A stretch of DNA of 64,000 nt, taken from positions 1,152,001 through 1,216,000 of the forward strand of contig CAWCKW010000012.1 in assembly GCA_963796285.1 (NCBI GenBank). Reading direction: 5' to 3'. The notes beneath the pieces were generated by a model, which had not been told where the DNA came from, searched no databases, and was given only the letters and a program-made list of their open reading frames with translations. Below are positions 1 through 64,000 of this stretch, piece by piece (positions within the stretch are counted from its first letter, which is position 1; each line of letters begins with the position of its first letter). Source of the DNA: Nitrospirota bacterium. Lineage in GTDB: Bacteria > Nitrospirota > UBA9217. Position numbers and translations under genes: made by a program.

Positions 1-1563
1 AGCATACCCGGCGTCCATCCATGTCTTGAGCTGCGCGCAGGCGGTCCGTAACACCCACTCATCGATGATCGTAATGATCCCGATGGACTCGGCGGTCTGG
101 ATGAACCGTTTAGCGTCAAGCGGGCCCAGTTCCGGGTGCTTCCAGCGCACGAGCGCCTCGGCCGAAACAATTTTCCCCGTCCCGATGTCGATCAGCGGTT
201 GATAGTGGATCGTCAGTTCCTGGTTGGCCACGGCCCGGCGAAGGGCGTTTTCAAATTTCAGACGCTCGACCGAACGCCGGTTGATGTCCGGATCGTAGAA
301 CGCGAACGTGTTCCTGCCCTGGTTCTTTGCGTGATACAGGGCGATGTCCGCGTACCGGAACAGTGAATCGATGCTGTCGCTGTCGTCGGGATAGATGCTG
401 ATGCCCATGCTGACCGTGATAGTGAACTCGTGGCCGGCAATGATGCATTTCTCCCGAAAGGCGTCCAGGATCTTCTGGGTAATTTCCGTGATGTCCTCCG
501 GCCGTGTGATGCCCGCAAGAAGGATGCTGAACTCGTCCCCCCCGATCCTTGCAACGGCGTCCGAATCCCTGATCGTGGCCCGGAGGCGCTCCGCCACCGT
601 CTTCAGGAGCTGATCGCCCGCCTCATGTCCCAGCGTATCGTTGACTTCCTTGAAGCGGTCGAGGTCGAGGAACAGGAGCCCCGTTTTCGTTCGATTGCGG
701 CGGGCTTCGGCGATCTCGAAGCGGATCAGTTCCGTGAACAGCCGCCTGTTCGGCAGGCCCGTCAATACATCGTGATGGGCCATATGCGTGATCTCCTCTT
801 CGAGTCTTTTGCGTTCGGTGATGTCCACGATGAAGGCGATTTCGTCCTGCCCGTCGAGCTTCGCCGCGCCGAAGAGGCCCCAGAATCTCGACCCGTCCCG
901 GCTGAGATATTCCGTTTCGTAGGGTGTAATGCGACCGGTCGCACTGAACTGCTCGGACGCCTCTCTCATTCTCGCCTGCCACTCCGGCGGGACCAGACGG
1001 CTCCAGCGCCGAACCCTGCCCGCCGTGAGTTCCTCGCGATTGGAACCGATCATCGCCAGAAATTTGTCGTTTCCGTCGATGATCCTCCCATCGGCATCCA
1101 GGTACGCTATGCCGATGATGCCGCTCTCGCTCAGGCGGCGGAAGCGCGCCTCGCTGTTCCGGAGCGCTTCGACGGCCCGTTTTCGCTCGATGGCATACCG
1201 TATCGAGCGCACCAGAAGATTGCGGTCGATCTTTCCTTTCGTGAGGTAGTCCTGAACGTCCAGGTGCAGGGCCTTAACGGCGACCTCGTCGTCCTCAAGC
1301 CCGGTGAATACGATGATCGGGATAGTGGGCGATTGCCTCCTGATCTTCAGGACCGAGTCCATCCCGTCGCTGTCGGGAAGCTTCAGATCCAGAAGCACGA
1401 TGTCGAATGAACCCTCGCGCAGGACCTGGAGCCCCTCGGACAGCCGTGGCGCCCAGACGAAGGTAAACAAGGGCTCTCGCACCTTATTCAGCGTCATCCG
1501 GATCAGCTCCGCATCGTCCTCATTATCCTCGATCGCGAGTACATTAATGTTCACATTCTTCAT
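1..1563 (-). CDS. REC-PAS-GGDEF-EAL c-di-GMP signalling protein (3' end runs off the window)
   Basis: Manual translation from ATG 1563: MKNVNINVLAIEDNEDD...DIVLLDLKLPD (receiver), PAS, HDVLTGLPNR, DLDRFKEVND, RDSD I-site, GGDEF, HYQP...AEALVRW. Missing from the ORF track because it is open at the window edge. Confidence 0.93.
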   Translation of the reverse strand, partial: MKNVNINVLAIEDNEDDAELIRMTLNKVREPLFTFVWAPRLSEGLQVLREGSFDIVLLDLKLPDSDGMDSVLKIRRQSPTIPIIVFTGLEDDEVAVKALHLDVQDYLTKGKIDRNLLVRSIRYAIERKRAVEALRNSEARFRRLSESGIIGIAYLDADGRIIDGNDKFLAMIGSNREELTAGRVRRWSRLVPPEWQARMREASEQFSATGRITPYETEYLSRDGSRFWGLFGAAKLDGQDEIAFIVDITERKRLEEEITHMAHHDVLTGLPNRRLFTELIRFEIAEARRNRTKTGLLFLDLDRFKEVNDTLGHEAGDQLLKTVAERLRATIRDSDAVARIGGDEFSILLAGITRPEDITEITQKILDAFREKCIIAGHEFTITVSMGISIYPDDSDSIDSLFRYADIALYHAKNQGRNTFAFYDPDINRRSVERLKFENALRRAVANQELTIHYQPLIDIGTGKIVSAEALVRWKHPELGPLDAKRFIQTAESIGIITIIDEWVLRTACAQLKTWMDAGYA

Positions 1564-1763
1564 AGCGCTCCCTCGTCGGCAGTTCGCGGTCGCAAACTAG
1601 AAACATCGATGCTCTTCACCGCCTCTACAACTCAAAAAACCGTCCCGGTTCATCGGCTGCGCTGCACAACAGCTGTCCGCATAAAGCTGATGGGATGCCG
1701 GGATGTCCTCCTCCGATTCAGGCGTGGTTATGAGGTGGCCTTTTTGGCAAGGTTTTTTCAGAC

Positions 1764-1792
1764 AACGTACTATAAAAGAAGAGACATGTCAA
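1764..1792 (-). promoter_or_regulatory. sigma70-like promoter of the GGDEF/EAL gene
   Basis: Minus strand TTGACA-17 nt-TACGTT. Confidence 0.55.
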
Positions 1793-1901
1793 AGACATTC
1801 ATGAGGGAGAAGACAAAGCAGAGGCTGCTCATATTGCAGCGCATCATTGGGATTATGGAGCGAGGCCTTGCAGGCAGGATGTATGCCGGGTCTTTGTTGT
1901 G

Positions 1902-2288
1902 TCATGGGTCCCTATCCTGCCCCGCCCGGTCAGGGGGACTGCCGGCACTGTTGGAGGGGTCACTCCTGGCAATGAGGAAAAGCACGAGCGCGATGGCTGC
2001 GGTGATGAAGCCAACGGTATACGCAAGAGACTCGCCCCGCCATAGACCGGCAAACCAGCGCATGAAATCATCCGCGAGCACAGCCGCGTTTCCGCCATAG
2101 AGCTGCAGATCATGGACATATCTCTTTGTATTTCCACCTTCAGCCGGGTACATAAATCCGCCGATGAATTCATAGCTCGAACCGCTGGGCGCATCATTCT
2201 TGGCTGCCTGATAGATCCAGATAGAGCTGCTCAGACCAGCCAGCAGGACAACGGCGCTGCTGAGGTACAGGAATTTTCGCAGGCGCAT
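1902..2288 (-). CDS. small two-TM hypothetical membrane protein
   Basis: ORF 1902..2312 with likely start MRLRKF. Two hydrophobic segments flank KRYVHDLQLYGG. Confidence 0.7.
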   Translation of the reverse strand: MRLRKFLYLSSAVVLLAGLSSSIWIYQAAKNDAPSGSSYEFIGGFMYPAEGGNTKRYVHDLQLYGGNAAVLADDFMRWFAGLWRGESLAYTVGFITAAIALVLFLIARSDPSNSAGSPPDRAGQDRDP

Positions 2289-2392
2289 GCTTTTTATCCT
2301 CAGTGTGTGCATTGTAATAGCCGTTTTATATTAAGTCGAATGGGTAAATTATCAATCTTCATCAAGCCGCGGAAATCGCGCGGTCCGCGGGG

Positions 2393-3621
2393 CTACTCAT
2401 ACCGCAGCGCATCGATGGGATTCAGGAGCGAGGCCTTGTAGGCGGGATAGAACCCGAAGAAGATGCCGATGAAGCCGGAAAAACCGAACGCCAGGACAAT
2501 GGATACGGGTGATACGACCGTGGGCCAGCCCGATAGATTTGAAAGGATCATGGACGTCGAGACCCCCACGATGATCCCTATGATGCCGCCGATCATCGAC
2601 AGCGTGAGCGCCTCGATGATGAACTGGAGCCGTATGTCCCAGGTCTTCGCCCCGATCGCCATGCGAATGCCGATCTCGCGCGTGCGTTCGGTCACGGACA
2701 CGAGCATGATGTTCATGATCCCGATCCCGCCGACGAGGAGCGAGACCGAAGCGATGGCCCCGAGCAGCATGGTCATCACCCTGGTGGACTGCTCGGCCGC
2801 CTGCATGATCTGGGTGAGGTTCCGCACGCTGAAGTCGGCGTCCTGTTTCTGGCCGATATGGTGCCGCTGCCTGAGCAGCTCGGTTATCTGTTTCTCGGCA
2901 TCGGCCAGGTCCTCAGCGCTCTTTGCCTTGACCAGGATGATCCTCACCATGCCCGGGAACTGGGTACCGAAGAGCTTTTTCTGGGAAGTGGTAACGGGAA
3001 TCATGATCGTATCGTCCTGGTCCGATCCCTGCGCATTCTGGCCCTTGGGCGAAAGAACGCCGATCACCGTGAACGGGACATTCTTGATCCTGATCGACTG
3101 TCCCACGGGATTTTGCTCCCCGAAAAGGTTGTCCACCACGGTCTGACCGAGCAGGCAGACCTTTGTCGCGTTTTTCACGTCCTGAGTTGTAAAGGTCCGG
3201 CCGGCGGACAGTTCCCAGTCGCGCACGATCAGCATGCCCGGCGTTGTCCCGTTGATACCCGTTGACCAATTCAAGTGTCCATATACGATTTGTGCCACAC
3301 CTCCCAGGCTGGGCGCCACTTCCTCTACGGCGGGGCACTCCTTGATGATCGCATCGGCGTCTGCCAGGTTGAGCGTGGACTGTGTCCCTCCCCCCATCCT
3401 CACCCCCCGGAGGTCGTGGCGCCGGGCAGGATGATGAGAAGATTGCTTCCCATGCTCGATATCTGTTCCGCGATCTTCTGACTTGCGCCGGTGCCGATGG
3501 CGACCATGGCGATCACGGCCCCGACGCCGATGATGATGCCGAGCATGGTGAGGGCGGAGCGCATTTTATTGACCCGCAGGGCGCGAAACGATATCTTGAA
3601 CGTTGAAGGAATGTTGATCAT
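2393..3621 (-). CDS. MacB/FtsX-family ABC permease (one frameshift near 3400)
   Basis: N-part RSALTMLGIIIGV. C-part VGGIGIMNIMLVSVTERTREIGIRMAIGA...LNPIDALRYE. Confidence 0.92.
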
Positions 3622-3684
3622 AATGAATTTGGGTTCAGGGTTCAGGGGCCTGGATTCACCTGACTCTTGACTACCGACTCTTGA

Positions 3685-4377
3685 CTACCGACTACCGACT
3701 TTCTCATCACTCACGATATGCCCATCCGAGAACCGGATGATCCGTTTGCTGAACGCCGCGATGTCCTGCTCGTGGGTCACCAGGATCACCGTTATGTTCG
3801 ACTCCTGGTTCAGCTTCACAAAGAGCTCCATGATCTCGACGCTCGTCTTGGTATCGAGATTGCCTGTCGGTTCGTCCGCGAGGATGATCGGCGCTTCGTT
3901 CACGAGCGCCCGGGCAATGGCGACCCGCTGCTGCTGGCCGCCGGAAAGCTGGTTCGGGTGGTGTCCTTCCCTGCCTTCGAGACCCACGCTCTTGAGCGCC
4001 TTTCGCGCGTTTTCTTGCCGCTGGTGGGCCGGGAAACCGTTGTAGAGCATGGGAAGCTCGACATTCTCAAGGGCCGATGTCCTGGACAACAGGTTGAAGC
4101 CCTGGAACACGAAGCCGAGCTTCTTGTTCCGGATCTCGGCCAGTGCGTCCCGCGAGAGGCCGCCGGTATCGATGCCGTCGAGCAGATAGTGCCCGTCTGT
4201 CGGCGTATCGAGGCACCCGAGGACATTCATGAACGTGGACTTACCCGATCCCGACTGTCCCATGATGGCTACAAACTCGCCCTTTTCAATGGTCGCTGAA
4301 ATGCCGTCGAGCGCCCGTACCTCGACGTCGCCGAGACTATACACCTTGGTGAGCTTTCTGGCTTCGATGAGCGCCAT
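3685..4377 (-). CDS. MacB/LolD-type ABC ATP-binding protein
   Basis: GQSGSGKST, LSGGQQQRVAIARAL, ILADEPTGNLD, VTH. Confidence 0.95.
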   Translation of the reverse strand: MALIEARKLTKVYSLGDVEVRALDGISATIEKGEFVAIMGQSGSGKSTFMNVLGCLDTPTDGHYLLDGIDTGGLSRDALAEIRNKKLGFVFQGFNLLSRTSALENVELPMLYNGFPAHQRQENARKALKSVGLEGREGHHPNQLSGGQQQRVAIARALVNEAPIILADEPTGNLDTKTSVEIMELFVKLNQESNITVILVTHEQDIAAFSKRIIRFSDGHIVSDEKVGSR

Positions 4378-4378
4378 A

Positions 4379-5582
4379 TCAGAACATCCTCGGCCCTGAG
4401 GTCGGCGTATTCGTCTTCTTCAAAGTCTCGACGATGACCTGCTGGCCTTCCTTCAGGTCGCCGGACACGATCTCAGTATACGTGCCGTCGCTGATGCCCG
4501 GGGTGATGGCAACGCGTTTCGGTTTCCCGTTCTCAAGGATCCAGACTGCCGGTCCTTTCTTCTCGGACGCGCCCGCGCCTGGCTTTGCTCCCGCAGCCGC
4601 GCCGGCCCCCGCTCCTGCAGTCGCGGACCGGTCAGTGAACCGGAACCGCGTGGCCGCGTTCGTGATCCTGAGCACGTCGTGTCTCGTCTGTGATGATGAC
4701 CGAGACGTTGGCGGTCATTCCCGGCATAAGCTTGAGATCGCGGTTGTCCACCTGGATCACCACGTCATAGGTCACCACGTTCTGCACGGTTATCGGGGCC
4801 TGCCGTTTCTGCCATACTTTGCCTTTGAAGGTAATATCGGGATAGGCATCCACGGTGAAATCCACCTCCTGCCCCAGCTTCACGACGCCGATATCCGATT
4901 CCGCGATGTTCGTGTCGATCTGCATCTTGGTAAGGTCCTGGGCGATGGTGAACAGGGTCGGCGTCTGGAAGCTCGCCGCCACGGTCTGGCCCACATCCAC
5001 GTTCCTCGAAATAACGATGCCGTCGACCGGAGAGGCGATCTTGGTGTATTCGAGGTTCTGCCTGGCGATGTCCAAAGAGGCCTTGCTCTGTTCGATCGCC
5101 GCCTTTGACGAGTTCACCTGGGCCTTTGCGCTCTCATAATTCGTGTCGGACGTGTCCAGATCGCTTCTCGGGATCAGATTTTTCGCGAACAGCTCCTTGT
5201 TCCGCTCGAACGTCCTTTTCGCGTCAACGAGGGCGGTATTGGATTTGTCCAGATTGGCCTGCGCCGCGAGCAGGTTCGCCTTGGCCTGCTGCACCTGGGA
5301 CTCGAAGGTGGACGGGTCGATCTGGGCAATGATCTGCCCTTTTTTCACGCGGGAATTGAAATCCACAAAGAGCGCTTTTATCGTCCCCGAAACCTGCGTG
5401 CCGACCAGTACGGTCGTTACCGCGTTGACCGTGCCCGTGGCGGTGACGGACTGCTGGATATCACCTTTCGAGACCTGCTCGGTCCGGTACGACGGGCCGT
5501 CGCCCTTGCAGCCGAACAGCAAGGCCATGAGGCTCATGACGATCACAACGCTGCGTGGGGTGAGCTTTGCCATCTTTTTCAT
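4379..5582 (-). CDS. MacA-like periplasmic adaptor lipoprotein (frameshift near 4680)
   Basis: LFGC lipobox, VGTQVSG, SPVDGIVISRNV, LMPGMTANV. C-terminus continues in ORF 4379..4675. Confidence 0.9.
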
Positions 5583-5654
5583 ATACGGTCCTTTTCCTCT
5601 TTCATTGTTCTGTTCTCGCGAACGTCATGGATCCAGCGGCGGCACTCTTACCCG

Positions 5655-8600
5655 TTATCCCCGGGTGCGGAAAATAGCAAGTTTGCCGAACCTCTTCTGG
5701 AACGTATCAAGATACGTATAGACGACGGGCGTTATATACAGGGTCAACAGCTGCGAAAAGAGCAGACCGCCGACCACGGCAAGACCGAGAGGCCGCCGCG
5801 CCTCTGCGCCCGCGCCCAGGCCGAGCGCAATGGGGAGCGTGCCCATCAGGGCCGCCATCGAGGTCATCATGATCGGACGGAACCTGACAAGGGCCCCTTC
5901 GAAGATCGCTTCCTCGGGTTTTTTCCCTTCCTTCCGTTCCGCTTCAAGAGCGAAGTCGATCATCATGATGGCGTTCTTTTTCACGATCCCGATAAGCATG
6001 ATAACGCCCACATACCCGTAAATATTGAGCTCCATGCCGAAAGCCATGAGGGTCAGCAGCGCCCCCACGCCCGCGGCAGGCAGTCCCGAGAGGATCGTGA
6101 GCGGATGGATAAAGCTCTCGTACAGGACGCCGAGGACGATGTAGATGACCAGGACGGCCAGGATCAGGAGAAGGAACAGGCCCTGCGTGGACGACTGGTA
6201 CGCCTGGGCCGTGCCCTGGAAACTGGTCGTGATGGACTGCGGCAGCGTCTGCCGGGCGACCTTATCCACGTCCCCGACGGCTTCACTCAGGGAAACCCCC
6301 GGCCTCAGGTTAAAGGAAAGGGTCACCGCGGGGAGCTGACCGAGATGATTGATGAGGAGCGGACCCGTGCCCACGGTCGGCTTGGTAACGACATTGAGCG
6401 GTACTAATTTGCCGGACGAAGATCGGATATACAGCATGGTCAGCGAGGACGGGTCCGCCTGGTACCGGGGTTCCAGCTCCATGATGACCTGGTACTGGTT
6501 GGTCGGCGCCAGGATGGTTGAGATCTGCTGCGAGCTGTACGCCGCGCTGAGCGCGCTTTCGATCTGCTGCGCCGTGACGCCGAGCGCCGCTGCCTTGTCG
6601 CGGTCTATCTCGAGGTTCACCTGCGGGTTTTTTATCAGCAGATCGGTATTCACGTCCTGGAGCTGCGGCAACGCCCGAAGTTTCGCTTCGAGGATCGGGG
6701 CCGATTTATACAGCTCGTCCGTGTCCGGGCCCTGGAGCGTATACTGGTACTGGCTCTTCGTAAGCACGCCGCCGATGCGGATGGGAGGCAGGTTCTGCAT
6801 GAAGATCCTGATGCCGATGACGCCCGCGGTCTTTCTGCGCAACTGCTGGATGATCTGGTCGGCGGAAAGTTTACGCTCTGCACGGGGCTTCAACCTCATG
6901 AAGATCCGGCCGGAGTTGGCAGCCGCGTTCGGTCCGCCCGCGCCGATGCTCGACATGAAGGCCTCCACATTCTCGTCCTGGGCGATGATGTCCGCCAGTT
7001 CCAGTTGGTGTTTTCTCATGTCGGCAAAGGAGATCCCCTGCTGAGCCTCGGTAATGGCGAAGACCTGGCCCGTGTCCTCGGTCGGGAGAAAGCCTTTCGG
7101 TATGATATAGAAGAGCGCGAACGTCACGGGAAGAAGCAGAAGGGAGATCATCAGCGTGACAAAGCGGTGTTTGAGCACCCACGTGAGGCTCCTCTCATAG
7201 CTTTTCCGCAGGCGATCGAAGAATCGCTCCAGGACCATGTAGAACCGGCCGTGCCGCTCTTGTCCGGGAGGCCGCAGAAACCGGCTGCAGAGCATGGGGG
7301 TCAGCGTAAGGGACACCACGCCCGAAACAAGGATCGCCACGGTGATCACGACCGCGAATTCATGCAGCAGGCGTCCGAGGATGCCTCCCATGAAGAGCAC
7401 GGGGATGAAGACCGCGACCAGTGAGAACGTCATGGACAGGATCGTAAAACCGATCTCCTGCGACCCCTTGAGCGAGGCCTCAAGCACGGGTTCCCCGTGT
7501 TCCATGTGCCGGACGATGTTCTCGAGCATCACGATGGCGTCGTCGACCACGAACCCCACGGCAAGGATCATCGCCATGAGCGAAAGGTTGTCCACGCTGT
7601 AGCCGAGCACGTACATGGCCGAGAACGTACCGATGATCGACATGGGGAGCGCCAGGCTCGGGATGATCGTGGCCGAGAGGTTGCGTAAAAAAAGGAAGAT
7701 GACGAATACGACGAGCACGATCGCGAGCATCAGGGTCAACTTGACATCGCCGACGGATTCACGTATGGACGTGGATCGGTCGAAGAGAATATCCAGACTG
7801 ACCGATGCGGGAATCACCTCTCGGAACGTCGGCAACAGCTTCTTAATGGAATCCACGACCTCGACCGTGTTGGTGCCGGGCTGACGCTGAATGGCCAGGA
7901 TGACCGCCCTGGTCTTTGCTTTGGACGTATTGTACCAGCTTGCGACCTTATCGTTTTCCACGCTGTCGATGACCCTGCCGAGTTCCACGAGCCGGACGGG
8001 ATTGCCGTTGCGGTATGCCACAATGAGGGGGCGGTATGCCTCTGCATCCATGAGCTGGCCGCCCGTTTGTATGGTGAACGACTTCGTTGCCCCTTGCAGG
8101 GTCCCGGTCGGCAGGTTCACGTTCCCGTTCGCAACCGCGTTCGCCACTTCGTCGATGCCTATTCCGCGGGAGGCGAGGGCGTGGGGATCGAGCTGGGCGC
8201 GGACCGCGTACTTCTGGGAGCCGAATACCTGCACCTGGGCCACGCCGCTTATCATTGAAATGCGCTGGGCCATGGTGGTCTCGGCGTATTCGTCCACGGC
8301 TGCGAGCGGCAGTGTGGGAGAACTGAGCGCAAGATAGATGATCGGCTGGTCCGCGGGATTGACCTTCTGGTAGGTCGGGGGCGTCGGCATGTCCGGCGGG
8401 AGCAGGCGCGCGGCCTTGGCGATCATGGCCTGGACGTCCTGGGCCGCGGCATCGATGTTCCGGCTGAGGTTGAATTGGAGGTTGATCTGAGTAGAACCGA
8501 GCGCGCTCACCGACGTCATGTTATCGAGGCCGGCGATGGTGGAGAACTGGCGCTCGAGCGGCGTTGCCACGGCAGAGGCCATTGTCTCCGGGCTGGCGCC

Positions 8601-8756
8601 GGGCAGCGTGGCGTTCACGACGATGTTCGGGAAATCCACATTCGGCAGATCGCTCACGGGCAGCAGACGGTATGCCATGATGCCGAAGAGAAGGATCGCG
8701 CCCATGATCAGGGTCGTCATGACCGGTCTTCGTATAAAGGGTTCTGCGATGTTCAT
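5655..8756 (-). CDS. RND efflux permease, MdtB/MdtC (AcrB family)
   Basis: 1033 aa. FIRRPVMTTL, GFVVDDAIVMLENI, GIVKKNAIMMIDFA, RFRPIMMT. Confidence 0.96.
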   Translation of the reverse strand: MNIAEPFIRRPVMTTLIMGAILLFGIMAYRLLPVSDLPNVDFPNIVVNATLPGASPETMASAVATPLERQFSTIAGLDNMTSVSALGSTQINLQFNLSRNIDAAAQDVQAMIAKAARLLPPDMPTPPTYQKVNPADQPIIYLALSSPTLPLAAVDEYAETTMAQRISMISGVAQVQVFGSQKYAVRAQLDPHALASRGIGIDEVANAVANGNVNLPTGTLQGATKSFTIQTGGQLMDAEAYRPLIVAYRNGNPVRLVELGRVIDSVENDKVASWYNTSKAKTRAVILAIQRQPGTNTVEVVDSIKKLLPTFREVIPASVSLDILFDRSTSIRESVGDVKLTLMLAIVLVVFVIFLFLRNLSATIIPSLALPMSIIGTFSAMYVLGYSVDNLSLMAMILAVGFVVDDAIVMLENIVRHMEHGEPVLEASLKGSQEIGFTILSMTFSLVAVFIPVLFMGGILGRLLHEFAVVITVAILVSGVVSLTLTPMLCSRFLRPPGQERHGRFYMVLERFFDRLRKSYERSLTWVLKHRFVTLMISLLLLPVTFALFYIIPKGFLPTEDTGQVFAITEAQQGISFADMRKHQLELADIIAQDENVEAFMSSIGAGGPNAAANSGRIFMRLKPRAERKLSADQIIQQLRRKTAGVIGIRIFMQNLPPIRIGGVLTKSQYQYTLQGPDTDELYKSAPILEAKLRALPQLQDVNTDLLIKNPQVNLEIDRDKAAALGVTAQQIESALSAAYSSQQISTILAPTNQYQVIMELEPRYQADPSSLTMLYIRSSSGKLVPLNVVTKPTVGTGPLLINHLGQLPAVTLSFNLRPGVSLSEAVGDVDKVARQTLPQSITTSFQGTAQAYQSSTQGLFLLLILAVLVIYIVLGVLYESFIHPLTILSGLPAAGVGALLTLMAFGMELNIYGYVGVIMLIGIVKKNAIMMIDFALEAERKEGKKPEEAIFEGALVRFRPIMMTSMAALMGTLPIALGLGAGAEARRPLGLAVVGGLLFSQLLTLYITPVVYTYLDTFQKRFGKLAIFRTRG

Positions 8757-8769
8757 TCGGATAGTCCTT

Positions 8770-8898
8770 GATGATCCCGTAAAAAGTCGGTTATTACCGC
8801 AGAGACGCGGAGGGCGCGAAGAAAACTTATTGAATCATTTTTAATTTCTCTGCGTCTCAGCGCCTCTGCGGTGGATTCAGACTTCGTACAAATGCATC
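8770..8898. repeat. nested REP-like palindromic element
   Basis: Outer arms GATGATCCCGTAAAAAGTC / GACTTCGTACAAATGCATC enclose ACCGCAGAGACGCGGAG...CTCAGCGCCTCTGCGGT (8796-8872). Confidence 0.7.
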
Positions 8899-8969
8899 TT
8901 TCTTAAGTTTATAAATAAGAACGCGAGACGACGATCTTCGTAATTCAACAACAATGACACGGCTGTCGG

Positions 8970-10178
8970 TTACTTTTCATTGCCAGCTTTTTGTTTTTTA
9001 TCCGATTGGCCGGTGCTTGCCTGATCGCTTCCAGTCTGCCCGCTTTTTACCGGGGGTGTTTGCGGTTGCTCCTCTTTCAACTCCACACGGACCCCGGTGA
9101 TCAGGTTGAGCTGTCCGTCGGTCACGACTTTTTCTCCCGGCGTCACGCCTTGAGCGACCACGGCGATATCACCGGACGTCCGTGCGATTGTCACCGGCCG
9201 GGACTCGACCGTATTGTCCGGTTTTACCACAAAGACATACTGACCCTGCTGCCCTGCTTGAAGGGCCGCAGCCGGCATGACAACAGCGTTCCGTTGGGTC
9301 GTGAGCGTCAGGACCACATTGATGAACTGTCCCGGCCAGAGCCTTTTGTCCTTGTTCTCGAAGGTGCCTTTCAGCTGGATGGTCCCGGTGGCGGCGTCCA
9401 CGGCATTATTAATAAACGTAAGCTTTCCCTGAACGGGCCGTTTCTCGTCTCCGGGAATAACAGCATCCACCTGCAAGGATCCTTCAGCCATATATTTTTT
9501 AATATTCGCGAGGTTCTGTTCCGGCAAAGAGAAGGTCACATAGATCGGGACGATCTTATTGATCGTGACCATGGTCAGATCGTTCGCTTTAATGACATTG
9601 CCCTTGTTGATAAGGACGCTTCCGACGCGTCCGTCGATCGGAGATTTGATCGTGCAATAGGCAAGCTGCAGCCTGCCGTTCTCGACATTCGCTTTGTCCG
9701 CCTGGACCACGGCCGCCAGGGCGTCCGCAGCTGAGCGAAACTGGTCATATTGGTCCTTGGAGACATAGTCTTTCTGAACAAGGATCTCGTATCTCTTGGC
9801 CTGCTCTTCCGAATTCTTCGCCTGTGCAACATCGCGCGCGAGCTGCGCCTCGGCCTGCTTGAGGGCCGCCTCGTAGGGTCGAGGATCGATCTGGAAGAGC
9901 ACGTCGCCCTGCTGGACATCCTGACCTTCCTTGAATTGCACGCCGATGATCTCCCCGTTGACCAGGGCTTTCACGGATACGGCATTGTACGCCTCGACAT
10001 TGCCGATGGCATTGATCTGCACCGGGATGTTCTGTTGCATCACATCGCCTATTTTTACCGGTACGGCCGGCTTCGCCGCTTGTTTCGCCCTGCCGTCGTT
10101 GGAACAGGCGCTGATGATGAGAAAGAGCGCGACCGGAACGATCAGTTTCGCGCCCGCATGAACAGGTTTAAGCTTCAT
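8970..10178 (-). CDS. RND periplasmic adaptor, MdtA-like lipoprotein
   Basis: ISAC lipobox, FQIDPRPY, SPIDGRVG, LWPGQFINV. Confidence 0.93.
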   Translation of the reverse strand: MKLKPVHAGAKLIVPVALFLIISACSNDGRAKQAAKPAVPVKIGDVMQQNIPVQINAIGNVEAYNAVSVKALVNGEIIGVQFKEGQDVQQGDVLFQIDPRPYEAALKQAEAQLARDVAQAKNSEEQAKRYEILVQKDYVSKDQYDQFRSAADALAAVVQADKANVENGRLQLAYCTIKSPIDGRVGSVLINKGNVIKANDLTMVTINKIVPIYVTFSLPEQNLANIKKYMAEGSLQVDAVIPGDEKRPVQGKLTFINNAVDAATGTIQLKGTFENKDKRLWPGQFINVVLTLTTQRNAVVMPAAALQAGQQGQYVFVVKPDNTVESRPVTIARTSGDIAVVAQGVTPGEKVVTDGQLNLITGVRVELKEEQPQTPPVKSGQTGSDQASTGQSDKKQKAGNEK

Positions 10179-10285
10179 TATCTTTCGCTGCCTCTCTTTA
10201 TTGATTTACACATCCGGTTATGGAGCAATGCCAGGTACCCCTGGCGGTTAGAGCAACACATTGCCTTCTGCCTGACGTTACCCGG

Positions 10286-11665
10286 TTACCGCGCCCCCAT
10301 TGCTTTCTCGATGGTCGCCTGGTCGATCTTGTAATTGGACAAGGCGCTGGTATAGTTCGCCTGTGCGGCAACATAGGTGGCGAAGGCGTCCGAAACCTCG
10401 ATGGGGCTTCCCACTCCGGCGGAGTATCTGCCGTTTGCCAGGTCCAGGTTCTCCTTTGCCTGCGCGGATGCCAGTTCGGCGGTTGCAATGCTGGCCTCTG
10501 CCGCCTGCAGGTTCAGGTATGCCTGTTGAATATCGAGTTGTATCTGTTGTCTGAGTGACTCTTCGTTTGCCTTCAGTATATAAAAGCTTGACCTTGCCTC
10601 CGCCGCTTGATGAACGGTCAAAAATCCGCTGAACAGGGGTACGGTCAGGAGCACACCGGCATTCCAGCTGTGGTCTAAGTTCGATGTCGTCTCGCCTGCC
10701 CAGTTGTAGTTTGCGAACCCCGATAAGACCGGGTAATAGCCGGACCGTGCCAAACCGATATTTGCCTCCGCGGCCTGCCTTTTCGAGATGATCGACTTCA
10801 GGTCGGGCCTGTTCTCGAAGGCACGCGCCTTTGCCTCTTCCAGGGTTATCGCGAAGTGCTGGAATGAGAGGTTGTCCTCAATGGCATACTCAGGCGCATC
10901 CGGGGTCCCCATGATATTGTTAAGGGTCACCCAGGCCAAGTTAAGCGCGTTCTCGGCATTGATGAGGCTCAGTTTTGCATTACTCAGGTCCACTTCCGCT
11001 TTGATGACGTCGATCCTCGCCTTTGTTCCGACATCATAAAAACCTTTTGCCTGATCGAGGTGCAGTTGAAATTGTTTCAGGACGTCCGCGGCAACATCCC
11101 GGTCCCTCCTGGCCTTCAAGACGCCATAATAGGCCTGCTTTACGCTCAGGATGATAGTATCCTGCGTTGTGGTCAGATCTGAACGGGCAGACTCGAGGTT
11201 ATATTTCGAAATGTCGACCTGCTGAAAGGTCTTCCCGAAATCAAAAATGTTCTGGTTGAGGGTAATGCTGCTCGTATACTGGTCGTACGCCGCCGAGCTG
11301 CCGAAGGTGCTCGTCTGGGATGACAGGGGGTCTATTCTGGTATACGCTCCCGACGCACTGAGCTGCGGGTAGTAGTTTGAACGGGCTTCCCCTACCCTGC
11401 TCTGATTGACGTCAACGCCATATATCGATGCAAGGACGGTCGGATTTTTATTGAGCGCGGTCTCGATGCACTGGTTCAGGGTGAGGAGGGGGACCGGTTT
11501 TGCCGCTCCTGCCGCGGCTATTTCCTGTTCATTGGTCTGTCCCTGGACCGTTGCACCCTCACCGATCGGCTCCGCTTCGGCCGCTGACAGGCGCATGAGC
11601 GTCGTCAGCGACAACAATGACAGGATAGACAGCGCACTCACGATAGCTTTGCATTTTCTGTTCAT
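10286..11665 (-). CDS. TolC-family outer membrane channel
   Basis: Signal peptide and two OEP repeats (RSNYYPQLS, RSGYYPVLS, RYSAGVG). Confidence 0.92.
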   Translation of the reverse strand: MNRKCKAIVSALSILSLLSLTTLMRLSAAEAEPIGEGATVQGQTNEQEIAAAGAAKPVPLLTLNQCIETALNKNPTVLASIYGVDVNQSRVGEARSNYYPQLSASGAYTRIDPLSSQTSTFGSSAAYDQYTSSITLNQNIFDFGKTFQQVDISKYNLESARSDLTTTQDTIILSVKQAYYGVLKARRDRDVAADVLKQFQLHLDQAKGFYDVGTKARIDVIKAEVDLSNAKLSLINAENALNLAWVTLNNIMGTPDAPEYAIEDNLSFQHFAITLEEAKARAFENRPDLKSIISKRQAAEANIGLARSGYYPVLSGFANYNWAGETTSNLDHSWNAGVLLTVPLFSGFLTVHQAAEARSSFYILKANEESLRQQIQLDIQQAYLNLQAAEASIATAELASAQAKENLDLANGRYSAGVGSPIEVSDAFATYVAAQANYTSALSNYKIDQATIEKAMGAR

Positions 11666-11753
11666 AGTGATTCCCCCGGATTACTGGTTAGTGTCCTCTA
11701 TGGGACACAGGATTGCGGAATTGGTTCAATCCACTGGAAAGAAAAAAGATTCC

Positions 11754-12347
11754 CTACTCGTTTTTCATTGTGCCGAACATGAATATATCCACGAACTCTT
11801 TGATGTTCTTTTCCATTGTTTGTTTTTTCATACCGCCTGCCCGCATGATCTCCTCGGAGCGGAAGTAAGAGAACAGCATGCCCAAAAACATCTGGGCCGC
11901 CATCTCCGGAGATATGGTCCGGAGAAGGCCCTTTTTCTGCAGTCCCCTGAAGTAGGATGCGAGGGTCAAACGGAGATCATCGGCGAACTTGTTATAGAGT
12001 TTCTTGATCTTCTCAGGATAGATCGTTCCTTCCGAGTACATGATCTTGACCATTGACTTGCGTTCTTTCAGCGACAGCAAAAATCTGGATGCGATCTGCC
12101 TGAGCGAATCCCCATAGGAAAGACCGTCCAACTCCGGCAACAGTTCCTTCAGCCTCGGCAAAAAGGTGTGGTTCCTCAAAAGCGCTTCAAAAAGCTTTTC
12201 CTTGGTCCCGAAATGCCGGAACAGGGTCAACTCGGTGACCCCCGCTTCCTGGGCGATCTCCCGCGTCGTGGACCCGAGATAGCCTTTTTCCGAGATCAAT
12301 TTGAGCGTTGCGTCCAGCAGCCTCTGTTCTGTTGTGTTTTTCTTCAT
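11754..12347 (-). CDS. TetR/AcrR-family regulator
   Basis: [30 protein letters not shown]. First gene of the efflux operon. Confidence 0.95.
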
Positions 12348-12348
12348 A

Positions 12349-12394
12349 AATGTAAGCAGGCACTTACATTACATCAGAACCGGAGGAAAGTCAA
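12349..12394 (-). promoter_or_regulatory. efflux operon promoter with overlapping palindromic TetR operator
   Basis: Minus strand TTGACT-17-TAATGT. Perfect inverted repeat AATGTAAG-6-CTTACATT (12349-12370) overlaps the -10 and start region. Confidence 0.75.
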
Positions 12395-12422
12395 GCGTCC
12401 GCCTTGATCCGGCATTTTTCCC

Positions 12423-12451
12423 TTGCATGGTTCACGGTCTTGTGGTATCGT
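12423..12451 (+). promoter_or_regulatory. sigma70-like promoter of rpmB
   Basis: TTGCAT-17-TATCGT with extended TG. Confidence 0.5.
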
Positions 12452-12493
12452 ATGCCTGCTTTTAATAACTTGCAGGTAATGGAGGACTTTACA

Positions 12494-12688
12494 GTGGCGG
12501 GTACGTGTGATATTTGCGGAAAGGGCAAGCTCAGCGGAAACAAAGTGAGCCATGCCAATAACAGATCCAAGAAGTTTTCAAAGCCGAATTTGCAACCGAT
12601 CAGGGCAGAGGCGGCCAATGGTTCGCATGTGCGCATGCATGTCTGTACGCGGTGCATTCGATCGGGCAAAGTAAAGAAAGTAAGCTAG
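12494..12688 (+). CDS. rpmB: 50S ribosomal protein L28 (Zn-ribbon form)
   Basis: GGAGG SD then GTG start. CDICGK...GNKVSHANN...PNLQ...CTRCIRSGK. Confidence 0.95.
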
Positions 12689-12708
12689 CTTCCAATTATC
12701 TTCAACGC

Positions 12709-12739
12709 AATCCCCTGCTTCAATTGAAGCAGGGGATTA
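12709..12739 (+). terminator. hairpin terminator after rpmB
   Basis: AATCCCCTGCTTCAATTGAAGCAGGGGATT inverted repeat. Confidence 0.75.
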
Positions 12740-12912
12740 TTAATCCCTGAACTACTCTCCAGCAACTCACATCATCGTCAAATAATATTGAGCCGGTGAA
12801 GATGCCCTATCCTTAGATCATATCCAATAATACACTGTTATTCCTTATTTTTTTACAAACAGATACTATTAAAATTGCAATAAATAAAATATGTTAAATT
12901 ATGATTTTTAGG

Positions 12913-12941
12913 TTGACACTAATCGAACCTGGGACTATATT
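12913..12941 (+). promoter_or_regulatory. near-consensus sigma70 promoter of the beta-propeller gene
   Basis: TTGACA-17-TATATT preceded by a very AT-rich UP-like region. Confidence 0.7.
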
Positions 12942-13148
12942 ATTATTCTTAGGAATAAAATGGTATTTGAATTTTAGTATTATTAAACAAGGCATCTCAC
13001 GTCAGACACTAGCTCCCGTACTCTTTTTTAAGGGACAAGGAGGTGAATACTCAGAGATTAGATGATAATTAAGGATGCGATAACAATAATCTGTATGTTT
13101 CACCTGAGCACCTAAGTGCTCGGAACTATTTAACATGGGAGGGATCAG

Positions 13149-14235
13149 ATGAAAAAGATTCTGGTGATCAGTTTGGTAGTGATGAGTGCTTTTGGGCTCT
13201 TCCTGGGCCTGTCACAGAGCGCAGTGGTGGAGGCAGCAGATGTTAGTGTTGTTACTGTGAAAGTAGTGCCGGCAGCCAAAATACCGACCTTTGACGCGAC
13301 GGCCTATATCGCCGGCCATGGCGGTCACATCGCGATCATCAATATGAAGACCATGAAGCCCCCGATGGACGTGGAAAAGGACCGGATCGTCCTTTCCGAG
13401 GCCGGTTCCGAGATGGAAGGCAAGATCGCGGGCATGAGCTTTGAAGAAGTGAAGAAGGCCGGCGGGACCCACGGCCAGTCCATCGTCACCGAAAAAGGCA
13501 AGAAGATCCTTGTTGCCGGAACACTGGCGGGAAACATATACAAGATAGACCTGGCAACAATGAAGAAGGAAGGCCCCTTCAAGGTCGGCGAGAAGTTCTG
13601 CGGCGCGATCGCAGGACCCGATGGAAACATATACTTCGAGGATATGGCGGACGGAAATGTCTATGTCTGGGATGCAAAGACGCTGAAAACCGTTGACAAG
13701 ATGCCGGTGGGCAAGGCGGTGTGCGGTATCCAGTGGACCAAGAACGGCAAGAAGGCCTATATTTCCGACATGCCGCAGGGTATCGTCTTTGTGTATGATT
13801 GGAAGACGAAAAAAGAGATCAAACAGATCACGAGCCCCGAGATGACATTCCTCCATCAGATCAGAATGACAGCCGGACGGCAAATACCTCTGGGTCAGCG
13901 CCCCGAACGAATTTGATCCGGGTCTCAAGCCGGGCACGCACAAGAGCCAGGTCATCATAATCGATACGAAAACTGACACGATCGTCAAGCGCCTCGTCCT
14001 TCCCGATGATGTGCGGCCGCATGATTTTGCATTTACCCCGGACGGCAAGTATGCGTTCCTTTCATCAAGGACCTATGGTGACGACAGCACGCTGAACGTC
14101 ATGGACATGAAGAACTACGATCTCGTTGGCAAAGTGTCCGCCTGCGCCGGCTGCCACAAGGCGAATGGCGTAGAAGTCAAGATCGACAAGGGTTCTCCGC
14201 TCCTCTGCGGCATCGAAGTCGACTGGCATAAGTAG
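13149..14235 (+). CDS. secreted YncE/YVTN-like beta-propeller protein with one CxxCH heme-c motif (frameshift near 13872)
   Basis: Signal peptide and repeats such as TPDGKY and WTKNGKKAY. Removing one base joins ORFs 13149..13916 and 14011..14235 (RMTPDGKYLWVSAPNE...). C-terminal CAGCH. Confidence 0.85.
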
Positions 14236-14266
14236 ACCGACCTGTAGTCCGTCAAGTTCGGTATCG

Positions 14267-14303
14267 GCCGGAGGCATGTTTCACCTGCCTCCGGCTTCTT
14301 CTT
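14267..14303 (+). terminator. intrinsic terminator
   Basis: GCCGGAGGCA-loop-TGCCTCCGGC followed by TTCTTCTTT. Confidence 0.8.
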
Positions 14304-14353
14304 TCCCTATTCCATAAAACCGCCGACGCATTTACAATCTGCTTGCATACTTG

Positions 14354-14409
14354 TTGTCTAATTAGGTTGTCTCTAATTAGTTTACTGCCTGCTCATCTTC
14401 TGGTATAAT
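14354..14409 (+). promoter_or_regulatory. promoter of the ABC/NosL operon with upstream repeated palindrome
   Basis: TTTACT-17-TATAAT with extended TG. CTAATTAG occurs twice (14358-14365, 14373-14380). Confidence 0.55.
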
Positions 14410-14459
14410 AAGTATGAATCGTTACTAAATCCACTATGAAGGAATAATCGTCTCTCGCT

Positions 14460-15659
14460 ATGAACATTCCTTATGTTGCTCTGAAAAATCTCAGAAGAAA
14501 ACTGACCCGGACGTGGCTTTTATTTTCCATTGTCGCGGTCGTATCCTGCACCCTCTTCTCGGCCACGCTCTTTCTGAAAAGCATCAATAATGCCCTGAGG
14601 ATCGGTACGTATCGCCTCGGCGCCGATATCCTGGTCGTTCCCGAGAGCGCGGAGGACAAGGCGAAATGCGCGCTGCTTTCCGGCGAGCCTACCCAATTCC
14701 TGATGGACAGGTCCGTTCTCGACCGGGTCAAGGCCATCGAAGGCATCAAGAGCGCAACACCCCAGCTTGTTCATCAAACCGACCAGCTTTACCTGCTGCT
14801 TCAATGTGGACGTGTTCCTCGTGGCCTTCGATCCCGACACCGATTTCACGGTCAAACCCTGGCTTGAAAAGAACCTCAACCGGAAGCTCGGCATCAATGA
14901 GATCATCACCGGCAGGAACGTCCCGGTGATCGTAGGAGACAAGATCCCCTTTTTCGGCACAACTTTCACGGTTGCAGGGACCATGGAAGCGACGGGGATG
15001 GATTTCTTCGACCGTGCCGTCTTCATGAGCCTCGACTGCAGCGTACAAGATGGCGGAAAATTCAAAAACCAAGGCGATCCAGCCCATAGAGATCGGCAGG
15101 GACCAGATATCCACCGTCCTCGTACAGGTAAAAGATGACATTACCCCGGACCGCGTCGCAATCCGGATCGAACATGACATCAGCGGTGTCAAGGCGCTGG
15201 TTTCGGACACCATCATCAGCACGGTGCGGAAACAGCTTTCCGGCCTTATCAAAGCGATCTTGATCATCAGCATCATCCTCTGGTTCATCGTCCTCCTGAT
15301 CATGGCGTTTGCCTTTTATATGATCGTGAACGAACGCCGCAGGGAGATCGGCATCTTGCGCGCTATGGGAGCGAACAGGGGGCATATAGCCGCCATTATA
15401 CTGAACGAAGCCACGTTCTGCTTTCGGCCACGGGCGGCGCGGTGGGGATCGTCCTCGGATACGTGTTGCTCATCAGTTTCAAGAACCTGATGCTCCACTA
15501 CCTCAAACTCCCCTATCTCTTCCCCGCCACGCCGGAGTTGATCCTGCTGACTGTCGGAGCGCTCATTGTTTCCATCGTCACCGGCCTCATTGCCGCGTTC
15601 CTGCCGTCATCGCGCTCCTGAAAGTGGAGCCCTACGAAGCGATCAGGAGCGCGGAATGA
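14460..15659 (+). CDS. MacB/FtsX-family ABC permease with periplasmic Cys-Cys motif (several frameshifts)
   Basis: ALKNLRRK, RLGADILVVP, SFTCCFN, VNERRREIGILRAMGA, EPYEAIRSAE across frames. Confidence 0.85.
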
Positions 15660-16255
15660 AGCCCATTATTTTCATCCTTTTCATGACGTCCTTTCTGTTC
15701 TTCTCCTGCACTAAAAACAAGGAGGAGGCGACTCCTCCTGTCGACACGGAAAAGAACCTTTTCGAGGAACTCAAGGACCAGACCGTCAAGAATCCCAAGG
15801 ATGCAGAGGCATGGTACCATCTCTCAGATCTCTATGAACGCTCAGAGGCATATACAGCGAAGAGGTGAATGCCCTTCAAAAGGTCATTGCCATCGACCCG
15901 CAGCGTGGATACGCCTACGTGAAACTGGGGAATGCGTACAGCAGGCTAGGACAATATCAGGAGGGCCTTACCAGTTACCGGAAGGCGATCAAGTTCTTTC
16001 CCAAGAATCCCGTGCTCTATAACAACATGGCGATTGCCTACGGCAAGCTCGGTAAAACAGACGAAGAGATACGTGACCCTTAAAAAAGCCATCGCCCTGC
16101 GGCCGCACTACTCAACCGCCAGGTACAATCTCGGCTTTGCGCTGCTCAAAAAGGGGAAACGTGCCCAAGCGCTCAACCAATACCATGAACTCGATAAATT
16201 TGACGCGGGGGTTGCAGCAGCCCTCAAAAAAGAGATCGACGAAACGGGAAAATAA
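15656..16255 (+). CDS. TPR-repeat lipoprotein (frameshifted)
   Basis: MKPIIFILFMTSFLFFSC lipobox. TPR motifs AEAWYHL, AYVKLGNAY, LYNNMAIAY, ARYNLGFAL. Confidence 0.85.
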
Positions 16256-16256
16256 G

Positions 16257-16668
16257 ATGATACGACGATTGCTGTTCACGGGAATAGCCCTGGCGCTCAT
16301 CCGTGATGTCCCTGACGCCTGCTCGTTGCAGAGGACATCAGATGTACTGAATGCGGTATGATGGTCCAGATGGATTCAAAATTCACTTCAAAGATCACCC
16401 AGGGAGAGACGACCCTCTATTTCTGCGATATCGGGGACCTGTTCACATATCTGAAGAAGACATAATATGAAAGAGGCCAGGGCCGCGGTCAAGGATTACA
16501 CGACCGGGGAATGGATCGATGCCCGCAAGGCGTACTTATGTCAATACAAAACGAAATTCAGGACACCCATGGGCATGGGGCATTGCCGCATTTAAGGACA
16601 AGAAGCGAGGCCTCGAAAGCCGGCAGCAATACTGGATTTCGACGCGAACGGCAAAGGCATTGAAATGA
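16257..16668 (+). CDS. nosL: NosL-family periplasmic copper chaperone (multiple frameshifts)
   Basis: Manual translation: signal peptide, CTECGM, YFCDIGDLF, VKDYTTGEWIDARKAY, TPMG, AAFKDK. Confidence 0.8.
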
Positions 16669-17074
16669 GGAAGCTTGATCGCGATCACGGCGCTCGCAGG
16701 CGGGATCCTTTTTTGCTGGTGCCTCAGGTACATTCTTCCTGCCTGCGAATATGTAGGGTTTCCCGCGCATGCACTGTTCTGATACGGCCCAGGCGGAATG
16801 GGTGGTCGGCACAGTGCTGATCGTGGTTTCCTGCATCGACCTTCTTCATGAAATCGGCAAAAGATGCCGCTGGCCGGTGCCATTCTATCATTCTCGTGTT
16901 CGGCTCGCTTACTGGCTTCCGGACAAATATCGGGTATTGCCAGAGCCCGCGGATGCCCTGTCATTACGGCATGGTGCCTGGGGTCAGGTTTATCGCCGTC
17001 CTCGGCATCCTGATCATGATCGGCGCGGTTTTCAGCATCGCAAAGGATCATACGGAAAGAAAGGAAAATCATGA
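16665..17074 (+). CDS. DUF4418-like Cys/Met/His membrane protein (frameshifted)
   Basis: ILPACEYVGFPRMHC and IGYCQSPRMPCH motifs between hydrophobic helices. ATG overlaps the nosL stop. Confidence 0.7.
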
Positions 17075-17772
17075 TCGAACTGAAAGGATTATCGAAAACC
17101 TACACAATATCCGGGAAAAGCATCAAGGCGGTCCAGCCGATGATCTTACGCATCCAGCAGGGAGAATTCGTCTCCATCGTCGGACACTCAGGAAGCGGCA
17201 AGAGCACCTTTCTGAGCCTTATCGGCGGCATTGCGCGGCCCGACACCGGCACGGTCACCATCGATGGAACGAATATCTGGAACATACAACGATCAGGAAC
17301 TGTTCAAAGCTCAGGAACGAGAAGTTCGGTTTCGTGTACCAGTTCGCGAGCCTTATCCCGACGCTGACCGCGATGGAGAATGTTCTCCTCCCTACGGTGT
17401 TCGGCGGAAAGAAGATCAACGGACGATGCGGTACGGCTGCTCAAGCTCGTGGGACTCGGCGAAAAAACCGACCGGTATCCGTCCGAGCTCTGCGGAGGCG
17501 AGCAGCAGCGCGTTGCGATCGCCCGCGCCTTCATCCATGACCCGGAGATCATTCTTGCGGACGAGCCCACGGGGGACCTAGACGAGGAGACGGAAGCGGA
17601 GATCATGGCGTTTTTCGAAAAGATCAATAAAGAGAAGAAGGTTACCATGATCATGGTGACCCACAGCTCCGAAATCGCGCTCCGCGCCGGCACGCGATAC
17701 CGCATGAAACAGGGCGTTCTTGATACAGCTGAATTGAAACCATCTCGATCATCCAATTCAATGAATGCGTAA
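17071..17772 (+). CDS. LolD/MacB-type ABC ATP-binding protein (frameshifted)
   Basis: GHSGSGKST, FGFVYQF, GGEQQRVAIARAF, ILADEPTGDLD. Confidence 0.9.
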
Positions 17773-17811
17773 CGAACAACGGCGGCCTTGCGGGCCGCCG
17801 TTGTTCGTTAC
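17769..17811. terminator. bidirectional hairpin between convergent operons
   Basis: 19-bp perfect stem GTAACGAACAACGGCGGCC / GGCCGCCGTTGTTCGTTAC. Confidence 0.8.
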
Positions 17812-17834
17812 CTGAACTCTATCGTCGTTGTCAG

Positions 17835-18542
17835 CTATTTCTTCTTCTTATCTCCGAACAGATAATCGTACTCCGCCGGATGATGGTGTTTGAGCTGCTC
17901 GGTCGTCATTTTCCCGGTGATCCACATCCAGTTCATCGGGAACACCTCGGAACGCAGGTGCTCATTGTAGAAATGGAAAATGAGGATGAACACGATGGCA
18001 AGAAGCGCCTCGTCACTGTGCATGGCGAAGACGACGTCCCAGATCCACCCGAGTGTAAATGTCGGGAACAAGTAAGACACCGTCACCGGGAATGCTAGGA
18101 AAAAACCGGATGCCCCGATGATGAACATGCCCCAATACACAGCCCAGTAGTCGAACTTCTGCATATAGCTGAATTTGCCGAAATAGGGTTTTTCCTTCCT
18201 GATGCCGAAGAAATACATGAAATTATGGAACGCATCCACCACGTCCTTGGGCATGGGAACGAGGGTAAGCCTGAACCCTCCCTTGCGCGCCTGGTTCACG
18301 AGGTAGAACTGGTGGTAGATGAAATCGAGCAGCATCGTGATGCCCGCCACCCGGTGAATGATCCCCGCCATCTTCGCGCCGCCCCAGAAACTGATCCAGG
18401 CGCTTGCCGGGTCCTGGTACGCGTACTTGAGCCCCCAACCGGTAAAGGACAGGAGCAAGAAGGTCGTGAACATGATGACGTGCTGGATCCTTGCCGAGAG
18501 GTCGAACCTCTCTATCTCCTTGGGTATATCCTGACTATTCAT
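17835..18542 (-). CDS. membrane di-heme cytochrome b (FdnI/CbcL C-terminal type)
   Basis: RIQH, IHRVAG, KFSYMQKFDYWAVYWG, HSDEALLA, FHFYNEH, HHPAEY. Start MNSQD overlaps the upstream gene. Confidence 0.88.
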   Translation of the reverse strand: MNSQDIPKEIERFDLSARIQHVIMFTTFLLLSFTGWGLKYAYQDPASAWISFWGGAKMAGIIHRVAGITMLLDFIYHQFYLVNQARKGGFRLTLVPMPKDVVDAFHNFMYFFGIRKEKPYFGKFSYMQKFDYWAVYWGMFIIGASGFFLAFPVTVSYLFPTFTLGWIWDVVFAMHSDEALLAIVFILIFHFYNEHLRSEVFPMNWMWITGKMTTEQLKHHHPAEYDYLFGDKKKK

Positions 18543-19437
18543 GCTTGCCTCCCTTCCTGAACAAACGCTCACGGATGTCCGCGAAAATGTCCAAAAGCAC
18601 ATGGATACAAATGAACGCAAACACGCTCATGGTGAGAACGATCAATGCAAGCTCGGTAAAATGCGCGATGGGATGAAGCGGCTGGTGGGTAATCGCAGCA
18701 ACGAATTTTTCCGTGGCGCCCGCATGACATTTCCCACAAGTCTTTATCTTATTCGCACCAAAGACCGGTGACGATGGGTCTTTGACATCTTTAATATCGT
18801 GAGAACCATGGCAATTGACGCATGACGGAGCACCGGCATGGCCGACTTTCAGCTTTCTGCCATGGAAGCTTTCTTTGTAGCGCTCCATGACGTGGGGAGT
18901 CAGTCCATATTTCTCGGACATCATCTTCTCTTCGTGACAGGTGCCGCAGGTCTGTACCACATTGAAGTGATTCACTGCCGATTCTTTGCTCGTCTTCGGC
19001 TGGATGTAGTGCGGCGATCCATGGCAGCTGGTACAGACCGGGCCATCACTCGATTTTTTGATGATCACATTCCGCCCATGTACGCTCTCTTTATAGGCGG
19101 CATAGATGTCCGGATGACAGGTCACGCAGGCCGCCTGTGCGATCGGCTCTTTCAGGCCCTTCGGCGAGAGCGCGGCTGCAAGCGCCTGAACAGCACTGTC
19201 CGGCTTTCCTCCCGCCAACCCCTGATGTTGCGAACCCTTCAGGGTCAGGTGGCACATGAGGCAATCATTCATCCCGCCGTGAACAGACTTAGAGAATTTT
19301 TCCTGGTCCACATTGACGGCCCCCTCCATCGAGCCGTGACAACCCAGACATGTTGCCGCATCCGTAGCTGCGCCGGCTGCCGGTGTCAATCCAAAGGTGA
19401 ACAACAACATCAGTAATGCACTCAGCCAATTCCCCAT
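18535..19437 (-). CDS. heptaheme periplasmic cytochrome c with C-terminal membrane anchor
   Basis: Seven CxxCH (CLGCH, CLMCH, CVTCH, CTSCH, CGTCH, CVNCH, CGKCH), SVHG/SFHG repeats, signal peptide, C-terminal TM helix with His. Confidence 0.92.
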   Translation of the reverse strand: MGNWLSALLMLLFTFGLTPAAGAATDAATCLGCHGSMEGAVNVDQEKFSKSVHGGMNDCLMCHLTLKGSQHQGLAGGKPDSAVQALAAALSPKGLKEPIAQAACVTCHPDIYAAYKESVHGRNVIIKKSSDGPVCTSCHGSPHYIQPKTSKESAVNHFNVVQTCGTCHEEKMMSEKYGLTPHVMERYKESFHGRKLKVGHAGAPSCVNCHGSHDIKDVKDPSSPVFGANKIKTCGKCHAGATEKFVAAITHQPLHPIAHFTELALIVLTMSVFAFICIHVLLDIFADIRERLFRKGGKHE

Positions 19438-19606
19438 ACCTTCTCCTTTCATCTAGTTGAAATAGTATATAAATCCGGTCATTATTCTGCAGGTACCATG
19501 CCAAAACTAACCTGTTGTTTTTATAATGCTTCAGGTGCAATAAGTTTTCGCAATAATGAGAACTCAGCAAGTATTATTTCACATTTGCGAACAACGTGGC
19601 TATCGA

Positions 19607-20353
19607 TCACTCGGGGTAGTATACCTCGACCAGGTACAAGCCCTGGGGAGGGGCCGTCCGCCCTGCCATGGTCCGGTCCCGCGACTTGAGCATCCGTTTC
19701 ACGTCAACTGGACCGAACCTGCCGAGGCCTACTTCGACGAGCGTACCCACGATGTTTCTCGCCATATGCTGGAGAAAGGCATCAGCCTCGATCCCCATCT
19801 CAACGAAGTCACCGGTTTTTTTTATGACAACAGCCCTGATCGTTCTCACCGGCGTTTTTGCCGTACAGCCTGATCCGCGAAAGGCGGAAAAGTCGTGTTT
19901 CCCCACGAACAAAGCAGCGGCCAGCCTCATGTTCTTCAGGTGCAAACGCTGGTTCACATGCCAGGAATACTTGCGATACAACGCCGACGGCGCGCGTCTA
20001 TTCAGAATGCGGTATGAATAGAATTTCCCCAGAGCGCTGAAACGGGCGTGAAAATCATCGGGAACCTCTTCCGATGTCAGAATTCTGATATCGTTCGGCA
20101 ACCAATGATTCAACGCCGGAGCCCATGCCTCAGAAGGAATACTGCATTCGGTCTCAAAGTTTGCGACGTGTCCAAGAGCATGCACGCCCGCATCGGTCCT
20201 GCCTGACGAATACGTCTTTATCGTATCATGGGTGAGGGCCATGAGCGCCTGTTCAAGCGTATCCTGGATAGTCGGCATCCCGCTCCCGATCTGCGACTGC
20301 CAGCCATGATAATTGGTGCCGTCGTATTCAAGAATGAGTTTAATGTTCCGCAT
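19607..20353 (-). CDS. truA: tRNA pseudouridine(38-40) synthase
   Basis: YDGTNYHGWQ, SGRTDAGVHA, FHARFSA, GKHDFSAF, TAPPQGLYL. Confidence 0.96.
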   Translation of the reverse strand: MRNIKLILEYDGTNYHGWQSQIGSGMPTIQDTLEQALMALTHDTIKTYSSGRTDAGVHALGHVANFETECSIPSEAWAPALNHWLPNDIRILTSEEVPDDFHARFSALGKFYSYRILNRRAPSALYRKYSWHVNQRLHLKNMRLAAALFVGKHDFSAFRGSGCTAKTPVRTIRAVVIKKTGDFVEMGIEADAFLQHMARNIVGTLVEVGLGRFGPVDVKRMLKSRDRTMAGRTAPPQGLYLVEVYYPE

Positions 20354-20442
20354 ATCAGATGCTAGAATACAGAAGACCGCGGACAAACGCCAGACAAAAA
20401 AACTTATTTTATTATCTGTTTTTCGACCTCCGCCTTCTTTTT

Positions 20443-21144
20443 TTATTCCCCCAGATACGCCTTTTTGATCCCCGGGTCCTTCTCAAGTTCAGAGGCCCGG
20501 CCCTGCATCACGATCCTCCCGGTCTCCAGAACGTATGCCCGGTGCGCTAGACGGAGCGCTGCTTTTGCATTCTGTTCCACAAGGAGGATGGTCGTTCCCT
20601 GCTCGTTGATCTCTTTGATGATCTTGAATATCCTGCTCACGATGATCGGCGCGAGACCAAGCGACGGCTCGTCAAGAAGAAGAAGCTTCGGCCGCGACAT
20701 GAGCGCCCGACCGATGGCGAGCATCTGCTGTTCGCCGCCCGAGAGCGTGCCGCCGAGTTGTTTATTCCTGTCCGCAAGCGCGGGGAACATCTCGAATACC
20801 CGTGCAAGATCTCCTGCAAACTCCCGTTTGTCTTTGATAAAAGCACCCATTTCAAGGTTCTCGCGCACCGTCATCCTCGCGAAGATGCGCCTCCCTTCGG
20901 GGACCTGTGTGATCCCCATCTGGACGATCGCGTGTGCTGGACGTCCGGACAACTCTGCGCCCTCATACAGGATACTGCCCGACCGCAGTACGGCAACCCC
21001 GGAGACCGCCATCAAGGTCGTTGACTTACCGGCGCCGTTCGCCCCGATCAGTGCAACGATCTCCCCTCGCTCCACCTGCAGGCTGATGCCTTTGAGCGCA
21101 TCGATCATCCCGTAGGAAACGGTCACCTCGCGCAGCTCAAGCAT
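20443..21144 (-). CDS. livF: branched-chain amino acid ABC ATPase
   Basis: GANGAGKST, VPEGRRIF, LSGGEQQMLAIGRALM, VEQNA. Confidence 0.93.
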   Translation of the reverse strand: MLELREVTVSYGMIDALKGISLQVERGEIVALIGANGAGKSTTLMAVSGVAVLRSGSILYEGAELSGRPAHAIVQMGITQVPEGRRIFARMTVRENLEMGAFIKDKREFAGDLARVFEMFPALADRNKQLGGTLSGGEQQMLAIGRALMSRPKLLLLDEPSLGLAPIIVSRIFKIIKEINEQGTTILLVEQNAKAALRLAHRAYVLETGRIVMQGRASELEKDPGIKKAYLGE

Positions 21145-21910
21145 GATGCAAACTCTCCTTGCCGAGATACGCTTCGATCACATCGGTGTTCTGCTGGATG
21201 TCTTTCGGCAGGCCCTCGGCGATCTTCACTCCGTGGTCGAGCACGATCACCCGGTCCGAAATGCCCATGACGACCTTCATATCATGTTCGATCAACAGGA
21301 TTGCCACGCCGTTATCGCGGACCTTGCGAATGAGGTTCATGAGGTCCTTCGTTTCATGAGGGTTCATCCCGGCGGCAGGTTCATCAAGGAGCAGAAGGTG
21401 CGGCTCGGTCCCGAGCGCCCGTGCGATCTCCAGCCGCCGCTGGTCGCCATAGGAGAGATTTGCTGCAAGCGAACCATACTTTGCTTCCAGCCCCACGAAT
21501 TTCAATATATCCATAGCGCGATACTCCATGTCCCGCTCTTCTTTTTTTACTCTCCGGGGCCTGAAGACCGCGCCGAACACTCCTGCGCTGGTGCGGCAGT
21601 GCGCCGCCACCATGACGTTCTCCACGACGAGCATGCCGCTGAAGAGGCGGATGTTCTGGAACGTACGCGCGATGCCCAATGAGGTTATATCATGGGGTGA
21701 CATCCCCGTAATATCCCTGTCGTGAAATATGGCCTTCCCCTTCGTGGGCTGGTACATACCGGTAATGCAGTTGAAGAACGTGGTCTTCCCCGCGCCATTC
21801 GGGCCGATGATGCTCACGATCCGCTCACGTTCGACGCGCATGTCGATCCCGTCGAGCGCCTTCAGCCCGCCGAAGTGTTTGGCCAGATTTTTTGTTTCTA
21901 AAAGAAGCAT
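21137..21910 (-). CDS. livG: branched-chain amino acid ABC ATPase
   Basis: GPNGAGKTT, GIARTFQNIRLF, LLDEPAAGMN, IEHDM, VIEAYLG. Confidence 0.93.
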   Translation of the reverse strand: MLLLETKNLAKHFGGLKALDGIDMRVERERIVSIIGPNGAGKTTFFNCITGMYQPTKGKAIFHDRDITGMSPHDITSLGIARTFQNIRLFSGMLVVENVMVAAHCRTSAGVFGAVFRPRRVKKEERDMEYRAMDILKFVGLEAKYGSLAANLSYGDQRRLEIARALGTEPHLLLLDEPAAGMNPHETKDLMNLIRKVRDNGVAILLIEHDMKVVMGISDRVIVLDHGVKIAEGLPKDIQQNTDVIEAYLGKESLHHA

Positions 21911-21946
21911 GTCGTATCATTCCCTTGGTGAAAACAAACCCGATCT

Positions 21947-22087
21947 ACCGCGGAGACGTAACCTGCTCTTGCCTGTGGCCGCGATATGGCAACAGCAGGC
22001 TACGAAGGCGCGGCCATAAACAGAGACGCGGAGAAATGCGTGATAAATAAATTAAGGATGTTCTCTGCGCCTCGGCGTCTCAGCGGT
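21947..22087. repeat. CGCAGAG-type imperfect palindrome
   Basis: ACCGCGGAGACG...CAGAGACGCGGAG...CTCTGCGCCTCGGCGTCTCAGCGGT. Confidence 0.65.
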
Positions 22088-22139
22088 AACATTCGACTTA
22101 TTGCGTGTCCATTTTTTTCAACACTGCAAGATAAGTGTT

Positions 22140-23294
22140 TCAATTGGTATTTTTTGCTGTACCCAAAAGCCCCTGCGGTCTGAATACCATCATCAGGACA
22201 AGGGCGACGCCGAACGCCAGCATCCGGTAATCCTGAAAATCCCTGAAGATCTCGGGAAGCGTGATCAGGAGAAGCGCGCCGAGGATGATCCCCGGGATGC
22301 TCCCCATGCCTCCGAGGACCACCATGCAGAGGATCAGGACCGACTCAAAGAACGTGAAGCTCTCGGGCGAGACAAAGGCCATCTTGGACGAGAAGAAAAC
22401 GCCGGCGATCCCGGCCCATGCCGACGCCAGAACAAAGGCCAGCAATTTCATGCGATAGGTATTGACCCCCATGGCCTCGGCCGCGACCTCGTCTTCTCTG
22501 ATCGCGATCCACGCGCGGCCGATGCGCGACGCGATAAGCCGGTGCATGGCGAATATCGTCAGGATCACGAGCACGAGAATGAGATAATAGAAATCAAGGG
22601 TGGTGTGAAGCTCGTAGCCTGCTATCACGGGCCTTCCGATCTTCGAGATGCCGTTCGGCCCGCCGGTCATGCTGTCCCAGTTGTTCAGGACAATGCGGGT
22701 GATCTCACCGAGCCCCAGGGTGACGATCGCAAAATAATCGCCGCGCAAACGCAGGGTCGGCATGCCGAGCAATACCGCGAAAACCGCTGCCATGGATCCA
22801 CCGGCGATGAGTCCGGGCCAGAACGAAAGCCCGAAGGTTGTCGAGAGGATCGCATAGGTGTACGCGCCGATCGCGTAGAACGCCACGTATCCCAGATTCA
22901 GGAGCCCCGCCTGCCCCACCACGATGTTCAAACCGAGGGCAAGAACAACGTACATACCCGTCAGCGTCATGATGTCTTGATAATATTCGTTCAGAAAAAG
23001 AGGAAGGACGATCAAAAGGACCGCGATGAGTGCGTAGGTCAGCGGAGATGAAACAGAACGGGTGATACGGGCAAAGGCTGCAATTGCTTTTGAGATATTT
23101 TCTGCGACCGAGATACGGACATCCGAGACAACATCAGTCCTGAGCATTCTCCAGAGAAGCATGGCAAGTACTGCCGATACCGTCACGCGGATTGCGCTGC
23201 CTATGCCCGTAAAAGGCAGCGCAAGCAGACCCACCCAGAGGGGGAGCACGAAGAGATCGAGGAATTTATGTCCAGTGGTGCGAAAAGTAGCCAT
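22140..23294 (-). CDS. livM: branched-chain amino acid ABC permease
   Basis: GLNIVVGQAGLLNLGYVAFYAIGAY, LRLRGDYFAIVTLG, MVVLGGMG, FRPQGL. Confidence 0.92.
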   Translation of the reverse strand: MATFRTTGHKFLDLFVLPLWVGLLALPFTGIGSAIRVTVSAVLAMLLWRMLRTDVVSDVRISVAENISKAIAAFARITRSVSSPLTYALIAVLLIVLPLFLNEYYQDIMTLTGMYVVLALGLNIVVGQAGLLNLGYVAFYAIGAYTYAILSTTFGLSFWPGLIAGGSMAAVFAVLLGMPTLRLRGDYFAIVTLGLGEITRIVLNNWDSMTGGPNGISKIGRPVIAGYELHTTLDFYYLILVLVILTIFAMHRLIASRIGRAWIAIREDEVAAEAMGVNTYRMKLLAFVLASAWAGIAGVFFSSKMAFVSPESFTFFESVLILCMVVLGGMGSIPGIILGALLLITLPEIFRDFQDYRMLAFGVALVLMMVFRPQGLLGTAKNTN

Positions 23295-23496
23295 TACGAG
23301 TTGCGATTATCTCACAAAAATTGCGTGATTTCAAGGCATTGTTATTCGCTGTACAGAATTTCCTCAGGCGCAACTATTTCATTCAATGGACCGGTTCTCC
23401 AATCTGAACGACAGTATGCGCTTTGTCTTTGATTGTTCATTTTCTCTGTGGTATAATCGGCTCGATTTTAGACCAGCAATGAAACCGGAGACGCGC

Positions 23497-24619
23497 ATGC
23501 TATTAGAAGATCTGAAACTGGAACTCAACGCAGTCAAGAACAGGATAGAGACCCTGCGGAGGCATCTTTGACACCCCTGCCAAGGAAGCACAGCTGACCG
23601 AGCTCACCCACCTGATGGAAGCCTCTGGTTTCTGGGACAATAAGGACAAAGCGAACGCGCTCATGAAGGAAAAAGCCGCGCTTGAGCGTTCTCTCAAGGA
23701 CTGGAACTCGCTCTCGACGCGTTTTCATGACCTTGAGGCCATGGCGGAGCTTGCTGCAGAAGAAGGCGGTGAGGCCATGCGTGCTGAGATGGAGAGCGAG
23801 ATCGCAACCATCCAGAAGGACATCTCGGCAGCAGAGATCGCGGCGCTCCTCTCGGGAGAACAGGACATCACCAATGCCATCGTCTCGATCCACCCCGGCG
23901 CGGGCGGAACCGAGGCCCAGGATTGGGCCGAGATGCTGATGCGAATGTATCTGCGATGGGCAGAGGCGAATGGCTACAAGACCGAGATCCTCGACTATCA
24001 GAACGGTGAAGAAGCAGGCGTCAAGTCAGTGACCTTCACGGTCTCGGGCGACTACGCCTACGGCAAGCTGAAGGCCGAGGCAGGCGTGCACCGCCTGGTG
24101 CGCATCTCGCCCTTTGACGCGAACAAGCGCAGGCATACGTCTTTTGCCTCGGTCTACGTGTATCCTGAAGTTGAAGAAAATATCGACCTTGCGATCGATG
24201 AAAAGGACCTGCGCATCGACACCTATCGCGCATCAAGCGCCGGCGGCCAGCATGTGAACAAGACCGACTCGGCCGTGCGCATCACGCACCTGCCGACGAA
24301 CATCGTTGTACAATGTCAGAACGAGCGATCGCAGCTCAAGAACAAGAACGCGGCCATGAAGGTGCTGCGTTCGCGGCTGTATGAGGTCAGGAAGAAGGAA
24401 CATGACGAGAAGCTCGGCAAGCTGGTAAGCGAGAAGAAGGACATCGCCTGGGGAAGCCAGATCCGGTCCTATGTGTTCCAACCCTACCAGTTGGTGAAGG
24501 ACCACCGGACCGGCGTGGAATCAGGCAACGTGAACGCTGTGATGAATGGAGACCTCAACCAGTTCATTGACGCCTATCTGGTGGCGGGTAGCGGGCCAGC
24601 GATAACGGATAAATCGTAA
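23497..24619 (+). CDS. prfB: peptide chain release factor 2 (programmed +1 frameshift)
   Basis: 24-codon first ORF ends GGAGG-CAT-CTT-TGA-C (23558-23572). The +1 frame contains the SPF and GGQ motifs. Confidence 0.97.
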
Positions 24620-24713
24620 TCAGTAATCGGTCCTAATAATGGGTGATTGGTAATAAGACCTCCTCACATCCGACTTCCCGCGTCCTGCCCCCTGTTCCTA
24701 ACGCATCATGGTC

Positions 24714-26534
24714 TCAAATCCCCATCATCTGCGGTGACCGGGCTTCAACATACTTTTTCACACCTTGATACAATGCTTCAGCAATGCTCTGCCGATACGC
24801 GTCCGTACGCAGCAATTTTTCTTCATCCGGGTTGCTGATGAACCCGACCTCCGCAAGGATGCTCGGCATTTCTGTATTGATCAGTACATAAAAAAACGCG
24901 CGCTTAACGCCGAGATTACGATATTCCCCTTTATCGGGTTCGTGGTGTCCACAAGCGATCCCTGCACCGCATGCGCCAGTTGAAGAGATTCCTCGAGCTT
25001 ATCATCCTTTGCCAAGTCAGCGAAGATCCTGTCCAACTCCGATTTCAGCTCGCTCAAACGCTTGGTTGACATGGAGTTTTCACGCGCGGCGGTCGCCATG
25101 GCATCACGGTCCGAGGCCCTCAGGCTCTGAATGTATGTCTCAATCCCCCGTGCCTTGCGCTTCCGGTTTGCATTCACGTGTATGGAAACGAAGAGGTCCG
25201 CGCCTTTGGATTTTGCGATGAATGGCCGCTGTTCGAGCGGAATGAACACATCTTTGTCCCGGGTCATCACGACCGTGCACCCGAGACGCTCCTTGACCAG
25301 GACTGCCAGTCTCTTTGCGATATCAAGCGTTATGGTTTTTTCCTTCAAACCGCTTTTGCCGATGGCTCCCGGGTCATGACCTCCATGGCCCGCATCGATG
25401 GCAATGGTTTTAATTTTGAGCCCGAGCTGCCGCGAAAGGGAAAGCGTTGCGCCATCAGTATTGTTCACTTCAGGCGTCTTTGAGGGGAGCGTGAATGGGG
25501 TCTGCGGCTCTGCTTTTGCCTGAGCGACCGTTGTCCGATGCAGGTTCTTTTCCGCTGCATGACCGTTCCCGAGCTGGCGACGGACGAGTCGCGGCTGCCT
25601 TCCTCCCTCGCCGGTCACATCGATCACGAGGCGCTCGGGATCACGGAGGGGGAACGCCGCATAGCTCTTGATGCTCGCAAGATCAAGCACTACCCGAACG
25701 ATGTCCGGCGCGTACTGGCTGGCACGCACTTGCTTCAGGATCCCGTCATTGATCGGCAGCGGTTCTTTATGCAGGGACCTGTCGACACGGGCATCGCAAC
25801 AGATCAAAGACCAGGCGGTCAGGGTTTTTGAGCTCCCTGGCGTGAAATGTGACCGGATTGCTCTGGTCGATCACGATGCGGGTATATGCCCCTTCCGACC
25901 AGTAACGGATGCTCGTGACGACGCCCGCCGGCTTCGACCTCTCCGGGGCCGCGATCACCGTCTCGGGCATCTTTCGCAGCACCGTCTCCTGTTTCCGTTT
26001 TCTTTTAACCGTATGCACTGGAGTGCCGAACGCCGTCTTTGCTTTCCCGGTCCAGGTGCTGTCGGGATATAACTTTGACAGTTTGTCGAACGTCTCCGCA
26101 GCAAGCGCATTGTCTTTTTTGTACTCAAGAGAGAGTTCAATGATATGGTACAGCGCTTCAGGCGCCCTGCCATGCCCGGGATAGGTAGTCTGGCAAGATC
26201 GATTGCTCTGGAGAGCCTGGTCTAAATCCTTTGAATATCGATTAAACTTATAGAGGTCCTGATAGACCCCCGCCCGGTCGAAACAGGCGTCTCCCGCGCT
26301 CGGGCTTTGGGGGTATTTTTTTTCCACCAGCTCGAACGACCTTATACAATCCAGCCAGTAGGAGTGATACCTTTTTTTCTTTGGAGATTTTCTGAGGTCA
26401 GACAGGCGCTGGCAGGCGATAGAATACTTACGCCCGGCCTCGGTATTGTAGGACGGGTACACAGGTGCAGCAAAAAGAAGCGGGATGGCGCAAGCCATGA
26501 AGGCCGCGATACAGGAACGGCCGCGTTTCATCAT
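24714..26534 (-). CDS. N-acetylmuramoyl-L-alanine amidase (TPR-AMIN-AMIN-Amidase_3; frameshifts near 25800, 25590, 24920)
   Basis: YTRIVID/PDRLVFD AMIN, IDAGHGGHDPGA, FVSIHVNA, FYVLINTEMPSILAEVGFISN. Confidence 0.9.
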
Positions 26535-26577
26535 AGTTTTCCTGATGTTATTTAACCGAATTGCGGGGAGATGTCAA

Positions 26578-26606
26578 CAAAAAAAGGCCCCGGTGTCCGG
26601 GGCCTG
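26578..26606 (-). terminator. intrinsic terminator after rplT
   Basis: Minus strand AGGCCCCGG-ACA-CCGGGGCCT followed by a T run. Confidence 0.85.
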
Positions 26607-26628
26607 TAACGTCTCGAAGCGGACTTCC

Positions 26629-26982
26629 TTATGATGCGGCCTTGGCCATTTCGACAAGCTTCGTGAAGCCTGCGGGATCGGTTATCGCCAGATCCGAAAG
26701 GATCTTGCGGTCGAGCGCTATGCCGGACTTCGTGAGACCGGCGATGAACCTGCTGTACGTCACTCCGTTCAGCCGGGCTGCGGCGTTGATGCGCGCGATC
26801 CAGAGTCTGCGGAAATCCCTCTTCCGGGCCTTCCGGTCACGGTAGGCATACTTGAGAGCACGGTCCACAGCTTCGGTTGCACTACGATACAGTTTTGATT
26901 TTGCCCCCCAGTACCCTTCCGCCAGGTCAAGTACTCTTTTTCTTCTGGCCCTCGTCTTGGGGCCGCCTCTAGCTCTTGGCAT
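26629..26982 (-). CDS. rplT: 50S ribosomal protein L20
   Basis: [33 protein letters not shown]. Confidence 0.98.
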
Positions 26983-27095
26983 GTTCTCTTCCTCCTCGAA
27001 TCACGATGCACGATGCAGAAACCGCGATTCTTCAACCTCGCTAGCCTGCATCTTGGATCTTGAATTATTAACTATTGAAAAATGAACCTTGAATA

Positions 27096-27329
27096 CTATT
27101 TAAGGCCGTACGGAAGCATCTGCTTGGCATTTTCCAGATTGTCCTTGGTGAGCTCCACAGCGCCGGAGAGCCGCCTCCTGCGCGTGGCGTTCTTGCCGGA
27201 CAGCAGATGGCCCTTCCATCCCTTGCGCCTCATGACCTTGCCCGTGCCGGTGATCTTCAATCTCTTGGCCGCGCTCTTTCTGGTCTTTAGTTTGATCTTT
27301 ACTTTTATCTTTGACTTTGCTGTTGCCAT
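27096..27329 (-). CDS. rpmI: 50S ribosomal protein L35 with N-terminal Lys-rich extension
   Basis: KLKTRKSAAKRLKITGTGK...HLL...MLPY, located between infC and rplT. Confidence 0.95.
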   Translation of the reverse strand: MATAKSKIKVKIKLKTRKSAAKRLKITGTGKVMRRKGWKGHLLSGKNATRRRRLSGAVELTKDNLENAKQMLPYGLK

Positions 27330-27478
27330 TTTTCTTTCTCCTTTCCAACTTTCTGCAGTACGCTGCTACGCTCTCCATCCCCGGTATATCAACTGCGGCA
27401 ATGCTCATTCCGCAGGATCAACGATCATATTTTATTCAATGCGCTGTCTCCTGTCCACGGTTCACTGCTCCGGCATCA

Positions 27479-27997
27479 TTAGACCTTTGCCTTTGCCCCG
27501 AGCATCATCGTCATGTTTCTGCCTTCCATGCGGGGAGACTGCTCCACAGCGGCGTCGTTCTGCAAATCAGCCAGAATGCGTTCCAGCAATGCCCTTCCGT
27601 GAATCGTATGGGCCATCTCCCTGCCGCGGAACATGACGGTCACTTTGACTTTGTTGCCTTCCTCGAGAAAGCGCTTGATGTTGTTTGTCTTAAACTGCAC
27701 ATCATGGTCGTCCGTACGAGGCCTCATCTTGATCTCTTTAACGACAATAACGCTCTGATGCTTCTTGGATTCGTGAGCCTTTTTGGCAAGCTCATACTTG
27801 TACTTTCCGAAGTCCATGATGCGGCACACCGGCGGCTTCGCCGTGGGCGCCACTTCCACCAGATCGAGCCCGGCTTCTTCCGCCCTTCTGATGGCCTCCC
27901 GGGTATCAAGGATCCCGAGCTGTTCTCCGTCCGCGGCAATAACGCGGACATCTTTCACCTTGATCATAAAATTGATTCTCGTTGTAATCTTACTGAT
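27479..27997 (-). CDS. infC: translation initiation factor IF-3 (probable ATC start)
   Basis: GLDLVEVAP, PPVCRIMDFGKYKY, KVTVMFRGRE. SD GGGGGTGA then TTGTTT ATC AGT AAG. Confidence 0.96.
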   Translation of the reverse strand: MSKITTRINFMIKVKDVRVIAADGEQLGILDTREAIRRAEEAGLDLVEVAPTAKPPVCRIMDFGKYKYELAKKAHESKKHQSVIVVKEIKMRPRTDDHDVQFKTNNIKRFLEEGNKVKVTVMFRGREMAHTIHGRALLERILADLQNDAAVEQSPRMEGRNMTMMLGAKAKV

Positions 27998-28003
27998 AAA
28001 CAA

Positions 28004-29947
28004 TCACCCCCTTGTCAGTTCGGTAGAAATATTTTTTCCCTGAATAAGCTTCTGCACATTGTTCATAAATTCGTCAAGCGACATCACGCCGAGGTCTTTC
28101 CCCCCCCGCTCGCGCACCGCGATCATATTCTGCTGTACTTCCTTGTCCCCTACGACAAGGATGTAGGGAACTTTCTCCATCGCGGCCTCACGGATCTTGA
28201 AACCGATCTTCTCCGACCGGCTATCGAGCTCGGCTCTGATCCCGGCAGCAAGGAGCTGGTCACGCACGGTCTTGGCATAATCGATCTGGCTATCGGTGAT
28301 GGTCACCACCTTGGCCTGCACAGGTGCGAGCCAGACCGGGAACGCGCCTGCGTAGTGTTCGATCAGCATGCCGAAGAACCGTTCGATCGAGCCCAGGAGC
28401 GCCCGGTGGATCATGTACGGCCGGTGCGCCTGGTTGTCCACGCCGATAAAGGTCATGTCGAAGCGTTCCGACATGTTGAAATCGAACTGCACTGTCGAAC
28501 ACTGCCAGAGGCGGCCCAGGGCGTCCTTGATCTTGATATCGATCTTGGGACCGTAGAAGGCGCCGCCGCCTTCATCTATTTCGTAACCCAGACCGACCTT
28601 TTCAGCGGCAACCTTGAGGGCTTGCGTAGCCTGCTCCCAGCGGGAATTTTCTCCCACTGACTTTTCCGGCCGCGTAGCAACATAAGCCTTAAAGTCATCA
28701 AACCCGAATGTCCGAAGCATCTTGACCACGAACGCGAGGACCTTGATGACCTCTGCTTCCATATCTTCGGGCGCCACAAAAATATGCGCATCGTCCTGTG
28801 TGAAGCCGCGCACCCGAAGCAAACCGTGCAGCACGCCGGAGCGCTCGAACCGGTATACCGTACCAAGTTCCGCGTACCGCAGCGGCAGCTCGCGATACGA
28901 GCGCAGCTTGTTTTTGTAGATCATGATATGGAAAGGGCAGTTCATCGGTTTTACATAATATTCCTGCCCTTCAATATCCATGGAAGAATACATGTTCTCC
29001 CGGTAAAAACCGAGGTGACCCGACGTTTCCCACAACGTACCGCGCCCGACGTGAGGAGAATACACAAAATCGTATCCGTTCTTCATATGCTCGTCGCGCC
29101 AGAAGTCCTCGATGGTTTTTCTGATGAGCGCGCCCCGCGGGTGCCACAGGACCAGTCCACCGCCGGATTCTTCCGAGATCGAGAAGAGGTCCAGATCCTT
29201 GCCGAGCTTCCGGTGGTCCCTGCGCTTGATCTCTTCGAGCCGGGCGATGTGTTCATCCAGCGCGCCTTTGTCCGGGAACGAGATGCCGTAGATCCGCTGA
29301 AGCATCTTGTTCTTCTCACTGCCGCGCCAGTAGGCGCCTGCGATAGAGAGGAGCTTGAACGCCTTGATCTTCGACGTGGACGGCACGTGCGGCCCGCGGC
29401 AGAGGTCGGCGAAATCGCCCTGTTCGTAGATCGAGATCGGTTCGCCCTCCGGCAGCTCGCTGATGAGCTCTGCTTTGTACGACTCACCCTTATTGTTAAA
29501 GAACGACAAGGCATCGGCCTTGGAAATATTTTTTCGTTTGATCGGCGTTCCCGCCTTGGCCAGTTCCGCCATCTTCTTTTCGATCTTGACGAGGTCTTCC
29601 GGGGTCAGCGGCCGCTCGAGATCGAAGTCATAGTAAAATCCCTCCTCGATCGCCGGACCGATGGCGAGCTTTGCCTGCGGAAAGAGCTGCTTCACCGCGT
29701 GCGCCATTAGGTGCGAGGTGCTGTGCCAGTACGTTTCGCGGCCTTCCGGCGCGCTGAAGGTGATGATTTCGACCGCAGCACTGCGTTCAACAGGAACATT
29801 GAGATCCTGAAGTTGACCGTCTACTTTTATGGCAAGCGCGTCTTTAGCGAGGCGAGAGCCGATTTTCTCGGCAACTTCCTGACCGGTGATGCCAGAGGCA
29901 TACTTTCTGTCCTGACCGTCAGGCAGCCTGAGCTGTATTTCACTCAT
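28004..29947 (-). CDS. thrS: threonine--tRNA ligase
   Basis: TGS domain, DLCRGPH, RDHRKLG, KPMNCPFH, GLLRVRGFTQDDAH, HRALLGSIERF. Confidence 0.99.
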   Translation of the reverse strand: MSEIQLRLPDGQDRKYASGITGQEVAEKIGSRLAKDALAIKVDGQLQDLNVPVERSAAVEIITFSAPEGRETYWHSTSHLMAHAVKQLFPQAKLAIGPAIEEGFYYDFDLERPLTPEDLVKIEKKMAELAKAGTPIKRKNISKADALSFFNNKGESYKAELISELPEGEPISIYEQGDFADLCRGPHVPSTSKIKAFKLLSIAGAYWRGSEKNKMLQRIYGISFPDKGALDEHIARLEEIKRRDHRKLGKDLDLFSISEESGGGLVLWHPRGALIRKTIEDFWRDEHMKNGYDFVYSPHVGRGTLWETSGHLGFYRENMYSSMDIEGQEYYVKPMNCPFHIMIYKNKLRSYRELPLRYAELGTVYRFERSGVLHGLLRVRGFTQDDAHIFVAPEDMEAEVIKVLAFVVKMLRTFGFDDFKAYVATRPEKSVGENSRWEQATQALKVAAEKVGLGYEIDEGGGAFYGPKIDIKIKDALGRLWQCSTVQFDFNMSERFDMTFIGVDNQAHRPYMIHRALLGSIERFFGMLIEHYAGAFPVWLAPVQAKVVTITDSQIDYAKTVRDQLLAAGIRAELDSRSEKIGFKIREAAMEKVPYILVVGDKEVQQNMIAVRERGGKDLGVMSLDEFMNNVQKLIQGKNISTELTRG

Positions 29948-30066
29948 AAGATTGATAACATGGACGATGGTACGGTACTAGGTCAAGGTGTTTATGAAGG
30001 CGTTTTCTGCGTATTGCCCTCTTTTCCCGACCTTTCCTGATACACGTACTGCACATGCAAGTCGGT

Positions 30067-30095
30067 AATTTAAAGGAAAAGACACCCATTGTCAA
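30067..30095 (-). promoter_or_regulatory. sigma70 promoter of the thrS operon
   Basis: Minus strand TTGACA-17-TAAATT. Confidence 0.7.
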
Positions 30096-30163
30096 GCAAA
30101 ATAACGAAAAATTCATCCGGGAAACACGGGGGGACTTCCTTTTCAAAAGGGCTTTTTATGCCA

Positions 30164-30391
30164 TCAGCTTTTCTTGACATCGACCGCTTCAAGGGCCCGG
30201 AGAATCTTCTCGATCCTTTCCCTGAGGTGCAACTGTTTATCATTGAACTGCGCCGATTTCTGCGCATCACGACGTGCCTGGTCGAGCTCTTTTTCAAGCT
30301 CTCTGATGCGCTTCTTGTGGGAATGGTTTTCAGCCACCAGCGGTCTCACCCTTCTCTCAATCTCAGCAAATCGTTCCTCAAGGTTGTTCAT
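30164..30391 (-). CDS. small coiled-coil protein, ZapB-like
   Basis: 75 aa heptad-rich, ending LRERIEKILRALE. Confidence 0.6.
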   Translation of the reverse strand: MNNLEERFAEIERRVRPLVAENHSHKKRIRELEKELDQARRDAQKSAQFNDKQLHLRERIEKILRALEAVDVKKS

Positions 30392-30412
30392 GTCGTCGTT
30401 CTCTCGATCTTA

Positions 30413-30536
30413 ATCCGCAACTCAGAAAACAGCCCTTTTTTAAACGGGATTACAGGATACTCAAAGTAGGCGCTTCTAAGCGAAATCGGAGCTTACCTGC
30501 TTTATCCCGTCTGCCATGCTGATCATGAATACGGAT
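30413..30536 (-). ncRNA. candidate structured RNA (long bulged hairpin)
   Basis: Nested complementary segments AUCCGUA/UUGCGGAU, CAGC/GCUG, GACGGGAU/AUCCCGUU, CAGG/CCUG, GCUC/GAGU, CGCUU/AAGCG. Confidence 0.4.
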
Positions 30537-30569
30537 ATACTCACCTCTGTACCGCACGCTCCTCATCCT

Positions 30570-32914
30570 TTACTCGGTGAGCCTCAATCCGAAATCCGCG
30601 ATTCCCGCGGTCTTCTCGTAGATCCTCTTGTACTCGGCATAATTACGCAATACTTTTTTCACATATCCCCTGGTCTCGAAATAGGGTATCAGCTCGACAA
30701 ACTGGTCCCGCTCTCCCTGATAACCATTTTTCGCGATCCATCCTTGAACCGCCTCGGGTCCCGCGTTGTAGGCTGCTGCCACGAGCAGCGGATCGTTCTT
30801 GAACCGTTTCATAAGTTGACTGACATACCAGGTCCCGATATTGATCGCCATGTCGGAATCGAAGAGTTTCTCACGATCAAACCCGGGAATGCTGTTCGTC
30901 CGGGCAATCCACTCCCCGGTAGCCGGCATCACCTGCATCAGCCCCCGCGCGCCGGCGGGAGAGAGCGCCTCGGTCCGGAATTGGCTCTCCTCTTTGATAA
31001 TGGCTGCGATGAAGTAGGGGTCTTGATTGTACTTTCCGGCATAGGTAACGATGCTCTCCCAGTAGCCCTGCGGATAGGCAAGGAGCCACAGATCATCGGA
31101 CACACCGGGTGCCGGCCCGTCGAGAAAGTGCTCATACGTCCTGAGCACGATGATAAGGGAGTGATAAAAATCTCCCAGCTCGAAAAATACCTTGCTTAAT
31201 TCAATGAGCGCGCTGCGCCTTCTCGGCATCCCGTCCTTTACCGCCCACAGTTCCGTTGCCGCGTCTTTTTTCATATCCAGATGCATGAGCTCAAGGATTT
31301 TCCCGAAGCGTTCTTCCTTCGAAAGCATCTGTTTCATCTCTTCCGTCCACGGGGAAGGTCCTTCGTCAGTAGTCGACGCTAGTCAACGTTCCATCGGAAC
31401 AGAGGGTCTCGGCGCACGCCATCGCTGTATCGGCGGAATCGTCCGCCTTCATGACCACGGCGGCCCCCAGGACCGCCTTTCGCTCGGCTGCCCGGTATCC
31501 ATAATACGTATACGGTCCCTTTTTAAGCACCCGTTCGTAGTATCTCTCTGCAAGGGATTGCTCATCCCGTTTTTCTGCTGCCCGACCCTGCCAGTAGAGG
31601 GCCTGGTTCACCAGGAACGACCGGGGATAGCGGTTGACCAGGTCCTGCAGGGTGTGTTCAGCTTTTGTGTAATCGCCTGAAGTATAGTGCCACCATGCCT
31701 TCCACCAGATGGCGCTGTCGGCGTACTTGCTGTCGGAATACTCCAGCACCAGTCTGTCATAGTACTGAACCGCCTTATTCATGTCGCCTGATTCCCGGTA
31801 GATGTTGCCGATCAGAAAGAGGGCGTCATCGCACCACTCGCTGTCGGGAAAGACCTCAAGCAGTTTCTGAAAGGTCTTCACCCCATGGTCCCAGTCACCG
31901 AGCTTGCTGTAAGTCTTCCCCAGCCAGTACAACGAGTCGGCTGCTCTCGCATCGGACGGATAATCCCGTATCATTTTTTCCAGAATGACCGCGGCCTCTC
32001 CCCGTTTGCCGAGATAATAAAGCGATACGCCGGTGCGGTACAGGGCGTCAGGACGGTCCGGCGAGTTCGGTTCTTTCTCCAGGAACTTTGTGAACGTCTC
32101 AACTGCACTTTCATGCAGGCTGGCATGGAAAAGGTTCCTGCCGCGCTCGTACAGTTCAGCTGGGGCGAGTTCGGGGATTTCCACGCCGCTTCCCTTGAAC
32201 AAGGTCAGCGCCGCTTCAACTTCCCGGTCATTCGGTTGACCGGGATACCTGACCCAGACGTCCTGGTAGGCACGCACAGCTTGAGCAAGATCAGCTTCCG
32301 CTGTCAGCGCGCGTCCGAGTCCGAGACCGGCGGCGGGAGCAAACTCGGAACGCGGGTTGTCCTTCAGGAACGAAGCATACGCCTCTGCCGCCTGCCGGTA
32401 TGCATAGGATTCGAAGAGGGCCTGAGCACGCTTAAATGCGGCGCGCACGATAAGGGAGCTCCGTGGATATTTCTCGATCACCTGCTCGTACAGGCGCGGC
32501 TGCCTCGGAATACCGGGACTGTGTAATGTGATAGTCAGCCATCAGAAAGACAGCGTAGTCGGCAAGCTCCGGATATTCCGCCTGCACCCGGAGCATGGCC
32601 TCGGCCGCCTCGGAGCTCCGGTCAAGCTGGATGAGCGCCTGCTCGGTCAGGAACAATGTGCGTTTGTACCAGGGAGTGTTCGGATAGAGGTCCAAGGTCC
32701 GGCGGGCAATGACAAGTGTATTCTCGGCGTTTCCTGCTCGAAATGCAGCTCGTGCGGCCTTGAAACCTTGTTCAGCATCGGTATCTGGATTGCCGGTTCC
32801 CTCCGATCGAAGAGACTGAGCGTCCGGGACAACGGGTGGGAGCGTCTTTTCACCAACACAAGCTGAAAGGATCAGAAGCACGGAAAATGACGCGATGTGT
32901 ATTGAATAATTCAT
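30570..32914 (-). CDS. TPR-containing soluble lytic transglycosylase lipoprotein (frameshifts near 32490, 31370)
   Basis: LSAC lipobox and many TPRs. SLT motifs IKEESQF, GARGLMQVMP, AAYNAG, ETRGYV. Confidence 0.9.
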
Positions 32915-33034
32915 GTTTAGTCGAGGATAAAATAGAAGCGTATCGCATTAATCCACATAGTATAATATAGTCCCGTGATGTACAAGTCAATAGAAGTTAT
33001 GCTTGAGCCGGTAGATGATAACTTGCTGATAACG

Positions 33035-33730
33035 TTAGCTATGAAGAAGGAAGCGGGGCAATTGTTCCAAAGCGGTCTTGAGGCGCAGGATAAAACGTTC
33101 GTCAGGAGAGGTGATTGCGTCGGCATTCTCGGATGCAGGAACAGGCGGAGTGTCAGGACTGTAAACGAACATGTGGAACGCAACTGACGTCACTGGTTTA
33201 TCGGGCAGCGGCAGCAGTTCGATTTCATTCACGAACTCGATCCATCGGTCCGCCATCCGGATTTGCCGGGCAACATCCTGGGTCTTCAAATAATCGCCTA
33301 CTGTTCTTGCAGGCAGTGGCGCGAGACCGTGACAGATATTCCGTCCCGGCAGGACGAACCTGGACTGCATGCCGTCATACACGCGACCGATCGGAAAGAG
33401 CCTGCACGCCAGCGGCCGGGCCTTATAAATGCGGCACCCTTTCTCCGTCCAGAAGTGGCAGACAGGGTTTCGTGGCAGCATGACCAGAGGAAATCCGTTT
33501 GCCCGGTCCGTATCGACGAAATCGAGCAGGTCCTCATAGCTCATGGCGCTTTCGCGGCAAATGAGCGCGATCTCGTAGGGATTGAGGACGATAGGGGCGC
33601 TCGCCTTGCAGCAATTCGATTCGCAGCCGCTTAAACCGCACGACAACTGCAGCAGATCGGTTTCCTCAAGCACTGCCGCATCTGAGCCGGCGATCTTAAT
33701 GACAGGTGATGGATTGGTTGACATCTGCAT
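33035..33730 (-). CDS. YkgJ-family cysteine cluster protein
   Basis: CGLSGCESNCC, CHFW..KGCRIYKARPLACRLFP, CHG. Confidence 0.85.
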   Translation of the reverse strand: MQMSTNPSPVIKIAGSDAAVLEETDLLQLSCGLSGCESNCCKASAPIVLNPYEIALICRESAMSYEDLLDFVDTDRANGFPLVMLPRNPVCHFWTEKGCRIYKARPLACRLFPIGRVYDGMQSRFVLPGRNICHGLAPLPARTVGDYLKTQDVARQIRMADRWIEFVNEIELLPLPDKPVTSVAFHMFVYSPDTPPVPASENADAITSPDERFILRLKTALEQLPRFLLHS

Positions 33731-33865
33731 TGTTAGAACGGAAGGAAGTTAAGAAGGTGTAAAGGCAGGACAGGAATATAATAAAAAACGGTACCTGCAT
33801 GCCTTCTCACCCTCTACCCGTCCTGACCTCTTACTTTCTTAGTCTTCTCAACTTCCTGTTTCCGT

Positions 33866-34771
33866 TCACTTCGAGATCAGCCTTCCGCCCGTCTTTGCCT
33901 GCCACACGACCAGGATGGGGCTGGCGACGAATATCGACGAATAGGTCCCAACGATCACGCCCAACAGAAGCGCGATCGAGAAGTCGTGCAGCACTTCTCC
34001 GCCGAACAGGACAAGCGGAATGAGCACGATGACCACCGTGAGCGAGGTAATGATGGTACGGGACAGCACTTCGTTGATGCTGTTGTTCACCAGCTGAGGC
34101 AGCGTATCTTTCTTATTGCGCTTCAGATTTTCCCTGATCCGGTCGAAGACCACCACCGTGTCCGTGAGCGAATAGCCCGCAAGCGTGAGCAATGCCGTGA
34201 CGATCAGCAGGTTGATCTCCCAATTCATTGCGAAGAAGATACCCAGCACGGCAAGAACATCGTGAATGGTCGCAATGGCGGCCGCCACGCCGAACTTGAA
34301 CTCGAACCGGAACGCGATATAGATAATGATCGCGATCATCGAGACCGTGATGGCCACGAGCGCGTCGCGCTGGACTGCCTTGCCGATCACCGGCCCGATT
34401 TCCGTGATGCTGTCCACCTCAAAGGCATTGTTCGGGAGTTCCTGTTTGAATAGATTCTGGACCTTGTCCGACGTGCCTTCGGACTCCCGGAGCCTGATCA
34501 ATATCTTGTTTCCTTCACCAACCTGCTGGACCGAAGCACCCTGGAACCCGCTCTTATCGAGCGCGGTGCGCGCCTTTTCGACGGAAACCGGTTCCTTGAA
34601 ACTGAGCTGCATCGTGGTGCCGCCCACGAAATCAATGCCGAGATTTGCTTTGCCGCGACCGACCTGGATCAGACCAACGATGCCGAGTGCTATCAGCAGT
34701 CCGGAAATCGTGAACGAGATGTTCTTCCAACCCATGAAATTGATATTTGTCTTGTGCAATATTTGAAGCAT
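33866..34771 (-). CDS. secF: protein translocase subunit SecF
   Basis: LGIDFVGG, IHDV, GYSLTDTVVVFDRIRE, GTYSSIFVA. Confidence 0.96.
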   Translation of the reverse strand: MLQILHKTNINFMGWKNISFTISGLLIALGIVGLIQVGRGKANLGIDFVGGTTMQLSFKEPVSVEKARTALDKSGFQGASVQQVGEGNKILIRLRESEGTSDKVQNLFKQELPNNAFEVDSITEIGPVIGKAVQRDALVAITVSMIAIIIYIAFRFEFKFGVAAAIATIHDVLAVLGIFFAMNWEINLLIVTALLTLAGYSLTDTVVVFDRIRENLKRNKKDTLPQLVNNSINEVLSRTIITSLTVVIVLIPLVLFGGEVLHDFSIALLLGVIVGTYSSIFVASPILVVWQAKTGGRLISK

Positions 34772-34793
34772 CGTACCCTCCAAAAAGGCATTA

Positions 34794-34844
34794 ACCACAG
34801 AGGTCACCGAGTTAACCTTTCGCTCCCTCTGCGTTCTCTGTGGT
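34794..34844. repeat. CACAGAG-type imperfect palindrome between secD and secF
   Basis: ACCACAGAG...CTCTGCGTTCTCTGTGGT. Confidence 0.6.
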
Positions 34845-34859
34845 AGATTTTACTGATAG

Positions 34860-36434
34860 TTATATACTCAGCTTCTCCAGCTTCCACTTCGCATTGACGA
34901 TATCGAAGATCACCTTGGTGCCCACGAGGGCTGAATACAGGTTGATGATGATGCCGAGGCTGAGCGTCACGGCAAACCCCTTGATGGCCCCCGTTCCGAA
35001 CAGGAACAGCGCTGCCGCTGTGATAAGCGTGGTCACGTGCGAGTCAAGGATCGTCAGGAACGCCTTGTCATACCCCGAGTCGACCGCAGGCCTCGGCTGT
35101 TTGCCCGCGCGGATCTCTTCGCGGATGCGCTCGAACATCAGCACGTTCGAGTCCACGCCCATGCCGATCGTAAGGATGATGCCCGCGATTCCCGGCAACG
35201 TAAGCGTGGCATTCAGGAGCGCCATGGCACCCAGGAGCAGCACCATGTTCAGGACCACGGCATAGTCCGCGATGAGCCCCGACATGCGGTAGTAAACGAC
35301 CATGAATACGAGGACGAACATTCCGCCGAACAGCGCCGCTTTCACGCCCTTGTCGATGGAATCCTGGCCAAGCGACGGTCCAACGGTCACGTTCTGCACG
35401 ATCCTCATGGGAGCGGGAAGTGATTCGCGCAGCACGATCGCGAGCTTCGCCGCTTCATCGTGCGTGAAGTTCCCGGTGATCTGCGCATTGCCGCCGCTGA
35501 TCCGGTCCTGGATCCGCGGTGCGGAGTGAACCACGCCGTCCAGCACGATGGCGAGCTGCTTGCCCACGTTCTCGCCGGTAACGCGGTCGAAGATCTTGGC
35601 GCCTTCACTGTCGAAGGAGATGGAGATCGCCGGCTTGTTGTACTGGTCGATCCCGACCTTTGCCTCTTTCAGCCGATCGCCCGTCAAGAGTGTCTGTTTG
35701 TACACGAGGTAAGGCCGCTTGATGACCTTCCCGCTCTCATCAACGTCCTCGCCGTACAGCACCTCGCTGTCCGCGGGGACCGTGCCTGCAATCGCCTTCT
35801 GCAGGTCGGCCGTGGTGTTCAGGAGCTTGAACTCCAGCCTGCCGGCGGTCTTGATGAACGCGATCGCTTCCTGCGGGTTCTTCACGCCTGGAAGCTGAAG
35901 CGCGATCTGGTCGTGTTCCTGTTTGTAGATGGCAGGCTCGGCCACGCCGTATTTGTCGACCCTGCGGCGGGTGCGTTCGAGCGCCTGGGTCACGGCCCAT
36001 TCCTTAAGGCGCCTGGCCTCGGCCGGCGTTCATGGCATACACCTGCTCGCCCTTTGCCCGGTCCTTGATCGTCGATGATCTTATAGCTGTCCTTGACGAG
36101 TTTCTCTACTTTCTCGGCAAGCGGCTCTTCGAACTTTGCGGTAATGTCCTGGCCCGTCCTGGTGAAGGTCACGGCGAGCTTCTCTGCGTGCTGCCGAGGT
36201 CTGCAGGTCGGCCACGATATTGTCCACGGACGACTCCACCGCCTTGGCAGTATCAACCTCCATCACCAGGTGGCTGCCCCCCCTGAGGTCGAGTCCCAGC
36301 GATATCTTGGGCACGCTCTGCCTCCACCAGTCCGGCAGGCCGGCCGATAACGGCGTCGACGGCACGAACAAAAACAGCGCGATCGCGACCGAAAGGGCGA
36401 TGAGCGCCAGTCTCCATTGAATGCTCTTCTTCAT
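34860..36434 (-). CDS. secD: protein translocase subunit SecD (frameshifts near 36190 and 36000-36060)
   Basis: LGLDLRGG, VGPSLG, TLTLPGIAG, GMGVDSNVLMFERIREE. Confidence 0.95.
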
Positions 36435-36467
36435 TTACTTGCCTCCTAACATGCAAAACAGGGATGA

Positions 36468-36541
36468 GCCGCGAGTGACACGAATGTCACGTCTGAAAAC
36501 CCGGCATTGTTTTTCTCGGTGACCGCTGTGCTCTCTGCGGC
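36468..36541. repeat. degenerate CGCAGAG-type palindrome between yajC and secD
   Basis: GCCGCGAG...TTCTCGGTGACCGCTGTGCTCTCTGCGGC. Confidence 0.5.
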
Positions 36542-36561
36542 AATACTAGTTAAGACTCAGC

Positions 36562-36897
36562 TTACTTCTTTTCGCCCTCGGGTTTCACGACATCCCCCAC
36601 CGAACCGCGGGTGATCTTCACCTTGACGCCTTCGGCGATCTTGACGGTGAGCGTATCGGGGTTCACCCCATCGACCGTTCCGTAGATGCCGCCGGCCGTG
36701 ACGATCTCGTCGCCCTTCTTGATCGCTTCCAGCATCTTTTTGTGTTCTTTCATCTTCTTCTGCTGGGGACGGATCATGATGAAATAGAAGATGGCGAATA
36801 TCACGACCATCATGATGATGCCCTGGTACCCGCCGCCTCCCTGGGCCGCCTGATCGCCTCCCGGTGCTCCCATTGCGTAAGCTGTAGCGATAAACAT
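36562..36897 (-). CDS. yajC: preprotein translocase subunit YajC
   Basis: FYFIMIRPQQKK, KKGDEIVTAGGIYG. Confidence 0.96.
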   Translation of the reverse strand: MFIATAYAMGAPGGDQAAQGGGGYQGIIMMVVIFAIFYFIMIRPQQKKMKEHKKMLEAIKKGDEIVTAGGIYGTVDGVNPDTLTVKIAEGVKVKITRGSVGDVVKPEGEKK

Positions 36898-37009
36898 GTG
36901 TACCTCCTCACAATTAAATTTAAAATTTAAAAATCCAAAATTCAAAAATTATCAAAAGCTAAAATCCAATAGAATAGTTGGACGTTGATCTTTGATATTT
37001 GAACTTCTG

Positions 37010-38128
<1,119 letters not shown>

Positions 38129-38240
38129 GATATTTCAGATATCAGGAGTCATGCGGATTCAGATGTCAGACAAAACCTAAACGTGAGTATTTCTTTTTCC
38201 AGTCCGCATTCCGCAAGTCCGTCACTCCGTCATCTGAGAT

Positions 38241-39905
38241 TCACATTCTCTCCGGCGCATTCACACCCAGTATCTTGAGCGCGCTCTGGATCACCGTCTT
38301 CACCTGTTTCATAAGGAACAACTTAACGGCCGTACGCTTAAGATCCTCGGTAATGACCCGGTGTTTGAAATAATAGTTATGCAGCAGACCGGCGAGGTCC
38401 TGCAGATAGAATGTCAGCCGGTGCGGTTCGTATGCCAGTGCGGCCTCTTCGATGACCTCGGGATACTTCGCGAGCGCCTTGATGATGTTCTGTTCTTCCG
38501 GGAGATCGAGAAGCGAAAGATCAACAGCATCGCTCTTCGGGACGTTGATGCTTCTGGTCTCGGCCTCGCGGAACAGGCTCGCGAGCCGGGCGTGAGCGTA
38601 CTGCACGTAGTACACCGGGTTCTCCCGCGACTGTTCCTTGGCGATATCGAGGTCAAAATCCAGATGGCTGTCGGACCGGCGGGTAAGAAAAATATACCGC
38701 GCCGCGTCGCTGCCCACATCCTGCACCACGTCCCGGAGCGTAACGAAGTTCCCCGCCCGCTTCGACATGGGCACGGGCTGGCCGTGGCGAAGGATCGAGA
38801 CGAGCTGGACCAGCAGCACATGGAGCGAATCCTTTGGATGGCCGAAGGCCTGGATCACGGCCTGCACGCGCGGGATATAGCCGTGGTGGTCCGCTCCCCA
38901 GATGTTCACGAGCGTTGTGAACCCGCGCGCCAGTTTGTTCCGGTGGTAGGCGATGTCCGTGGCCAGATAGGTGTAGCTCTTGTCCTTTTTCGTCACCACA
39001 CGGTCTTTATCGTCACCGAAGGTGGTTGAGCGCAACCACAAAGCGCCGTCCTGCTCATAACAGTTCCTGCTTTCCAGCAGTTCATCGATGGACCGCTGCA
39101 CGGAGCCGTCCTTGAGCAGCGCTGCTTCGCTGAACCAGGTGTCGAACCGAACGCCAAAGGCCTCGAGGTCCGTCCTGATGTCGGCAAGCATGGCCTCTTT
39201 GCCGAAGTCTCCGAACTGCTGAACGCATTCCTCAAAAGGCACGTTCAGATATTTATTTCCGTGGAGCTTGATGAATCCCTGGGCGATCTCCTCGATATAG
39301 CTGCCGTGGTAGCCGTCTTCGGGAAACGGCACGTCATTATCGAGCGACTGCTGATACCGCGCATAGACAGACTGGGCGAGGAGACGGATCTGCCTGCCTG
39401 CGTCGTTGATATAGAACTCCCGGGTGACATCGTACCCTACCGCGGCAAGCAGGTTCGCCAGGGCATCGCCGATCGCCGCGCCCCTGCCGTGCCCTACGTG
39501 CAGAGGTCCGGTCGGGTTCGCGCTCACGAATTCCACGAGCACCCGTTCGCCTTTGCCGATGTTCTTCAGACCGTAAGCGGGGCCTTCTGAATCTATTTCA
39601 AAGAGCGTCTTTTTCCAGCGGTCCTGCTTGAAGGTAAAATTGATGAACCCCGGACCCGCGATCTCGGTCTTCGCGAGGACCCCGTCCTCGTCCTGGATAT
39701 TGGCGACAATGATCTCAGCGATCTTACGGGGTGGCTTGGACTCCGGTTTCGCCAGGGTCAAGGCAAGCGTGGTGGCGAGGTCTCCGTGGTTCTTTTCCCT
39801 CGGGGTGTCGAGCGTGATTGCCGGCTGCGTTTCGAGCTTCAGTTCACCATTATCTTTGGCCCGGGTAAGGGCCTGGAGCAGGATTTCAGTCAGGGTTTGT
39901 TTCAT
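38241..39905 (-). CDS. argS: arginine--tRNA ligase
   Basis: EFVSANPTGPLHVGHGRGA, WGADHHGY, MSKRAG, YYVQYAHAR, APERM. Confidence 0.99.
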   Translation of the reverse strand: MKQTLTEILLQALTRAKDNGELKLETQPAITLDTPREKNHGDLATTLALTLAKPESKPPRKIAEIIVANIQDEDGVLAKTEIAGPGFINFTFKQDRWKKTLFEIDSEGPAYGLKNIGKGERVLVEFVSANPTGPLHVGHGRGAAIGDALANLLAAVGYDVTREFYINDAGRQIRLLAQSVYARYQQSLDNDVPFPEDGYHGSYIEEIAQGFIKLHGNKYLNVPFEECVQQFGDFGKEAMLADIRTDLEAFGVRFDTWFSEAALLKDGSVQRSIDELLESRNCYEQDGALWLRSTTFGDDKDRVVTKKDKSYTYLATDIAYHRNKLARGFTTLVNIWGADHHGYIPRVQAVIQAFGHPKDSLHVLLVQLVSILRHGQPVPMSKRAGNFVTLRDVVQDVGSDAARYIFLTRRSDSHLDFDLDIAKEQSRENPVYYVQYAHARLASLFREAETRSINVPKSDAVDLSLLDLPEEQNIIKALAKYPEVIEEAALAYEPHRLTFYLQDLAGLLHNYYFKHRVITEDLKRTAVKLFLMKQVKTVIQSALKILGVNAPERM

Positions 39906-40034
39906 CGATGGTCAACATTTTCCTCGCTGTTTACAAGTGTGAAAGTATATCGTATCTTCAAGAAAAGTCAATAAAATAATCCCTTTACTTAGCAAAATCG
40001 GTGTGGTATTTTATAATAAGAGGTGCGAACGTAC

Positions 40035-40490
40035 ATGTGGGTCCAGATGAACGTAAATACCATCCTTTTCGACAGCCGGAACAGCAGTTACATCGTCGTA
40101 CTGAAGGATGAAACAGGAAAAAAGATCCTGCCCATCTGGATCGGGGCCGCGGAGGGTAACTCCATAGCCTTGGCCATGAGCAATGTCAAACCTGCCCGTC
40201 CCCTCACCCATGACCTGATCACCAGCATCTTCGACCGCCTGGAGGTCGAGATCGCCCGCGTGGTCATCAGCGACCTGATCGACAATACGTTCTTCGCTTC
40301 GCTCTACCTTCTGCACAACAACAAGGAGTTCCATATCGATTCCCGTCCCAGCGACGCAATCGCCATCGCCATGCGGATCGGTGCGCCCGTTTTTGTGGAA
40401 GAGGACGTGATCGCCAAGCAGGACTCTTCTACGCTCGATACATGGATGAAGAACCTCGGCGAGAGCGGCGGTACCGAATTCAACGCATAA
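40035..40490 (+). CDS. bifunctional nuclease family protein (DUF151)
   Basis: LPIWIG, RPLTHDL, DSRPSDAIAIA. Confidence 0.92.
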   Translation: MWVQMNVNTILFDSRNSSYIVVLKDETGKKILPIWIGAAEGNSIALAMSNVKPARPLTHDLITSIFDRLEVEIARVVISDLIDNTFFASLYLLHNNKEFHIDSRPSDAIAIAMRIGAPVFVEEDVIAKQDSSTLDTWMKNLGESGGTEFNA

Positions 40491-40646
40491 TCGGTCAGAA
40501 TCGAAACTGATCTCTGACCGTTATTGGAAATTGATGATTGGAAATTTGAAAGTGGAAATTTTCAAACTTCGTGCCCTTTAAATCCGCATTCCACCTGTCC
40601 CGGCGTTTTCGCAAGAGCCGGGGCAAACCACATTCCGCAATTTAGA

Positions 40647-41246
40647 TCATATCCCCCACCTCGGCGACAGATCGTTCTCGACCCCCATGCTGTCCAGCAC
40701 CCGTCCCGCGATGAAGTCCACCATGTCCGAAATGTGTTTGGGATGATGATAGAACGCCGGCATGGCCGGGATAATATGGCACCCGACCTCGGCAAGGGTA
40801 AGCATGTTCCTGAGGTGGATGGCAGAGAGCGGCGTCTCGCGCGGCACAAGGACGAGCTTCCGTTTCTCCTTGATCATGACGTCCGCTGCGCGCTCTATGA
40901 GGTTCGAGGCGAAGCCGTTGGCAATGGACGCCAGTGTCTTCATGGAGCAGGGCACTACGACCATGGCGTCGATCTTGACCGACCCGCTCGCGATGGTCGC
41001 GTACATGTAATTCTCATCATAGTACGTGATCTGGCCTTCTTGGGCCTTGAAATGCTGTTCAAGCGCAAACTGGATGTCCGTTTCCGAGCCTTTGAGCTTG
41101 AGCTCCGTCTCATCGTTCAGGATGGACAGCCCTTCTCCGGAAATACATAGGTAGATAGTGTGGCCGTTTTTGATGAGCGTATTAAGCACCCGGTAGGCGT
41201 AGGGTGCTCCACTTGCGCCTGATATCGCTACGGTATAGGTTGACAT
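40647..41246 (-). CDS. ubiX: flavin prenyltransferase UbiX
   Basis: ISGASGA, IASGS, PCSMKTL, RAADV, VPRETP, PAMPAFY. Confidence 0.95.
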   Translation of the reverse strand: MSTYTVAISGASGAPYAYRVLNTLIKNGHTIYLCISGEGLSILNDETELKLKGSETDIQFALEQHFKAQEGQITYYDENYMYATIASGSVKIDAMVVVPCSMKTLASIANGFASNLIERAADVMIKEKRKLVLVPRETPLSAIHLRNMLTLAEVGCHIIPAMPAFYHHPKHISDMVDFIAGRVLDSMGVENDLSPRWGI

Positions 41247-41279
41247 GGTTTTGTCCTTTCTTTCGTTCTTTACTTCAAT

Positions 41280-41363
41280 CATCCCGGTGTGTTTTTATCG
41301 GGACTCTGACCCTGTCCTCTCTGTTCCAAAAAACGGATTCCCGATGAAACCTTCGGGAATGAC
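41280..41363. repeat. REP-like palindrome of the GTCAT(T/C)CC...GGAATGAC type
   Basis: CATCCCGGTG...TCGGGA and GGATTCCCGATGAAACCTTCGGGAATGAC. Confidence 0.55.
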
Positions 41364-41400
41364 CTGTTTTTGAAAAACTCGGATGGTTTATATTCTCATC

Positions 41401-42630
41401 TCAGTTACTGTTAATGACTTCCAGCCTCTTGACCGCAAGCATCGACAGCATTACGCTCGCCAGCATCGCCAGAGACGCTCCCATGCCGAAGGCCGCTGCT
41501 GCACCAAATTTCTGCCACACCAGGCCGAAGAGCAACGATGCCGGAAGCGCGCCGATCCCCACGATCAGATGGTAGAGACCGAAAGAGGAGCCTCGCAGAT
41601 GCACGGGGGCGAAATCAGCCACGAGCGCCTTTTCGACCCCTTCGGTAAGACCGAAATATATCCCGTAAACCGCGAAGAGCGCCCAGGCATGCCACTGCCG
41701 GTTTGCCAAACCGAAGGCGGCGTATACAAGAGCGTACACAATCCAGCCGGCTACGATCACCTTCTTCCGACCGATACGGTCGGAAAGAATACCGCCCGGA
41801 ACAGAAAAGCCCATCTTGACCACATGGAGCACGACCCAGATCATGGGCAGGAGCGTCACGGACACGCCCAGCCGTTGAGCGCGGAGAAGCAGAAACGCGT
41901 CCGTTGAATTACCGAGCGTGAAAACGAGGATGATCAGAAGATATTTCCGGAAACCCGCGGGCATCTCAGCCCAGGCAGACCGAATGTTGAACGACGCTGA
42001 CGCGGCACGCGGGACTTCAGCCGGTTTTTCCTTGAGGCCGAAGAGAAGCATGAGCACCGCAAGCAGGCCGGGAACGAACGAGAGCAGGAAAATGGTCTTG
42101 AGGTCGTCGTGATAGATAAGCAGCAGTCCGGTCGCGGCGAGCGGGCCGACGATGGCCCCGCTGTGGTCCATCGCTCGGTGAAATCCGTAGGCCTTGCCCC
42201 GGAACTCGGCGGGTGTTGAATCCGCGATGATCGCGTCGCGCGGTGACGTTCGAAGACCTTTGCCCACCCGGTCCAGGAACCGGAGCGTTAGTACATGCAG
42301 CCATGAAGTGGAGAAGGCGATGAGCGGCCGGATCACGTTTGATATTGAATAGCCCGCGATGATCCAGCCCTTGCGACGCTTGACCCGGTCCGACAGATAT
42401 CCGGAGTAGAGCTTGAGCAGCGAGGCAGTGGCCTCGGCAATCCCCTCGATGATCCCGAGCGCAGCGGGCCCCGCGCCCAGCACGGCAGTAAGGAAGACCG
42501 GCAAGAGCGGGTAGATCATTTCCGACGCTCCGTCATTCAGGAGACTGACGAATCCGAGGACAATGACGTTTCTGGTAAGGCCCTTGCGCCAGCCGGATGG
42601 AGTTGATCTCGTTTCAGTTATTGCAGCCAT
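41401..42630 (-). CDS. MFS transporter
   Basis: 12 hydrophobic segments. GYLSDRVKRRK, DRVGKGLRTSPRDA, GILSDRIGRKK. Confidence 0.93.
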   Translation of the reverse strand: MAAITETRSTPSGWRKGLTRNVIVLGFVSLLNDGASEMIYPLLPVFLTAVLGAGPAALGIIEGIAEATASLLKLYSGYLSDRVKRRKGWIIAGYSISNVIRPLIAFSTSWLHVLTLRFLDRVGKGLRTSPRDAIIADSTPAEFRGKAYGFHRAMDHSGAIVGPLAATGLLLIYHDDLKTIFLLSFVPGLLAVLMLLFGLKEKPAEVPRAASASFNIRSAWAEMPAGFRKYLLIILVFTLGNSTDAFLLLRAQRLGVSVTLLPMIWVVLHVVKMGFSVPGGILSDRIGRKKVIVAGWIVYALVYAAFGLANRQWHAWALFAVYGIYFGLTEGVEKALVADFAPVHLRGSSFGLYHLIVGIGALPASLLFGLVWQKFGAAAAFGMGASLAMLASVMLSMLAVKRLEVINSN

Positions 42631-42827
42631 AGTGAATGCTGACTTTACCTGATTTGAGTTTTTTTTTCAATAACCATGTTCGTCCTGGAGTACAACCAGG
42701 CATAGGAGGGCTGTCAAAGGCCATGCATCGTCATAATAAATCTTGCTTCTTTTATAAGTTGCTATAAACTAAAAAAGAATAATGGGTTCTCAACCATTCT
42801 ATTCTACTGATTGGGAGGAATACTGAA

Positions 42828-43277
42828 ATGCCGGAAGTAGTGCTGGTTTCCAATGTTGAGAATATGGACAAGCTCAAAGCTTATCTGCTGGATTCGTTCA
42901 AAAAAGCGCGGTATTCGGAGGTCACCCAGGCCATCGGGATGCACTCCCTTCTTATCGATCCTCAGCATACCATGAAAGACCAGGCCGGTCTGTATCATGG
43001 CATGTTGGACATGTTGAAAGAAAAGATCAGGAACATGAAAGGCAAGAATTACGGCGCCTGGTACTCAAGCTTCCCGAAGCTCATGGACGAACTGGTGTCA
43101 TCTGGCCAGGTGGTGATCGACAAGGCATCGCTCGACGTTATAGCCTCTCATCAAGAGGCGTACGGGTCCTTCAAGTCTGTTGACGATTTTTTCATCTGGG
43201 CCCTCGATGACCGGCGGCTGACCCTGGAGCAGATCGTTAAATATATTGAGAAGACCGCTGAGATGCGCGGGAAATAA
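42828..43277 (+). CDS. hypothetical cytoplasmic protein
   Basis: 149-aa ORF with GGGAGG SD. No recognised motif. Confidence 0.75.
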   Translation: MPEVVLVSNVENMDKLKAYLLDSFKKARYSEVTQAIGMHSLLIDPQHTMKDQAGLYHGMLDMLKEKIRNMKGKNYGAWYSSFPKLMDELVSSGQVVIDKASLDVIASHQEAYGSFKSVDDFFIWALDDRRLTLEQIVKYIEKTAEMRGK

Positions 43278-43383
43278 ACGCTGATCCCAAAAACCAAATC
43301 ACGAATCATCACCAATAGTCACGCACCAGGTTCCAAACGACCGGATATTGTTATATTGGTGATTGGATAGTATTTGGGATCTG

Positions 43384-44425
43384 TTATTTGAGATTTGAAA
43401 TTTGTCTCATCACTGCTTCGACCGTAATCCCCTCCATGCAGCGGACCCCGATCTCGCAGGTTCTCTTGAAACACGGAGAGCAGGCTATGCCTGTGCGTAC
43501 GACGATATGCGACGGCCCGTAAGGACCGGTCCTCCACGGCGCGGTCGGGCCGAACAGCGCCAGGACCTTTGCCCCCGCCGCTGCCGCAAGGTGCATGGGG
43601 CCCGTATCAGTGGTAATAAAGAGGGCGGACAGAGACGCGAGCGCGGCCAGTTCCTTGAGCGTGGTCTCCCCTGCCCAGTTCACCGCCGTTTCGCTTCATC
43701 ATTGAAATGATCCGCTCATTGACTGCGCGGTCCGCGGGACTCCCCGTAAAAATGACCACGGCTTTTTTCTCTTTCACCAGCCGGTCTGCCAGATCGGCAA
43801 AATTCTGTTCCAGCCATAGTTTGGTCTTCCATCGCGCTACAGGATTCACGACTACGAGCGGCCGTCCCTGCAAATGCATGCCGTCGATCTTCCTTCTGAT
43901 CGCGGAAACTTCACGCTCGATCGGAAGTGTGCATGAAGAAGACGGTTCATTCGCTCCGAGATGGCGGGCCACATCGAGATACCGATCAAGCGCGTGTTTC
44001 TCGATATCGTACGCCGGCAAACGCTCGTTCAAAAACAGATAGGAAAGCTCTCGCGTCTTGTCAAAACCGATCTTGCGCCCTGCGTGGGCAAGACCAATGA
44101 GCATGCCGCTCTTTGAGAGCCCCTGAAAGTCGATGGCGATGTCGTAGCGTTCGCTCCGAAGGTCTCTGATGAACCGGGTGATGCCCCTGACCCCCTTTGC
44201 CGCCTTCAACGGGTTCCGAAGCATCCCGAGCCATGCTCGTCTGCGCGAAACCAGCAGACGATCGATAAGCGGATGACCTTCGAGGATGCCTGCCGCGGCC
44301 TCTTCAACCACCCACGTGATCTCGCTGTCAGGATAGAGTTTTTTGATCGCCTCGAGCGCCGGCAGCGTCTGCACCACATCGCCGATGGCGGAGAGTTTTA
44401 TAATAAGTATTTTCATAGCCTTCAT
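43384..44425 (-). CDS. LPS heptosyltransferase, glycosyltransferase family 9 (frameshift near 43690)
   Basis: KILIIKLSAIGDVV, DFQGLSKS, DTGPMHLAAA, LFGPT. Confidence 0.92.
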
Positions 44426-44547
44426 GTGGCGACAATCATAATCCATCCTATTGATACAGTCAACCACGAAACGATCAAGATCATTGAAATACTACAGGTC
44501 GCCGCGAATATGACTCACCATCAACACAAGACGTTCGGAGCGCGCAT

Positions 44548-44590
44548 AAAAAAAGAAGCAACCTCTCATCAATGAGAGATTGCTTCTTTA
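44548..44590 (-). terminator. intrinsic terminator after the OmpP1/FadL gene
   Basis: AAAGAAGCAA.CTCTCAT / ATGAGAG.TTGCTTCTTT stem with a T run on the minus strand. Confidence 0.75.
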
Positions 44591-44624
44591 TGTCTGGATC
44601 AGATGAATCAAAAACAGGAATACG

Positions 44625-46098
44625 CTAGAACCGGTAGCTGAGCATGACCTGCACGTTGGTCTGGCTGTGGGTCACCGTCGCCCCTTCAGGCGCGCCGGCC
44701 CCTGAGGTCTGCTTCACTTCCGGTGCGTACGTGAACGATGCGTCCACGGTGGCGGCGTTGCTGATCATGTAGCCAGCGCCCAGGGTAATATGGGTCTGTT
44801 CAATGGCCGGGAACAAGGCGTTCAAGTATGTATCCGGAATCGGGTTATTGGCATAATTCAACCCGGCGCGAAGCATCCAGTCAGGGCTGACCATATAACC
44901 GGCGCCGATCATGAAGACATGTTGGTCCTTCCAGTTCTGGATCAGCTCAGCATCGACGGCCTGACCACCTAAACCAAACGATGCTGCTGCCGCGTTACCC
45001 TGGTTTGCATCAGCCGTAAAGGTCATCTTGAAGCTTTTCATCACATCGGCCCAGTTGATCCATTTATAATCGAACACGAGAATCAGTTCAGGTGTTGCCT
45101 GATAAGCGACACCTGCCCCAATAGTCTGAGGCCATTGAAAATCTTTTACCTGAGATCTTACCAGTAACCGGTATCGTCGTATTGCACTTCGCCCCAGGTA
45201 GCAGGACCGACGACATTCATCGATCACCGTGGCGCCCTTCGTTTCCAGATCGCCCAACCAAGTCTTGCTGTGATAGGTAGCACCTATGGTGACGGCATCA
45301 TTAATCTTGTAGACGCCGCCGATCTTACCGGCAAATCCATCGCCCTTTGCTTCCCCGGTGAATGCGCTTTTATCGGAGAAATCAAACCGCGCCCAGTTTA
45401 AACCCGATAGGCATGGATCCGCCGCACCTGCCTGAAGGCGAAACCTAACAAACGTATTTACCATGGATCCGCTTGCAGTCCCATAGGTCTGATTGCCGCC
45501 AAAGGATGGACCCACCATATCACCAAACTGCTGAGCCATTAAGCGCCATCTTCAGATCCAAGCTTGCCCAGACGAAATCAGCCGTAGCGGCAATACTGAG
45601 GTCCTTGTTGATCTGATAGGCAAACGGTACAAGCACGCGGCCGACGCCCAGCTCGGTGCGGACCTTTTCACCCGATTTTTGGGCAAGGAATGAGTCCGCG
45701 GAGTATTCCGATCCCATCCCGCCTTGGGAAAACACACCAAGACCGTACGTCATCTGACCGGACTTTTGCACCCATCCTAATGCCGGCATGTAGTAGGCGT
45801 TCCCGGAAGATGTAGACGTCTCACCTGCAGCATCATCTTCGGCTTTGACGTGCGGCCCCAGGAAACCGAGCGCCACATCGAGCCGGTTGCCCTCGGGCAT
45901 GAGACCGAGCGTCGCGGGATTGTTCATCATCGCCGCGGTCCCGTTATCATATGCCATGGACGCGCCGCCCATGCCGGTTGCGACAGGACCATATCCCTCC
46001 ATGTTCATTCCGTTTGTTGCATACGCTGTTGTGGAAGCAATAAGTGAAACGATACCGAAGCACAACAGATACAACACACCGTACAAGCTCTTTTTCAT
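44625..46098 (-). CDS. OmpP1/FadL-family outer membrane transporter (frameshifts near 45530 and 45180-45230)
   Basis: Signal peptide, TNGMNMEGYGP..GMGGA, NNPATL, WKDQ, C-terminal YRF. Confidence 0.88.
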
Positions 46099-46592
46099 TT
46101 GCTCCTCCTTTTTTTGTTATACTATTTTGAGTCTCTATCCTGCTAACGAAAAATAACGGAAACGAATAAAGCATACTCAAGAAATACAGAAGCGCAATTC
46201 ATGGCCATGATGAACCGAGGCACAATCCAAAGAGTGATCAGCACTACACAGCGACGAAGAATAACATCGAATATGACGATGAGGGCATTCGCTTCCTGAG
46301 AAAAGCCGATAAAGAAAGGTGTTGTAAGATAACTGATCAAAAATGAATCTGGCCGGAGATAGGAGGGCTTTCCGCGCCTTGCGTAACATATTGCAGGGAG
46401 CCGATATTTTGCGGATATTCATTTTTACTGCTGCAAGTATCATCGTTAAGATGATAATGCTGTTGAGCCTTGTAAAGAGATCGATCACGAAAATTACCAT
46501 GCAGCAAAATCCTCCGTGCAATCGACCCGATTATTTCACGTTTAAGCATTGCTGTCAAGCAAGGAACGCTGATTGACCATTTTTTTATTACC

Positions 46593-46620
46593 TTGCATTT
46601 TATCGTAGTTTTGCTACAAT
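46593..46620 (+). promoter_or_regulatory. sigma70-like promoter
   Basis: TTGCAT-16-TACAAT with extended TG. Confidence 0.45.
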
Positions 46621-46767
46621 TTTTTTAAAGATCTCTAAAAAAGCGTTTTATGCTAATACTCCCTGGACGCGGGTCGGCAAATCGTTTCTTCTGCGAACAA
46701 GGTTATACGAGTTAAAACAAGAATGATGTTCCCCTATAAAGATGTTTTAATAAATGGAGGAGGTTTC

Positions 46768-47317
46768 ATGCCGAATAAAAGCAAAGAATAAAGCCACAGC
46801 AAAAAAATCCGCTTCCCGAAAACCCGTTAAAAAAACAGCACCAAAAAAGACCATCAGGAAAAAGTCAGCCGTAAAAAAAGTCATGAAAAAGAAGGCGGTA
46901 AAGAAAAAAACCGTCGTCAAGAAGAAAGCACTCGGGGAAAAACCTTTTAAAAAAACCGTTAAAAAATCCGCAGTAAAAACCAAACGAGCGGCCCCATCAA
47001 AATCGTTCGCCATCGAACCCGGCCCTCCGCCCCAAGGCTTACCGCCCGTGGAAGAGCCCTCCCAGCATGAAGAGGCCATCGGCATTGTGTCACATTATTA
47101 CAGCCATCTTGGCGTGGCCATTGTCCAGATCAACAAAGGCAAGCTCAAAACAGGCGACACGGTCCACATTAAAGGTCACACCGCGGATTTCACCCAACCG
47201 GTGGAGTCCATGGAGTACGAGCACCAGCATATCGACCAGGCCGAGGCCGGTCAGAACATCGGACTGCGGGTGAAAGACCCTACGCGAGAGCACGATATTG
47301 TATATCTGGTAAAGTAG
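46768..47317 (+). CDS. Lys-rich histone H1-like tail fused to an EF-Tu domain II-like (translation elongation factor-like) beta-barrel
   Basis: GGAGGAGG SD, ATG 46768 (needs one-base correction). KKTAPKK/KKAVKK repeats, then IGIVSHYY..GVA...LKTGDTVHIKGH..DF.Q.VESME.EH...GLRV...RE.D.VY. Confidence 0.8.
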
Positions 47318-47427
47318 TCTGGCGTGCTGCTGTTTATGCTACAATGAATACAGCGCAGGTACGCGTGCCTGCGCTGTATTTTATCCTTTCCGATCAACCA
47401 CGACAACGCAGAGACAGGAAGGTCATC

Positions 47428-49083
47428 ATCCCTACCATTTACGGCAACACAACCGGCCTCAAGCCCGCTGAAATGAAGACGCTCGAGCGCCTCTACCGCC
47501 GGAAGATGCAGTCCGGGACCGTCATCACGCCCGAGGCCGCCCGCGCGCTCTCCGAAGCCTCCGCCGAGATCGGCAGACAGGTCGGGCTCATTATCGACCG
47601 CTCCGGCAGCATCCGGAACGTGCTCGTGGGCACAAACCATGACATCCTCATCCCCGATCTTTCGGAGCACCGGCTCGGCGCCAGGCGTCTTCGCGGCGTC
47701 CGGTTCATTCATACGCACCTGAAGGACCAGCCCCTGAACCATGAAGACCTCACTGACCTGGCGCTCCTGAGATTGGACATGATCGCCGCCCTTGCCGTGC
47801 GCCCCGATGGGCTGCCCGGGAACATCTCGATCGCCTATCTTATTCCGCCGAATCCCGAGGAGAAGCTCTATGAGGTCCTCCCCCCTCAGTCCGTGCATGG
47901 GGTGGAGATTAATGCCGCTGAATTCATCGCCGACATTGAACGCCAGATGGAGCGGGCACAGACCGCCGTCGAGGTCGCGAAGAAGGACCGGGCCATCCTG
48001 GTGAGCGTTTCGAAGAAGAGCAGGCATGAACAGGAAGAATCCATTGAAGAGCTCAGGGAACTTGCTCGCTCCGACGGCATCACGGTCCTGGACACCGTGA
48101 TCCAACGGCCGCACGACATAAACCCAAAGTATCTTCTCGGCGAAGGCAAGCTCAAGGAGCTCATCATCCGTTCCCAGCAGCTCGGCGCGGACCTGATCGT
48201 CTTCGACCAGGACCTCACCCCTGCGCAGGTCAAGTCCATCGGCGACATCACCGAGATGCGCGTCATCGACCGCACCCAGCTCATCCTCGACATCTTCGCG
48301 CGCCGGGCGCACAGCGGCGACGGCAAGGTGCAGGTGGAACTTGCCCAGCTCAAGTATCGCCTGCCCAGATTGTCGGAACGCTCCACCGCCCTCTCGCGGC
48401 TTACCGGAGGCATCGGCGGAAGAGGGCCGGGCGAGACCAGGCTTGAGGTCGACATGCGCCGCTCGCGTGACAAGATACGGAGGCTGGAGAAGCAGCTTGA
48501 CGCCCTCGGAAAGGCCAGGGACCAGCGACGGGAACGGCGCATCAAGAGCGATATTCCCATCGTCTCGATCGCCGGGTACACGAACGCGGGCAAGTCAACG
48601 CTTTTTAATGCCCTCACGCGATCAGAGGTAAAGGCCGAGGACCTGCTCTTTGCCACGCTCGACACCGCCACGCGCAGGCTGCGCTTCCCCCGCGACCGCG
48701 AGGTGGTCATCACCGATACGGTGGGGTTCATCAAGGACCTGCCGAAGGACCTGCTCGGAGCTTTCCGCGCTACACTTGATGAGATGCAGGACGCGGACCT
48801 GATCCTCCACGTCGCGGACATCAGCAATCCGCGGTTTGAGCAGCAGATGGAATCCGTCAACAAGCTCTTGACGGAGATCGGCCTGGATGAGATCCCTCAA
48901 CTTATCGTGTTGAACAAGGTCGACCTCGTAAACAGCATCTGGGCCAGGGCCATTGCAGCGCGTTTTAAAGGCGTGGTCTGTTCAGCGATCCGGCCGGAGA
49001 CCTTTAGCGATTTGCTGAAAGAGATCGAGGAAAGAGTGTGGGCAGAAGAAAAGATGCAGGAGGCAGTGACGAAAGAGCCCTAA
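47428..49083 (+). CDS. hflX: GTPase HflX (long N-terminal form; probable ATC start)
   Basis: IYGNTTGLK, IHTH, GYTNAGKSTL, LFATLD, DTVGFI, NKVD. Confidence 0.95.
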   Translation: MPTIYGNTTGLKPAEMKTLERLYRRKMQSGTVITPEAARALSEASAEIGRQVGLIIDRSGSIRNVLVGTNHDILIPDLSEHRLGARRLRGVRFIHTHLKDQPLNHEDLTDLALLRLDMIAALAVRPDGLPGNISIAYLIPPNPEEKLYEVLPPQSVHGVEINAAEFIADIERQMERAQTAVEVAKKDRAILVSVSKKSRHEQEESIEELRELARSDGITVLDTVIQRPHDINPKYLLGEGKLKELIIRSQQLGADLIVFDQDLTPAQVKSIGDITEMRVIDRTQLILDIFARRAHSGDGKVQVELAQLKYRLPRLSERSTALSRLTGGIGGRGPGETRLEVDMRRSRDKIRRLEKQLDALGKARDQRRERRIKSDIPIVSIAGYTNAGKSTLFNALTRSEVKAEDLLFATLDTATRRLRFPRDREVVITDTVGFIKDLPKDLLGAFRATLDEMQDADLILHVADISNPRFEQQMESVNKLLTEIGLDEIPQLIVLNKVDLVNSIWARAIAARFKGVVCSAIRPETFSDLLKEIEERVWAEEKMQEAVTKEP

Positions 49084-49531
49084 GATGAGAATTACACCTA
49101 CAAACCTGTATTTTCAGGACGTGTAAGTCATTGTCGGCTACTGATTGTACTATGCACTCAATAGCGTCGAGCGAGTGGAACGCTATGAAGATGATTCTTC
49201 TCTCAAGTTTGATGTCATATGGAGACTGGCTACGGAATCGAACCGAAGACAAACCATGCACGGTTGCCCAACGGGGTTGAAGCCCGCGGCCGGCGCCAGC
49301 CAACTCAGCCAGTCAGTCCGATACTATATACAAACTGTTGAGTCAATACAAGAGCATATTTTTCGAAATTCGAATGGAGATAATATGGGCAAACAGTAAA
49401 GAACACAGGTTGATACTTTAAGTGTTGCAAAGAATGGAACCTCAACTGCTTCAGGAAGATTCTGTGACTGTGAACTTCAAACCGGGATTCCATGTTACTT
49501 CGATGATCCTGGCTACAACCTATAGATAATT

Positions 49532-49858
49532 TCATAGTCCTTCAAGTAGCTTGTAATACTCCTTGATGGTTCGAATGGATTCCCTCGTGGCTTGGAACAA
49601 TATCCAACTGAGAACTAGAATCCCTATGGTGAGTCCGATTTTCCATGCCCGCGTCGTTTGTGGACGCCACCAAATCAGAGGCAACGCCAGAGGCCCCACA
49701 GAGCAGACTACGATGATGATAAAGGATTTTCTGAAATACCATGGAATCTTTTCTTCTACAAAGCGTGTGCGGGTGGAGGTATCCAGAAACTCACCGCAGT
49801 GTCTACACTTTATCGCGTCGTCTTGAATATCTTCAGCGCAGAATGGACACTTTTTCAT
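49532..49858 (-). CDS. zinc-ribbon membrane protein
   Basis: MKKCPFCAEDIQDDAIKCRHCGEFL followed by two hydrophobic segments. Lies in an AT-rich insert. Confidence 0.85.
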   Translation of the reverse strand: MKKCPFCAEDIQDDAIKCRHCGEFLDTSTRTRFVEEKIPWYFRKSFIIIVVCSVGPLALPLIWWRPQTTRAWKIGLTIGILVLSWILFQATRESIRTIKEYYKLLEGL

Positions 49859-49972
49859 TTCATCTCTCTTGATAAAACCATTTATTGAGCAGACCCCTGG
49901 ACAACATCACAAGTCCGAAGTTATCTAATTTAGCAATGAACATGCACTATCATTCGCCTTACATTTTTGACG

Positions 49973-50001
49973 AATATATGCCTGATTCATAGCTATGTCA
50001 A
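49973..50001 (-). promoter_or_regulatory. sigma70 promoter of the zinc-ribbon gene
   Basis: Minus strand TTGACA-17-TATATT. Confidence 0.6.
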
Positions 50002-50097
50002 CGATAACGATGGGATATTTTAAGGAGATTCAACTAATACTGAATGTAACCTGATATGCTTCTAAGAAATACAAATACAACGAGTACAGGAAAAAAT

Positions 50098-51436
50098 CTA
50101 CTTCCCACCGATCGACAGTTCCTTTACCCGGAGCGACGGGCTTCCTATCCTGCCGGAAAAGCGGAGGTCGCTGCCGACGGCATCGATGTTCTTCATCAGG
50201 TCCAGGATATTGCCCGCGATCGTGATCTCGCGCACGGGGTAGGCCTTCTTGCCCTTCTCGATCCAGAAGCCTGTTGCGCCTACGGAGAAATCGCCGGAAA
50301 TATGGTTCGCGGTATGCGCTCCCATAACCTCAGTGACGTAGAGCCCGCTGCCTGTCGAGTTGATCAGCTCCTCAAGCGAATGGGTCCCCGGTTCGATATA
50401 CAGATTCGTCACGCCCACGCCGGGCATGCCCTTGAACCCTCCGCGCATGCCGTTCCCCGTCGACACGGTCTTGTCCTTGTTCGCCGTATACGTATTGTAC
50501 AGGAACATGGCAAGCCTGCCCTTGTCGATCACCGTTTTCTTCTTCATCGGGACGGTCTCGTCGTCCGAGGGGGCGCTTCCGAGCCCTTCTGCGAGTAATC
50601 CGTCGTCATACACCGTGATGAGCGGCGCTGCTACCTCTGCTGCCGAGCTTGTTGATAAAGAGCGACCGTTTCTTCTGCACACCCTCCGCCGAGAAACCGG
50701 AGGCCATGATCGACAGGAAGTCATTGGCCACGTCCGCGTCGAGGATGACTGCGGTCTTCACCGAATCAAGATGCCGGGCGCCAAGAAGGTCGAGTGCCTT
50801 TCTCGCGGCCCTTCTCCCTACTTCCTCGATCTCCAGTTTGCGGTAATACCGCTTCACGTCGAAATCGGACCCTGCCTGCGATTCGCCCTTGTCCTCGGCA
50901 ACGACCTCGATGCTCGACATTGCCGCGGTGCCGCGGTACGAGACCTCGGCGCCGTGAGAATTCATGATCAGGGTTTCCGACTCCGAGAAGCTCGCGGAGG
51001 CCTTTCGAATGCGCTTGATCCGCTGGTCCACGCCAAAGGCCTCGCGTTCCATGGCCATGACACGGTCGATCTTTTCCTTCTCGGTCAAGGCGACCAGCTC
51101 CGGGTCATACATCGTTATGGTTTGATAATCAGCAGCAGCCTTTTCCGGGATGGAATGGAACGGATCCGGCTCGATGATCTGCGCGTTCGTCAGTGCCGAC
51201 CGTGCAAGAGTAGCGAGGGCATGGTCCGAAAGGTCGGTCGTATAAGCAAACCCCATCCTTCCGCCGACGAGCACCCGGAGGCCCGCGCCGATGTCCCTGG
51301 CGCGGTCAAAGGCATCGACCTTCTGTGCTTTGACCTCGATGCTGGTGGATGATGATGAGCGGATAAAGGCCTCGGCAGCGTCTGCCTTGAGGTCCTTCGC
51401 GAGTGAGAGGATTTTTTCGGCGATGTGTTTGTGCAT
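50098..51436 (-). CDS. pmbA: TldD/PmbA family protein, PmbA/TldE type (frameshift near 50630)
   Basis: GAGLRV...GFAYT, STGNG, GDFS, PVREITIAGN. No HExxxH motif. Confidence 0.88.
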
Positions 51437-51456
51437 AATTAACATGAAAAACCCAT

Positions 51457-51572
51457 ACCGCAAAGGCGCGAAGAGCGCGAAGGGTTATATTCATTTTACA
51501 CCTAGTCACCTGCATTTCTTTGCGACCTTGGCGGCTTCGCGGTTAAGAAGATTTTCTCTGTGTGCTCTGTGT
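51457..51572. repeat. CGCAAAG-type imperfect palindrome plus half copy
   Basis: ACCGCAAAGGCGCGAAGAGCGCGAAG...CTTTGCGACCTTGGCGGCTTCGCGGT, then TTCTCTGTGTGCTCTGTG. Confidence 0.7.
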
Positions 51573-51590
51573 CAGGGATAAAAGAGGTTT

Positions 51591-51959
51591 CTAATCGAAA
51601 TAACTCGCGGACGCCGTGTCCGACTCCCACACTGTAACACTTGCGACCTCGAGGTTCTCGTTATTGATCTTCTTGGTCATGGTGTCGTAGATCCACTTGG
51701 CAAGGTTCTCGGACGAGGGGTTGATCTCGGTGAAAGGGAAAATATCGTTCAGAAAGGTGTGCTCGAGCTGGTCCAGCACATCGCGAAGAGACTTTTTGAG
51801 GTCGTGAAAGTCCATGGCCAGGCCGATATCGTCCAGGCGTTCCGCGGTCACGGCAACGGTCACGCGCCAGTTGTGTCCGTGAAGCCTCTCGCATTTTCCC
51901 TTATACCCGCGCAGTTGATGGGCCGCGGCGAATTTCGATTCAACCATGAGTTCATACAT
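51591..51959 (-). CDS. queD: 6-carboxytetrahydropterin synthase
   Basis: FAAAHQL, CERLHGHNW, NPSSENLA, VWES. Confidence 0.95.
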   Translation of the reverse strand: MYELMVESKFAAAHQLRGYKGKCERLHGHNWRVTVAVTAERLDDIGLAMDFHDLKKSLRDVLDQLEHTFLNDIFPFTEINPSSENLAKWIYDTMTKKINNENLEVASVTVWESDTASASYFD

Positions 51960-51967
51960 AGGATTGG

Positions 51968-52054
51968 ATAATATGGCATGCCCCCTCAAAAGTCAATAAC
52001 GAATATCGCGCGTGCGAAAAATTTCTTGCAAATATCCGCAATTTCAGATATGAT
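51968..52054. promoter_or_regulatory. divergent sigma70 promoters giving leaderless-type starts
   Basis: Minus strand TTGACT-17-TATTAT, 8 nt before the queD ATG. Plus strand TTGCAA(52026)-17-TATGAT(52049), 7 nt before ATG 52062. Confidence 0.65.
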
Positions 52055-52061
52055 TTTTTTA

Positions 52062-52541
52062 ATGGAAGTAACGAAAGAAGACCCAAGGCAAGCCATCGAA
52101 CCGCAGTTCCTCTCGCAGGCCCAGGCAAGCGGCATCACACTCCGTATCGGTCAGATGAACAAAACCGAACATGAAGGGACCATCCGCGACATCGGCCGCT
52201 ATGAGATCAATCTTGAAGAGAACGGCAGGACCGTCACCATCCTGAAGCAGGAGATGTCCTATGTCACCGCTCCCCGTCCCGTCCTCATTCTTCCCATGCC
52301 GCAGCAGTCATCCGCTTCAGCCGCACAGACCCCTGCCGATGCACCGTCAGGCAGACCCAATATCCAGCATGAGTTCCTCGACAAGGCCATAAAGGAGAAC
52401 CAGCTCCTCACGCTCTATCTTATCAACGGCCAGCGGATCAAGGCAAATATCGAGGCCTATGACAGCTTCACCATCCTGCTCAAAGAGGGCGGCAAACAGC
52501 ACCTCTACTATAAACACTCGATCACCACGATCAATCGCTAG
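52062..52541 (+). CDS. tandem two-domain Hfq/Sm-like protein
   Basis: C-domain NIQHEFL...LYLING...IEAYDSFTILL...YYKHSITTI. Degenerate N-domain IEPQFL...MNK...EGTI....YEI....ILKQEMSY. Pro/Ala/Ser linker between them. Confidence 0.85.
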   Translation: MEVTKEDPRQAIEPQFLSQAQASGITLRIGQMNKTEHEGTIRDIGRYEINLEENGRTVTILKQEMSYVTAPRPVLILPMPQQSSASAAQTPADAPSGRPNIQHEFLDKAIKENQLLTLYLINGQRIKANIEAYDSFTILLKEGGKQHLYYKHSITTINR

Positions 52542-52552
52542 AGGTACTTCCC

Positions 52553-52950
52553 ATGGAAACAAATCTTCTCGATAGAATGCTGGATGCGTACCAGACGGGG
52601 CATACTCCCGTGACCGTTACCCTCCAGAACAAGATCCGCGTTTCCGGAAGGATCAAGTGCGTTCGACAGCTACGTCATTATCATGGAAGGCCATAAACAG
52701 GAGATCCTGTACCGCCATGCGATCTCGTGCCTTTGCCCGCTTGCACAGGAGGAGCATAAGCGCCAGCCTGCCGCGAGCCGGCCGGCAATGACAAAGACAG
52801 TCCACCCGGGACCCGCAAAGAGCGCTTCGTCACGTAAACCCAGGCAAGCAGCAGCCTCAGACGGTGCCCCTATCCGCGACCGAGAGCCTCAACAACAACA
52901 TGAAGGACGGACTGCTCAAATGGATGCAGGAACAGAAGGCTGCAAAGTAG
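52553..52950 (+). CDS. second Hfq-like protein with basic disordered tail (frameshifts near 52658 and about 52880)
   Basis: GAGG SD. METNLLDRML...PVTVTLQNKIRVSGRIK/AFDSYVII...ILYRHAISCL. Tail probably ends MKDGLLKWMQEQKAAK. Confidence 0.8.
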
Positions 52951-52951
52951 C

Positions 52952-54499
52952 ATGAATCTCAGGGTCGCCGCGCTCGCTGCATTCTCCGGGATTCTTCTTG
53001 CCGTCGCATTCCCCACACTCGACCTCCACTACCTCGCCTGGATCGCCCTGCTGCCGCTGTTCTTCGCGCTCAAGGGACAGAGTGTCAAGAACGGATTCTG
53101 GCTCGGCGGAATCGCCGGGATCGTGTATTTTGCCGGCACCGTCCACTGGGTCACGAACTCCGTGCACTTTTACGGCGGCATTCCGATCGTACCGGCATCG
53201 CTCATCACCCTGCTCCTCTGCGCCTACCTGGCGCTCTACCCCGCGGTCTTCGGCGCCGCTGCCGTGCATATCAGGAAAAACCACCCCTCGCTGTTTTTTG
53301 TCGCCGCTCCCGCGCTCTGGACCACGCTCGAGCTCGCGCGCACCTACGTGTTCAGCGGCTTCCCCTGGTCGCTGCTCGGCTACTCGCAATATCTTGCCCT
53401 GCCCGTGATCCAGATAGCGGACATCACCGGCGTGTATGGCATCTCATTCCTGATCGTGCTGGTAAATGCCGTTCTCGCGGAATTCATCATGAACAGAAAA
53501 AACTATGTCGGCTTGATTACCGCCGTGGTTGCATTGATGCTCGTGCTGGGTTACGGGTTCGTGAAATTACGGACACCGGAGCAGAGGTCCGGAATGAAGG
53601 TATCGGTGGTGCAGGGAAACATCGAGCAGGACAAAAAATGGGACCCCGCATATCAGGCGGAAACGCTGGCGGTGTACACGCGGTTGACCCGGGAAGCGCT
53701 CTTGGAGCAGCCGGACCTCGTGATCTGGCCCGAAACCGCCGTACCGTTCTACTTTAGCGGTAGTGCGCCGGCAGACCAGGCCATGACCGCGGATCTCGCC
53801 GCTTTCGTGAAACAGAACAGGGTCCCGCTCCTCTTCGGCAGCCCAACCTATGAAGTAAAACCGAACAGACAGATCATCGGCCGGAACTCGGCGTTCCTGC
53901 TCTCTGCTGACGGACTGGTTGCGGCGACCTATCACAAGATCCACCTGGTGCCTTTCGGTGAGTACGTGCCTCTCAAGAATGTCCTGTTCTTTGTCGGAAA
54001 GATGGTCCAGGCGATCGGGGACTTTCAGGCCGGCGATGAGTACACGGTGATGACAGTCCCTGTTCAGGGAAATGGTGCGCATGCCGGCGCCAAGCTGAGC
54101 ACCGTCATCTGCTATGAGATCATCTTCCCCGATCTGGTCAGGCGATTTGTGGACAAGGGGGCGAACGTGATCACCACTATCACGAACGACGCATGGTTCG
54201 GCAGGACCGCTGCCCCGTACCAGCACTTCTCCATGGCGGTCTTTCGGGCTGTTGAAAACCGCGTGCCCGTGGCCCGCGCGGCGAACACCGGCATCTCGGG
54301 TTTCATTGACGCACAAGGCCACATCCTGGCCGAGTCGGGGATCTTCACCCAGGCGCACCTGACACATACGATCGTCCCGGGCACTGAAAAGACCTTTTAT
54401 ACCCGCTACGGAGACGTTTTCTCCTACCTCTGCGTGCTTGCGAGCATCGGGCTGATCATAATAAGAGGGTCCCGTCGGACAGATAAGTCTGTGCGATAA
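52952..54499 (+). CDS. lnt: apolipoprotein N-acyltransferase
   Basis: GFPW..LGYSQ, VQGNI, WPETA, KIHLVPFGEYVP, ICYEIIFP, TNDAWFG, RAANTGIS. Confidence 0.97.
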   Translation: MNLRVAALAAFSGILLAVAFPTLDLHYLAWIALLPLFFALKGQSVKNGFWLGGIAGIVYFAGTVHWVTNSVHFYGGIPIVPASLITLLLCAYLALYPAVFGAAAVHIRKNHPSLFFVAAPALWTTLELARTYVFSGFPWSLLGYSQYLALPVIQIADITGVYGISFLIVLVNAVLAEFIMNRKNYVGLITAVVALMLVLGYGFVKLRTPEQRSGMKVSVVQGNIEQDKKWDPAYQAETLAVYTRLTREALLEQPDLVIWPETAVPFYFSGSAPADQAMTADLAAFVKQNRVPLLFGSPTYEVKPNRQIIGRNSAFLLSADGLVAATYHKIHLVPFGEYVPLKNVLFFVGKMVQAIGDFQAGDEYTVMTVPVQGNGAHAGAKLSTVICYEIIFPDLVRRFVDKGANVITTITNDAWFGRTAAPYQHFSMAVFRAVENRVPVARAANTGISGFIDAQGHILAESGIFTQAHLTHTIVPGTEKTFYTRYGDVFSYLCVLASIGLIIIRGSRRTDKSVR

Positions 54500-54770
54500 T
54501 CAGAGAGAAGTGCAAATTTTAAATCAATATTTCATTGAGGAACTGATGTTTGAAGTGATAACCTTCGAATCGTATTATCCCCTTCTCCGCTTGACAGTGA
54601 ACGTAAATAATAACAGACTACTTCTTGTACTCTTGGAGTATCTGTTCTTTGCAAGAATCTCATTTTCAACTTGTATTCTTCAATCAATAGCTACCCCTCT
54701 ATAACCGCACGACATCCGCCTATGACGCCGCCGTTCCGTTGTTTACTAAAAGATGGTGTGATGACTAATT

Positions 54771-55715
54771 TTATGTTTCTACTGTCGTGGCCGTCTGTCG
54801 CAAACTCGTGATATCCCGTAACGGCGGTGCACCGAACATGCGGCCGTACTCGCGGCTGAATTGAGAAGGGCTCTCATAGCCTACCTGAAACGCCGCGGTT
54901 GTTGCATCCTGCTTTTCAGCGAGCATTAGCCGCCGCGCTTCGTTCAAACGCAGCCATTTCTGGTACTGCAGCGGGCTCATTGCCGTCACCTGCCGGAAGT
55001 GATGGTGGAAGGTCGAGGTGCTCATATTGACCTGCGCTGCGAGGTCATCGATGCGCAGCGTCTTCGTAAAGTTCCCCTTCAGCCAATCAATCGCACGCGC
55101 TATCTGATTGCTCTGGCTTCCCGTTGCTGCGATCTGTCGCAGACGCGCTCCCTGATCGCCTGTAAGCAAACGGTAGAAAATTTCGCGCTCGATGACCGGA
55201 GCAAGGATCGGGATATCCTTCGGCTCATTAAGCAGGTCGATTAGCCTTTGAAAGGCGGCTAGCAGCGGCAGCGTGACTTCGCCCGTCGCCATGCCGCGGC
55301 TCGATTGCTGGGGTCGCGGCGGTGGAAGGTTGCTGTCAACCATGAGTTGTGAAATCTCTCGCTGGTCGATGTTCAGCACGAGGCCCAGGTACGGCTTTTC
55401 CGGGCTCGCTTTGATGACTTGTACGAACGTGGGCAGATCCACGGATGTAAGCAGGAAATGGTGCGCGTCATACACATACGCGTCGTCTCCGAGATGCACG
55501 CGTTTGGCCCCTTGCGCGATCACACAGATGCGCGGTTCGTACAGGATGCTTATAGGCTCGCTCGGTTCGTCCCGTCGAGCAAGTATCAATCCCGGGATAG
55601 CGGTCTCGACCCGGTCGCTTGAACCGGTCCATCGGGCAATGCTCTTCCCCAAAACTTCGAGCGCATTTTCCATTCCATTGTTCTCATTTTTCTGCTTCAT
55701 TGAGCGCTTTATCAT
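54771..55715 (-). CDS. AraC-family regulator (YqhC-like)
   Basis: AQGAK AraC_N domain. MSPLQYQKWLRLNEARRLM, VGYESPSQFSREY. Confidence 0.93.
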   Translation of the reverse strand: MIKRSMKQKNENNGMENALEVLGKSIARWTGSSDRVETAIPGLILARRDEPSEPISILYEPRICVIAQGAKRVHLGDDAYVYDAHHFLLTSVDLPTFVQVIKASPEKPYLGLVLNIDQREISQLMVDSNLPPPRPQQSSRGMATGEVTLPLLAAFQRLIDLLNEPKDIPILAPVIEREIFYRLLTGDQGARLRQIAATGSQSNQIARAIDWLKGNFTKTLRIDDLAAQVNMSTSTFHHHFRQVTAMSPLQYQKWLRLNEARRLMLAEKQDATTAAFQVGYESPSQFSREYGRMFGAPPLRDITSLRQTATTVET

Positions 55716-55779
55716 GGATGCCTCCTGACTCTATACTACCAAACGCAACTTATCTGTCAACCCAATTATGGAAGATTTC

Positions 55780-55847
55780 GGACGATTAGGCAAGAAAAGA
55801 GCAGGATTGGTCTACCAACCTCTGCTCTTTCAGAGGTAGGATATGAT
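55780..55847 (+). promoter_or_regulatory. AraC-activated promoter with tandem half-sites
   Basis: GGACGATTAGGCAA and GCAGGATTGGTCTA, 21 bp apart, followed by TATGAT at about 55842. Confidence 0.55.
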
Positions 55848-55864
55848 CGTTAATAGGAACTCGC

Positions 55865-55957
55865 TCTCCTTCAAAGAGAGGGCTGGGGTGAGGATGGGTT
55901 AGCGCCTCGTTCCGTAACGATCCATCCCCACCTTGATCTTCCCCTTGAAGGGGAGGC
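55865..55957. repeat. REP-like palindrome (CTCTCC...GAGAGGG.TGGGGTGAGG type)
   Basis: CTCTCCTTCAAAGAGAGGGCTGGGGTGAGGATGGG / CCATCCCCACCTTGATCTTCCCCTTGAAGGGGAGG. Confidence 0.65.
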
Positions 55958-55973
55958 AGCTTTGATAAAATAG

Positions 55974-57391
<1,418 letters not shown>

Positions 57392-57418
57392 TTGAAAAGC
57401 CCTGACCGACAGACCACT

Positions 57419-58513
57419 ATGCGATATACTAAGATCAGGGACAAAGAGCTGCAAGGAGGCAGCTTGCCTAGTCGGATATTAACACTGCTCTGGGTCGGGA
57501 TCTCCATCTCATTTGTCACTGGTCGAGATATCACTGCTCAAGAGACCAAGGAACGCCCTATGACACCTTACAGCACGACAACAGCATCGAAAGATCATGG
57601 AAGCTATGACCATATAACAACCCATGATACCGTGCGCGACATCGTGAACCATCCGGCATTTAAAGGCTTTAGCCAGCTCATCCTTCCGAAGGATAATAAC
57701 GCCTATTACTATGACACGCCGCTCAGTAATGTTCGTGCGCTCATGCCTTATCACAGCCATGTGGACCCCGACATTGTAGTGGCTGCGCTTAACCACATGA
57801 TTGATGAAGTCAAAGACGGCAAAACCATATTCTACGATTTCTACACTGAGCAGCAAAAGCAGGAGGATCCCGCCAAAGAAGAACACAGGACTCTTCTACT
57901 TCCGGGGAGAACCGGGAGCCCCGTTTGCCATTGTGTGCCCTGGCGGAGGATTTTCCTACGTCGGCTCCCTGCATGAAGGTTTTCCGCTCGCTTTGGAGAT
58001 AAGTAAGAAGAAATATAACGCTTTTGTCATACGGTATCGCATAGGGAGCGAGCAAAGTGCGACAGCGGATCTGGCGGCGGCGATAGCCTACATTTTCAGG
58101 AACGCTGAAGCACTCAGGGTAAGCACTGAAGATTACTCTTTATGGGGAGGTTCTGCCGGCGCCAGGATAGTGGGCAATATTGCTTTACGCGGAGTTGCAA
58201 CTTACGCGGGCGGCAATCTGCCGAAACCATCTATAGCGGTTATAGGGAATACCGGTCAATCAAGCTATTCAAAATATTTTCTTTGTCCTACTTTTATTCG
58301 GTGAGCGAAAATGATCTTATAGCGAATATTGCGGCCGTTGACAAGCGCGTCGAAAATCTGAGAAATGCCGGAGTAGCGGTCGAATATCGTAGATATAGAA
58401 TCTGCCGGTCACGGCTTCGGGTTTGGAACAGGCACCGATGCCGAAGGATGGTTAGACCACGCCGTTCGGTTTTGGGAAAAGCATTTGTCCAAGGGAGCAA
58501 AATGACACTATGA
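57419..58513 (+). CDS. alpha/beta hydrolase (several frameshifts)
   Basis: CPGGGF, WGGSAGA nucleophile elbow, GHGFG. Confidence 0.8.
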
Positions 58514-58609
58514 GCAACCATTCCATTCGTAAGGTGGCCGAACAATAATATGAGGTTACTCCGTTGGAAGATGTACAATTTGTTTATGGCACATGAGAGG
58601 AGATAAACC

Positions 58610-59628
58610 ATGCGAGGAGCTGTTCTCTACGGGCCGCGCGACGTGCGTTTCGAGGAGCGCGAAGACCCGAAGATCATCAAGCCGACCGATGCCATCATCA
58701 GGATCTCGGCCACCTGCGTGTGCGGGTCCGATCTGTGGCCTTACCGCGGCATCAACCCGATCACCCAGCCGACACCGATGGGGCACGAGTACTGCGGCAT
58801 CGTCGAGGAGGTCGGGAGCGCGGTCACCACGGTCAAGCGCGGCCAGTTCGTGATCGGTTCGTTCTTCGCCTCCGACAACACCTGCCCCACCTGCCAGATC
58901 GGCTATCAGTCGTCCTGCCAGCATCGCGAACTTATGGGCGGTGCGCAGGCGCCCTTTCTGCGCGTCCCGCACGCGGACGGCACCCTGGTGGCGACTCCGG
59001 AGGTTCCCTCGGACGACCTGATCCCGAGCCTGCTGACGCTCTCCGACGTCATGGGCACCGGCTGGTTCGCCGCCGACGCGGCGCAACGTAAAGCCGGGCA
59101 AGACGGTCGTGGTCGTCGGCGACGGCGCGGTCGGACTGCTCGGCGTGCTTTCCGCAAAGCAGATGGGTGCCGAGCGGATCATCGCGATGAGCCGCCATGA
59201 GTCGCGGACAGAAGCTCGCCCGCGAGTTCGGCGCGACCGACATCGTGACCGAGCGCGGTGACGAGGGCGTGGCCCGGATCAAGGAGATGACCAACGGAAT
59301 CGGCGCTGACTCGGTGCTGGAGTGCGTCGGCACCCAGGAGTCGATGATGCAGGCGATCCATTCCACCCGCCCGGGCGGATACGTGGGCTACGTCGGCGTC
59401 CCGCACGGGGTCGAGCTCAACGGCCAGGAGCTGTTCTTCGCCCACGTCCATCTCCACGGCGGCCCCGCGCCGGTGCGCCGCTACCTGCCCGATCTGATCG
59501 GTCTTGTGCTGAAGGGGAAGATCGACCCCGGCAAGGTATTCGACCTGACGCTGCCCCTCGACCAGGTGGCCGAGGGCTACCGCGCGATGGACGAGCGCCG
59601 CGCGATCAAGACGCTGCTGCGGCCATAA
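58610..59628 (+). CDS. zinc-dependent alcohol dehydrogenase (frameshifts near 59085 and 59200)
   Basis: CVCGSDL, GHE, CPTCQIG..SSC, VVGDGAVG. Confidence 0.92.
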
Positions 59629-59656
59629 AAATTAAACTAGGCAAAGGAGAATACAC

Positions 59657-59982
59657 ATGTCAGACAGCGATGTAAAAAAAGCGACAGATGAGTTGAAGGA
59701 CTAGCGCCGGATTATGCGCAATTGACACAGGATTTGCTTTTCGGTGATGTTTGGAAGACGTCCGCCGCTCTCGCAGCGCGATAAAAGCCTGATCACGGTG
59801 GCACTGTTTGGTTGCGCTGAATCAGAATCGAGCAGGTCGAATTCCACCTGAAGAAGGCTATGGAAAACGGCCTTACGAAGGAAGAGCTCGTGGCCGCGAT
59901 CACGCATATTGCGTTTTATGCCGGATGGCCGACAGCGGCGTCGGGCCTTAATCACCTGAAAAAAGTGATCGATCAGAAATAA
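59657..59982 (+). CDS. carboxymuconolactone decarboxylase (AhpD-like) family protein (frameshifted)
   Basis: LLFGDVW, LSQRDKSLITVA, FHLKKAMENGLTKEEL...HIAFYAGWP. Confidence 0.85.
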
Positions 59983-59999
59983 GTGAGGAGTATTTAATT

Positions 60000-60539
60000 A
60001 TGAATTTATCTAGTAAAAAATGCCTGATAGCTTATTTTTCCCGGAAGGGGCAAAATTATGTCAGTGGGAGGCTTGTCGATCTAAAAGTCGGCAATACCGA
60101 AGTTGTCGCAAACATGATCCAGAAAATAGCGGGCGGCGTTCTGTTTCATATTGAATCCGTCACAGCCTATCCCAACGATTATAAGGAAGCTACGGAAGTA
60201 GCCAAGAATGAACTGCGTGCCAAAGCCAGGCCGAAGCTGACAGGACAGGTTGAGAACATGGGGGCATATGATGTGATCTTTTTGGGATATCCGAATTGGT
60301 GGGGAACGATGCCCATGCCGGTCTTCTCGTTCCTGGAAAGCTATGACTTTTCCGGAAAGACAATTGTACCATTTTGCACCCACGAGGGCAGCGGAATGGC
60401 CCATAGCGAGAAGGATATTGCCAAAGCATGTCCCAAAGCCACTGTGCTGAAGGGAATCGCTATTCATGGAACCAATGCAGGTTCCGCGAATTCAGATGTG
60501 TCGAAATGGATTGATGGGCTGAGTATTTCCTTATTTTGA
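60000..60539 (+). CDS. flavodoxin
   Basis: IAYFS...GNT, YDVIFLGYPNWWGTMP, PFCTHEGSG. Confidence 0.92.
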   Translation: MNLSSKKCLIAYFSRKGQNYVSGRLVDLKVGNTEVVANMIQKIAGGVLFHIESVTAYPNDYKEATEVAKNELRAKARPKLTGQVENMGAYDVIFLGYPNWWGTMPMPVFSFLESYDFSGKTIVPFCTHEGSGMAHSEKDIAKACPKATVLKGIAIHGTNAGSANSDVSKWIDGLSISLF

Positions 60540-60609
60540 CAGCAGATAGGAAAAAGGAGATCGCAATGAACCTCCGTGGTATAAACTCTTAATGACATCT
60601 GCATCAATT

Positions 60610-61368
60610 CTACCCGGGCAGAGAGCAGACCGACTTGAGGAACACCGTTGACTTGAGCCGCTTGCCGAGGATGTTGAAGGTGTGTGCCGAGAATGCCTGG
60701 TCGAGCTCCTGCATGATCGTGGGAGAGGGTTTGAGCCTGCAGACCTTGTCCATGTCCATCCTGAGCGCCTGGTAATAGAACCCCACGGAACCCTGGGATA
60801 GCCGTATCTGCGGATCGCCGGACGATACCATGCAATCCGGGCAGAGCATGCCGCCCTTCATGCCGAGAAAGATAACATCCCCTTTCGGTTGCACGCCGCA
60901 GGAAAGGCAGTGGTCAAGCTTGGGCTGGTAGCCCAGGAGCGACAGGAACTTTATCTCGAAGATCCGGAGGAGGAAGTGCGGGTCCTCACCCTCGTCGAGA
61001 AGGTGGAGGACATGGGAAAGAAGCAGAAAGGCAGGCGCGTTGCGTTCGCCGAGCGGCGCCATCTCCCGCACCAGTTCGAGCATCACCGCGCCGACGGCGG
61101 CACGGCCCAGATCGCAGCCGATGGATGAGTGCTGTTCGATAATGTCCGTGGACTCGATCCGCGCGAGTTCCTGGTGCTCACGCTCGTGGAGGTGCAGCCT
61201 GGATATGGTAAAAGACTCGAGCCCTGCCCCGAAGCGGCGAAAGGACTTCCGCGCGTTCTTGGCAACGCCCTTCAGCATGCCCCGGTCGAGCGAGAAGAAC
61301 GTAACGAGTTTGTCCGCCTCGCCAAGGTTCATGCTGCTGATGATGATCGCTTCTGTCTTGGATTTCAT
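60610..61368 (-). CDS. recO: DNA repair protein RecO
   Basis: GEADKLV, AKNARKS, CLSCG...GGMLCPDC. Confidence 0.95.
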   Translation of the reverse strand: MKSKTEAIIISSMNLGEADKLVTFFSLDRGMLKGVAKNARKSFRRFGAGLESFTISRLHLHEREHQELARIESTDIIEQHSSIGCDLGRAAVGAVMLELVREMAPLGERNAPAFLLLSHVLHLLDEGEDPHFLLRIFEIKFLSLLGYQPKLDHCLSCGVQPKGDVIFLGMKGGMLCPDCMVSSGDPQIRLSQGSVGFYYQALRMDMDKVCRLKPSPTIMQELDQAFSAHTFNILGKRLKSTVFLKSVCSLPG

Positions 61369-61645
61369 GGCCGTTCCTCACTGCTGGATGATGTAGTATA
61401 CACTGAGGGAGGTCCGGATAAAAGAAGGAATTGAGACGAGAAAAAGCCGACGACCTGCTTAGCTTCATGGACGCTGACGGTCAGGATAGACGGAACATGC
61501 ACTTGCTCCGGTATGCTTAATGAGAAGGCAACCCCGATGCCTGCCCGGAGGAAGCATGATCCTTACTCTCCAGACGCGTCTTTGCCATATTTCTTGTGGT
61601 GCGACCTGGTGTTTCGAATTAATTGCATTGCACGAACCAAGCCTA

Positions 61646-62368
61646 TTATAGGGACAGCCCCTGCGAGATCTGTTTTTTTATGTACTCCCGAATAAACGCC
61701 CTGTCTTTCTCATCGATCTGGACGAACTTCATTCCCATCCCCGGTCGTTGGTCCTTCCCTCCGGTTTTCTGTGAGATGTACAGCACAATAGCCGTTGCAT
61801 TGATCACCTTGTCTTCGATATTCAGCGTGAGGGGAACAACTGTCTTCATTGGATCGGGCGTGAGTGTCCTTATGTAGAGACCGCCATCTGACAGCTCAAT
61901 GACGGTTTCCTGCCTCACTGATCCTCCCGGTGCTTTCTTGTCGCCCACCTCAACCTTGAAGGCCGTTTCGATCCTCACCGTATGTCTTGGTGAAGATTCA
62001 AGCGCGGCCTGGATGGTCGTATACAGCTCTTCAATTTCTACCGGCTTCTTGAAATATGCCGTGCAGCCCGCGGTCATGCATTGCTCCCTTATTCCCGGGC
62101 CGTCATCGGCGCTCTGAATGACAACGGGAACGGTCTTCAGGCGCTGGTCCTGCTTCATCGTCGTGAGCAGGCCGATACCGTTCATCTCGGGGAGCGCAAA
62201 CTCCGTTATTACGAGCGAAGGCAGAATATCGGCCATTACTTTTACGGCATCCTCCGCCGAGGCGGCGCTATGGACCGCATATTCGAGCCTTCTGAGCATC
62301 GTCCCCAGGTAAAAGCGATGGGAGGCGCTGCTGTCGACAATCAGGAGAGTGCGATTTTCTCGGTCCAT
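61646..62368 (-). CDS. atypical receiver-PilZ domain protein
   Basis: REC fold (LLIVD, LPEMNG, KP), then PRHTVR, LSDGGLYI, GMGMKF. Confidence 0.88.
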   Translation of the reverse strand: MDRENRTLLIVDSSASHRFYLGTMLRRLEYAVHSAASAEDAVKVMADILPSLVITEFALPEMNGIGLLTTMKQDQRLKTVPVVIQSADDGPGIREQCMTAGCTAYFKKPVEIEELYTTIQAALESSPRHTVRIETAFKVEVGDKKAPGGSVRQETVIELSDGGLYIRTLTPDPMKTVVPLTLNIEDKVINATAIVLYISQKTGGKDQRPGMGMKFVQIDEKDRAFIREYIKKQISQGLSL

Positions 62369-62629
62369 TCCAGCCTCCTCCACGCCGTTGCATGTTCAAG
62401 CAGGGCCATGCAAAAAACGCTGCTGCGGCAAAATACAATCATTGAAAACGTTGGCCCGTCCGTTTCATTAATAAAATGGATACGGCAGCACTCAATAGCA
62501 GTAAATCGGTATCGAATATGAAACTGTCGTGGCAGCCAATAATGGCTTGCCTCTGCACTCTTGCCGGCGAATCGATGAACCCTGACCGCCTGCCATGAGA
62601 GATCCTGTTGAATGCCGGCTAGTTGCTCT

Positions 62630-63252
62630 TCAATCCACGCTTTTGGCTAGCTGCTGTTTCTTCTTTTTATGCGCCCTGACGTAGACGATGATGATTACGA
62701 TGCTCGCGATCACCACGCCGATCAAGGCCTGGTGCGAATACTTCATGATCAGTTCCTGGTTCGCGCCTATGACGTATCCGATGCAGGTGAGGATGGTCAC
62801 CCAGATGCCCGCGCCGAGCAGCGTATAGAGAGAGAATTTCATGTGGTTCATGCCCACCAGCCCTGCGGGAAGCGAGATAAGGTGCCGCACCACGGGGAGA
62901 GAGCCTGCCGATAAAGGTCGATACTTCGCCGTGGTCGTTGAAGAACTGCTCGACTTTCGCGAACTTCTCCTCCGTGATCCAGACATACTTGCCGTATTTC
63001 ACAGCAGCGGCCTGCCCAGATAATGCGCCGCATAGTAGTTCACGTAGGCGCCCACGAGGCTGCCGGCGGCGCCGCAAAGGATGGCGAGCGCCAAATGTTC
63101 ATCTGTCCCTGCTGCGCCAGATACCCTGCCGGCGGCATGATCAGCTCGCTCGGGACCGGGATGACCGAGCTCTCCATGGCCATGAGCAGAAAGATGCCGG
63201 GATAGCCCAGCGTCCCGATGGTCACGAGCAGCCAGATTATCAGTTCATGCAT
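62630..63252 (-). CDS. DedA-family membrane protein (frameshifts)
   Basis: MESSVIPVPSELIMPPAGY, FIGR, VRHLISLPAG. Confidence 0.9.
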
Positions 63253-63395
63253 AGTGGAATTTCTCCAAGTCTCGAAATCTCAAGTTCCAAGTCCTAAACA
63301 AGTTTCAAGTCTCGATGTTCTCATACGTTTCGAACGTTCGGGTTTCGACTTGATTCAATTATTTGAAATAAGAAACTGCGAATCTCGCTTTATCT

Positions 63396-64000
63396 TTACT
63401 CTTCTCCCAGTATCCCGAAGTTCTTCAGCATGCGCTCGTCCTCGCGCCAGCCCTTTTTCACCTTCACCAAGAGTTTCAGAAAGATCTTCGTCCCGAGCAG
63501 TTTCTCCGCATCCAGGCGGGCGAGCGTGCCGATCTGCTTTCAGCATGCCCCCGCCCTTGCCGATCAGGATGCCCTTCTGCGAGTCGCGTTCCACGTAGAT
63601 GACAGCGGGATCCGCGTGATGTCCGGGCTCTTCCTTCATTTCCTCGATGACCACCGCCGTGGAATAAGGGATCTCCTCCTTCGTAAGCTCAAAGATCTTT
63701 TCCCGGACAAGCTCGGACACAATGAACCGCTCAGGCTGGTCCGTCAGCTGGTCGTCGGGAAAGTACTTCGGGCCCTGGGGCAAACGTTTCAGGATCGTCT
63801 CGACAAGACCGCCAAGGTCGTTCTTGAGCGCTGACACGGGGATGATCTCGGCAAACTTGTAGAGTCGTGCTGTATTCCTGCATCAGCGGCAGAAGCGCTT
63901 CCTTTTTTATAAGGTCCACTTTATTGATCAGAAGAAATACGGGGGTCTTCACTGCAGAAAGGGTTTCGACGATGAACCGGTCTCCCCCGCCGGGCTGCTC
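63396..64000 (-). CDS. era: GTPase Era (5' end outside the window; frameshifts)
   Basis: INKVD, REKIF...[21 protein letters not shown] domain. Upstream of recO. Confidence 0.93.

Follow-up and report, generated by a model that had tools for sequence, protein, structure and literature searches.

Frameshifted Nitrospirota operon headed by a gene for an exported six-bladed propeller with a heme c motif and a conserved His/Cys ring, a candidate copper enzyme

The propeller gene and its frameshift

The window analyzed here, the whole 64,000-nt stretch of contig CAWCKW010000012.1, carries on its forward strand a gene at positions 13149 to 14235 whose 1,087 nt are not a multiple of three and which, under translation table 11, holds no single open reading frame (ORF). 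Frame 1 is open from 13149 to 13916 (255 aa), whereas the 3' part is read in the following frame (13873 to 14235); one extra base near 13869 to 13872 (ATG ACA G CCG GAC) accounts for the shift. Taking this spot as one four-letter step gave a 361-aa read-through whose alignment with P0001, an intact protein of 361 aa, covers 100% of its length at 97% identity. Contigs of close strains from three other sequencing runs (X1, X2, and X5) are missing one base at 13872, the parts that they do not cover being uninformative, and alignment of the window with the intact operon of locus L004 places one surplus base at 13869. The motifs named in the original prediction, six blade-start His or Cys residues plus GHGGH and CAGCH, are all in the sequence, although the interval 13149 to 14235 that they span is broken by this frameshift. 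The gene has the following parts, with residues numbered on the read-through and counts given for 245 aligned family members.

12913 to 12941, + strand: promoter-like site TTGACA-17-TATATT, about 208 nt 5' of the start codon (consensus match only, 11 of 12 positions)
13149 to 13871, + strand: propeller-cytochrome gene, 5' part, residues 1 to 241 (frame reading)
13149 to 13235, + strand: Sec-type signal peptide, residues 1 to 29, predicted cut after VEA (read by eye, without a predictor)
13317 to 13328, + strand: H57-G-G-H60, closing-blade turn joining strands B and C (H60 in 244/245, H57 in 235/245)
13470 to 13472, + strand: H108 codon, start of the blade 2 innermost strand (239/245)
13599 to 13601, + strand: C151 codon, start of the blade 3 innermost strand (244/245; the single exception, P0146, has His)
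13722 to 13724, + strand: C192 codon, start of the blade 4 innermost strand (245/245)
13854 to 13856, + strand: H236 codon, start of the blade 5 innermost strand (245/245)
13869 to 13872, + strand: +1 frameshift site, one base more than in all relatives
13873 to 14235, + strand: propeller-cytochrome gene, 3' part, residues 242 to 361 and stop (next frame)
14020 to 14022, + strand: H291 codon, start of the blade 6 innermost strand (244/245)
14143 to 14157, + strand: C332-A-G-C335-H336, heme c attachment motif in helix 333 to 339 (245/245)
14206 to 14208, + strand: C353 codon, opening the final strand, the innermost of the closing blade (243/245)
14266 to 14296, + strand: terminator-like GC-rich hairpin followed by UUCUUCUUU, directly 3' of the stop codon (-23 kcal/mol, z -4.6)

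This hairpin, which suggests that the propeller gene may be transcribed separately from the ABC genes, is not in the list returned by the consensus scan, and an Rfam search of 12000 to 18500 gave no match at E values up to 0.1. Downstream, the same strand carries a further promoter-like site and five genes.

14381 to 14409, + strand: second promoter-like site, TTTACT-17-TATAAT with TG, 5' of the permease gene (10 of 12 positions)
14460 to 15659, + strand: MacB/FtsX-type ABC permease gene in five frame segments (Pfam family assigned on the intact homolog at locus L019)
15656 to 16255, + strand: TPR lipoprotein gene, at least two frameshifts
16257 to 16668, + strand: NosL-family gene with the C-x2-C-G-M motif kept, pieces in at least three frames
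16669 to 17074, + strand: gene for a DUF4418-family membrane protein, split over three frames (approximate limits)
17071 to 17772, + strand: LolD-like ABC ATPase gene, two frameshifts

At least nine frameshifting indels lie between 13869 and approximately 17425, and the broken NosL and DUF4418 genes hold others; the remaining ~59 kb of the window has ordinary long ORFs, and a second copy is absent from the genome. These observations would suit a gene and operon that are genuinely decaying pseudogenes, an explanation that we regard as possible yet doubtful, since the frame segments remain 76 to 94% identical to the L004 operon without in-frame stops, and the indels, of one or two bases, mostly extra and outside homopolymers, resemble two alleles written in succession. 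The close strains lacking the extra base also speak against decay, as do intact copies in three further genomes of the same genus and another gene of the same assembly that was likewise matched as two overlapping pieces. We consider an assembly error from mixed strains the more likely source of the operon-wide frameshifts. Among public sequencing runs, the share of sampled words did not exceed 0.08.

A conserved operon with copper-chaperone genes

The propeller gene heads a conserved operon. In 47 of the 51 loci with at least 3.5 kb downstream of it, the MacB-type permease, the TPR lipoprotein, and the ATPase genes come next, and the periplasmic domain of the permease carries an invariant CC pair (40 of 40 sequences; window codons 14794 to 14799). 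Above their Pfam cut-offs, NosL was found in 16 of the 51 loci and DUF4418 in 15, with the operon NosL proteins (PF05573) scoring 38 to 77 bits against a cut-off of 24. About two-thirds of the loci have the operon without NosL/DUF4418, and NosL was encoded elsewhere in 5/5 such genomes. Across 201 sampled Nitrospirota genomes, the propeller gene was identified in 38, DUF4418 in 31, and both in 22, 20 of which have the two within 4 kb on one contig. DUF4418 is a Cys-rich membrane protein.

Two loci from the window's own family (L113 and L114) have a permease-NosL-DUF4418-ATPase module with no propeller gene adjoining, indicating that the module is not strictly dedicated to the propeller protein; elsewhere in these two genomes the propeller was represented by weak partial matches only. 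One clade (f3) and a few other loci add a YeeE/YedE sulfur transporter gene, which as a general neighbor was rejected for the main clade (1 of 66 loci). An 812-bp stretch (16256 to 17067) was considered as an insertion or mobile element and discarded as such, being single in the genome and holding the broken NosL and DUF4418 genes.

Conservation of the His/Cys pattern

On the read-through, the N-terminal half holds GHGGH (56 to 60), THG (107 to 109), FCG (150 to 152), and VCG (191 to 193), and the C-terminal half LHQ (235 to 237), PHD (290 to 292), CAGCH (332 to 336), and LCG (352 to 354). The full pattern of H57, H60, H108, C151, C192, H236, H291, C332, C335, H336, and C353 is kept in 230 of the 245 aligned family members, which span 33 to 97% identity; judged from this alignment, the pattern is far above chance expectation. 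The original prediction had proposed conservation as a check on the ring, and the ring proved real and essentially invariant.

The mature protein has five cysteines, all conserved. In outliers, His takes the place of a ring cysteine, at C151 in P0146 and probably at C192 in a remote clade (22 to 28% identity). Such swaps fit metal ligands better than disulfides; together with the odd number of ring cysteines (three), they disfavor the disulfide pairing that had been offered as an alternative. In the same remote clade Phe replaces H236, which counts against reading the protein as a copper enzyme.

Six-bladed fold and predicted heme c site

The AlphaFold2 model (pLDDT 90.8, pTM 0.87) has the strand pattern of six blades, with strands starting at 107, 150, 191, approximately 236, 289, and 352. 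In this model, each of the six ring residues (H108, C151, C192, H236, H291, and C353) opens the innermost strand of one blade. The blade-start reading of these motifs thus agrees with the predicted secondary structure, and the best global structure matches are six-bladed. GHGGH is no blade start: it forms the turn that joins strands two and three of the closing blade. The CAGCH helix (333 to 339) is placed on a 21-residue link that runs from the last outer strand (324 to 330) to the final strand (352 to 359).

The six-bladed class was revealed only with an all-against-all structure aligner, as Foldseek against the PDB gave generic seven-bladed WD40/YVTN matches alone (TM ~0.5, high rmsd). The best global match was the six-bladed 1npe (Z 25.2, rmsd 2.8, 253 residues aligned), with PAL 3fw0 (Z 21.9) and several lactonases among the best six-bladed structures; NosZ 2iwf matched with Z 19.2 and rmsd 4.3.

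Sequence features of a c-type cytochrome are all present, namely CxxCH in 245/245 family members, an export signal recognized by eye, and PF01578 maturation genes in the genome. Some family members have an extra cytochrome c domain (PF13442), inserted in a loop over the same face as the heme site. The product is, on these predictions, a Sec-exported six-bladed YVTN-type beta-propeller of ~330 residues with one predicted covalent heme c.

Family assignment and distribution

The family of the gene, undescribed so far, consists of exported six-bladed propellers with a heme site. Literature searches, which did not cover He et al. 2025, found no paper on it, the ESM Atlas supplied automatic names only, and, two repeat-level matches apart, scores against named families fell far below the respective cut-offs, a point against the copper-enzyme reading. 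The YVTN repeat model TIGR02276 reached 34.7 bits in two stretches, above its 27.85-bit cut-off, and Pfam Cytochrom_D1 (PF02239) scored 42.6 bits on the read-through protein, above its 25.5-bit gathering score; the best PF02239 stretch covers only ~130 of 368 model positions, which indicates repeat kinship and no d1-heme domain. YncE (NF052280) scored 25 bits against a curated cut-off of 400, although several sources label relatives as 'YncE family,' and PQQ_ABC_repeats (TIGR03866) scored 49 bits against 287; neither assignment was retained. The best 120 clusters of relatives are 75 to 97% identical. In addition to Nitrospirota, sources place the family in Deltaproteobacteria, Anaeromyxobacter, and Myxococcales metagenome-assembled genomes.

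Comparison with NosZ and L-NosZ

NosZ is the only known biological sink for N2O and the textbook case of a propeller-hub copper enzyme. The original prediction drew on it as an analogy, and alignments bear this out: the ring occupies the within-blade position used by the CuZ histidines of L-NosZ and NosZ. L-NosZ is reportedly the clade III, lactonase-type NosZ of He et al. 2025. In a profile-profile match to L-NosZ (97% probability), H236 and H291 fall on its blade-start histidines. H236 is paired with the leading His of the L-NosZ 'IHH,' and that His in turn with H178 of Pseudomonas stutzeri NosZ; H291 is paired with the L-NosZ 'NPHG,' itself aligned with H326 of the same protein. Seven histidines of the propeller are listed as CuZ ligands in PMC13685413, and NosL is the Cu(I) chaperone for CuZ according to PMC6530538 and PMC13685413.

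The family resembles NosZ as a periplasmic propeller with a hub metal site, here a proposed one, at the starts of innermost strands, with a separate electron-entry cofactor, and with a NosL-family chaperone (in the 16 of 51 loci noted above, broken in the window) and an ABC system encoded alongside. It differs in having six modeled blades where NosZ has seven, a ring of three His and three Cys in place of seven CuZ histidines, with only H236 and H291 placed on CuZ-ligand positions, and a single CxxCH heme site in place of the C-terminal cupredoxin CuA domain; an FtsX/MacB_PCD permease with a LolD-like ATPase stands where NosZ has NosFY and NosD. Pfam and NCBIfam scans of the read-through detected no cupredoxin family, 25 residues separate CxxCH from the C-terminus, and the examined operons showed no NosD-like ORF. 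At the sequence level, NosZ structures were matched over one or two blades only, with E ~4e-7 at best.

L-NosZ (NF052460) is the best-scoring NCBIfam model, also occurs in Nitrospirota, and aligns at its blade-start histidines, but the family protein reaches 58.4 bits against a 700-bit cut-off, and L-NosZ has ~580 aa with a CuA motif. Twelve genomes of the 201-genome sample match the L-NosZ model at E ≤ 1e-30, and the propeller gene is absent from all of them. Membership in NosZ and L-NosZ was rejected on scores, blade number, ligand set, and CuA absence.

Comparison with other propellers

Thiocyanate dehydrogenase has trinuclear copper, and its copper ligands are not known to include cysteines. 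The only sequence link to this kind of enzyme was a weak partial match (E 2e-6) of residues 262 to 334 to 8q9x_A, a Tat-signal protein presumably of the thiocyanate dehydrogenase kind. The enzyme proposed here would share with it a hub copper centre and cytochrome c as redox partner; thiocyanate dehydrogenase, the subject of PMC9456337, has copper in the propeller hub, a cytochrome c partner, and a sulfur-compound substrate.

Among solved structures, 1l0q (E 3e-30), 5c2v_B (2e-17), and 6rtd_A (5e-12) matched best in sequence. The hydrazine synthase beta subunit, cytochrome cd1/NirN/NirF, and the YVTN S-layer propeller 1l0q share the YVTN-type repeat but are built of seven or eight blades and lack the His/Cys ring, the residues of 1l0q aligned with the ring being M, Q, L, K, S, and A. 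Among the best fold matches (Z 20 to 22) are PAL 3fw0, SMP-30/gluconolactonase-type lactonases, and DFPase, six-bladed propellers with a catalytic metal in the central tunnel. These differ from the family in lacking sequence kinship, heme, and cysteines among their O/N-donor or His ligands.

Proposed function

The His/Cys ring in the hub, the heme site, and the adjoining copper-chaperone and transporter genes together point to what is probably a new kind of copper enzyme. The specific reading that we favor, to which we give about even credence, is a periplasmic heme c-copper enzyme with its own metal-insertion machinery. The ring C353, H108, C151, C192, H236, and H291 would form the hub metal site together with a second shell in neighboring turns of the top face (H57/H60, M166, and M208), and the metal would most likely be copper, as one or several ions. 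The heme would sit on the long loop crossing the same face and pass electrons to or from the hub site. Metal loading in the periplasm is probably the task of the downstream genes, in the manner of NosL and NosDFY, which load NosZ; this loading set would comprise the MacB-type permease with its Cys-Cys pair, the ATPase, and the TPR lipoprotein, often with NosL and DUF4418. Our best guess for the substrate is a small inorganic sulfur or nitrogen compound.

A bolder form of this proposal, which we put forward tentatively and think rather unlikely, places in the hub a new multinuclear cluster of copper-thiolate or copper-sulfide type, fed by heme c, built by an unrecognized periplasmic pathway, and serving unassigned sulfur or nitrogen redox catalysis. 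That pathway would consist of NosL, the MacB-type ABC transporter with the Cys-Cys motif, and DUF4418, with the YeeE/YedE channel in some lineages, and the reaction would be the reduction or oxidation of a small sulfur or nitrogen compound, possibly N2O, in anaerobic sulfur-cycling Nitrospirota and Desulfobacterota of soils and sediments. In a 2026 review (PMC13685413), the Cu-S cluster of NosZ is called unique to that enzyme; with such a cluster given there for NosZ alone, that of the family would be the second.

The operon might instead encode no enzyme: the ABC system, NosL, and DUF4418 would export or buffer copper in anaerobes, with the propeller as a Cu(I)-binding or Cu-redox partner. 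Cys/His/Met-rich ligand sets are typical of Cu(I) carriers, the L113 and L114 modules lack an adjoining propeller, and a second NosL in the window's genome adjoins a TlpA-like thioredoxin and a CopC-like gene (labels read from the ORFs). We nevertheless consider this improbable, as the strong sequence constraint among the best 120 clusters and the covalent heme site suit catalysis or electron transfer better, one clade pairs the gene with the sulfur transporter, and no membrane-fusion or outer-membrane partner was found among the operon ORFs examined.

We likewise attach little weight to the heme being the sole redox centre, of a heme enzyme or an electron carrier, with the ring structural (a zinc plug, or a disulfide plus a free thiol), supplying the sixth heme ligand, or lining a substrate channel. 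The invariant CxxCH, the operons complete without NosL in most loci, and the sulfur transporter next to the gene in one clade are compatible with it; His/Cys-ligated c hemes occur in the sulfur enzymes TsdA and SoxAX. Against it, at least six invariant ligand-type residues, one per blade, with conserved Met and His in the next shell, exceed what heme ligation or a single disulfide needs; the Cys-to-His swaps, the alignment of ring positions with CuZ ligands, and the NosL link also speak against it.

For the metal of the ring, the original prediction had left open a Cu-S or an Fe-type cluster; the ring itself, its CuZ-like placement, and the NosL context support the metal-site part of that interpretation, and the iron option fared badly. 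Mixed Cys/His ligation occurs in Rieske-type clusters, but an iron-sulfur or other iron cluster is highly improbable here because the N-terminus reads by eye as a Sec signal without twin arginines, a c-type heme is attached in the periplasm, and the adjoining chaperone is a copper-type one. Exported Fe-S proteins, by contrast, are normally folded before they leave the cytoplasm, through Tat.

Few propeller-hub copper enzymes are known. Under the favored copper-enzyme reading, the family would keep the design logic of NosZ (a hub site, an electron-entry cofactor, NosL, and an ABC system) and depart from it in its six blades, its Cys/His/Met ligand set, its heme in place of CuA, and its other ABC class. 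It would then provide an unassigned sulfur- or nitrogen-cycle step of anoxic soils with a candidate that can be tested, add a second, independent system in which to study the periplasmic insertion of copper and perhaps sulfur, and place DUF4418 in a functional context for the first time.

Reading frame and export signal

The span 13149-14235 is not a single open frame: its 1,087 nt are read in two frames, and the switch comes from one extra base near 13869-13872.

13149-13916, plus strand: open stretch of frame 1 with the 5' part of the propeller gene, from ATG (13149) to stop (ORF reading)
13873-14235, plus strand: 3' part in the next frame, ending with the stop codon at 14233-14235 (ORF reading)

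Reading 13869-13872 as a single four-letter step gave a 361-residue protein, 97% identical over its full length to P0001, an intact database relative of 361 residues. All of the motifs listed in the original prediction were recovered in this read-through (GHGGH 56-60, THG 107-109, FCG 150-152, VCG 191-193, LHQ 235-237, PHD 290-292, CAGCH 332-336, and LCG 352-354). Read by eye, the N terminus looks like a Sec-type signal peptide that lacks a twin arginine and would be cut, at an A-x-A type site, after residue 29.

Conservation of the ring residues

Conservation was assessed in 245 family sequences with 33-97% identity to P0001, leaving out short fragments and generic YVTN proteins. The complete 11-residue pattern (H57, H60, H108, C151, C192, H236, H291, C332, C335, H336, and C353), comprising the six predicted ring residues, the CxxCH, and two N-terminal histidines, was present in 230 of them, so that the expected conservation held. 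C192, H236, C332, C335, H336, and R307 were found in all 245 sequences, C151 and H291 in 244, C353 in 243, and H108 in 239. The mature protein has five cysteines, each of them conserved. Two 'DM' pairs, D165-M166 and D207-M208, were kept in 243-244 of the 245. One outlier, P0146, carries His for C151, Thr for H291, and Ser for C353, and retains the CxxCH. A remote clade (22-28% identity), encoded beside the same ABC genes, keeps H60, H108, C151, H291, the CxxCH, and C353; it has Phe at the H236 position and probably, judging from an 'FHG' blade start, His at the C192 position. Because Cys is exchanged for His at ring positions and the number of ring cysteines is odd, the ring residues would fit metal ligands better than disulfides, with one disulfide still compatible.

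Fold and placement of the ring

An AlphaFold2 model of P0001, built from a 41-sequence alignment, had a mean pLDDT of 90.8 and a pTM of 0.87. Its strands form six four-stranded blades, one of which joins the last strand (352-359) to strands 50-56, 60-65, and 79-81 from the N terminus and so closes the ring. The first strands begin at 107, 150, 191, ~236, 289, and 352, which agrees with the prediction that the listed residues open the blades. An all-against-all structural aligner placed six-bladed propellers at the top, led by the nidogen YWTD domain (1npe; Z 25.2, rmsd 2.8, 253 aligned residues), with further matches to LRP4, NHL and Kelch domains, PAL (3fw0; Z 21.9), and several SMP-30-type lactonases; NosZ (2iwf) scored Z 19.2 with rmsd 4.3. 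Foldseek alone returned only seven-bladed matches, poorly superposed.

In the usual propeller topology, innermost strands start at the mouth of the central tunnel, so that their first residues line it, on the side where the B-C turns lie. Applying this topology to the strand starts of the model, we infer that the six ring residues (blade order C353, H108, C151, C192, H236, H291) encircle the tunnel mouth. That face would also carry a second shell made up of H57/H60, M166, and M208, and both the 21-residue link bearing the CxxCH and a conserved 25-residue loop (82-106) are predicted to cross it. In variants P0126, P0332, and P0343 (479-499 aa), the loop corresponding to 82-106, which would lie over the ring face, holds an additional cytochrome c domain (PF13442).

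Relationship to NosZ and L-NosZ

Profile-profile comparison with four sequences from Nitrospirota genomes of L-NosZ, a type reportedly defined by He et al. 2025, gave a probability of 97% over 128 columns. In this alignment H236 pairs with the leading His of 'IHH' in L-NosZ and H291 with the His of 'NPHG'; the L-NosZ profile puts the same two histidines on P. stutzeri NosZ H178 and H326, which we take to be the equivalents of CuZ-ligand histidines. On the basis of this two-step alignment, the ring appears to occupy the same within-blade position as the CuZ ligands. The family profile also matched NosZ chains directly (E ~4e-7; e.g., 1qni residues 91-202 against query 199-305). In contrast, 1l0q, a non-metal YVTN S-layer propeller, has M, Q, L, K, S, or A at the ring position. 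The CuZ ligands are seven propeller histidines (H79, H80, H128, H270, H325, H376, and H437; PMC13685413 numbering).

Membership in NosZ or L-NosZ was rejected on blade number, ligand set, the missing CuA domain, accessory genes, and score. A search of the window's genome returned no L-NosZ.

Family size and distribution

A word-indexed search gave 1,365 relatives at E ≤ 1e-3, the best 120 clusters of which had 75-97% identity and 334-408 aa. An exhaustive search of 50%-identity representatives gave 8,328 proteins at E ≤ 1e-3 and 24 at E ≤ 1e-30, the matches past a handful of 34-67% identity clusters being generic YVTN-repeat proteins. A second search with nine divergent members revealed a sister clade that includes magnetotactic Nitrospirota. 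Source names for relatives were 'YncE family', 'hypothetical', and 'cytochrome D1 domain-containing', with automatic names only in the ESM Atlas. The best curated-model scores were 58 bits for L-NosZ (cut-off 700), 49 for PQQ_ABC_repeats (287), and 39 for hydrazine synthase beta (560); thresholds were passed for two models only, Pfam Cytochrom_D1 and the generic YVTN repeat. No publication describing a protein or operon of this kind turned up in full-text searches, and the candidates of He et al. 2025 may include the family.

The propeller occurred patchily in 38 of 201 sampled Nitrospirota genomes (20/44 in the window's own family, 10/12 in clade f3, and 3/3 in clade f18), and record titles extend the family to Deltaproteobacteria, Anaeromyxobacter, and Myxococcales MAGs. 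One 2,470-aa protein, P0128, contains a single copy of the whole propeller domain at residues 1491-1824 (43% identity).

Operon and genomic neighborhood

Of 51 related loci with 3.5 kb or more of downstream sequence, 47 have three same-strand genes after the propeller gene: one for an FtsX/MacB_PCD permease (~400 aa), one for a TPR lipoprotein (~210 aa), and one for a LolD-like ABC ATPase (~225 aa). The exceptions are L031, L037, L053, and L054, three of which represent a second copy in a MAG whose other copy is linked to the ABC genes. The periplasmic domain of the permease has an invariant Cys-Cys pair (40/40 sequences; window 14794-14799, alignment columns C112-C113 of A5), which may be a metal or sulfur relay site.

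Inside the operon, a NosL-family gene was present in 16 of the 51 loci (38-77 bits against PF05573, cut-off 24) and a DUF4418 gene in 15 (65-82 bits against PF14387, cut-off 27); both occur, broken, in the window at 16257-17074. In five of five genomes whose operon lacks these two genes, NosL is encoded elsewhere. DUF4418 was found in 31 of the 201 Nitrospirota genomes, 22 of which also have the propeller, 20 of these within 4 kb on one contig, although the genomes counted are kin and the counts overstate independence. Sixteen genomes, including the window's with its broken DUF4418 copy, had the propeller only and nine had DUF4418 only; three of the nine have remote CxxCH propellers adjoining (L109, L110, and L112), and one has a propeller 3' end at a contig edge. 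In two more of the nine, both genomes of the window's own family, a permease-NosL-DUF4418-ATPase module stands without an adjoining propeller (L113, 4703-7483; L114, 6253-8952).

A YeeE/YedE sulfur-transport gene (PF04143, 182-240 bits) lies directly upstream of the propeller gene in clade f3 and at L096, L064, and L112 (loci with this arrangement: L093, L094, L096-L102, L108, L064, and L112). It was present at 10 of the 16 loci of one set and at only 1 of the 66 loci of the main clade. The window's genome has its only YeeE/YedE copy elsewhere (C3:135490-136458). In clade f18, a TlpA/AhpC-like thioredoxin gene adjoins.

Upstream and divergent in the window, minus-strand ORFs of 1,033, 402, 459, and 197 aa (5655-12347) read by eye as an RND pump, adaptor, TolC-like channel, and TetR-type regulator, and ribosomal protein L28 is encoded at 12404-12688; neither these ORFs nor L28 are conserved beside the operon in other loci. 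Elsewhere in the same genome (C12 929738-933079, L092), a second, intact NosL-family gene sits beside thioredoxin-like lipoprotein and CopC-like genes (labels by ORF reading), in what looks like a separate copper-handling cluster.

Transcription signals

Three candidate signals flank the propeller gene.

12913-12941, plus strand: promoter-like site (sequence match)
14266-14296, plus strand: terminator-like hairpin with a U-rich tail right after the propeller gene (-23 kcal/mol, z -4.6)
14381-14409, plus strand: promoter-like site before the permease gene (sequence match)

In one sediment RNA library, contigs cover 13000-14235 in eight listed pieces, these being relatives' contigs that may contain DNA. 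The contigs thus point only weakly to a propeller transcript of its own; with the hairpin behind it and the promoter-like site before the permease, the propeller gene may be transcribed apart from the accessory genes.

Putative function

We give about even chances that the propeller is a periplasmic enzyme that combines haem c with copper, the metal being what we infer, and that has insertion machinery of its own. On the side of the protein, this reading fits the invariant Cys/His/Met set predicted to lie on one propeller face, the CuZ-like placement of the ring, a putative covalent haem on that face, and Sec export. Among the neighboring genes, it fits the copper chaperone, the Cys-rich membrane protein, and the ABC transporter, whose periplasmic domain has the Cys-Cys pair. 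NosL serves CuZ assembly as a Cu(I) chaperone (PMC6530538; PMC8457098), and in the NosZ system it passes copper to an ABC-linked periplasmic relay (PMC13685413). A protein that handles copper without catalysis is unlikely, and so, to the same degree, is a haem-only protein with a structural ring. An iron cluster at the ring is very improbable given the Sec-type signal, the c-type haem site, and the copper chaperone. For a haem c-copper enzyme, linked YeeE/YedE genes and the way of life of the hosts suggest sulfur chemistry, or a supply of sulfur for the cofactor, and N2O would stay on the list of candidate substrates by analogy with NosZ.

Frameshifts in the operon

All six operon genes (13149-17772) carry 1-2 base indels, while ordinary long ORFs run across the remaining ~59 kb of the 64-kb window. 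Relative to L004, a relative with 90% identity whose operon is intact, at least nine are frameshifting (the permease gene has four of them, the TPR gene two or more, and the ATPase gene two), with more in the NosL and DUF4418 genes, each of which is split among three frames. In three other public runs, including one RNA library, close-strain contigs lack one base at 13872; the source reads were not among the public runs that the search returned.

We judge the breaks to be probably a mixed-strain consensus error, because identity to L004 remains at 76-94% per frame segment with no in-frame stops; because the indels, mostly extra bases and outside homopolymers, look like two alleles merged in series into one consensus (e.g., ACAG in the window versus ACT or ACG in relatives); and because many relatives come from long-read MAGs, the nearest of which, L003, is fragmented throughout. 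Real decay, to which the confinement of the breaks to one operon might also be put down, is somewhat unlikely. A search of the window's genome found no second propeller-gene copy. Intact copies are present in three other genomes of its genus. A cytochrome c assembly gene in the window's genome (PF01578; C13:588535-589088) was matched in two overlapping pieces and may be another assembly frameshift.

Follow-up and report, generated by a model that had tools for sequence, protein, structure and literature searches.

A conserved yet undescribed gene cluster of sulfate-reducer-type Nitrospirota that probably builds a new periplasmic metal enzyme

Sulfate-reducer-type Nitrospirota carry a gene cluster that is conserved yet undescribed, and its probable product is a new metal enzyme of the periplasm. 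The copy described here lies in a 64,000-nucleotide stretch of a Nitrospirota genome (hereafter the window, meaning the whole stretch analyzed). We give about even chances to the reading in which this locus is an ABC-serviced, probably copper-loaded haem propeller module, with its substrate unassigned and its frameshifts caused by assembly errors. Such a locus would represent a self-contained periplasmic module common to many members of this group.

Gene order and signals of the locus

Genes on the + strand encode, in order, a beta-propeller, an FtsX/MacB permease with a Cys-Cys pair, a TPR lipoprotein, a NosL-family protein, a DUF4418 protein and an ABC ATPase; on the - strand, the genes for cytochrome c and cytochrome b run towards them. 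All six + strand genes are broken in the window, none being an open frame. The eight gene families were found in the place and order proposed by the initial annotation, with clean scores on intact orthologs.

The propeller gene (13149..14235, + strand) encodes a Sec-exported, six-bladed protein of ~361 aa with a C-terminal CxxCH (CAGCH), and is interrupted by one inserted base at ~13871. It had been credited with a promoter and terminator of its own. The latter is matched by a strong terminator-like hairpin with a U-rich tail on its 3' side (14266..14296, +; -29.3 kcal/mol, z -4.8), which a simple terminator scan missed, probably due to its long loop, whereas the promoter-like site on its 5' side (12913..12941, +; TTGACA-17-TATATT, 11 of 12 hexamer positions) is no more than a match to the consensus. 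The same applies to a promoter-like site 5' of the ABC operon (14381..14409, +; TTTACT-17-TATAAT with TG before the second hexamer, 10 of 12 positions); promoter-like hexamers numbered 10 against 6.3 +/- 2.9 expected.

The ABC operon opens with the permease (14460..15659, +; ~398 aa), which has a periplasmic Cys-Cys (FTCCFN) and indels at ~14767, 15037, 15416 and 15608. It continues with the TPR lipoprotein (15656..16255, +; signal peptide ending ...LFFSC, broken by two indels), the NosL-family protein (16257..16668, +; CxxCGM motif, broken by ~6 inserted bases), the DUF4418 membrane protein (16665..17074, +; four conserved Cys in PxC, MxC, GYC and MPC, broken by ~7 indels) and the LolD/FtsE/MacB-type ATPase (17071..17772, +; ~220 aa in relatives), where the last of ~5 indels lengthens the open frame. 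ATGA start/stop overlaps connect permease with TPR, NosL with DUF4418 and DUF4418 with ATPase. Between the convergent units, a 20-bp hairpin (17769..17811, unstranded; -38.5 kcal/mol, z -7.3) is likely a two-way terminator. The two - strand genes are intact and, as initially described, overlap: a cytochrome b of the Ni_hydr_CYTB/FdnI type (17835..18620, -; conserved part from the ATG at ~18542; PF01292, 38.4 bits) and a cytochrome c with a C-terminal membrane helix (18535..19452, -), whose translation holds seven CxxCH and matches multihaem families.

The conserved unit, its propeller and the optional, putative copper genes

The propeller and ABC genes co-occur across genomes, as had been proposed. 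Permease, TPR and ATPase genes each lie 3' of the propeller gene in 61 of the 65 loci with at least 4.5 kb of downstream sequence, and 15 of the 16 distant loci, whose propellers are at 27-61% identity, have an adjoining permease gene. The four exceptions are propeller copies without ABC genes: the MAGs of L075 and L077 have a full operon besides this second copy, and for L083 and L104 the other propeller copy in the same MAG is on a contig too short to judge. Propeller, permease, TPR lipoprotein and ATPase are supported as a conserved functional unit. The permease ortholog matches FtsX (73.5 bits) and MacB_PCD (32.8 bits). Its Cys-Cys pair, to which the initial annotation had drawn attention, proves invariant in 36 sequences (C112 and C113) and at least 97% conserved in 66, and the permeases next to the genome's thiocyanate dehydrogenase (TcDH) and next to its contig-2 propeller have it as well. 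TPR families match with E-values down to 6e-16 on the window lipoprotein and 1e-27 on its ortholog, and the ATPase ortholog scores 117.8 bits with ABC_tran and 230 bits, under the cut-off, with LolD. Permease and ATPase would form a dedicated MacB/FtsX-type ABC machine servicing the propeller from the periplasmic side, most likely by inserting a metal or cofactor into it; the TPR lipoprotein, in this subfamily, may act as an adaptor of this machine.

For the propeller, 962 homologs were found; the best 120 have an identity of 76% or more and a length of 334-408 aa. The nearest intact ortholog (L003) shares 93-95% protein identity, and PF02239 matches an intact ortholog with 39.4 bits over part of the profile. 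Structure prediction agrees with the fold first proposed, yielding a six-bladed beta-propeller (AlphaFold2, pLDDT 90.1, pTM 0.86) whose best structural matches are likewise six-bladed (Z 25-21); the fold is generic, and NosZ is one of many matches (Z 19.3, rank 45). Residues H57, H60, H108, C151, C192, H236, H291, D292, R307, C332, C335, H336 and C353 are invariant in 36 propellers, and C192, H236, D292, R307 and the CxxCH remain so down to 28% identity. The conserved His and Cys sit at or just before the blade-opening strand (DSSP), and hhalign pairs H291 with a His in the TcDH homolog of the same genome (92.8% probability, 134 columns). Cytochrome c maturation genes were found in the genome, and the propeller, as client, would carry one haem c at its C-terminal CxxCH. 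Judged from sequence register and DSSP, H57/H60, H108, C151, C192, H236, H291-D292 and C353 may border the central channel and bind a metal centre, with copper the most likely metal. The link to a metal is drawn from these conserved residues and the gene neighbourhood; alternatively, the conserved Cys could be paired in disulfides, and the conserved His could ligate haem. A catalytic, respiratory or copper-bound propeller is unproven.

NosL and the Cys-rich DUF4418 membrane protein would provide an optional copper(I) supply line, present in the window locus. Because of the frame-breaking indels, their window pieces score below the Pfam cut-offs (17.1 bits against 24 for NosL, 23.3 against 27 for DUF4418), whereas the orthologs reach 33 and 66.4 bits, respectively. 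The NosL ortholog has a Sec-type signal without a lipobox, and the four Cys of DUF4418 are at least 80% conserved (22 sequences). Both had been placed in the maturation operon, and the wider survey shows them to be optional: of 80 loci, 28 have NosL within 9 kb and 52 lack it, DUF4418 occurs in 21 of the 80, and two same-genus relatives (L004 and L005) have the operon and lack both. Where NosL adjoins the unit, its position varies, with at least three gene orders seen (L067 and L109 among these).

A rather unlikely reading, though the likeliest of the alternatives, dispenses with an extra metal centre: the propeller, with a single haem or no cofactor at all, would simply partner a MacB-type mechanotransducer in the periplasm, NosL would be a loosely linked neighbour, and the machine would do envelope work or export or extract a small molecule, comparable to LolCDE, FtsEX-EnvC or the YVTN-propeller/ABC operons of PQQ-dependent catabolism. 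This would fit the ATPase and permease, which most resemble LolD/LolCE, FtsEX and MacB, though under their cut-offs; the best NCBIfam match of the propeller, the PQQ-associated ABC-operon propeller TIGR03866 (50 bits, cut-off 287); its closest sequence relatives of solved structure, which are cofactor-less YVTN propellers (cofactor-free YVTN surface-layer and hydrazine-synthase-beta propellers match it better than TcDH does); and the 52 loci without NosL. However, the CxxCH and six blade-start His/Cys, invariant across 28-95% identity, would be needless in a scaffold, and the window permease shares its Cys-Cys pair with the ABC genes beside a known copper enzyme, TcDH. The changing gene orders around NosL and an operon without membrane-fusion protein or lipoprotein-sorting partner also speak against this reading.

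The cytochrome pair, the broken frames and enzymes elsewhere in the genome

The initial annotation had joined propeller, loading machine and cytochrome pair into one respiratory system, in which the pair would link quinol pool and propeller by electron transfer. In the 14 loci of the window's clade, the pair always comes directly after the operon, also in relatives with 71-89% DNA identity, and a propeller haem would be well suited to take up electrons from a multihaem protein in the periplasm. Nonetheless, this model is improbable: among the 57 loci whose downstream sequence spans 7.5 kb or more, the pair follows the operon in 14, all in that one clade, and is absent within 7.5 kb in 43, with unrelated genes in the flanks of other clades. 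It is also transcribed convergently, behind the strong hairpin, and has further paralogues in the same genome; synteny in one clade is explicable by plain inheritance. Gene neighbourhoods suggest instead a neighbouring respiratory module of the window's clade, the membership of which in the system is not supported.

Intact operons are present in relatives. Comparison of the window with three relatives revealed ~25 frame-breaking indels between 13871 and 17726, comprising 22 insertion events (20 one-base and 2 two-base, none in homopolymers) and 3 one-base deletions. Initially, only the propeller frame had been corrected; that frameshifts run through the whole window copy was missed. The frameshifts are most likely assembly errors, since 53 of 191 conserved ORFs genome-wide (28%), cytochrome c maturation genes among them, are split likewise and window-lineage substitutions are mostly synonymous (17 versus 4 non-synonymous, no stop codon, in 462 codons; 26 versus 8 for the sister lineage in the same codons). 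At four covered sites (~13871, 14767, 15037 and 16929), the extra letter is absent from the contigs of other public runs. Counting against this reading, the errors in the ABC genes are far denser (~7 per kb) than on rough average in the genome, and they cease near the ends of the operon. The organism itself probably has an unbroken operon, and a real pseudogene cluster, decaying in this organism, is very unlikely. Decay would accommodate the loss of six of six operon genes between flanking genes with open frames (cytochromes, truA, TetR, RND pump), the patchy distribution of the operon in the phylum (propeller in 76 of 401 genomes) and a 100% complete same-genus genome without it. Nevertheless, the 25 indels compare with just 21 lineage-specific substitutions, and insertions, nearly all single-base, outnumber deletions 22 to 3, whereas natural gene decay leans towards deletions.

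The absence of nosZ from the window, reported initially, extends to the 96%-complete genome, where no NosZ family of clade I, II or III exceeds its cut-off; for the possibility that the NosL operon might serve a nosZ elsewhere, there is no such gene over cut-off. NosD was found neither at the locus nor in the window. Overlooked initially was a true TcDH homolog in the same genome (G000:C12:925533-927071; E 4e-175 to PDB 8q9x), together with the paralogous ABC genes at its locus; the permease there shares 31-36% identity and the same Cys-Cys motif with the window permease. That the window's NosL and ABC genes serve this TcDH or a NosZ is scarcely credible, as the TcDH is flanked by FtsX permeases, ATPases, NosL and CopC/CopD of its own, NosZ is lacking at cut-off, and window-type ABC genes travel with the propeller rather than TcDH.

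Comparison with known systems

Like the window propeller, the TIGR03866/YncE family of PQQ catabolism combines a YVTN-type propeller with an ABC transport operon, but its members are seven-bladed, lack both CxxCH and a conserved ring of His/Cys, and pair with a different ABC type. With the type VII mechanotransducers MacB, LolCDE and FtsEX, which act in the periplasm and do not transport across the membrane, the window machine shares an FtsX domain and MacB periplasmic core domain in the permease and a LolD/FtsE-like ATPase. It differs in having no membrane-fusion protein, LolA/LolB or EnvC partner, in the invariant periplasmic Cys-Cys of its permease and in its fixed partner, a propeller with a haem motif.

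A clade III lactonase-type N2O reductase (L-NosZ; NCBIfam model NF052460) was reportedly described by He et al. in Nature in 2025. A further account presents L-NosZ as a family of divergent propellers in Nitrospirota and Desulfobacterota, with transporter and cytochrome genes nearby and no canonical nos accessory genes (PMC13477213). The window locus is alike in these respects, but its propeller is without the cupredoxin part and reaches 47.8 bits against the L-NosZ cut-off of 700 (140 of 480 positions), a match just as weak as those in control genomes such as E. coli.

The NosZ/NosDFY-NosL system resembles the window locus in its periplasmic beta-propeller client, its ABC ATPase and permease acting from the periplasmic side, the NosL-family protein in the operon and the logic of copper loading onto a propeller. 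In contrast, the window ABC genes are of FtsX/MacB and not ABC-2 type (NosFY), NosD is missing and NosL is optional, and the client, which fails all NosZ models, is six-bladed, with a haem motif instead of a CuA cupredoxin domain. TcDH is Tat-exported and seven-bladed, with ~500 aa, a tricopper centre and no haem motif (PMC9456337), whereas the window propeller is Sec-exported and six-bladed, with 361 aa and a CxxCH, and its profile matches TcDH with just 30 bits over 75 residues. In Thioalkalivibrio, TcDH clusters also hold ABC subunits and copCD, for which a role in copper supply was suggested (PMC5328954). The layout there is comparable: a propeller followed by ABC permease and ATPase genes of unassigned role, with copper genes nearby (PMC5328954). 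In inserting a metal or cofactor, the window machine would parallel both NosDFY with NosZ and the paralogous ABC genes beside thiocyanate dehydrogenase.

Gene content of the locus and origin of its frameshifts

Eight gene families were found within positions 13149-19452 of the window by six-frame reading and Pfam scans, and their inventory and order agree with the initial annotation. Of these, six lie on the plus strand. A beta-propeller gene, whose product has a Sec-type signal and CAGCH as its C-terminal motif, comes first and is followed by genes for an FtsX/MacB permease (motif FTCCFN), a TPR lipoprotein, a NosL-family member (motif CxxCGM), a DUF4418 membrane protein and an ABC ATPase. 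Convergent to these on the minus strand, and recovered in the translations as had been proposed, are overlapping genes for a cytochrome c (seven CxxCH motifs and a C-terminal membrane helix) and a cytochrome b (PF01292, 38.4 bits). The propeller gene had also been credited with a promoter and terminator of its own; a hairpin with a U-rich tail is present on its 3' side, and promoter-like hexamers, which are consensus matches only, precede both the propeller and the permease genes. A 20-bp hairpin separates the convergent units. By eye, the upstream flank contains a ribosomal protein L28-like ORF (12476-12688, plus strand) and an intact efflux operon (5655-12347, minus strand) encoding a TetR-like regulator, an outer-membrane factor, a membrane-fusion protein and a 1033-aa RND pump.

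None of the six plus-strand genes has an open frame in the window. They are intact in the relatives L004, L005, L006 and L008, with lengths of 361-377, 398, ~199, 137-140, 134 and 220 residues in operon order. Alignment with three relatives located 22 insertion events (20 of one base and two of two bases, none at a homopolymer site) and three one-base deletions that are confined to the window sequence, between 13871 and 17726. On several counts, these frameshifts look like assembly errors and not like decay. Decay is disfavoured because the 25 indels stand beside only 21, mostly silent, substitutions, unlike the pattern of pseudogene ageing: at 462 codons with agreement between two outgroups, the lineage of the window shows 17 synonymous and four non-synonymous single changes and no stop, and its sister lineage 26 and eight, respectively. 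Frame splitting is also widespread in the genome. From 400 kb of a same-genus genome, 191 ORFs of at least 200 aa with an ortholog-like match in the window's genome were collected, a set that includes some antisense shadows; 53 of them (28%) are split there over at least two reading frames, with up to six pieces per gene. Two of its three cytochrome c maturation loci are likewise frame-split. Contigs from public sequencing runs do not carry the extra letter at the four listed indel sites that they cover; these contigs are short and mostly 90-95% alike to the window, so they derive from relatives and offer no proof of the source-strain sequence, and the best run contains at most 0.20 of the sampled words. 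Set against assembly error is the indel density within the ABC genes, ~7 per kb, which far exceeds the rough genome average and drops off near the operon borders.

The split ORFs come in patches, for example at 276-322 kb of contig C12. ORF coverage along the genome is blind to such error patches, which are masked by antisense ORFs. At 23386-24619 (plus strand) of the window, release factor 2 (prfB) is read as a short ORF ending in LRRHL followed, in another frame, by the main ORF, which contains the GGQ motif; judged by eye from the ORF list, this split is the expected programmed +1 frameshift site. With about a quarter of the assembly's conserved genes frame-broken by indel errors, its gene calls require caution and frameshift-aware handling.

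The propeller and its relation to known families

At the protein level, the closest intact ortholog of the propeller (locus L003) is 93-95% identical to the two propeller pieces of the window. For this ortholog, 962 homologs were found at E <= 0.001, of which the 120 best share at least 76% identity and span 334-408 aa. These belong to Nitrospirota, and those with a name go under 'YncE family' or 'exported hypothetical protein'. In a set of cluster representatives at 50% identity, E 1e-30 was reached by only 27 proteins, the remainder being generic YVTN repeat proteins. The ESM Atlas similarly returned only the propeller's own clusters and generic 'YncE/lactonase' clusters. An AlphaFold2 model (pLDDT 90.1, pTM 0.86) has six four-stranded blades, with the C-terminal strand completing the ring together with the N-terminal strands and the CxxCH motif on a short helix. 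In an exhaustive structural comparison (VIA-align), the top matches are six-bladed YWTD, NHL and lactonase propellers (Z 25-21), with NosZ at Z 19.3, and Foldseek retrieved YVTN, hydrazine synthase beta and WD40 propellers. Neither method revealed a special likeness to NosZ or thiocyanate dehydrogenase (TcDH). With generic propellers as its only matches, the fold is uninformative on function.

The propeller is a full member of none of the clade III, lactonase-type N2O reductases (L-NosZ), TIGR03866, NosZ or TcDH, and probably not of PF02239. PF02239, the haem d1 domain of cytochrome cd1, matches the intact ortholog at 39.4 bits, above its cut-off of 25.5, but over positions 229-362 of 368 only, and the window pieces at 19-23 bits; this domain is eight-bladed and the ortholog covers only its last third, whereas the propeller model is six-bladed. 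TIGR03866 matches at 50 bits against a cut-off of 287. Identity with L-NosZ (NF052460) was rejected on a match of 47.8 bits against a curated cut-off of 700, spanning model positions 88-228 of 480; the best NF052460 match in the window's genome reaches 32.8 bits. For TcDH, the propeller family profile matches the solved structure (PDB 8q9x) with E 1.8e-6 and 30 bits over only 75 residues, and no twin arginine of a Tat signal is seen by eye in the propeller N-terminus, MKKILVISLVVMSAFGLFLGLSQSAVVEAAD. Clade I/II NosZ is excluded by its seven blades and C-terminal CuA cupredoxin domain, as against six blades in a protein that ends 25 residues past the CxxCH motif and matches no cupredoxin family. 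TIGR04246 and PF18764 (nos_propeller) are absent from the propeller's matches at E <= 0.001. The best TIGR04246 match in the genome lies elsewhere and scores 48 bits against a cut-off of 625; PF18764 has no match in the genome, though its control also matched nowhere. The initial statement that nosZ is lacking extends to the whole 96%-complete genome, in which no NosZ family exceeds its cut-off.

The features of a c-type cytochrome are present, namely invariant C332, C335 and H336, a Sec-type signal and Cytochrom_C_asm genes in the same genome, and the propeller is predicted to carry covalent haem at its CxxCH motif. Conservation is the informative feature of the propeller: across 36 sequences, the invariant residues also include H57, H60, E88, M89, H108, C151, C192, M208, H236, H291, D292, R307, C353 and W359, among which C192, H236, D292 and R307, together with CxxCH, remain invariant in relatives down to 28% identity. 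Every conserved His or Cys lies at, or just before, a blade-opening strand (DSSP), which is taken to be the innermost strand. The copper ligands of NosZ and TcDH occupy this same register. In an hhalign comparison with the TcDH homolog of the same genome (92.8% probability, 134 columns), H291 pairs with a His. Judged from conservation and the DSSP assignment of the model, the conserved His and Cys residues may form a ring in the propeller channel.

Gene neighbourhoods and distribution

Neighbouring genes were compared in species-representative genomes, scanned with seven close alignment rows as query and restricted to relatives in which both of the peptide patterns employed are retained. The scan yielded 80 loci, nearly all from Nitrospirota MAGs, with a few labelled Desulfobulbia, Deltaproteobacteria or Chloroflexota. 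Where at least 4.5 kb of downstream sequence was available, the permease, TPR and ATPase genes each accompany the propeller in 61 of 65 loci. The four exceptions (L075, L077, L083 and L104) are propeller copies without ABC genes: the MAGs of L075 and L077 contain the full operon as well, making these two second copies, and those of L083 and L104 have their other propeller copy on a contig whose length does not allow a judgement. The neighbours of these four copies and of locus L131 gave no functional hint, and the flanks of seven diverse loci have nothing in common beyond the operon. By an HMM built here, 28 of the 80 loci have NosL within 9 kb and 21 have DUF4418; in five loci NosL lies outside the operon, either upstream on the other strand or downstream. 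In the distant locus L109 (11283-11726 and 13417-15603), the NosL/DUF4418 slot between permease and TPR gene is filled by an FtrD-like Cys-rich membrane protein (PF10080), with NosL and a second MacB-type permease further downstream. Downstream sequence of at least 7.5 kb was available for 57 loci, and the cytochrome pair is present in 14 of them; these 14 have a permease at least 78% identical to the reference, i.e. they constitute the window's own clade.

More distant relatives narrow the association further. Of 16 loci whose propeller is 27-61% identical, 15 have an adjacent permease and 13 the ATPase (directly behind the permease in 12), with TPR and NosL genes in only two each. These counts identify the propeller, the Cys-Cys permease and the ATPase as the core unit. 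The TPR gene is a feature of this subfamily, and NosL and DUF4418 are optional. Co-occurrence with propeller homologs, initially put forward as a check, holds for the permease, and for the ATPase too, but not generally for NosL, DUF4418 or the cytochrome pair. At E <= 1e-30, the propeller is encoded by 76 of 401 sampled Nitrospirota genomes, including 32 of 63 from the window's family; three other families of the phylum have none (0/76, 0/40 and 0/28). Carriers of the unit include the single-contig genomes G036, G123 and G256.

In one metatranscriptome library (coded run X12), short contigs map to window 13100-14235 (propeller) and 18130-19388 (cytochromes), with 0-23 differing letters per piece; within the ABC operon, contigs fall only on the conserved ATPase motif region. 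They hint at, but do not prove, expression of the propeller and cytochrome genes.

A putative ABC-assisted metallo-propeller

The partner proteins belong to recognizable families. The permease ortholog matches FtsX (73.5 bits, cut-off 25.5) and MacB_PCD (32.8 bits, cut-off 27), as expected of a MacB/FtsX type VII ABC permease, and the window pieces match these families in fragments only. The C112-C113 pair is present in all of 36 permease sequences, and in a set of 66, which includes two paralogues from the window's genome, its conservation is at least 97%. The ATPase most resembles LolD, FtsE and MacB. NosL (PF05573) is recognized in the ortholog at 33 bits against a cut-off of 24, with the frameshifted window piece at 17.1 bits, and the in-operon copy retains the CxxCGM, FCDxGD and TPMxW motifs. 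DUF4418 (PF14387) matches at 66.4 bits in the ortholog (cut-off 27) and at 19-24 bits in the window pieces, with four Cys retained in the motifs PxC, MxC, GYC and MPC.

From sequence, the system is rated a putative ABC-assisted metallo-propeller. The propeller would cross the membrane unfolded via Sec, and after export would gain haem c at CxxCH and fold. The TPR lipoprotein may then grip its client propeller while ATP-driven motion of the permease's periplasmic domain would deliver metal to the His/Cys site; the Cys-Cys pair could carry the metal in transit, with Cu(I) supplied by NosL and DUF4418 acting as a membrane relay. Machines of the MacB, LolCDE and FtsEX type do not carry substrates across the inner membrane. 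The fullest form of the proposal, a haem-copper (perhaps copper-sulfur) periplasmic enzyme of an undescribed class, is doubtful when all its parts are taken jointly. The single c-type haem would serve as the electron entry, the role of CuA in NosZ, and three Cys with three or four His, arranged in a ring, would bind the catalytic metal cluster. That cluster would be built by a mechanotransducing ABC machine of the MacB type, with the Cys-Cys pair relaying Cu(I) from NosL and DUF4418, and the substrate would be a small nitrogen or sulfur compound of anoxic sediments. In the main rival reading, the propeller carries haem alone or no cofactor at all and partners an envelope ABC machine. Complex prediction between the permease periplasmic domain (residues 41-260) and the mature propeller (30-361), using 36-row alignments, gave 0.00 and 0.02 against a mark of 0.32, which speaks neither for nor against the pairing.

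No description of the propeller/ABC system was found in the literature, although the supplements of the L-NosZ study (He et al., Nature 2025) might show related clusters. Searches on DUF4418 found nothing related, those on the NosL/FtsX/beta-propeller combination found nothing on the propeller/ABC system, and none joined TcDH with NosL. If the metallo-propeller reading is correct, anaerobic sulfur-cycling Nitrospirota would possess a new metalloenzyme in a widespread and very strongly conserved protein that public records now list as 'YncE family' or 'hypothetical'. Cofactor insertion into periplasmic propellers would be added to the roles of MacB-type ABC machines, and the unexplained ABC genes beside TcDH would have a testable function.

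Compared with known systems, the operon differs from NosDFY in its permease, which is of the FtsX type rather than the ABC-2 type of NosY, and in lacking the beta-helix protein NosD. The latter had been noted initially and holds, the sole NosD-family match of the genome being on contig 3 (C3:310060-310422, in the area of locus L113; 34 bits, inside a 609-aa open frame). Canonical NosL has a lipoprotein signal, whereas by eye no lipobox is found in the ortholog N-terminus, which ends in SSPVPAAD before the first Cys of CAECGM. The b-type membrane part and the multihaem c part, which a CbcL-type quinol-oxidising cytochrome joins, are here encoded by two overlapping genes; in Geobacter, CbcL is one fused polypeptide with a higher haem count. 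The metallo-propeller machinery would represent a second, independent solution to the task of NosDFYL, and the same ABC type would also mature TcDH. Outside the window, a third paralogous pair (L115, G000:C2:448-3579) combines a Big_2-domain lipoprotein and CSGCH-ending propeller with an adjoining intact Cys-Cys permease; the Big_2/propeller gene is split over three overlapping frames, and the contig ends directly after the permease. Also outside it lies a complete TcDH-type locus (L114, G000:C12:918001-936000), in which a TcDH homolog with a Tat signal (G000:C12:925533-927071; E 4e-175 to PDB 8q9x) is accompanied by three FtsX-type permeases, including a paralogous Cys-Cys permease, two ATPases, NosL and thioredoxin-like genes and, by eye, two CopC/CopD-like genes. 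This content agrees with a published TcDH cluster that comprises TcDH, four ABC subunits, hypothetical genes and copCD, and for which the authors guessed at copper acquisition (PMC5328954).

Follow-up and report, generated by a model that had tools for sequence, protein, structure and literature searches.

Bacterial Hfq is the textbook homomeric Sm ring, and rings made of different paralogues are regarded as a eukaryotic hallmark. The phyletic distribution of Hfq is said to have been treated by Sun et al. in 2002. The Hfq paralogues that share a genome in Burkholderia and in Bacillus anthracis are unlinked genes, each supposed to form a ring of its own. The two-domain Hfq of Zymomonas mobilis, ZMO0347, is to our knowledge the sole Hfq of its genome, and we know of no partner gene for it. 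ZMO0347 and six other Sphingomonadales have two Sm-like domains, and the authors asked whether three chains make up a ring (PMC2877685); several Hfq-like genes per genome are described for Burkholderia (Hfq and Hfq2) and B. anthracis (Hfq1–3) (PMC6200039); and Sm(F-E-G)2 and Lsm(6-5-7)2 are eukaryotic hexamers in which three paralogues are each used twice (PMC3710371). The full-text literature that we searched, with most subscription journals outside its coverage, yielded nothing on bacterial Hfq rings of mixed composition or on the operon described here, and Hfq of Nitrospirota came up only in passing mentions.

Here we describe two adjacent genes, gene 1 and gene 2, which lie directly upstream of lnt in a 64,000-nt stretch of a Nitrospirota contig (hereafter the window) and encode three Hfq-type modules, A and B in gene 1 and C in gene 2. 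Like the proteins of family NF010691 (PRK14091.1; Zymomonas mobilis ZMO0347), gene 1 carries two Hfq folds in one polypeptide of about 160–180 aa. Both domains of NF010691-type proteins are canonical and give two TIGR02383 stretches, whereas the first domain of gene 1 is degenerate. Against the 176-position NF010691 model, gene 1 scores 43.1 bits (cut-off 270), matching the second half of the model only, and its assignment to that family was rejected. The system further differs from ZMO0347 in having a partner gene and a separate canonical hfq, and from the Burkholderia and B. anthracis paralogues in that two of its three extra modules share a polypeptide, to which the third is coupled through translation. 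The ring proposed below resembles Sm(F-E-G)2 and Lsm(6-5-7)2 in using three paralogous modules twice, with co-assembly being predicted here. The eukaryotic proteins belong to the LSM family, whereas the present modules are of Hfq type: with Pfam LSM (PF01423), gene 2 scores 14.7 bits against a cut-off of 23.4, and gene 1 has no match.

Three Hfq-type modules in two adjacent genes

The locus comprises the following features, given in window coordinates with the basis of each assignment in brackets.

52026..52054, + strand: promoter-like site, TTGCAA, 17-nt spacer, TATGAT (consensus scan match only)
52062..52541, + strand: gene 1, two-module Hfq protein A-linker-B, 159 aa (ORF, translation)
52092..52277, + strand: module A, aa 11–72, degenerate Hfq fold (Pfam, AlphaFold2, superposition)
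52278..52355, + strand: linker, aa 73–98, rich in Pro, Ala, Ser and Gln, predicted disordered (low pLDDT, variable in alignment)
52356..52538, + strand: module B, aa 99–159, canonical Hfq domain (Pfam, TIGR02383)
52541..52545, + strand: Shine-Dalgarno-like GAGGT for gene 2, overlapping the gene 1 stop codon (sequence reading)
52553..52950, + strand: gene 2, module C plus tail plus helix, about 131 aa (three-frame translations, alignment to the orthologue of relative G004)
52553..52739, + strand: module C, gene 2 aa 1–62, Hfq fold with YRH (Pfam on read-through, AlphaFold2 of the orthologue)
52740..52887, + strand: basic Pro-rich tail of gene 2, predicted disordered (pLDDT 45–47 over residues 70–110 of the orthologue)
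52888..52947, + strand: conserved C-terminal helix of gene 2 (…MKDGLLKWMQEQKAAK) (AlphaFold2 of the orthologue, alignment)
52952..54499, + strand: lnt, apolipoprotein N-acyltransferase (TIGR00546, 365.6 bits, cut-off 132.9)

The two halves of gene 1 differ in how readily sequence models recognize them. Module B passes both Hfq cut-offs: Pfam Hfq (PF17209) matches residues 101–157 at 79.2 bits (cut-off 27) and TIGR02383 matches residues 100–157 at 83.4 bits (cut-off 61.7), the latter model finding one stretch only, and the nearest solved structures are Bacillus subtilis and Aquifex Hfq chains. The N-terminal 82 residues on their own reach 18.7 bits with Pfam Hfq, below the cut-off. An AlphaFold2 model of gene 1, computed from an alignment of 57 sequences (pLDDT 85.6, pTM 0.78), contains two Sm folds, with a helix (residues 12–23) and five strands in A and a helix (residues 101–111) and five strands in B. 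The connecting linker has pLDDT values below 50 over residues 81–96 and is variable in the alignment. Residues 8–77 of the model superpose on solved Hfq chains with a Z score of 9.4 and an RMSD of 0.9–1.3 Å over 66–68 residues, at 15–23% sequence identity. The model and the superposition together indicate that the N-terminal half of gene 1 is an Sm/Hfq fold barely visible to sequence models. Two tandem Sm folds had been claimed for this gene in a preliminary description of the locus, which named a non-Sm N-terminal region as refuting its reading; the model contains both folds.

Module C in gene 2 lies between these extremes in its scores. Read through the first of two frame breaks (discussed below), gene 2 reaches 54.4 bits with Pfam Hfq (cut-off 27), and module C of an intact orthologue reaches 48 bits with TIGR02383, below the cut-off of 61.7. 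In an AlphaFold2 model of the orthologue from the close relative G004, residues 1–62 form the Sm core, with a helix (residues 5–15) and five strands. A disordered, basic, Pro-rich stretch (residues 63–110) follows, and a terminal helix (residues 111–128) is predicted with pLDDT values of 71–74. A third Hfq domain with a YRH motif and a basic tail, 11 nt downstream of gene 1, was thus correctly recognized in the preliminary description. Among 56 gene 2 sequences from distant families, W122 of the C-terminal helix is invariant and L119 and L120 are nearly so; the tail differs between lineages in both length and sequence. In one locus of family f14 (L084, G054:C18), the gene 2 orthologue is 241 aa long, with a longer tail and with about 60 residues more in its Sm core, located between strand 3 and the strand that carries YRH.

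To compare the modules with canonical Hfq, we aligned 57 A, 57 B and 56 C modules with 16 canonical Nitrospirota Hfq cores, taking the genome's own Hfq as the reference. The motif columns read as follows.

Canonical Q (in NLQD): B, Q; C, L; A, E
Canonical rim RKEK: B, IKEN; C, LAGQ (LTGH in a close relative); A, QASG
Canonical YLVNG: B, YLING (Tyr only in part of the lineages); C, TLQNK; A, GQMNK
Canonical FDNF: B, YDNF; C, FDSY; A, IGRY
Canonical YKHA: B, YKHA; C, YRHA; A, LKQE

From Escherichia coli and Staphylococcus aureus Hfq, we take YKH, the Gln and the aromatic residue to form the proximal uridine pocket, YLVNG the distal A-site and RKEK the rim arginine patch. All three modules share with canonical Hfq the predicted helix-plus-five-strand fold, and all three keep a pore aromatic residue and the basic residue of the YKH motif. 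The complete canonical pocket is found only in B, which has Q102, F136 and Y150-K151-H152. In module A the pore aromatic residue is retained as Y47 and the Lys as K62, with LKQE in place of YKHA. Across the alignment, the invariant residues are E13, G39, G45 and K62 in A (with Y47 nearly invariant), Q102, D134, T137, Y150, K151 and H152 in B, and G32, D38, R54 and H55 in C. The locus differs from canonical Hfq in distributing three unlike modules over two genes, one of them below the Pfam cut-off, in having the distal YLVNG motif only in B, and in lacking the rim arginine patch from A, B and C alike. The alignment agrees with the preliminary description on both surfaces: only B keeps the distal-face Tyr and Gly, the Gly being replaced by Lys in A and C, and the rim arginines are missing from all three modules. 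Judging by the changed pocket residues, RNA specificity may be altered.

Conservation and coupling of gene 1, gene 2 and lnt

Full-length matches to gene 1 occur in 23 of the 24 other genomes of family f1, and a 301-genome sample of the phylum yields whole-length matches in families f1, f3, f6, f7 and f14. Most other families in that sample have a single canonical hfq only. In four families we found no Hfq-like match at E values up to 1e-5 (0/50 genomes in f9, 0/28 in f10, 0/11 in f16 and 0/25 in f17); many of these genomes are 99–100% complete. A protein collection holds 543 gene 1 homologues of similar length, which are called 'host factor-I protein' where they are named at all.

The order of the three genes was followed in 68 distinct loci, a set from which nine duplicates of identical DNA had been removed. 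In 64 of these, gene 1 is followed immediately by gene 2, and the remaining 4 sequences end within about 350 nt of gene 1. The next gene is lnt in 60 loci; the other 8 sequences end too early, and they include the window's own locus, for which the window itself shows lnt at 52952. The two Hfq-type genes either overlap or, in most cases, are separated by 5–18 nt with GAGG over the stop codon, the junction keeping TAGAGGT or TGAGGT among relatives. Between gene 2 and lnt, 45 of 59 loci have a gap of 1 nt and 8 have an overlap. The window itself has 11 nt between gene 1 and gene 2 and 1 nt between gene 2 and lnt. The lnt ribosome-binding site (GAAGG upstream of the lnt ATG) sits within the codons for the C-terminal helix of gene 2.

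The source genome carries a canonical hfq as well (109 bits), immediately after miaA, and a canonical hfq is found in nearly all operon-carrying genomes. Because a separate canonical miaA-hfq pair is present, gene 1 and gene 2 constitute an additional system, which also differs from canonical Hfq in its lnt context. Downstream of the canonical miaA-hfq pair (L001, G000:C12:1354680-1357865) lies a phosphorylase-superfamily gene, not hflX. The pair had been described as coupled to lnt and outside the usual miaA-hfq-hflX context, with its conservation in relatives and a canonical hfq elsewhere as points to settle; the coupling holds, the gene1-gene2-lnt order recurs in five Nitrospirota families, and the canonical gene is there beside miaA.

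In a tree of 70 module sequences, A forms one clade (support 99), C another (support 98) and canonical Hfq a third (support 81), with B falling into two unresolved groups; the alignment behind this tree has only 64 columns, and the program flagged long branches. The separate clades of A, C and canonical Hfq place the origin of the three modules before these families diverged. When 1.84 billion cluster representatives were searched with a profile, 3624 proteins were retrieved at E values up to 0.001, and the whole A+B profile was matched in one stretch by about 11 clusters. Four of these (P0141, P0146, P0155 and P0272) have a degenerate-plus-canonical two-module layout and are unlike the Nitrospirota lineages fetched. 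A search for longer proteins, which is crowded by long proteins in general, found no A-B-C fusion, and two candidates from it proved to be gene calls extended upstream.

Upstream of gene 1, the sequence cTTGCAA-17-TAT(g/c)AT recurs at equal distance from the ATG in most family-f1 relatives. The second promoter hexamer ends 7 nt before the gene 1 ATG, with no Shine-Dalgarno sequence in between, so the gene 1 mRNA is possibly leaderless or has a very short leader, and gene 1 may be translated from a leaderless mRNA made at this putative promoter. Between 50000 and 56000, Rfam gave no match at its gathering thresholds, and terminator-like sites between 51500 and 54900 showed no excess over shuffled sequence (4 against a shuffle mean of 3.6). 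Contigs from a soil metatranscriptome (run X17) cover genes 1 and 2 of close relatives over window positions 52041–52797; one of them extends upstream of the promoter, so DNA carry-over or read-through is possible and these contigs are not proof of transcription. Contig depth and holes over the locus were given no weight for expression or absence. Directly after lnt, the window carries about 6 kb of DNA (54534–60583) that is extra relative to G004, whose sequence resumes at about 60583; this insert opens with an AraC-type regulator gene on the minus strand (54771–55715).

Gene 2 as assembled in the window shifts frame twice, through +1 insertions at 52655 (an extra A) and at about 52850, and it has an in-frame +3 at about 52825 relative to G004, which is 97% identical in DNA and has an intact 130-aa orthologue. 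A single indel near 52658 had been reported; a break is indeed there, at 52655, but a second insertion is also present. One reading of the two frameshifts within a single 400-nt gene, between an intact gene 1 and an intact lnt, is that gene 2 is a genuine pseudogene of this strain, with the system decaying and only gene 1 functional. At the first break, however, contigs from all four public runs lack the extra base (X1 and X2 at 52655, X3 and X17 at 52658), and at the second, X1 and X2, the sole covering runs, lack one base at 52849/52851. The contig of X1, the best DNA run, has 7 other differences and exactly 2 gaps over 52601–53010. Similar indels lie nearby: over 4.4 kb, comparison of the window with G004 shows 4 uncompensated 1-nt indels, and one of these (50639) splits the pmbA/tldD metallopeptidase gene (50098–51463, minus strand), 2 kb away, into two overlapping ORFs. 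The same gene in G004 is broken elsewhere, at about 51245 in window coordinates, which points to single-base indel noise in both assemblies, and lnt is in 2–6 pieces in several related assemblies. Apart from the extra bases, gene 2 is as conserved as its neighbours. Because the extra bases are absent from contigs and relatives and similar indels occur nearby, the frame breaks are most likely consensus errors of the assembly, and decay of gene 2 in this strain appears highly improbable. In relatives gene 2 is intact, and for the lineage the pseudogene that the preliminary description had named as a threat to its proposal does not apply.

Composition of the predicted ring

To examine whether the three modules are compatible with one ring, we folded two copies of gene 1 with two copies of residues 1–72 of a gene 2 orthologue, each chain with its own alignment. 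The paired sequences of the two genes, 56 in all, represent few lineages. This 2+2 assembly, the sole one folded, gave ipSAE values of 0.84, 0.87 and 0.87, compared with 0.00 for the best of three controls, which were unrelated proteins and included no other Hfq. In calibration, 58 of 80 solved complexes attained the ipSAE mark, as did 2 of 110 mismatched pairs; the calibration used single-chain pairs, whereas the present prediction had four chains. The runs share at least 81% of their contacts, and partner pLDDT is at least 83. In the predicted assembly, strand 5 of B (residues 154–159) contacts strand 4 of C (residues 49–53), and strand 5 of C (residues 55–62) together with the start of the helix contacts strand 4 of A (residues 56–61) of the other gene 1 chain. 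With these contacts the ring closes in the alternating order A-B-C-A-B-C.

Three features of the method bear on how this score is read. The predictor also passes close cousins of true partners (10 of 12 colicin pairs), the alignments were built for this analysis, and the predicted interface is the one seen in every solved Hfq hexamer. For this last reason the score indicates compatibility and is not proof of the mixed ring; it may derive from likeness to solved Hfq homohexamers. The heterohexamer put forward in the preliminary description, two copies of each protein closing an ABCABC ring, is therefore carried part of the way: three coupled folds and an intact gene 2 are borne out, and the 2+2 prediction closes such a ring, but the prediction cannot separate a true mixed ring from hexamer likeness. 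We consider it an even call whether two gene 1 and two gene 2 proteins build one A-B-C-A-B-C ring. Such a ring would be compatible with the conservation of the operon, the translational coupling of its genes, the old A and C clades and the 2+2 prediction.

The same proteins might instead build two separate rings, a pseudo-hexameric (A-B)3 trimer of gene 1 and a C6 homohexamer of gene 2, working in a common pathway either in parallel or one upon the other. Hfq rings are as a rule homomeric. For the two-domain Hfq of Sphingomonadales a trimer has been suggested, though untested (PMC2877685), and the representative library holds many other proteins of 140–200 aa that have two canonical Hfq stretches and no known third partner. 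Module C keeps its YRH motif, a pore Tyr and a normal Sm fold, and nothing in it forbids C6; operon partners, moreover, need not share one complex, a general caution that applies to the mixed ring. Against separate rings, none of the 64 loci of sufficient length shows gene 2 away from gene 1, and the junction of the two genes, an overlap or a 5–18-nt spacer whose ribosome-binding site covers the stop codon, is typical for subunits produced in a fixed ratio. The 2+2 prediction, for the one assembly folded, also closes a mixed ring at high confidence. Co-occurrence, coupling and the presence of three old modules, half of the six that a ring needs, favour a mixed ring over separate ones, not decisively, and we regard separate rings as possible but rather unlikely. 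Other arrangements can be drawn: mixing with canonical Hfq, heptamers and the like, or no RNA-binding ring at all, with the modules instead assisting the expression of lnt or the Lnt protein at the membrane. The canonical hfq in this genome and in nearly all operon carriers would make the first of these feasible, and Sm rings of 5 to 8 subunits are known (PMC3710371); yet canonical Hfq groups apart from A, B and C in the tree and has lost none of its own motifs. An accessory role would suit the link to lnt, which is as conserved as the pair itself, and the end helix of gene 2, which is conserved as protein across families with less than 30% identity. Nothing that we found links Hfq folds to Lnt, however, and the conservation of the last gene 2 codons is explained in part by the lnt ribosome-binding site within them. 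We give these other arrangements, taken together, a slim chance. The mixed ring, plausible and with about as much speaking for it as against, is our leading hypothesis.

A proposed second Hfq system

We propose that gene 1, gene 2 and lnt form a three-gene operon that would serve certain Nitrospirota as a conserved second Hfq system, probably starting from the promoter-like site directly before the gene 1 start codon. Gene 1 would contribute a remodelled fold A fused to a canonical B, and gene 2 a diverged C, to which it would add a basic disordered tail and a conserved, amphipathic end helix. The six modules of the mixed ring would be held by the strand-4 to strand-5 pairing usual for Hfq. 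Such a ring would still bind RNA at its pore face, with the basic gene 2 tail possibly in place of the rim patch, and would be expected to act as an RNA binder of altered, two-fold-symmetric specificity.

A bolder version of this proposal, which we put forward as speculation and think improbable, is that gene 1 and gene 2 encode an (A-B-C)2 heterohexamer that is obligate. It would be the first heteromeric Sm ring of natural origin in bacteria, and it would have evolved, parallel to the eukaryotic Sm/Lsm rings, through duplication, fusion and subfunctionalisation. The conserved amphipathic helix would anchor it at the membrane or on Lnt, and envelope or lipoprotein mRNAs would be controlled where they are translated.

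Hfq-type modules and two-domain Hfq proteins are known; the fused-plus-single, lnt-coupled arrangement appears to be new. The annotation 'host factor-I' conceals this distinct architecture in more than 500 database proteins. The coupling to lnt, equally conserved, poses a second question beside the composition of the ring. What these Nitrospirota maintain is a conserved bacterial operon with three Hfq modules, each of them old and under its own constraint, and three is a number that suits a ring of six. It would offer a simple, expressible system in which to study the transition from homomer to obligate heteromer and how an asymmetric Hfq surface may bear on the choice of RNA.
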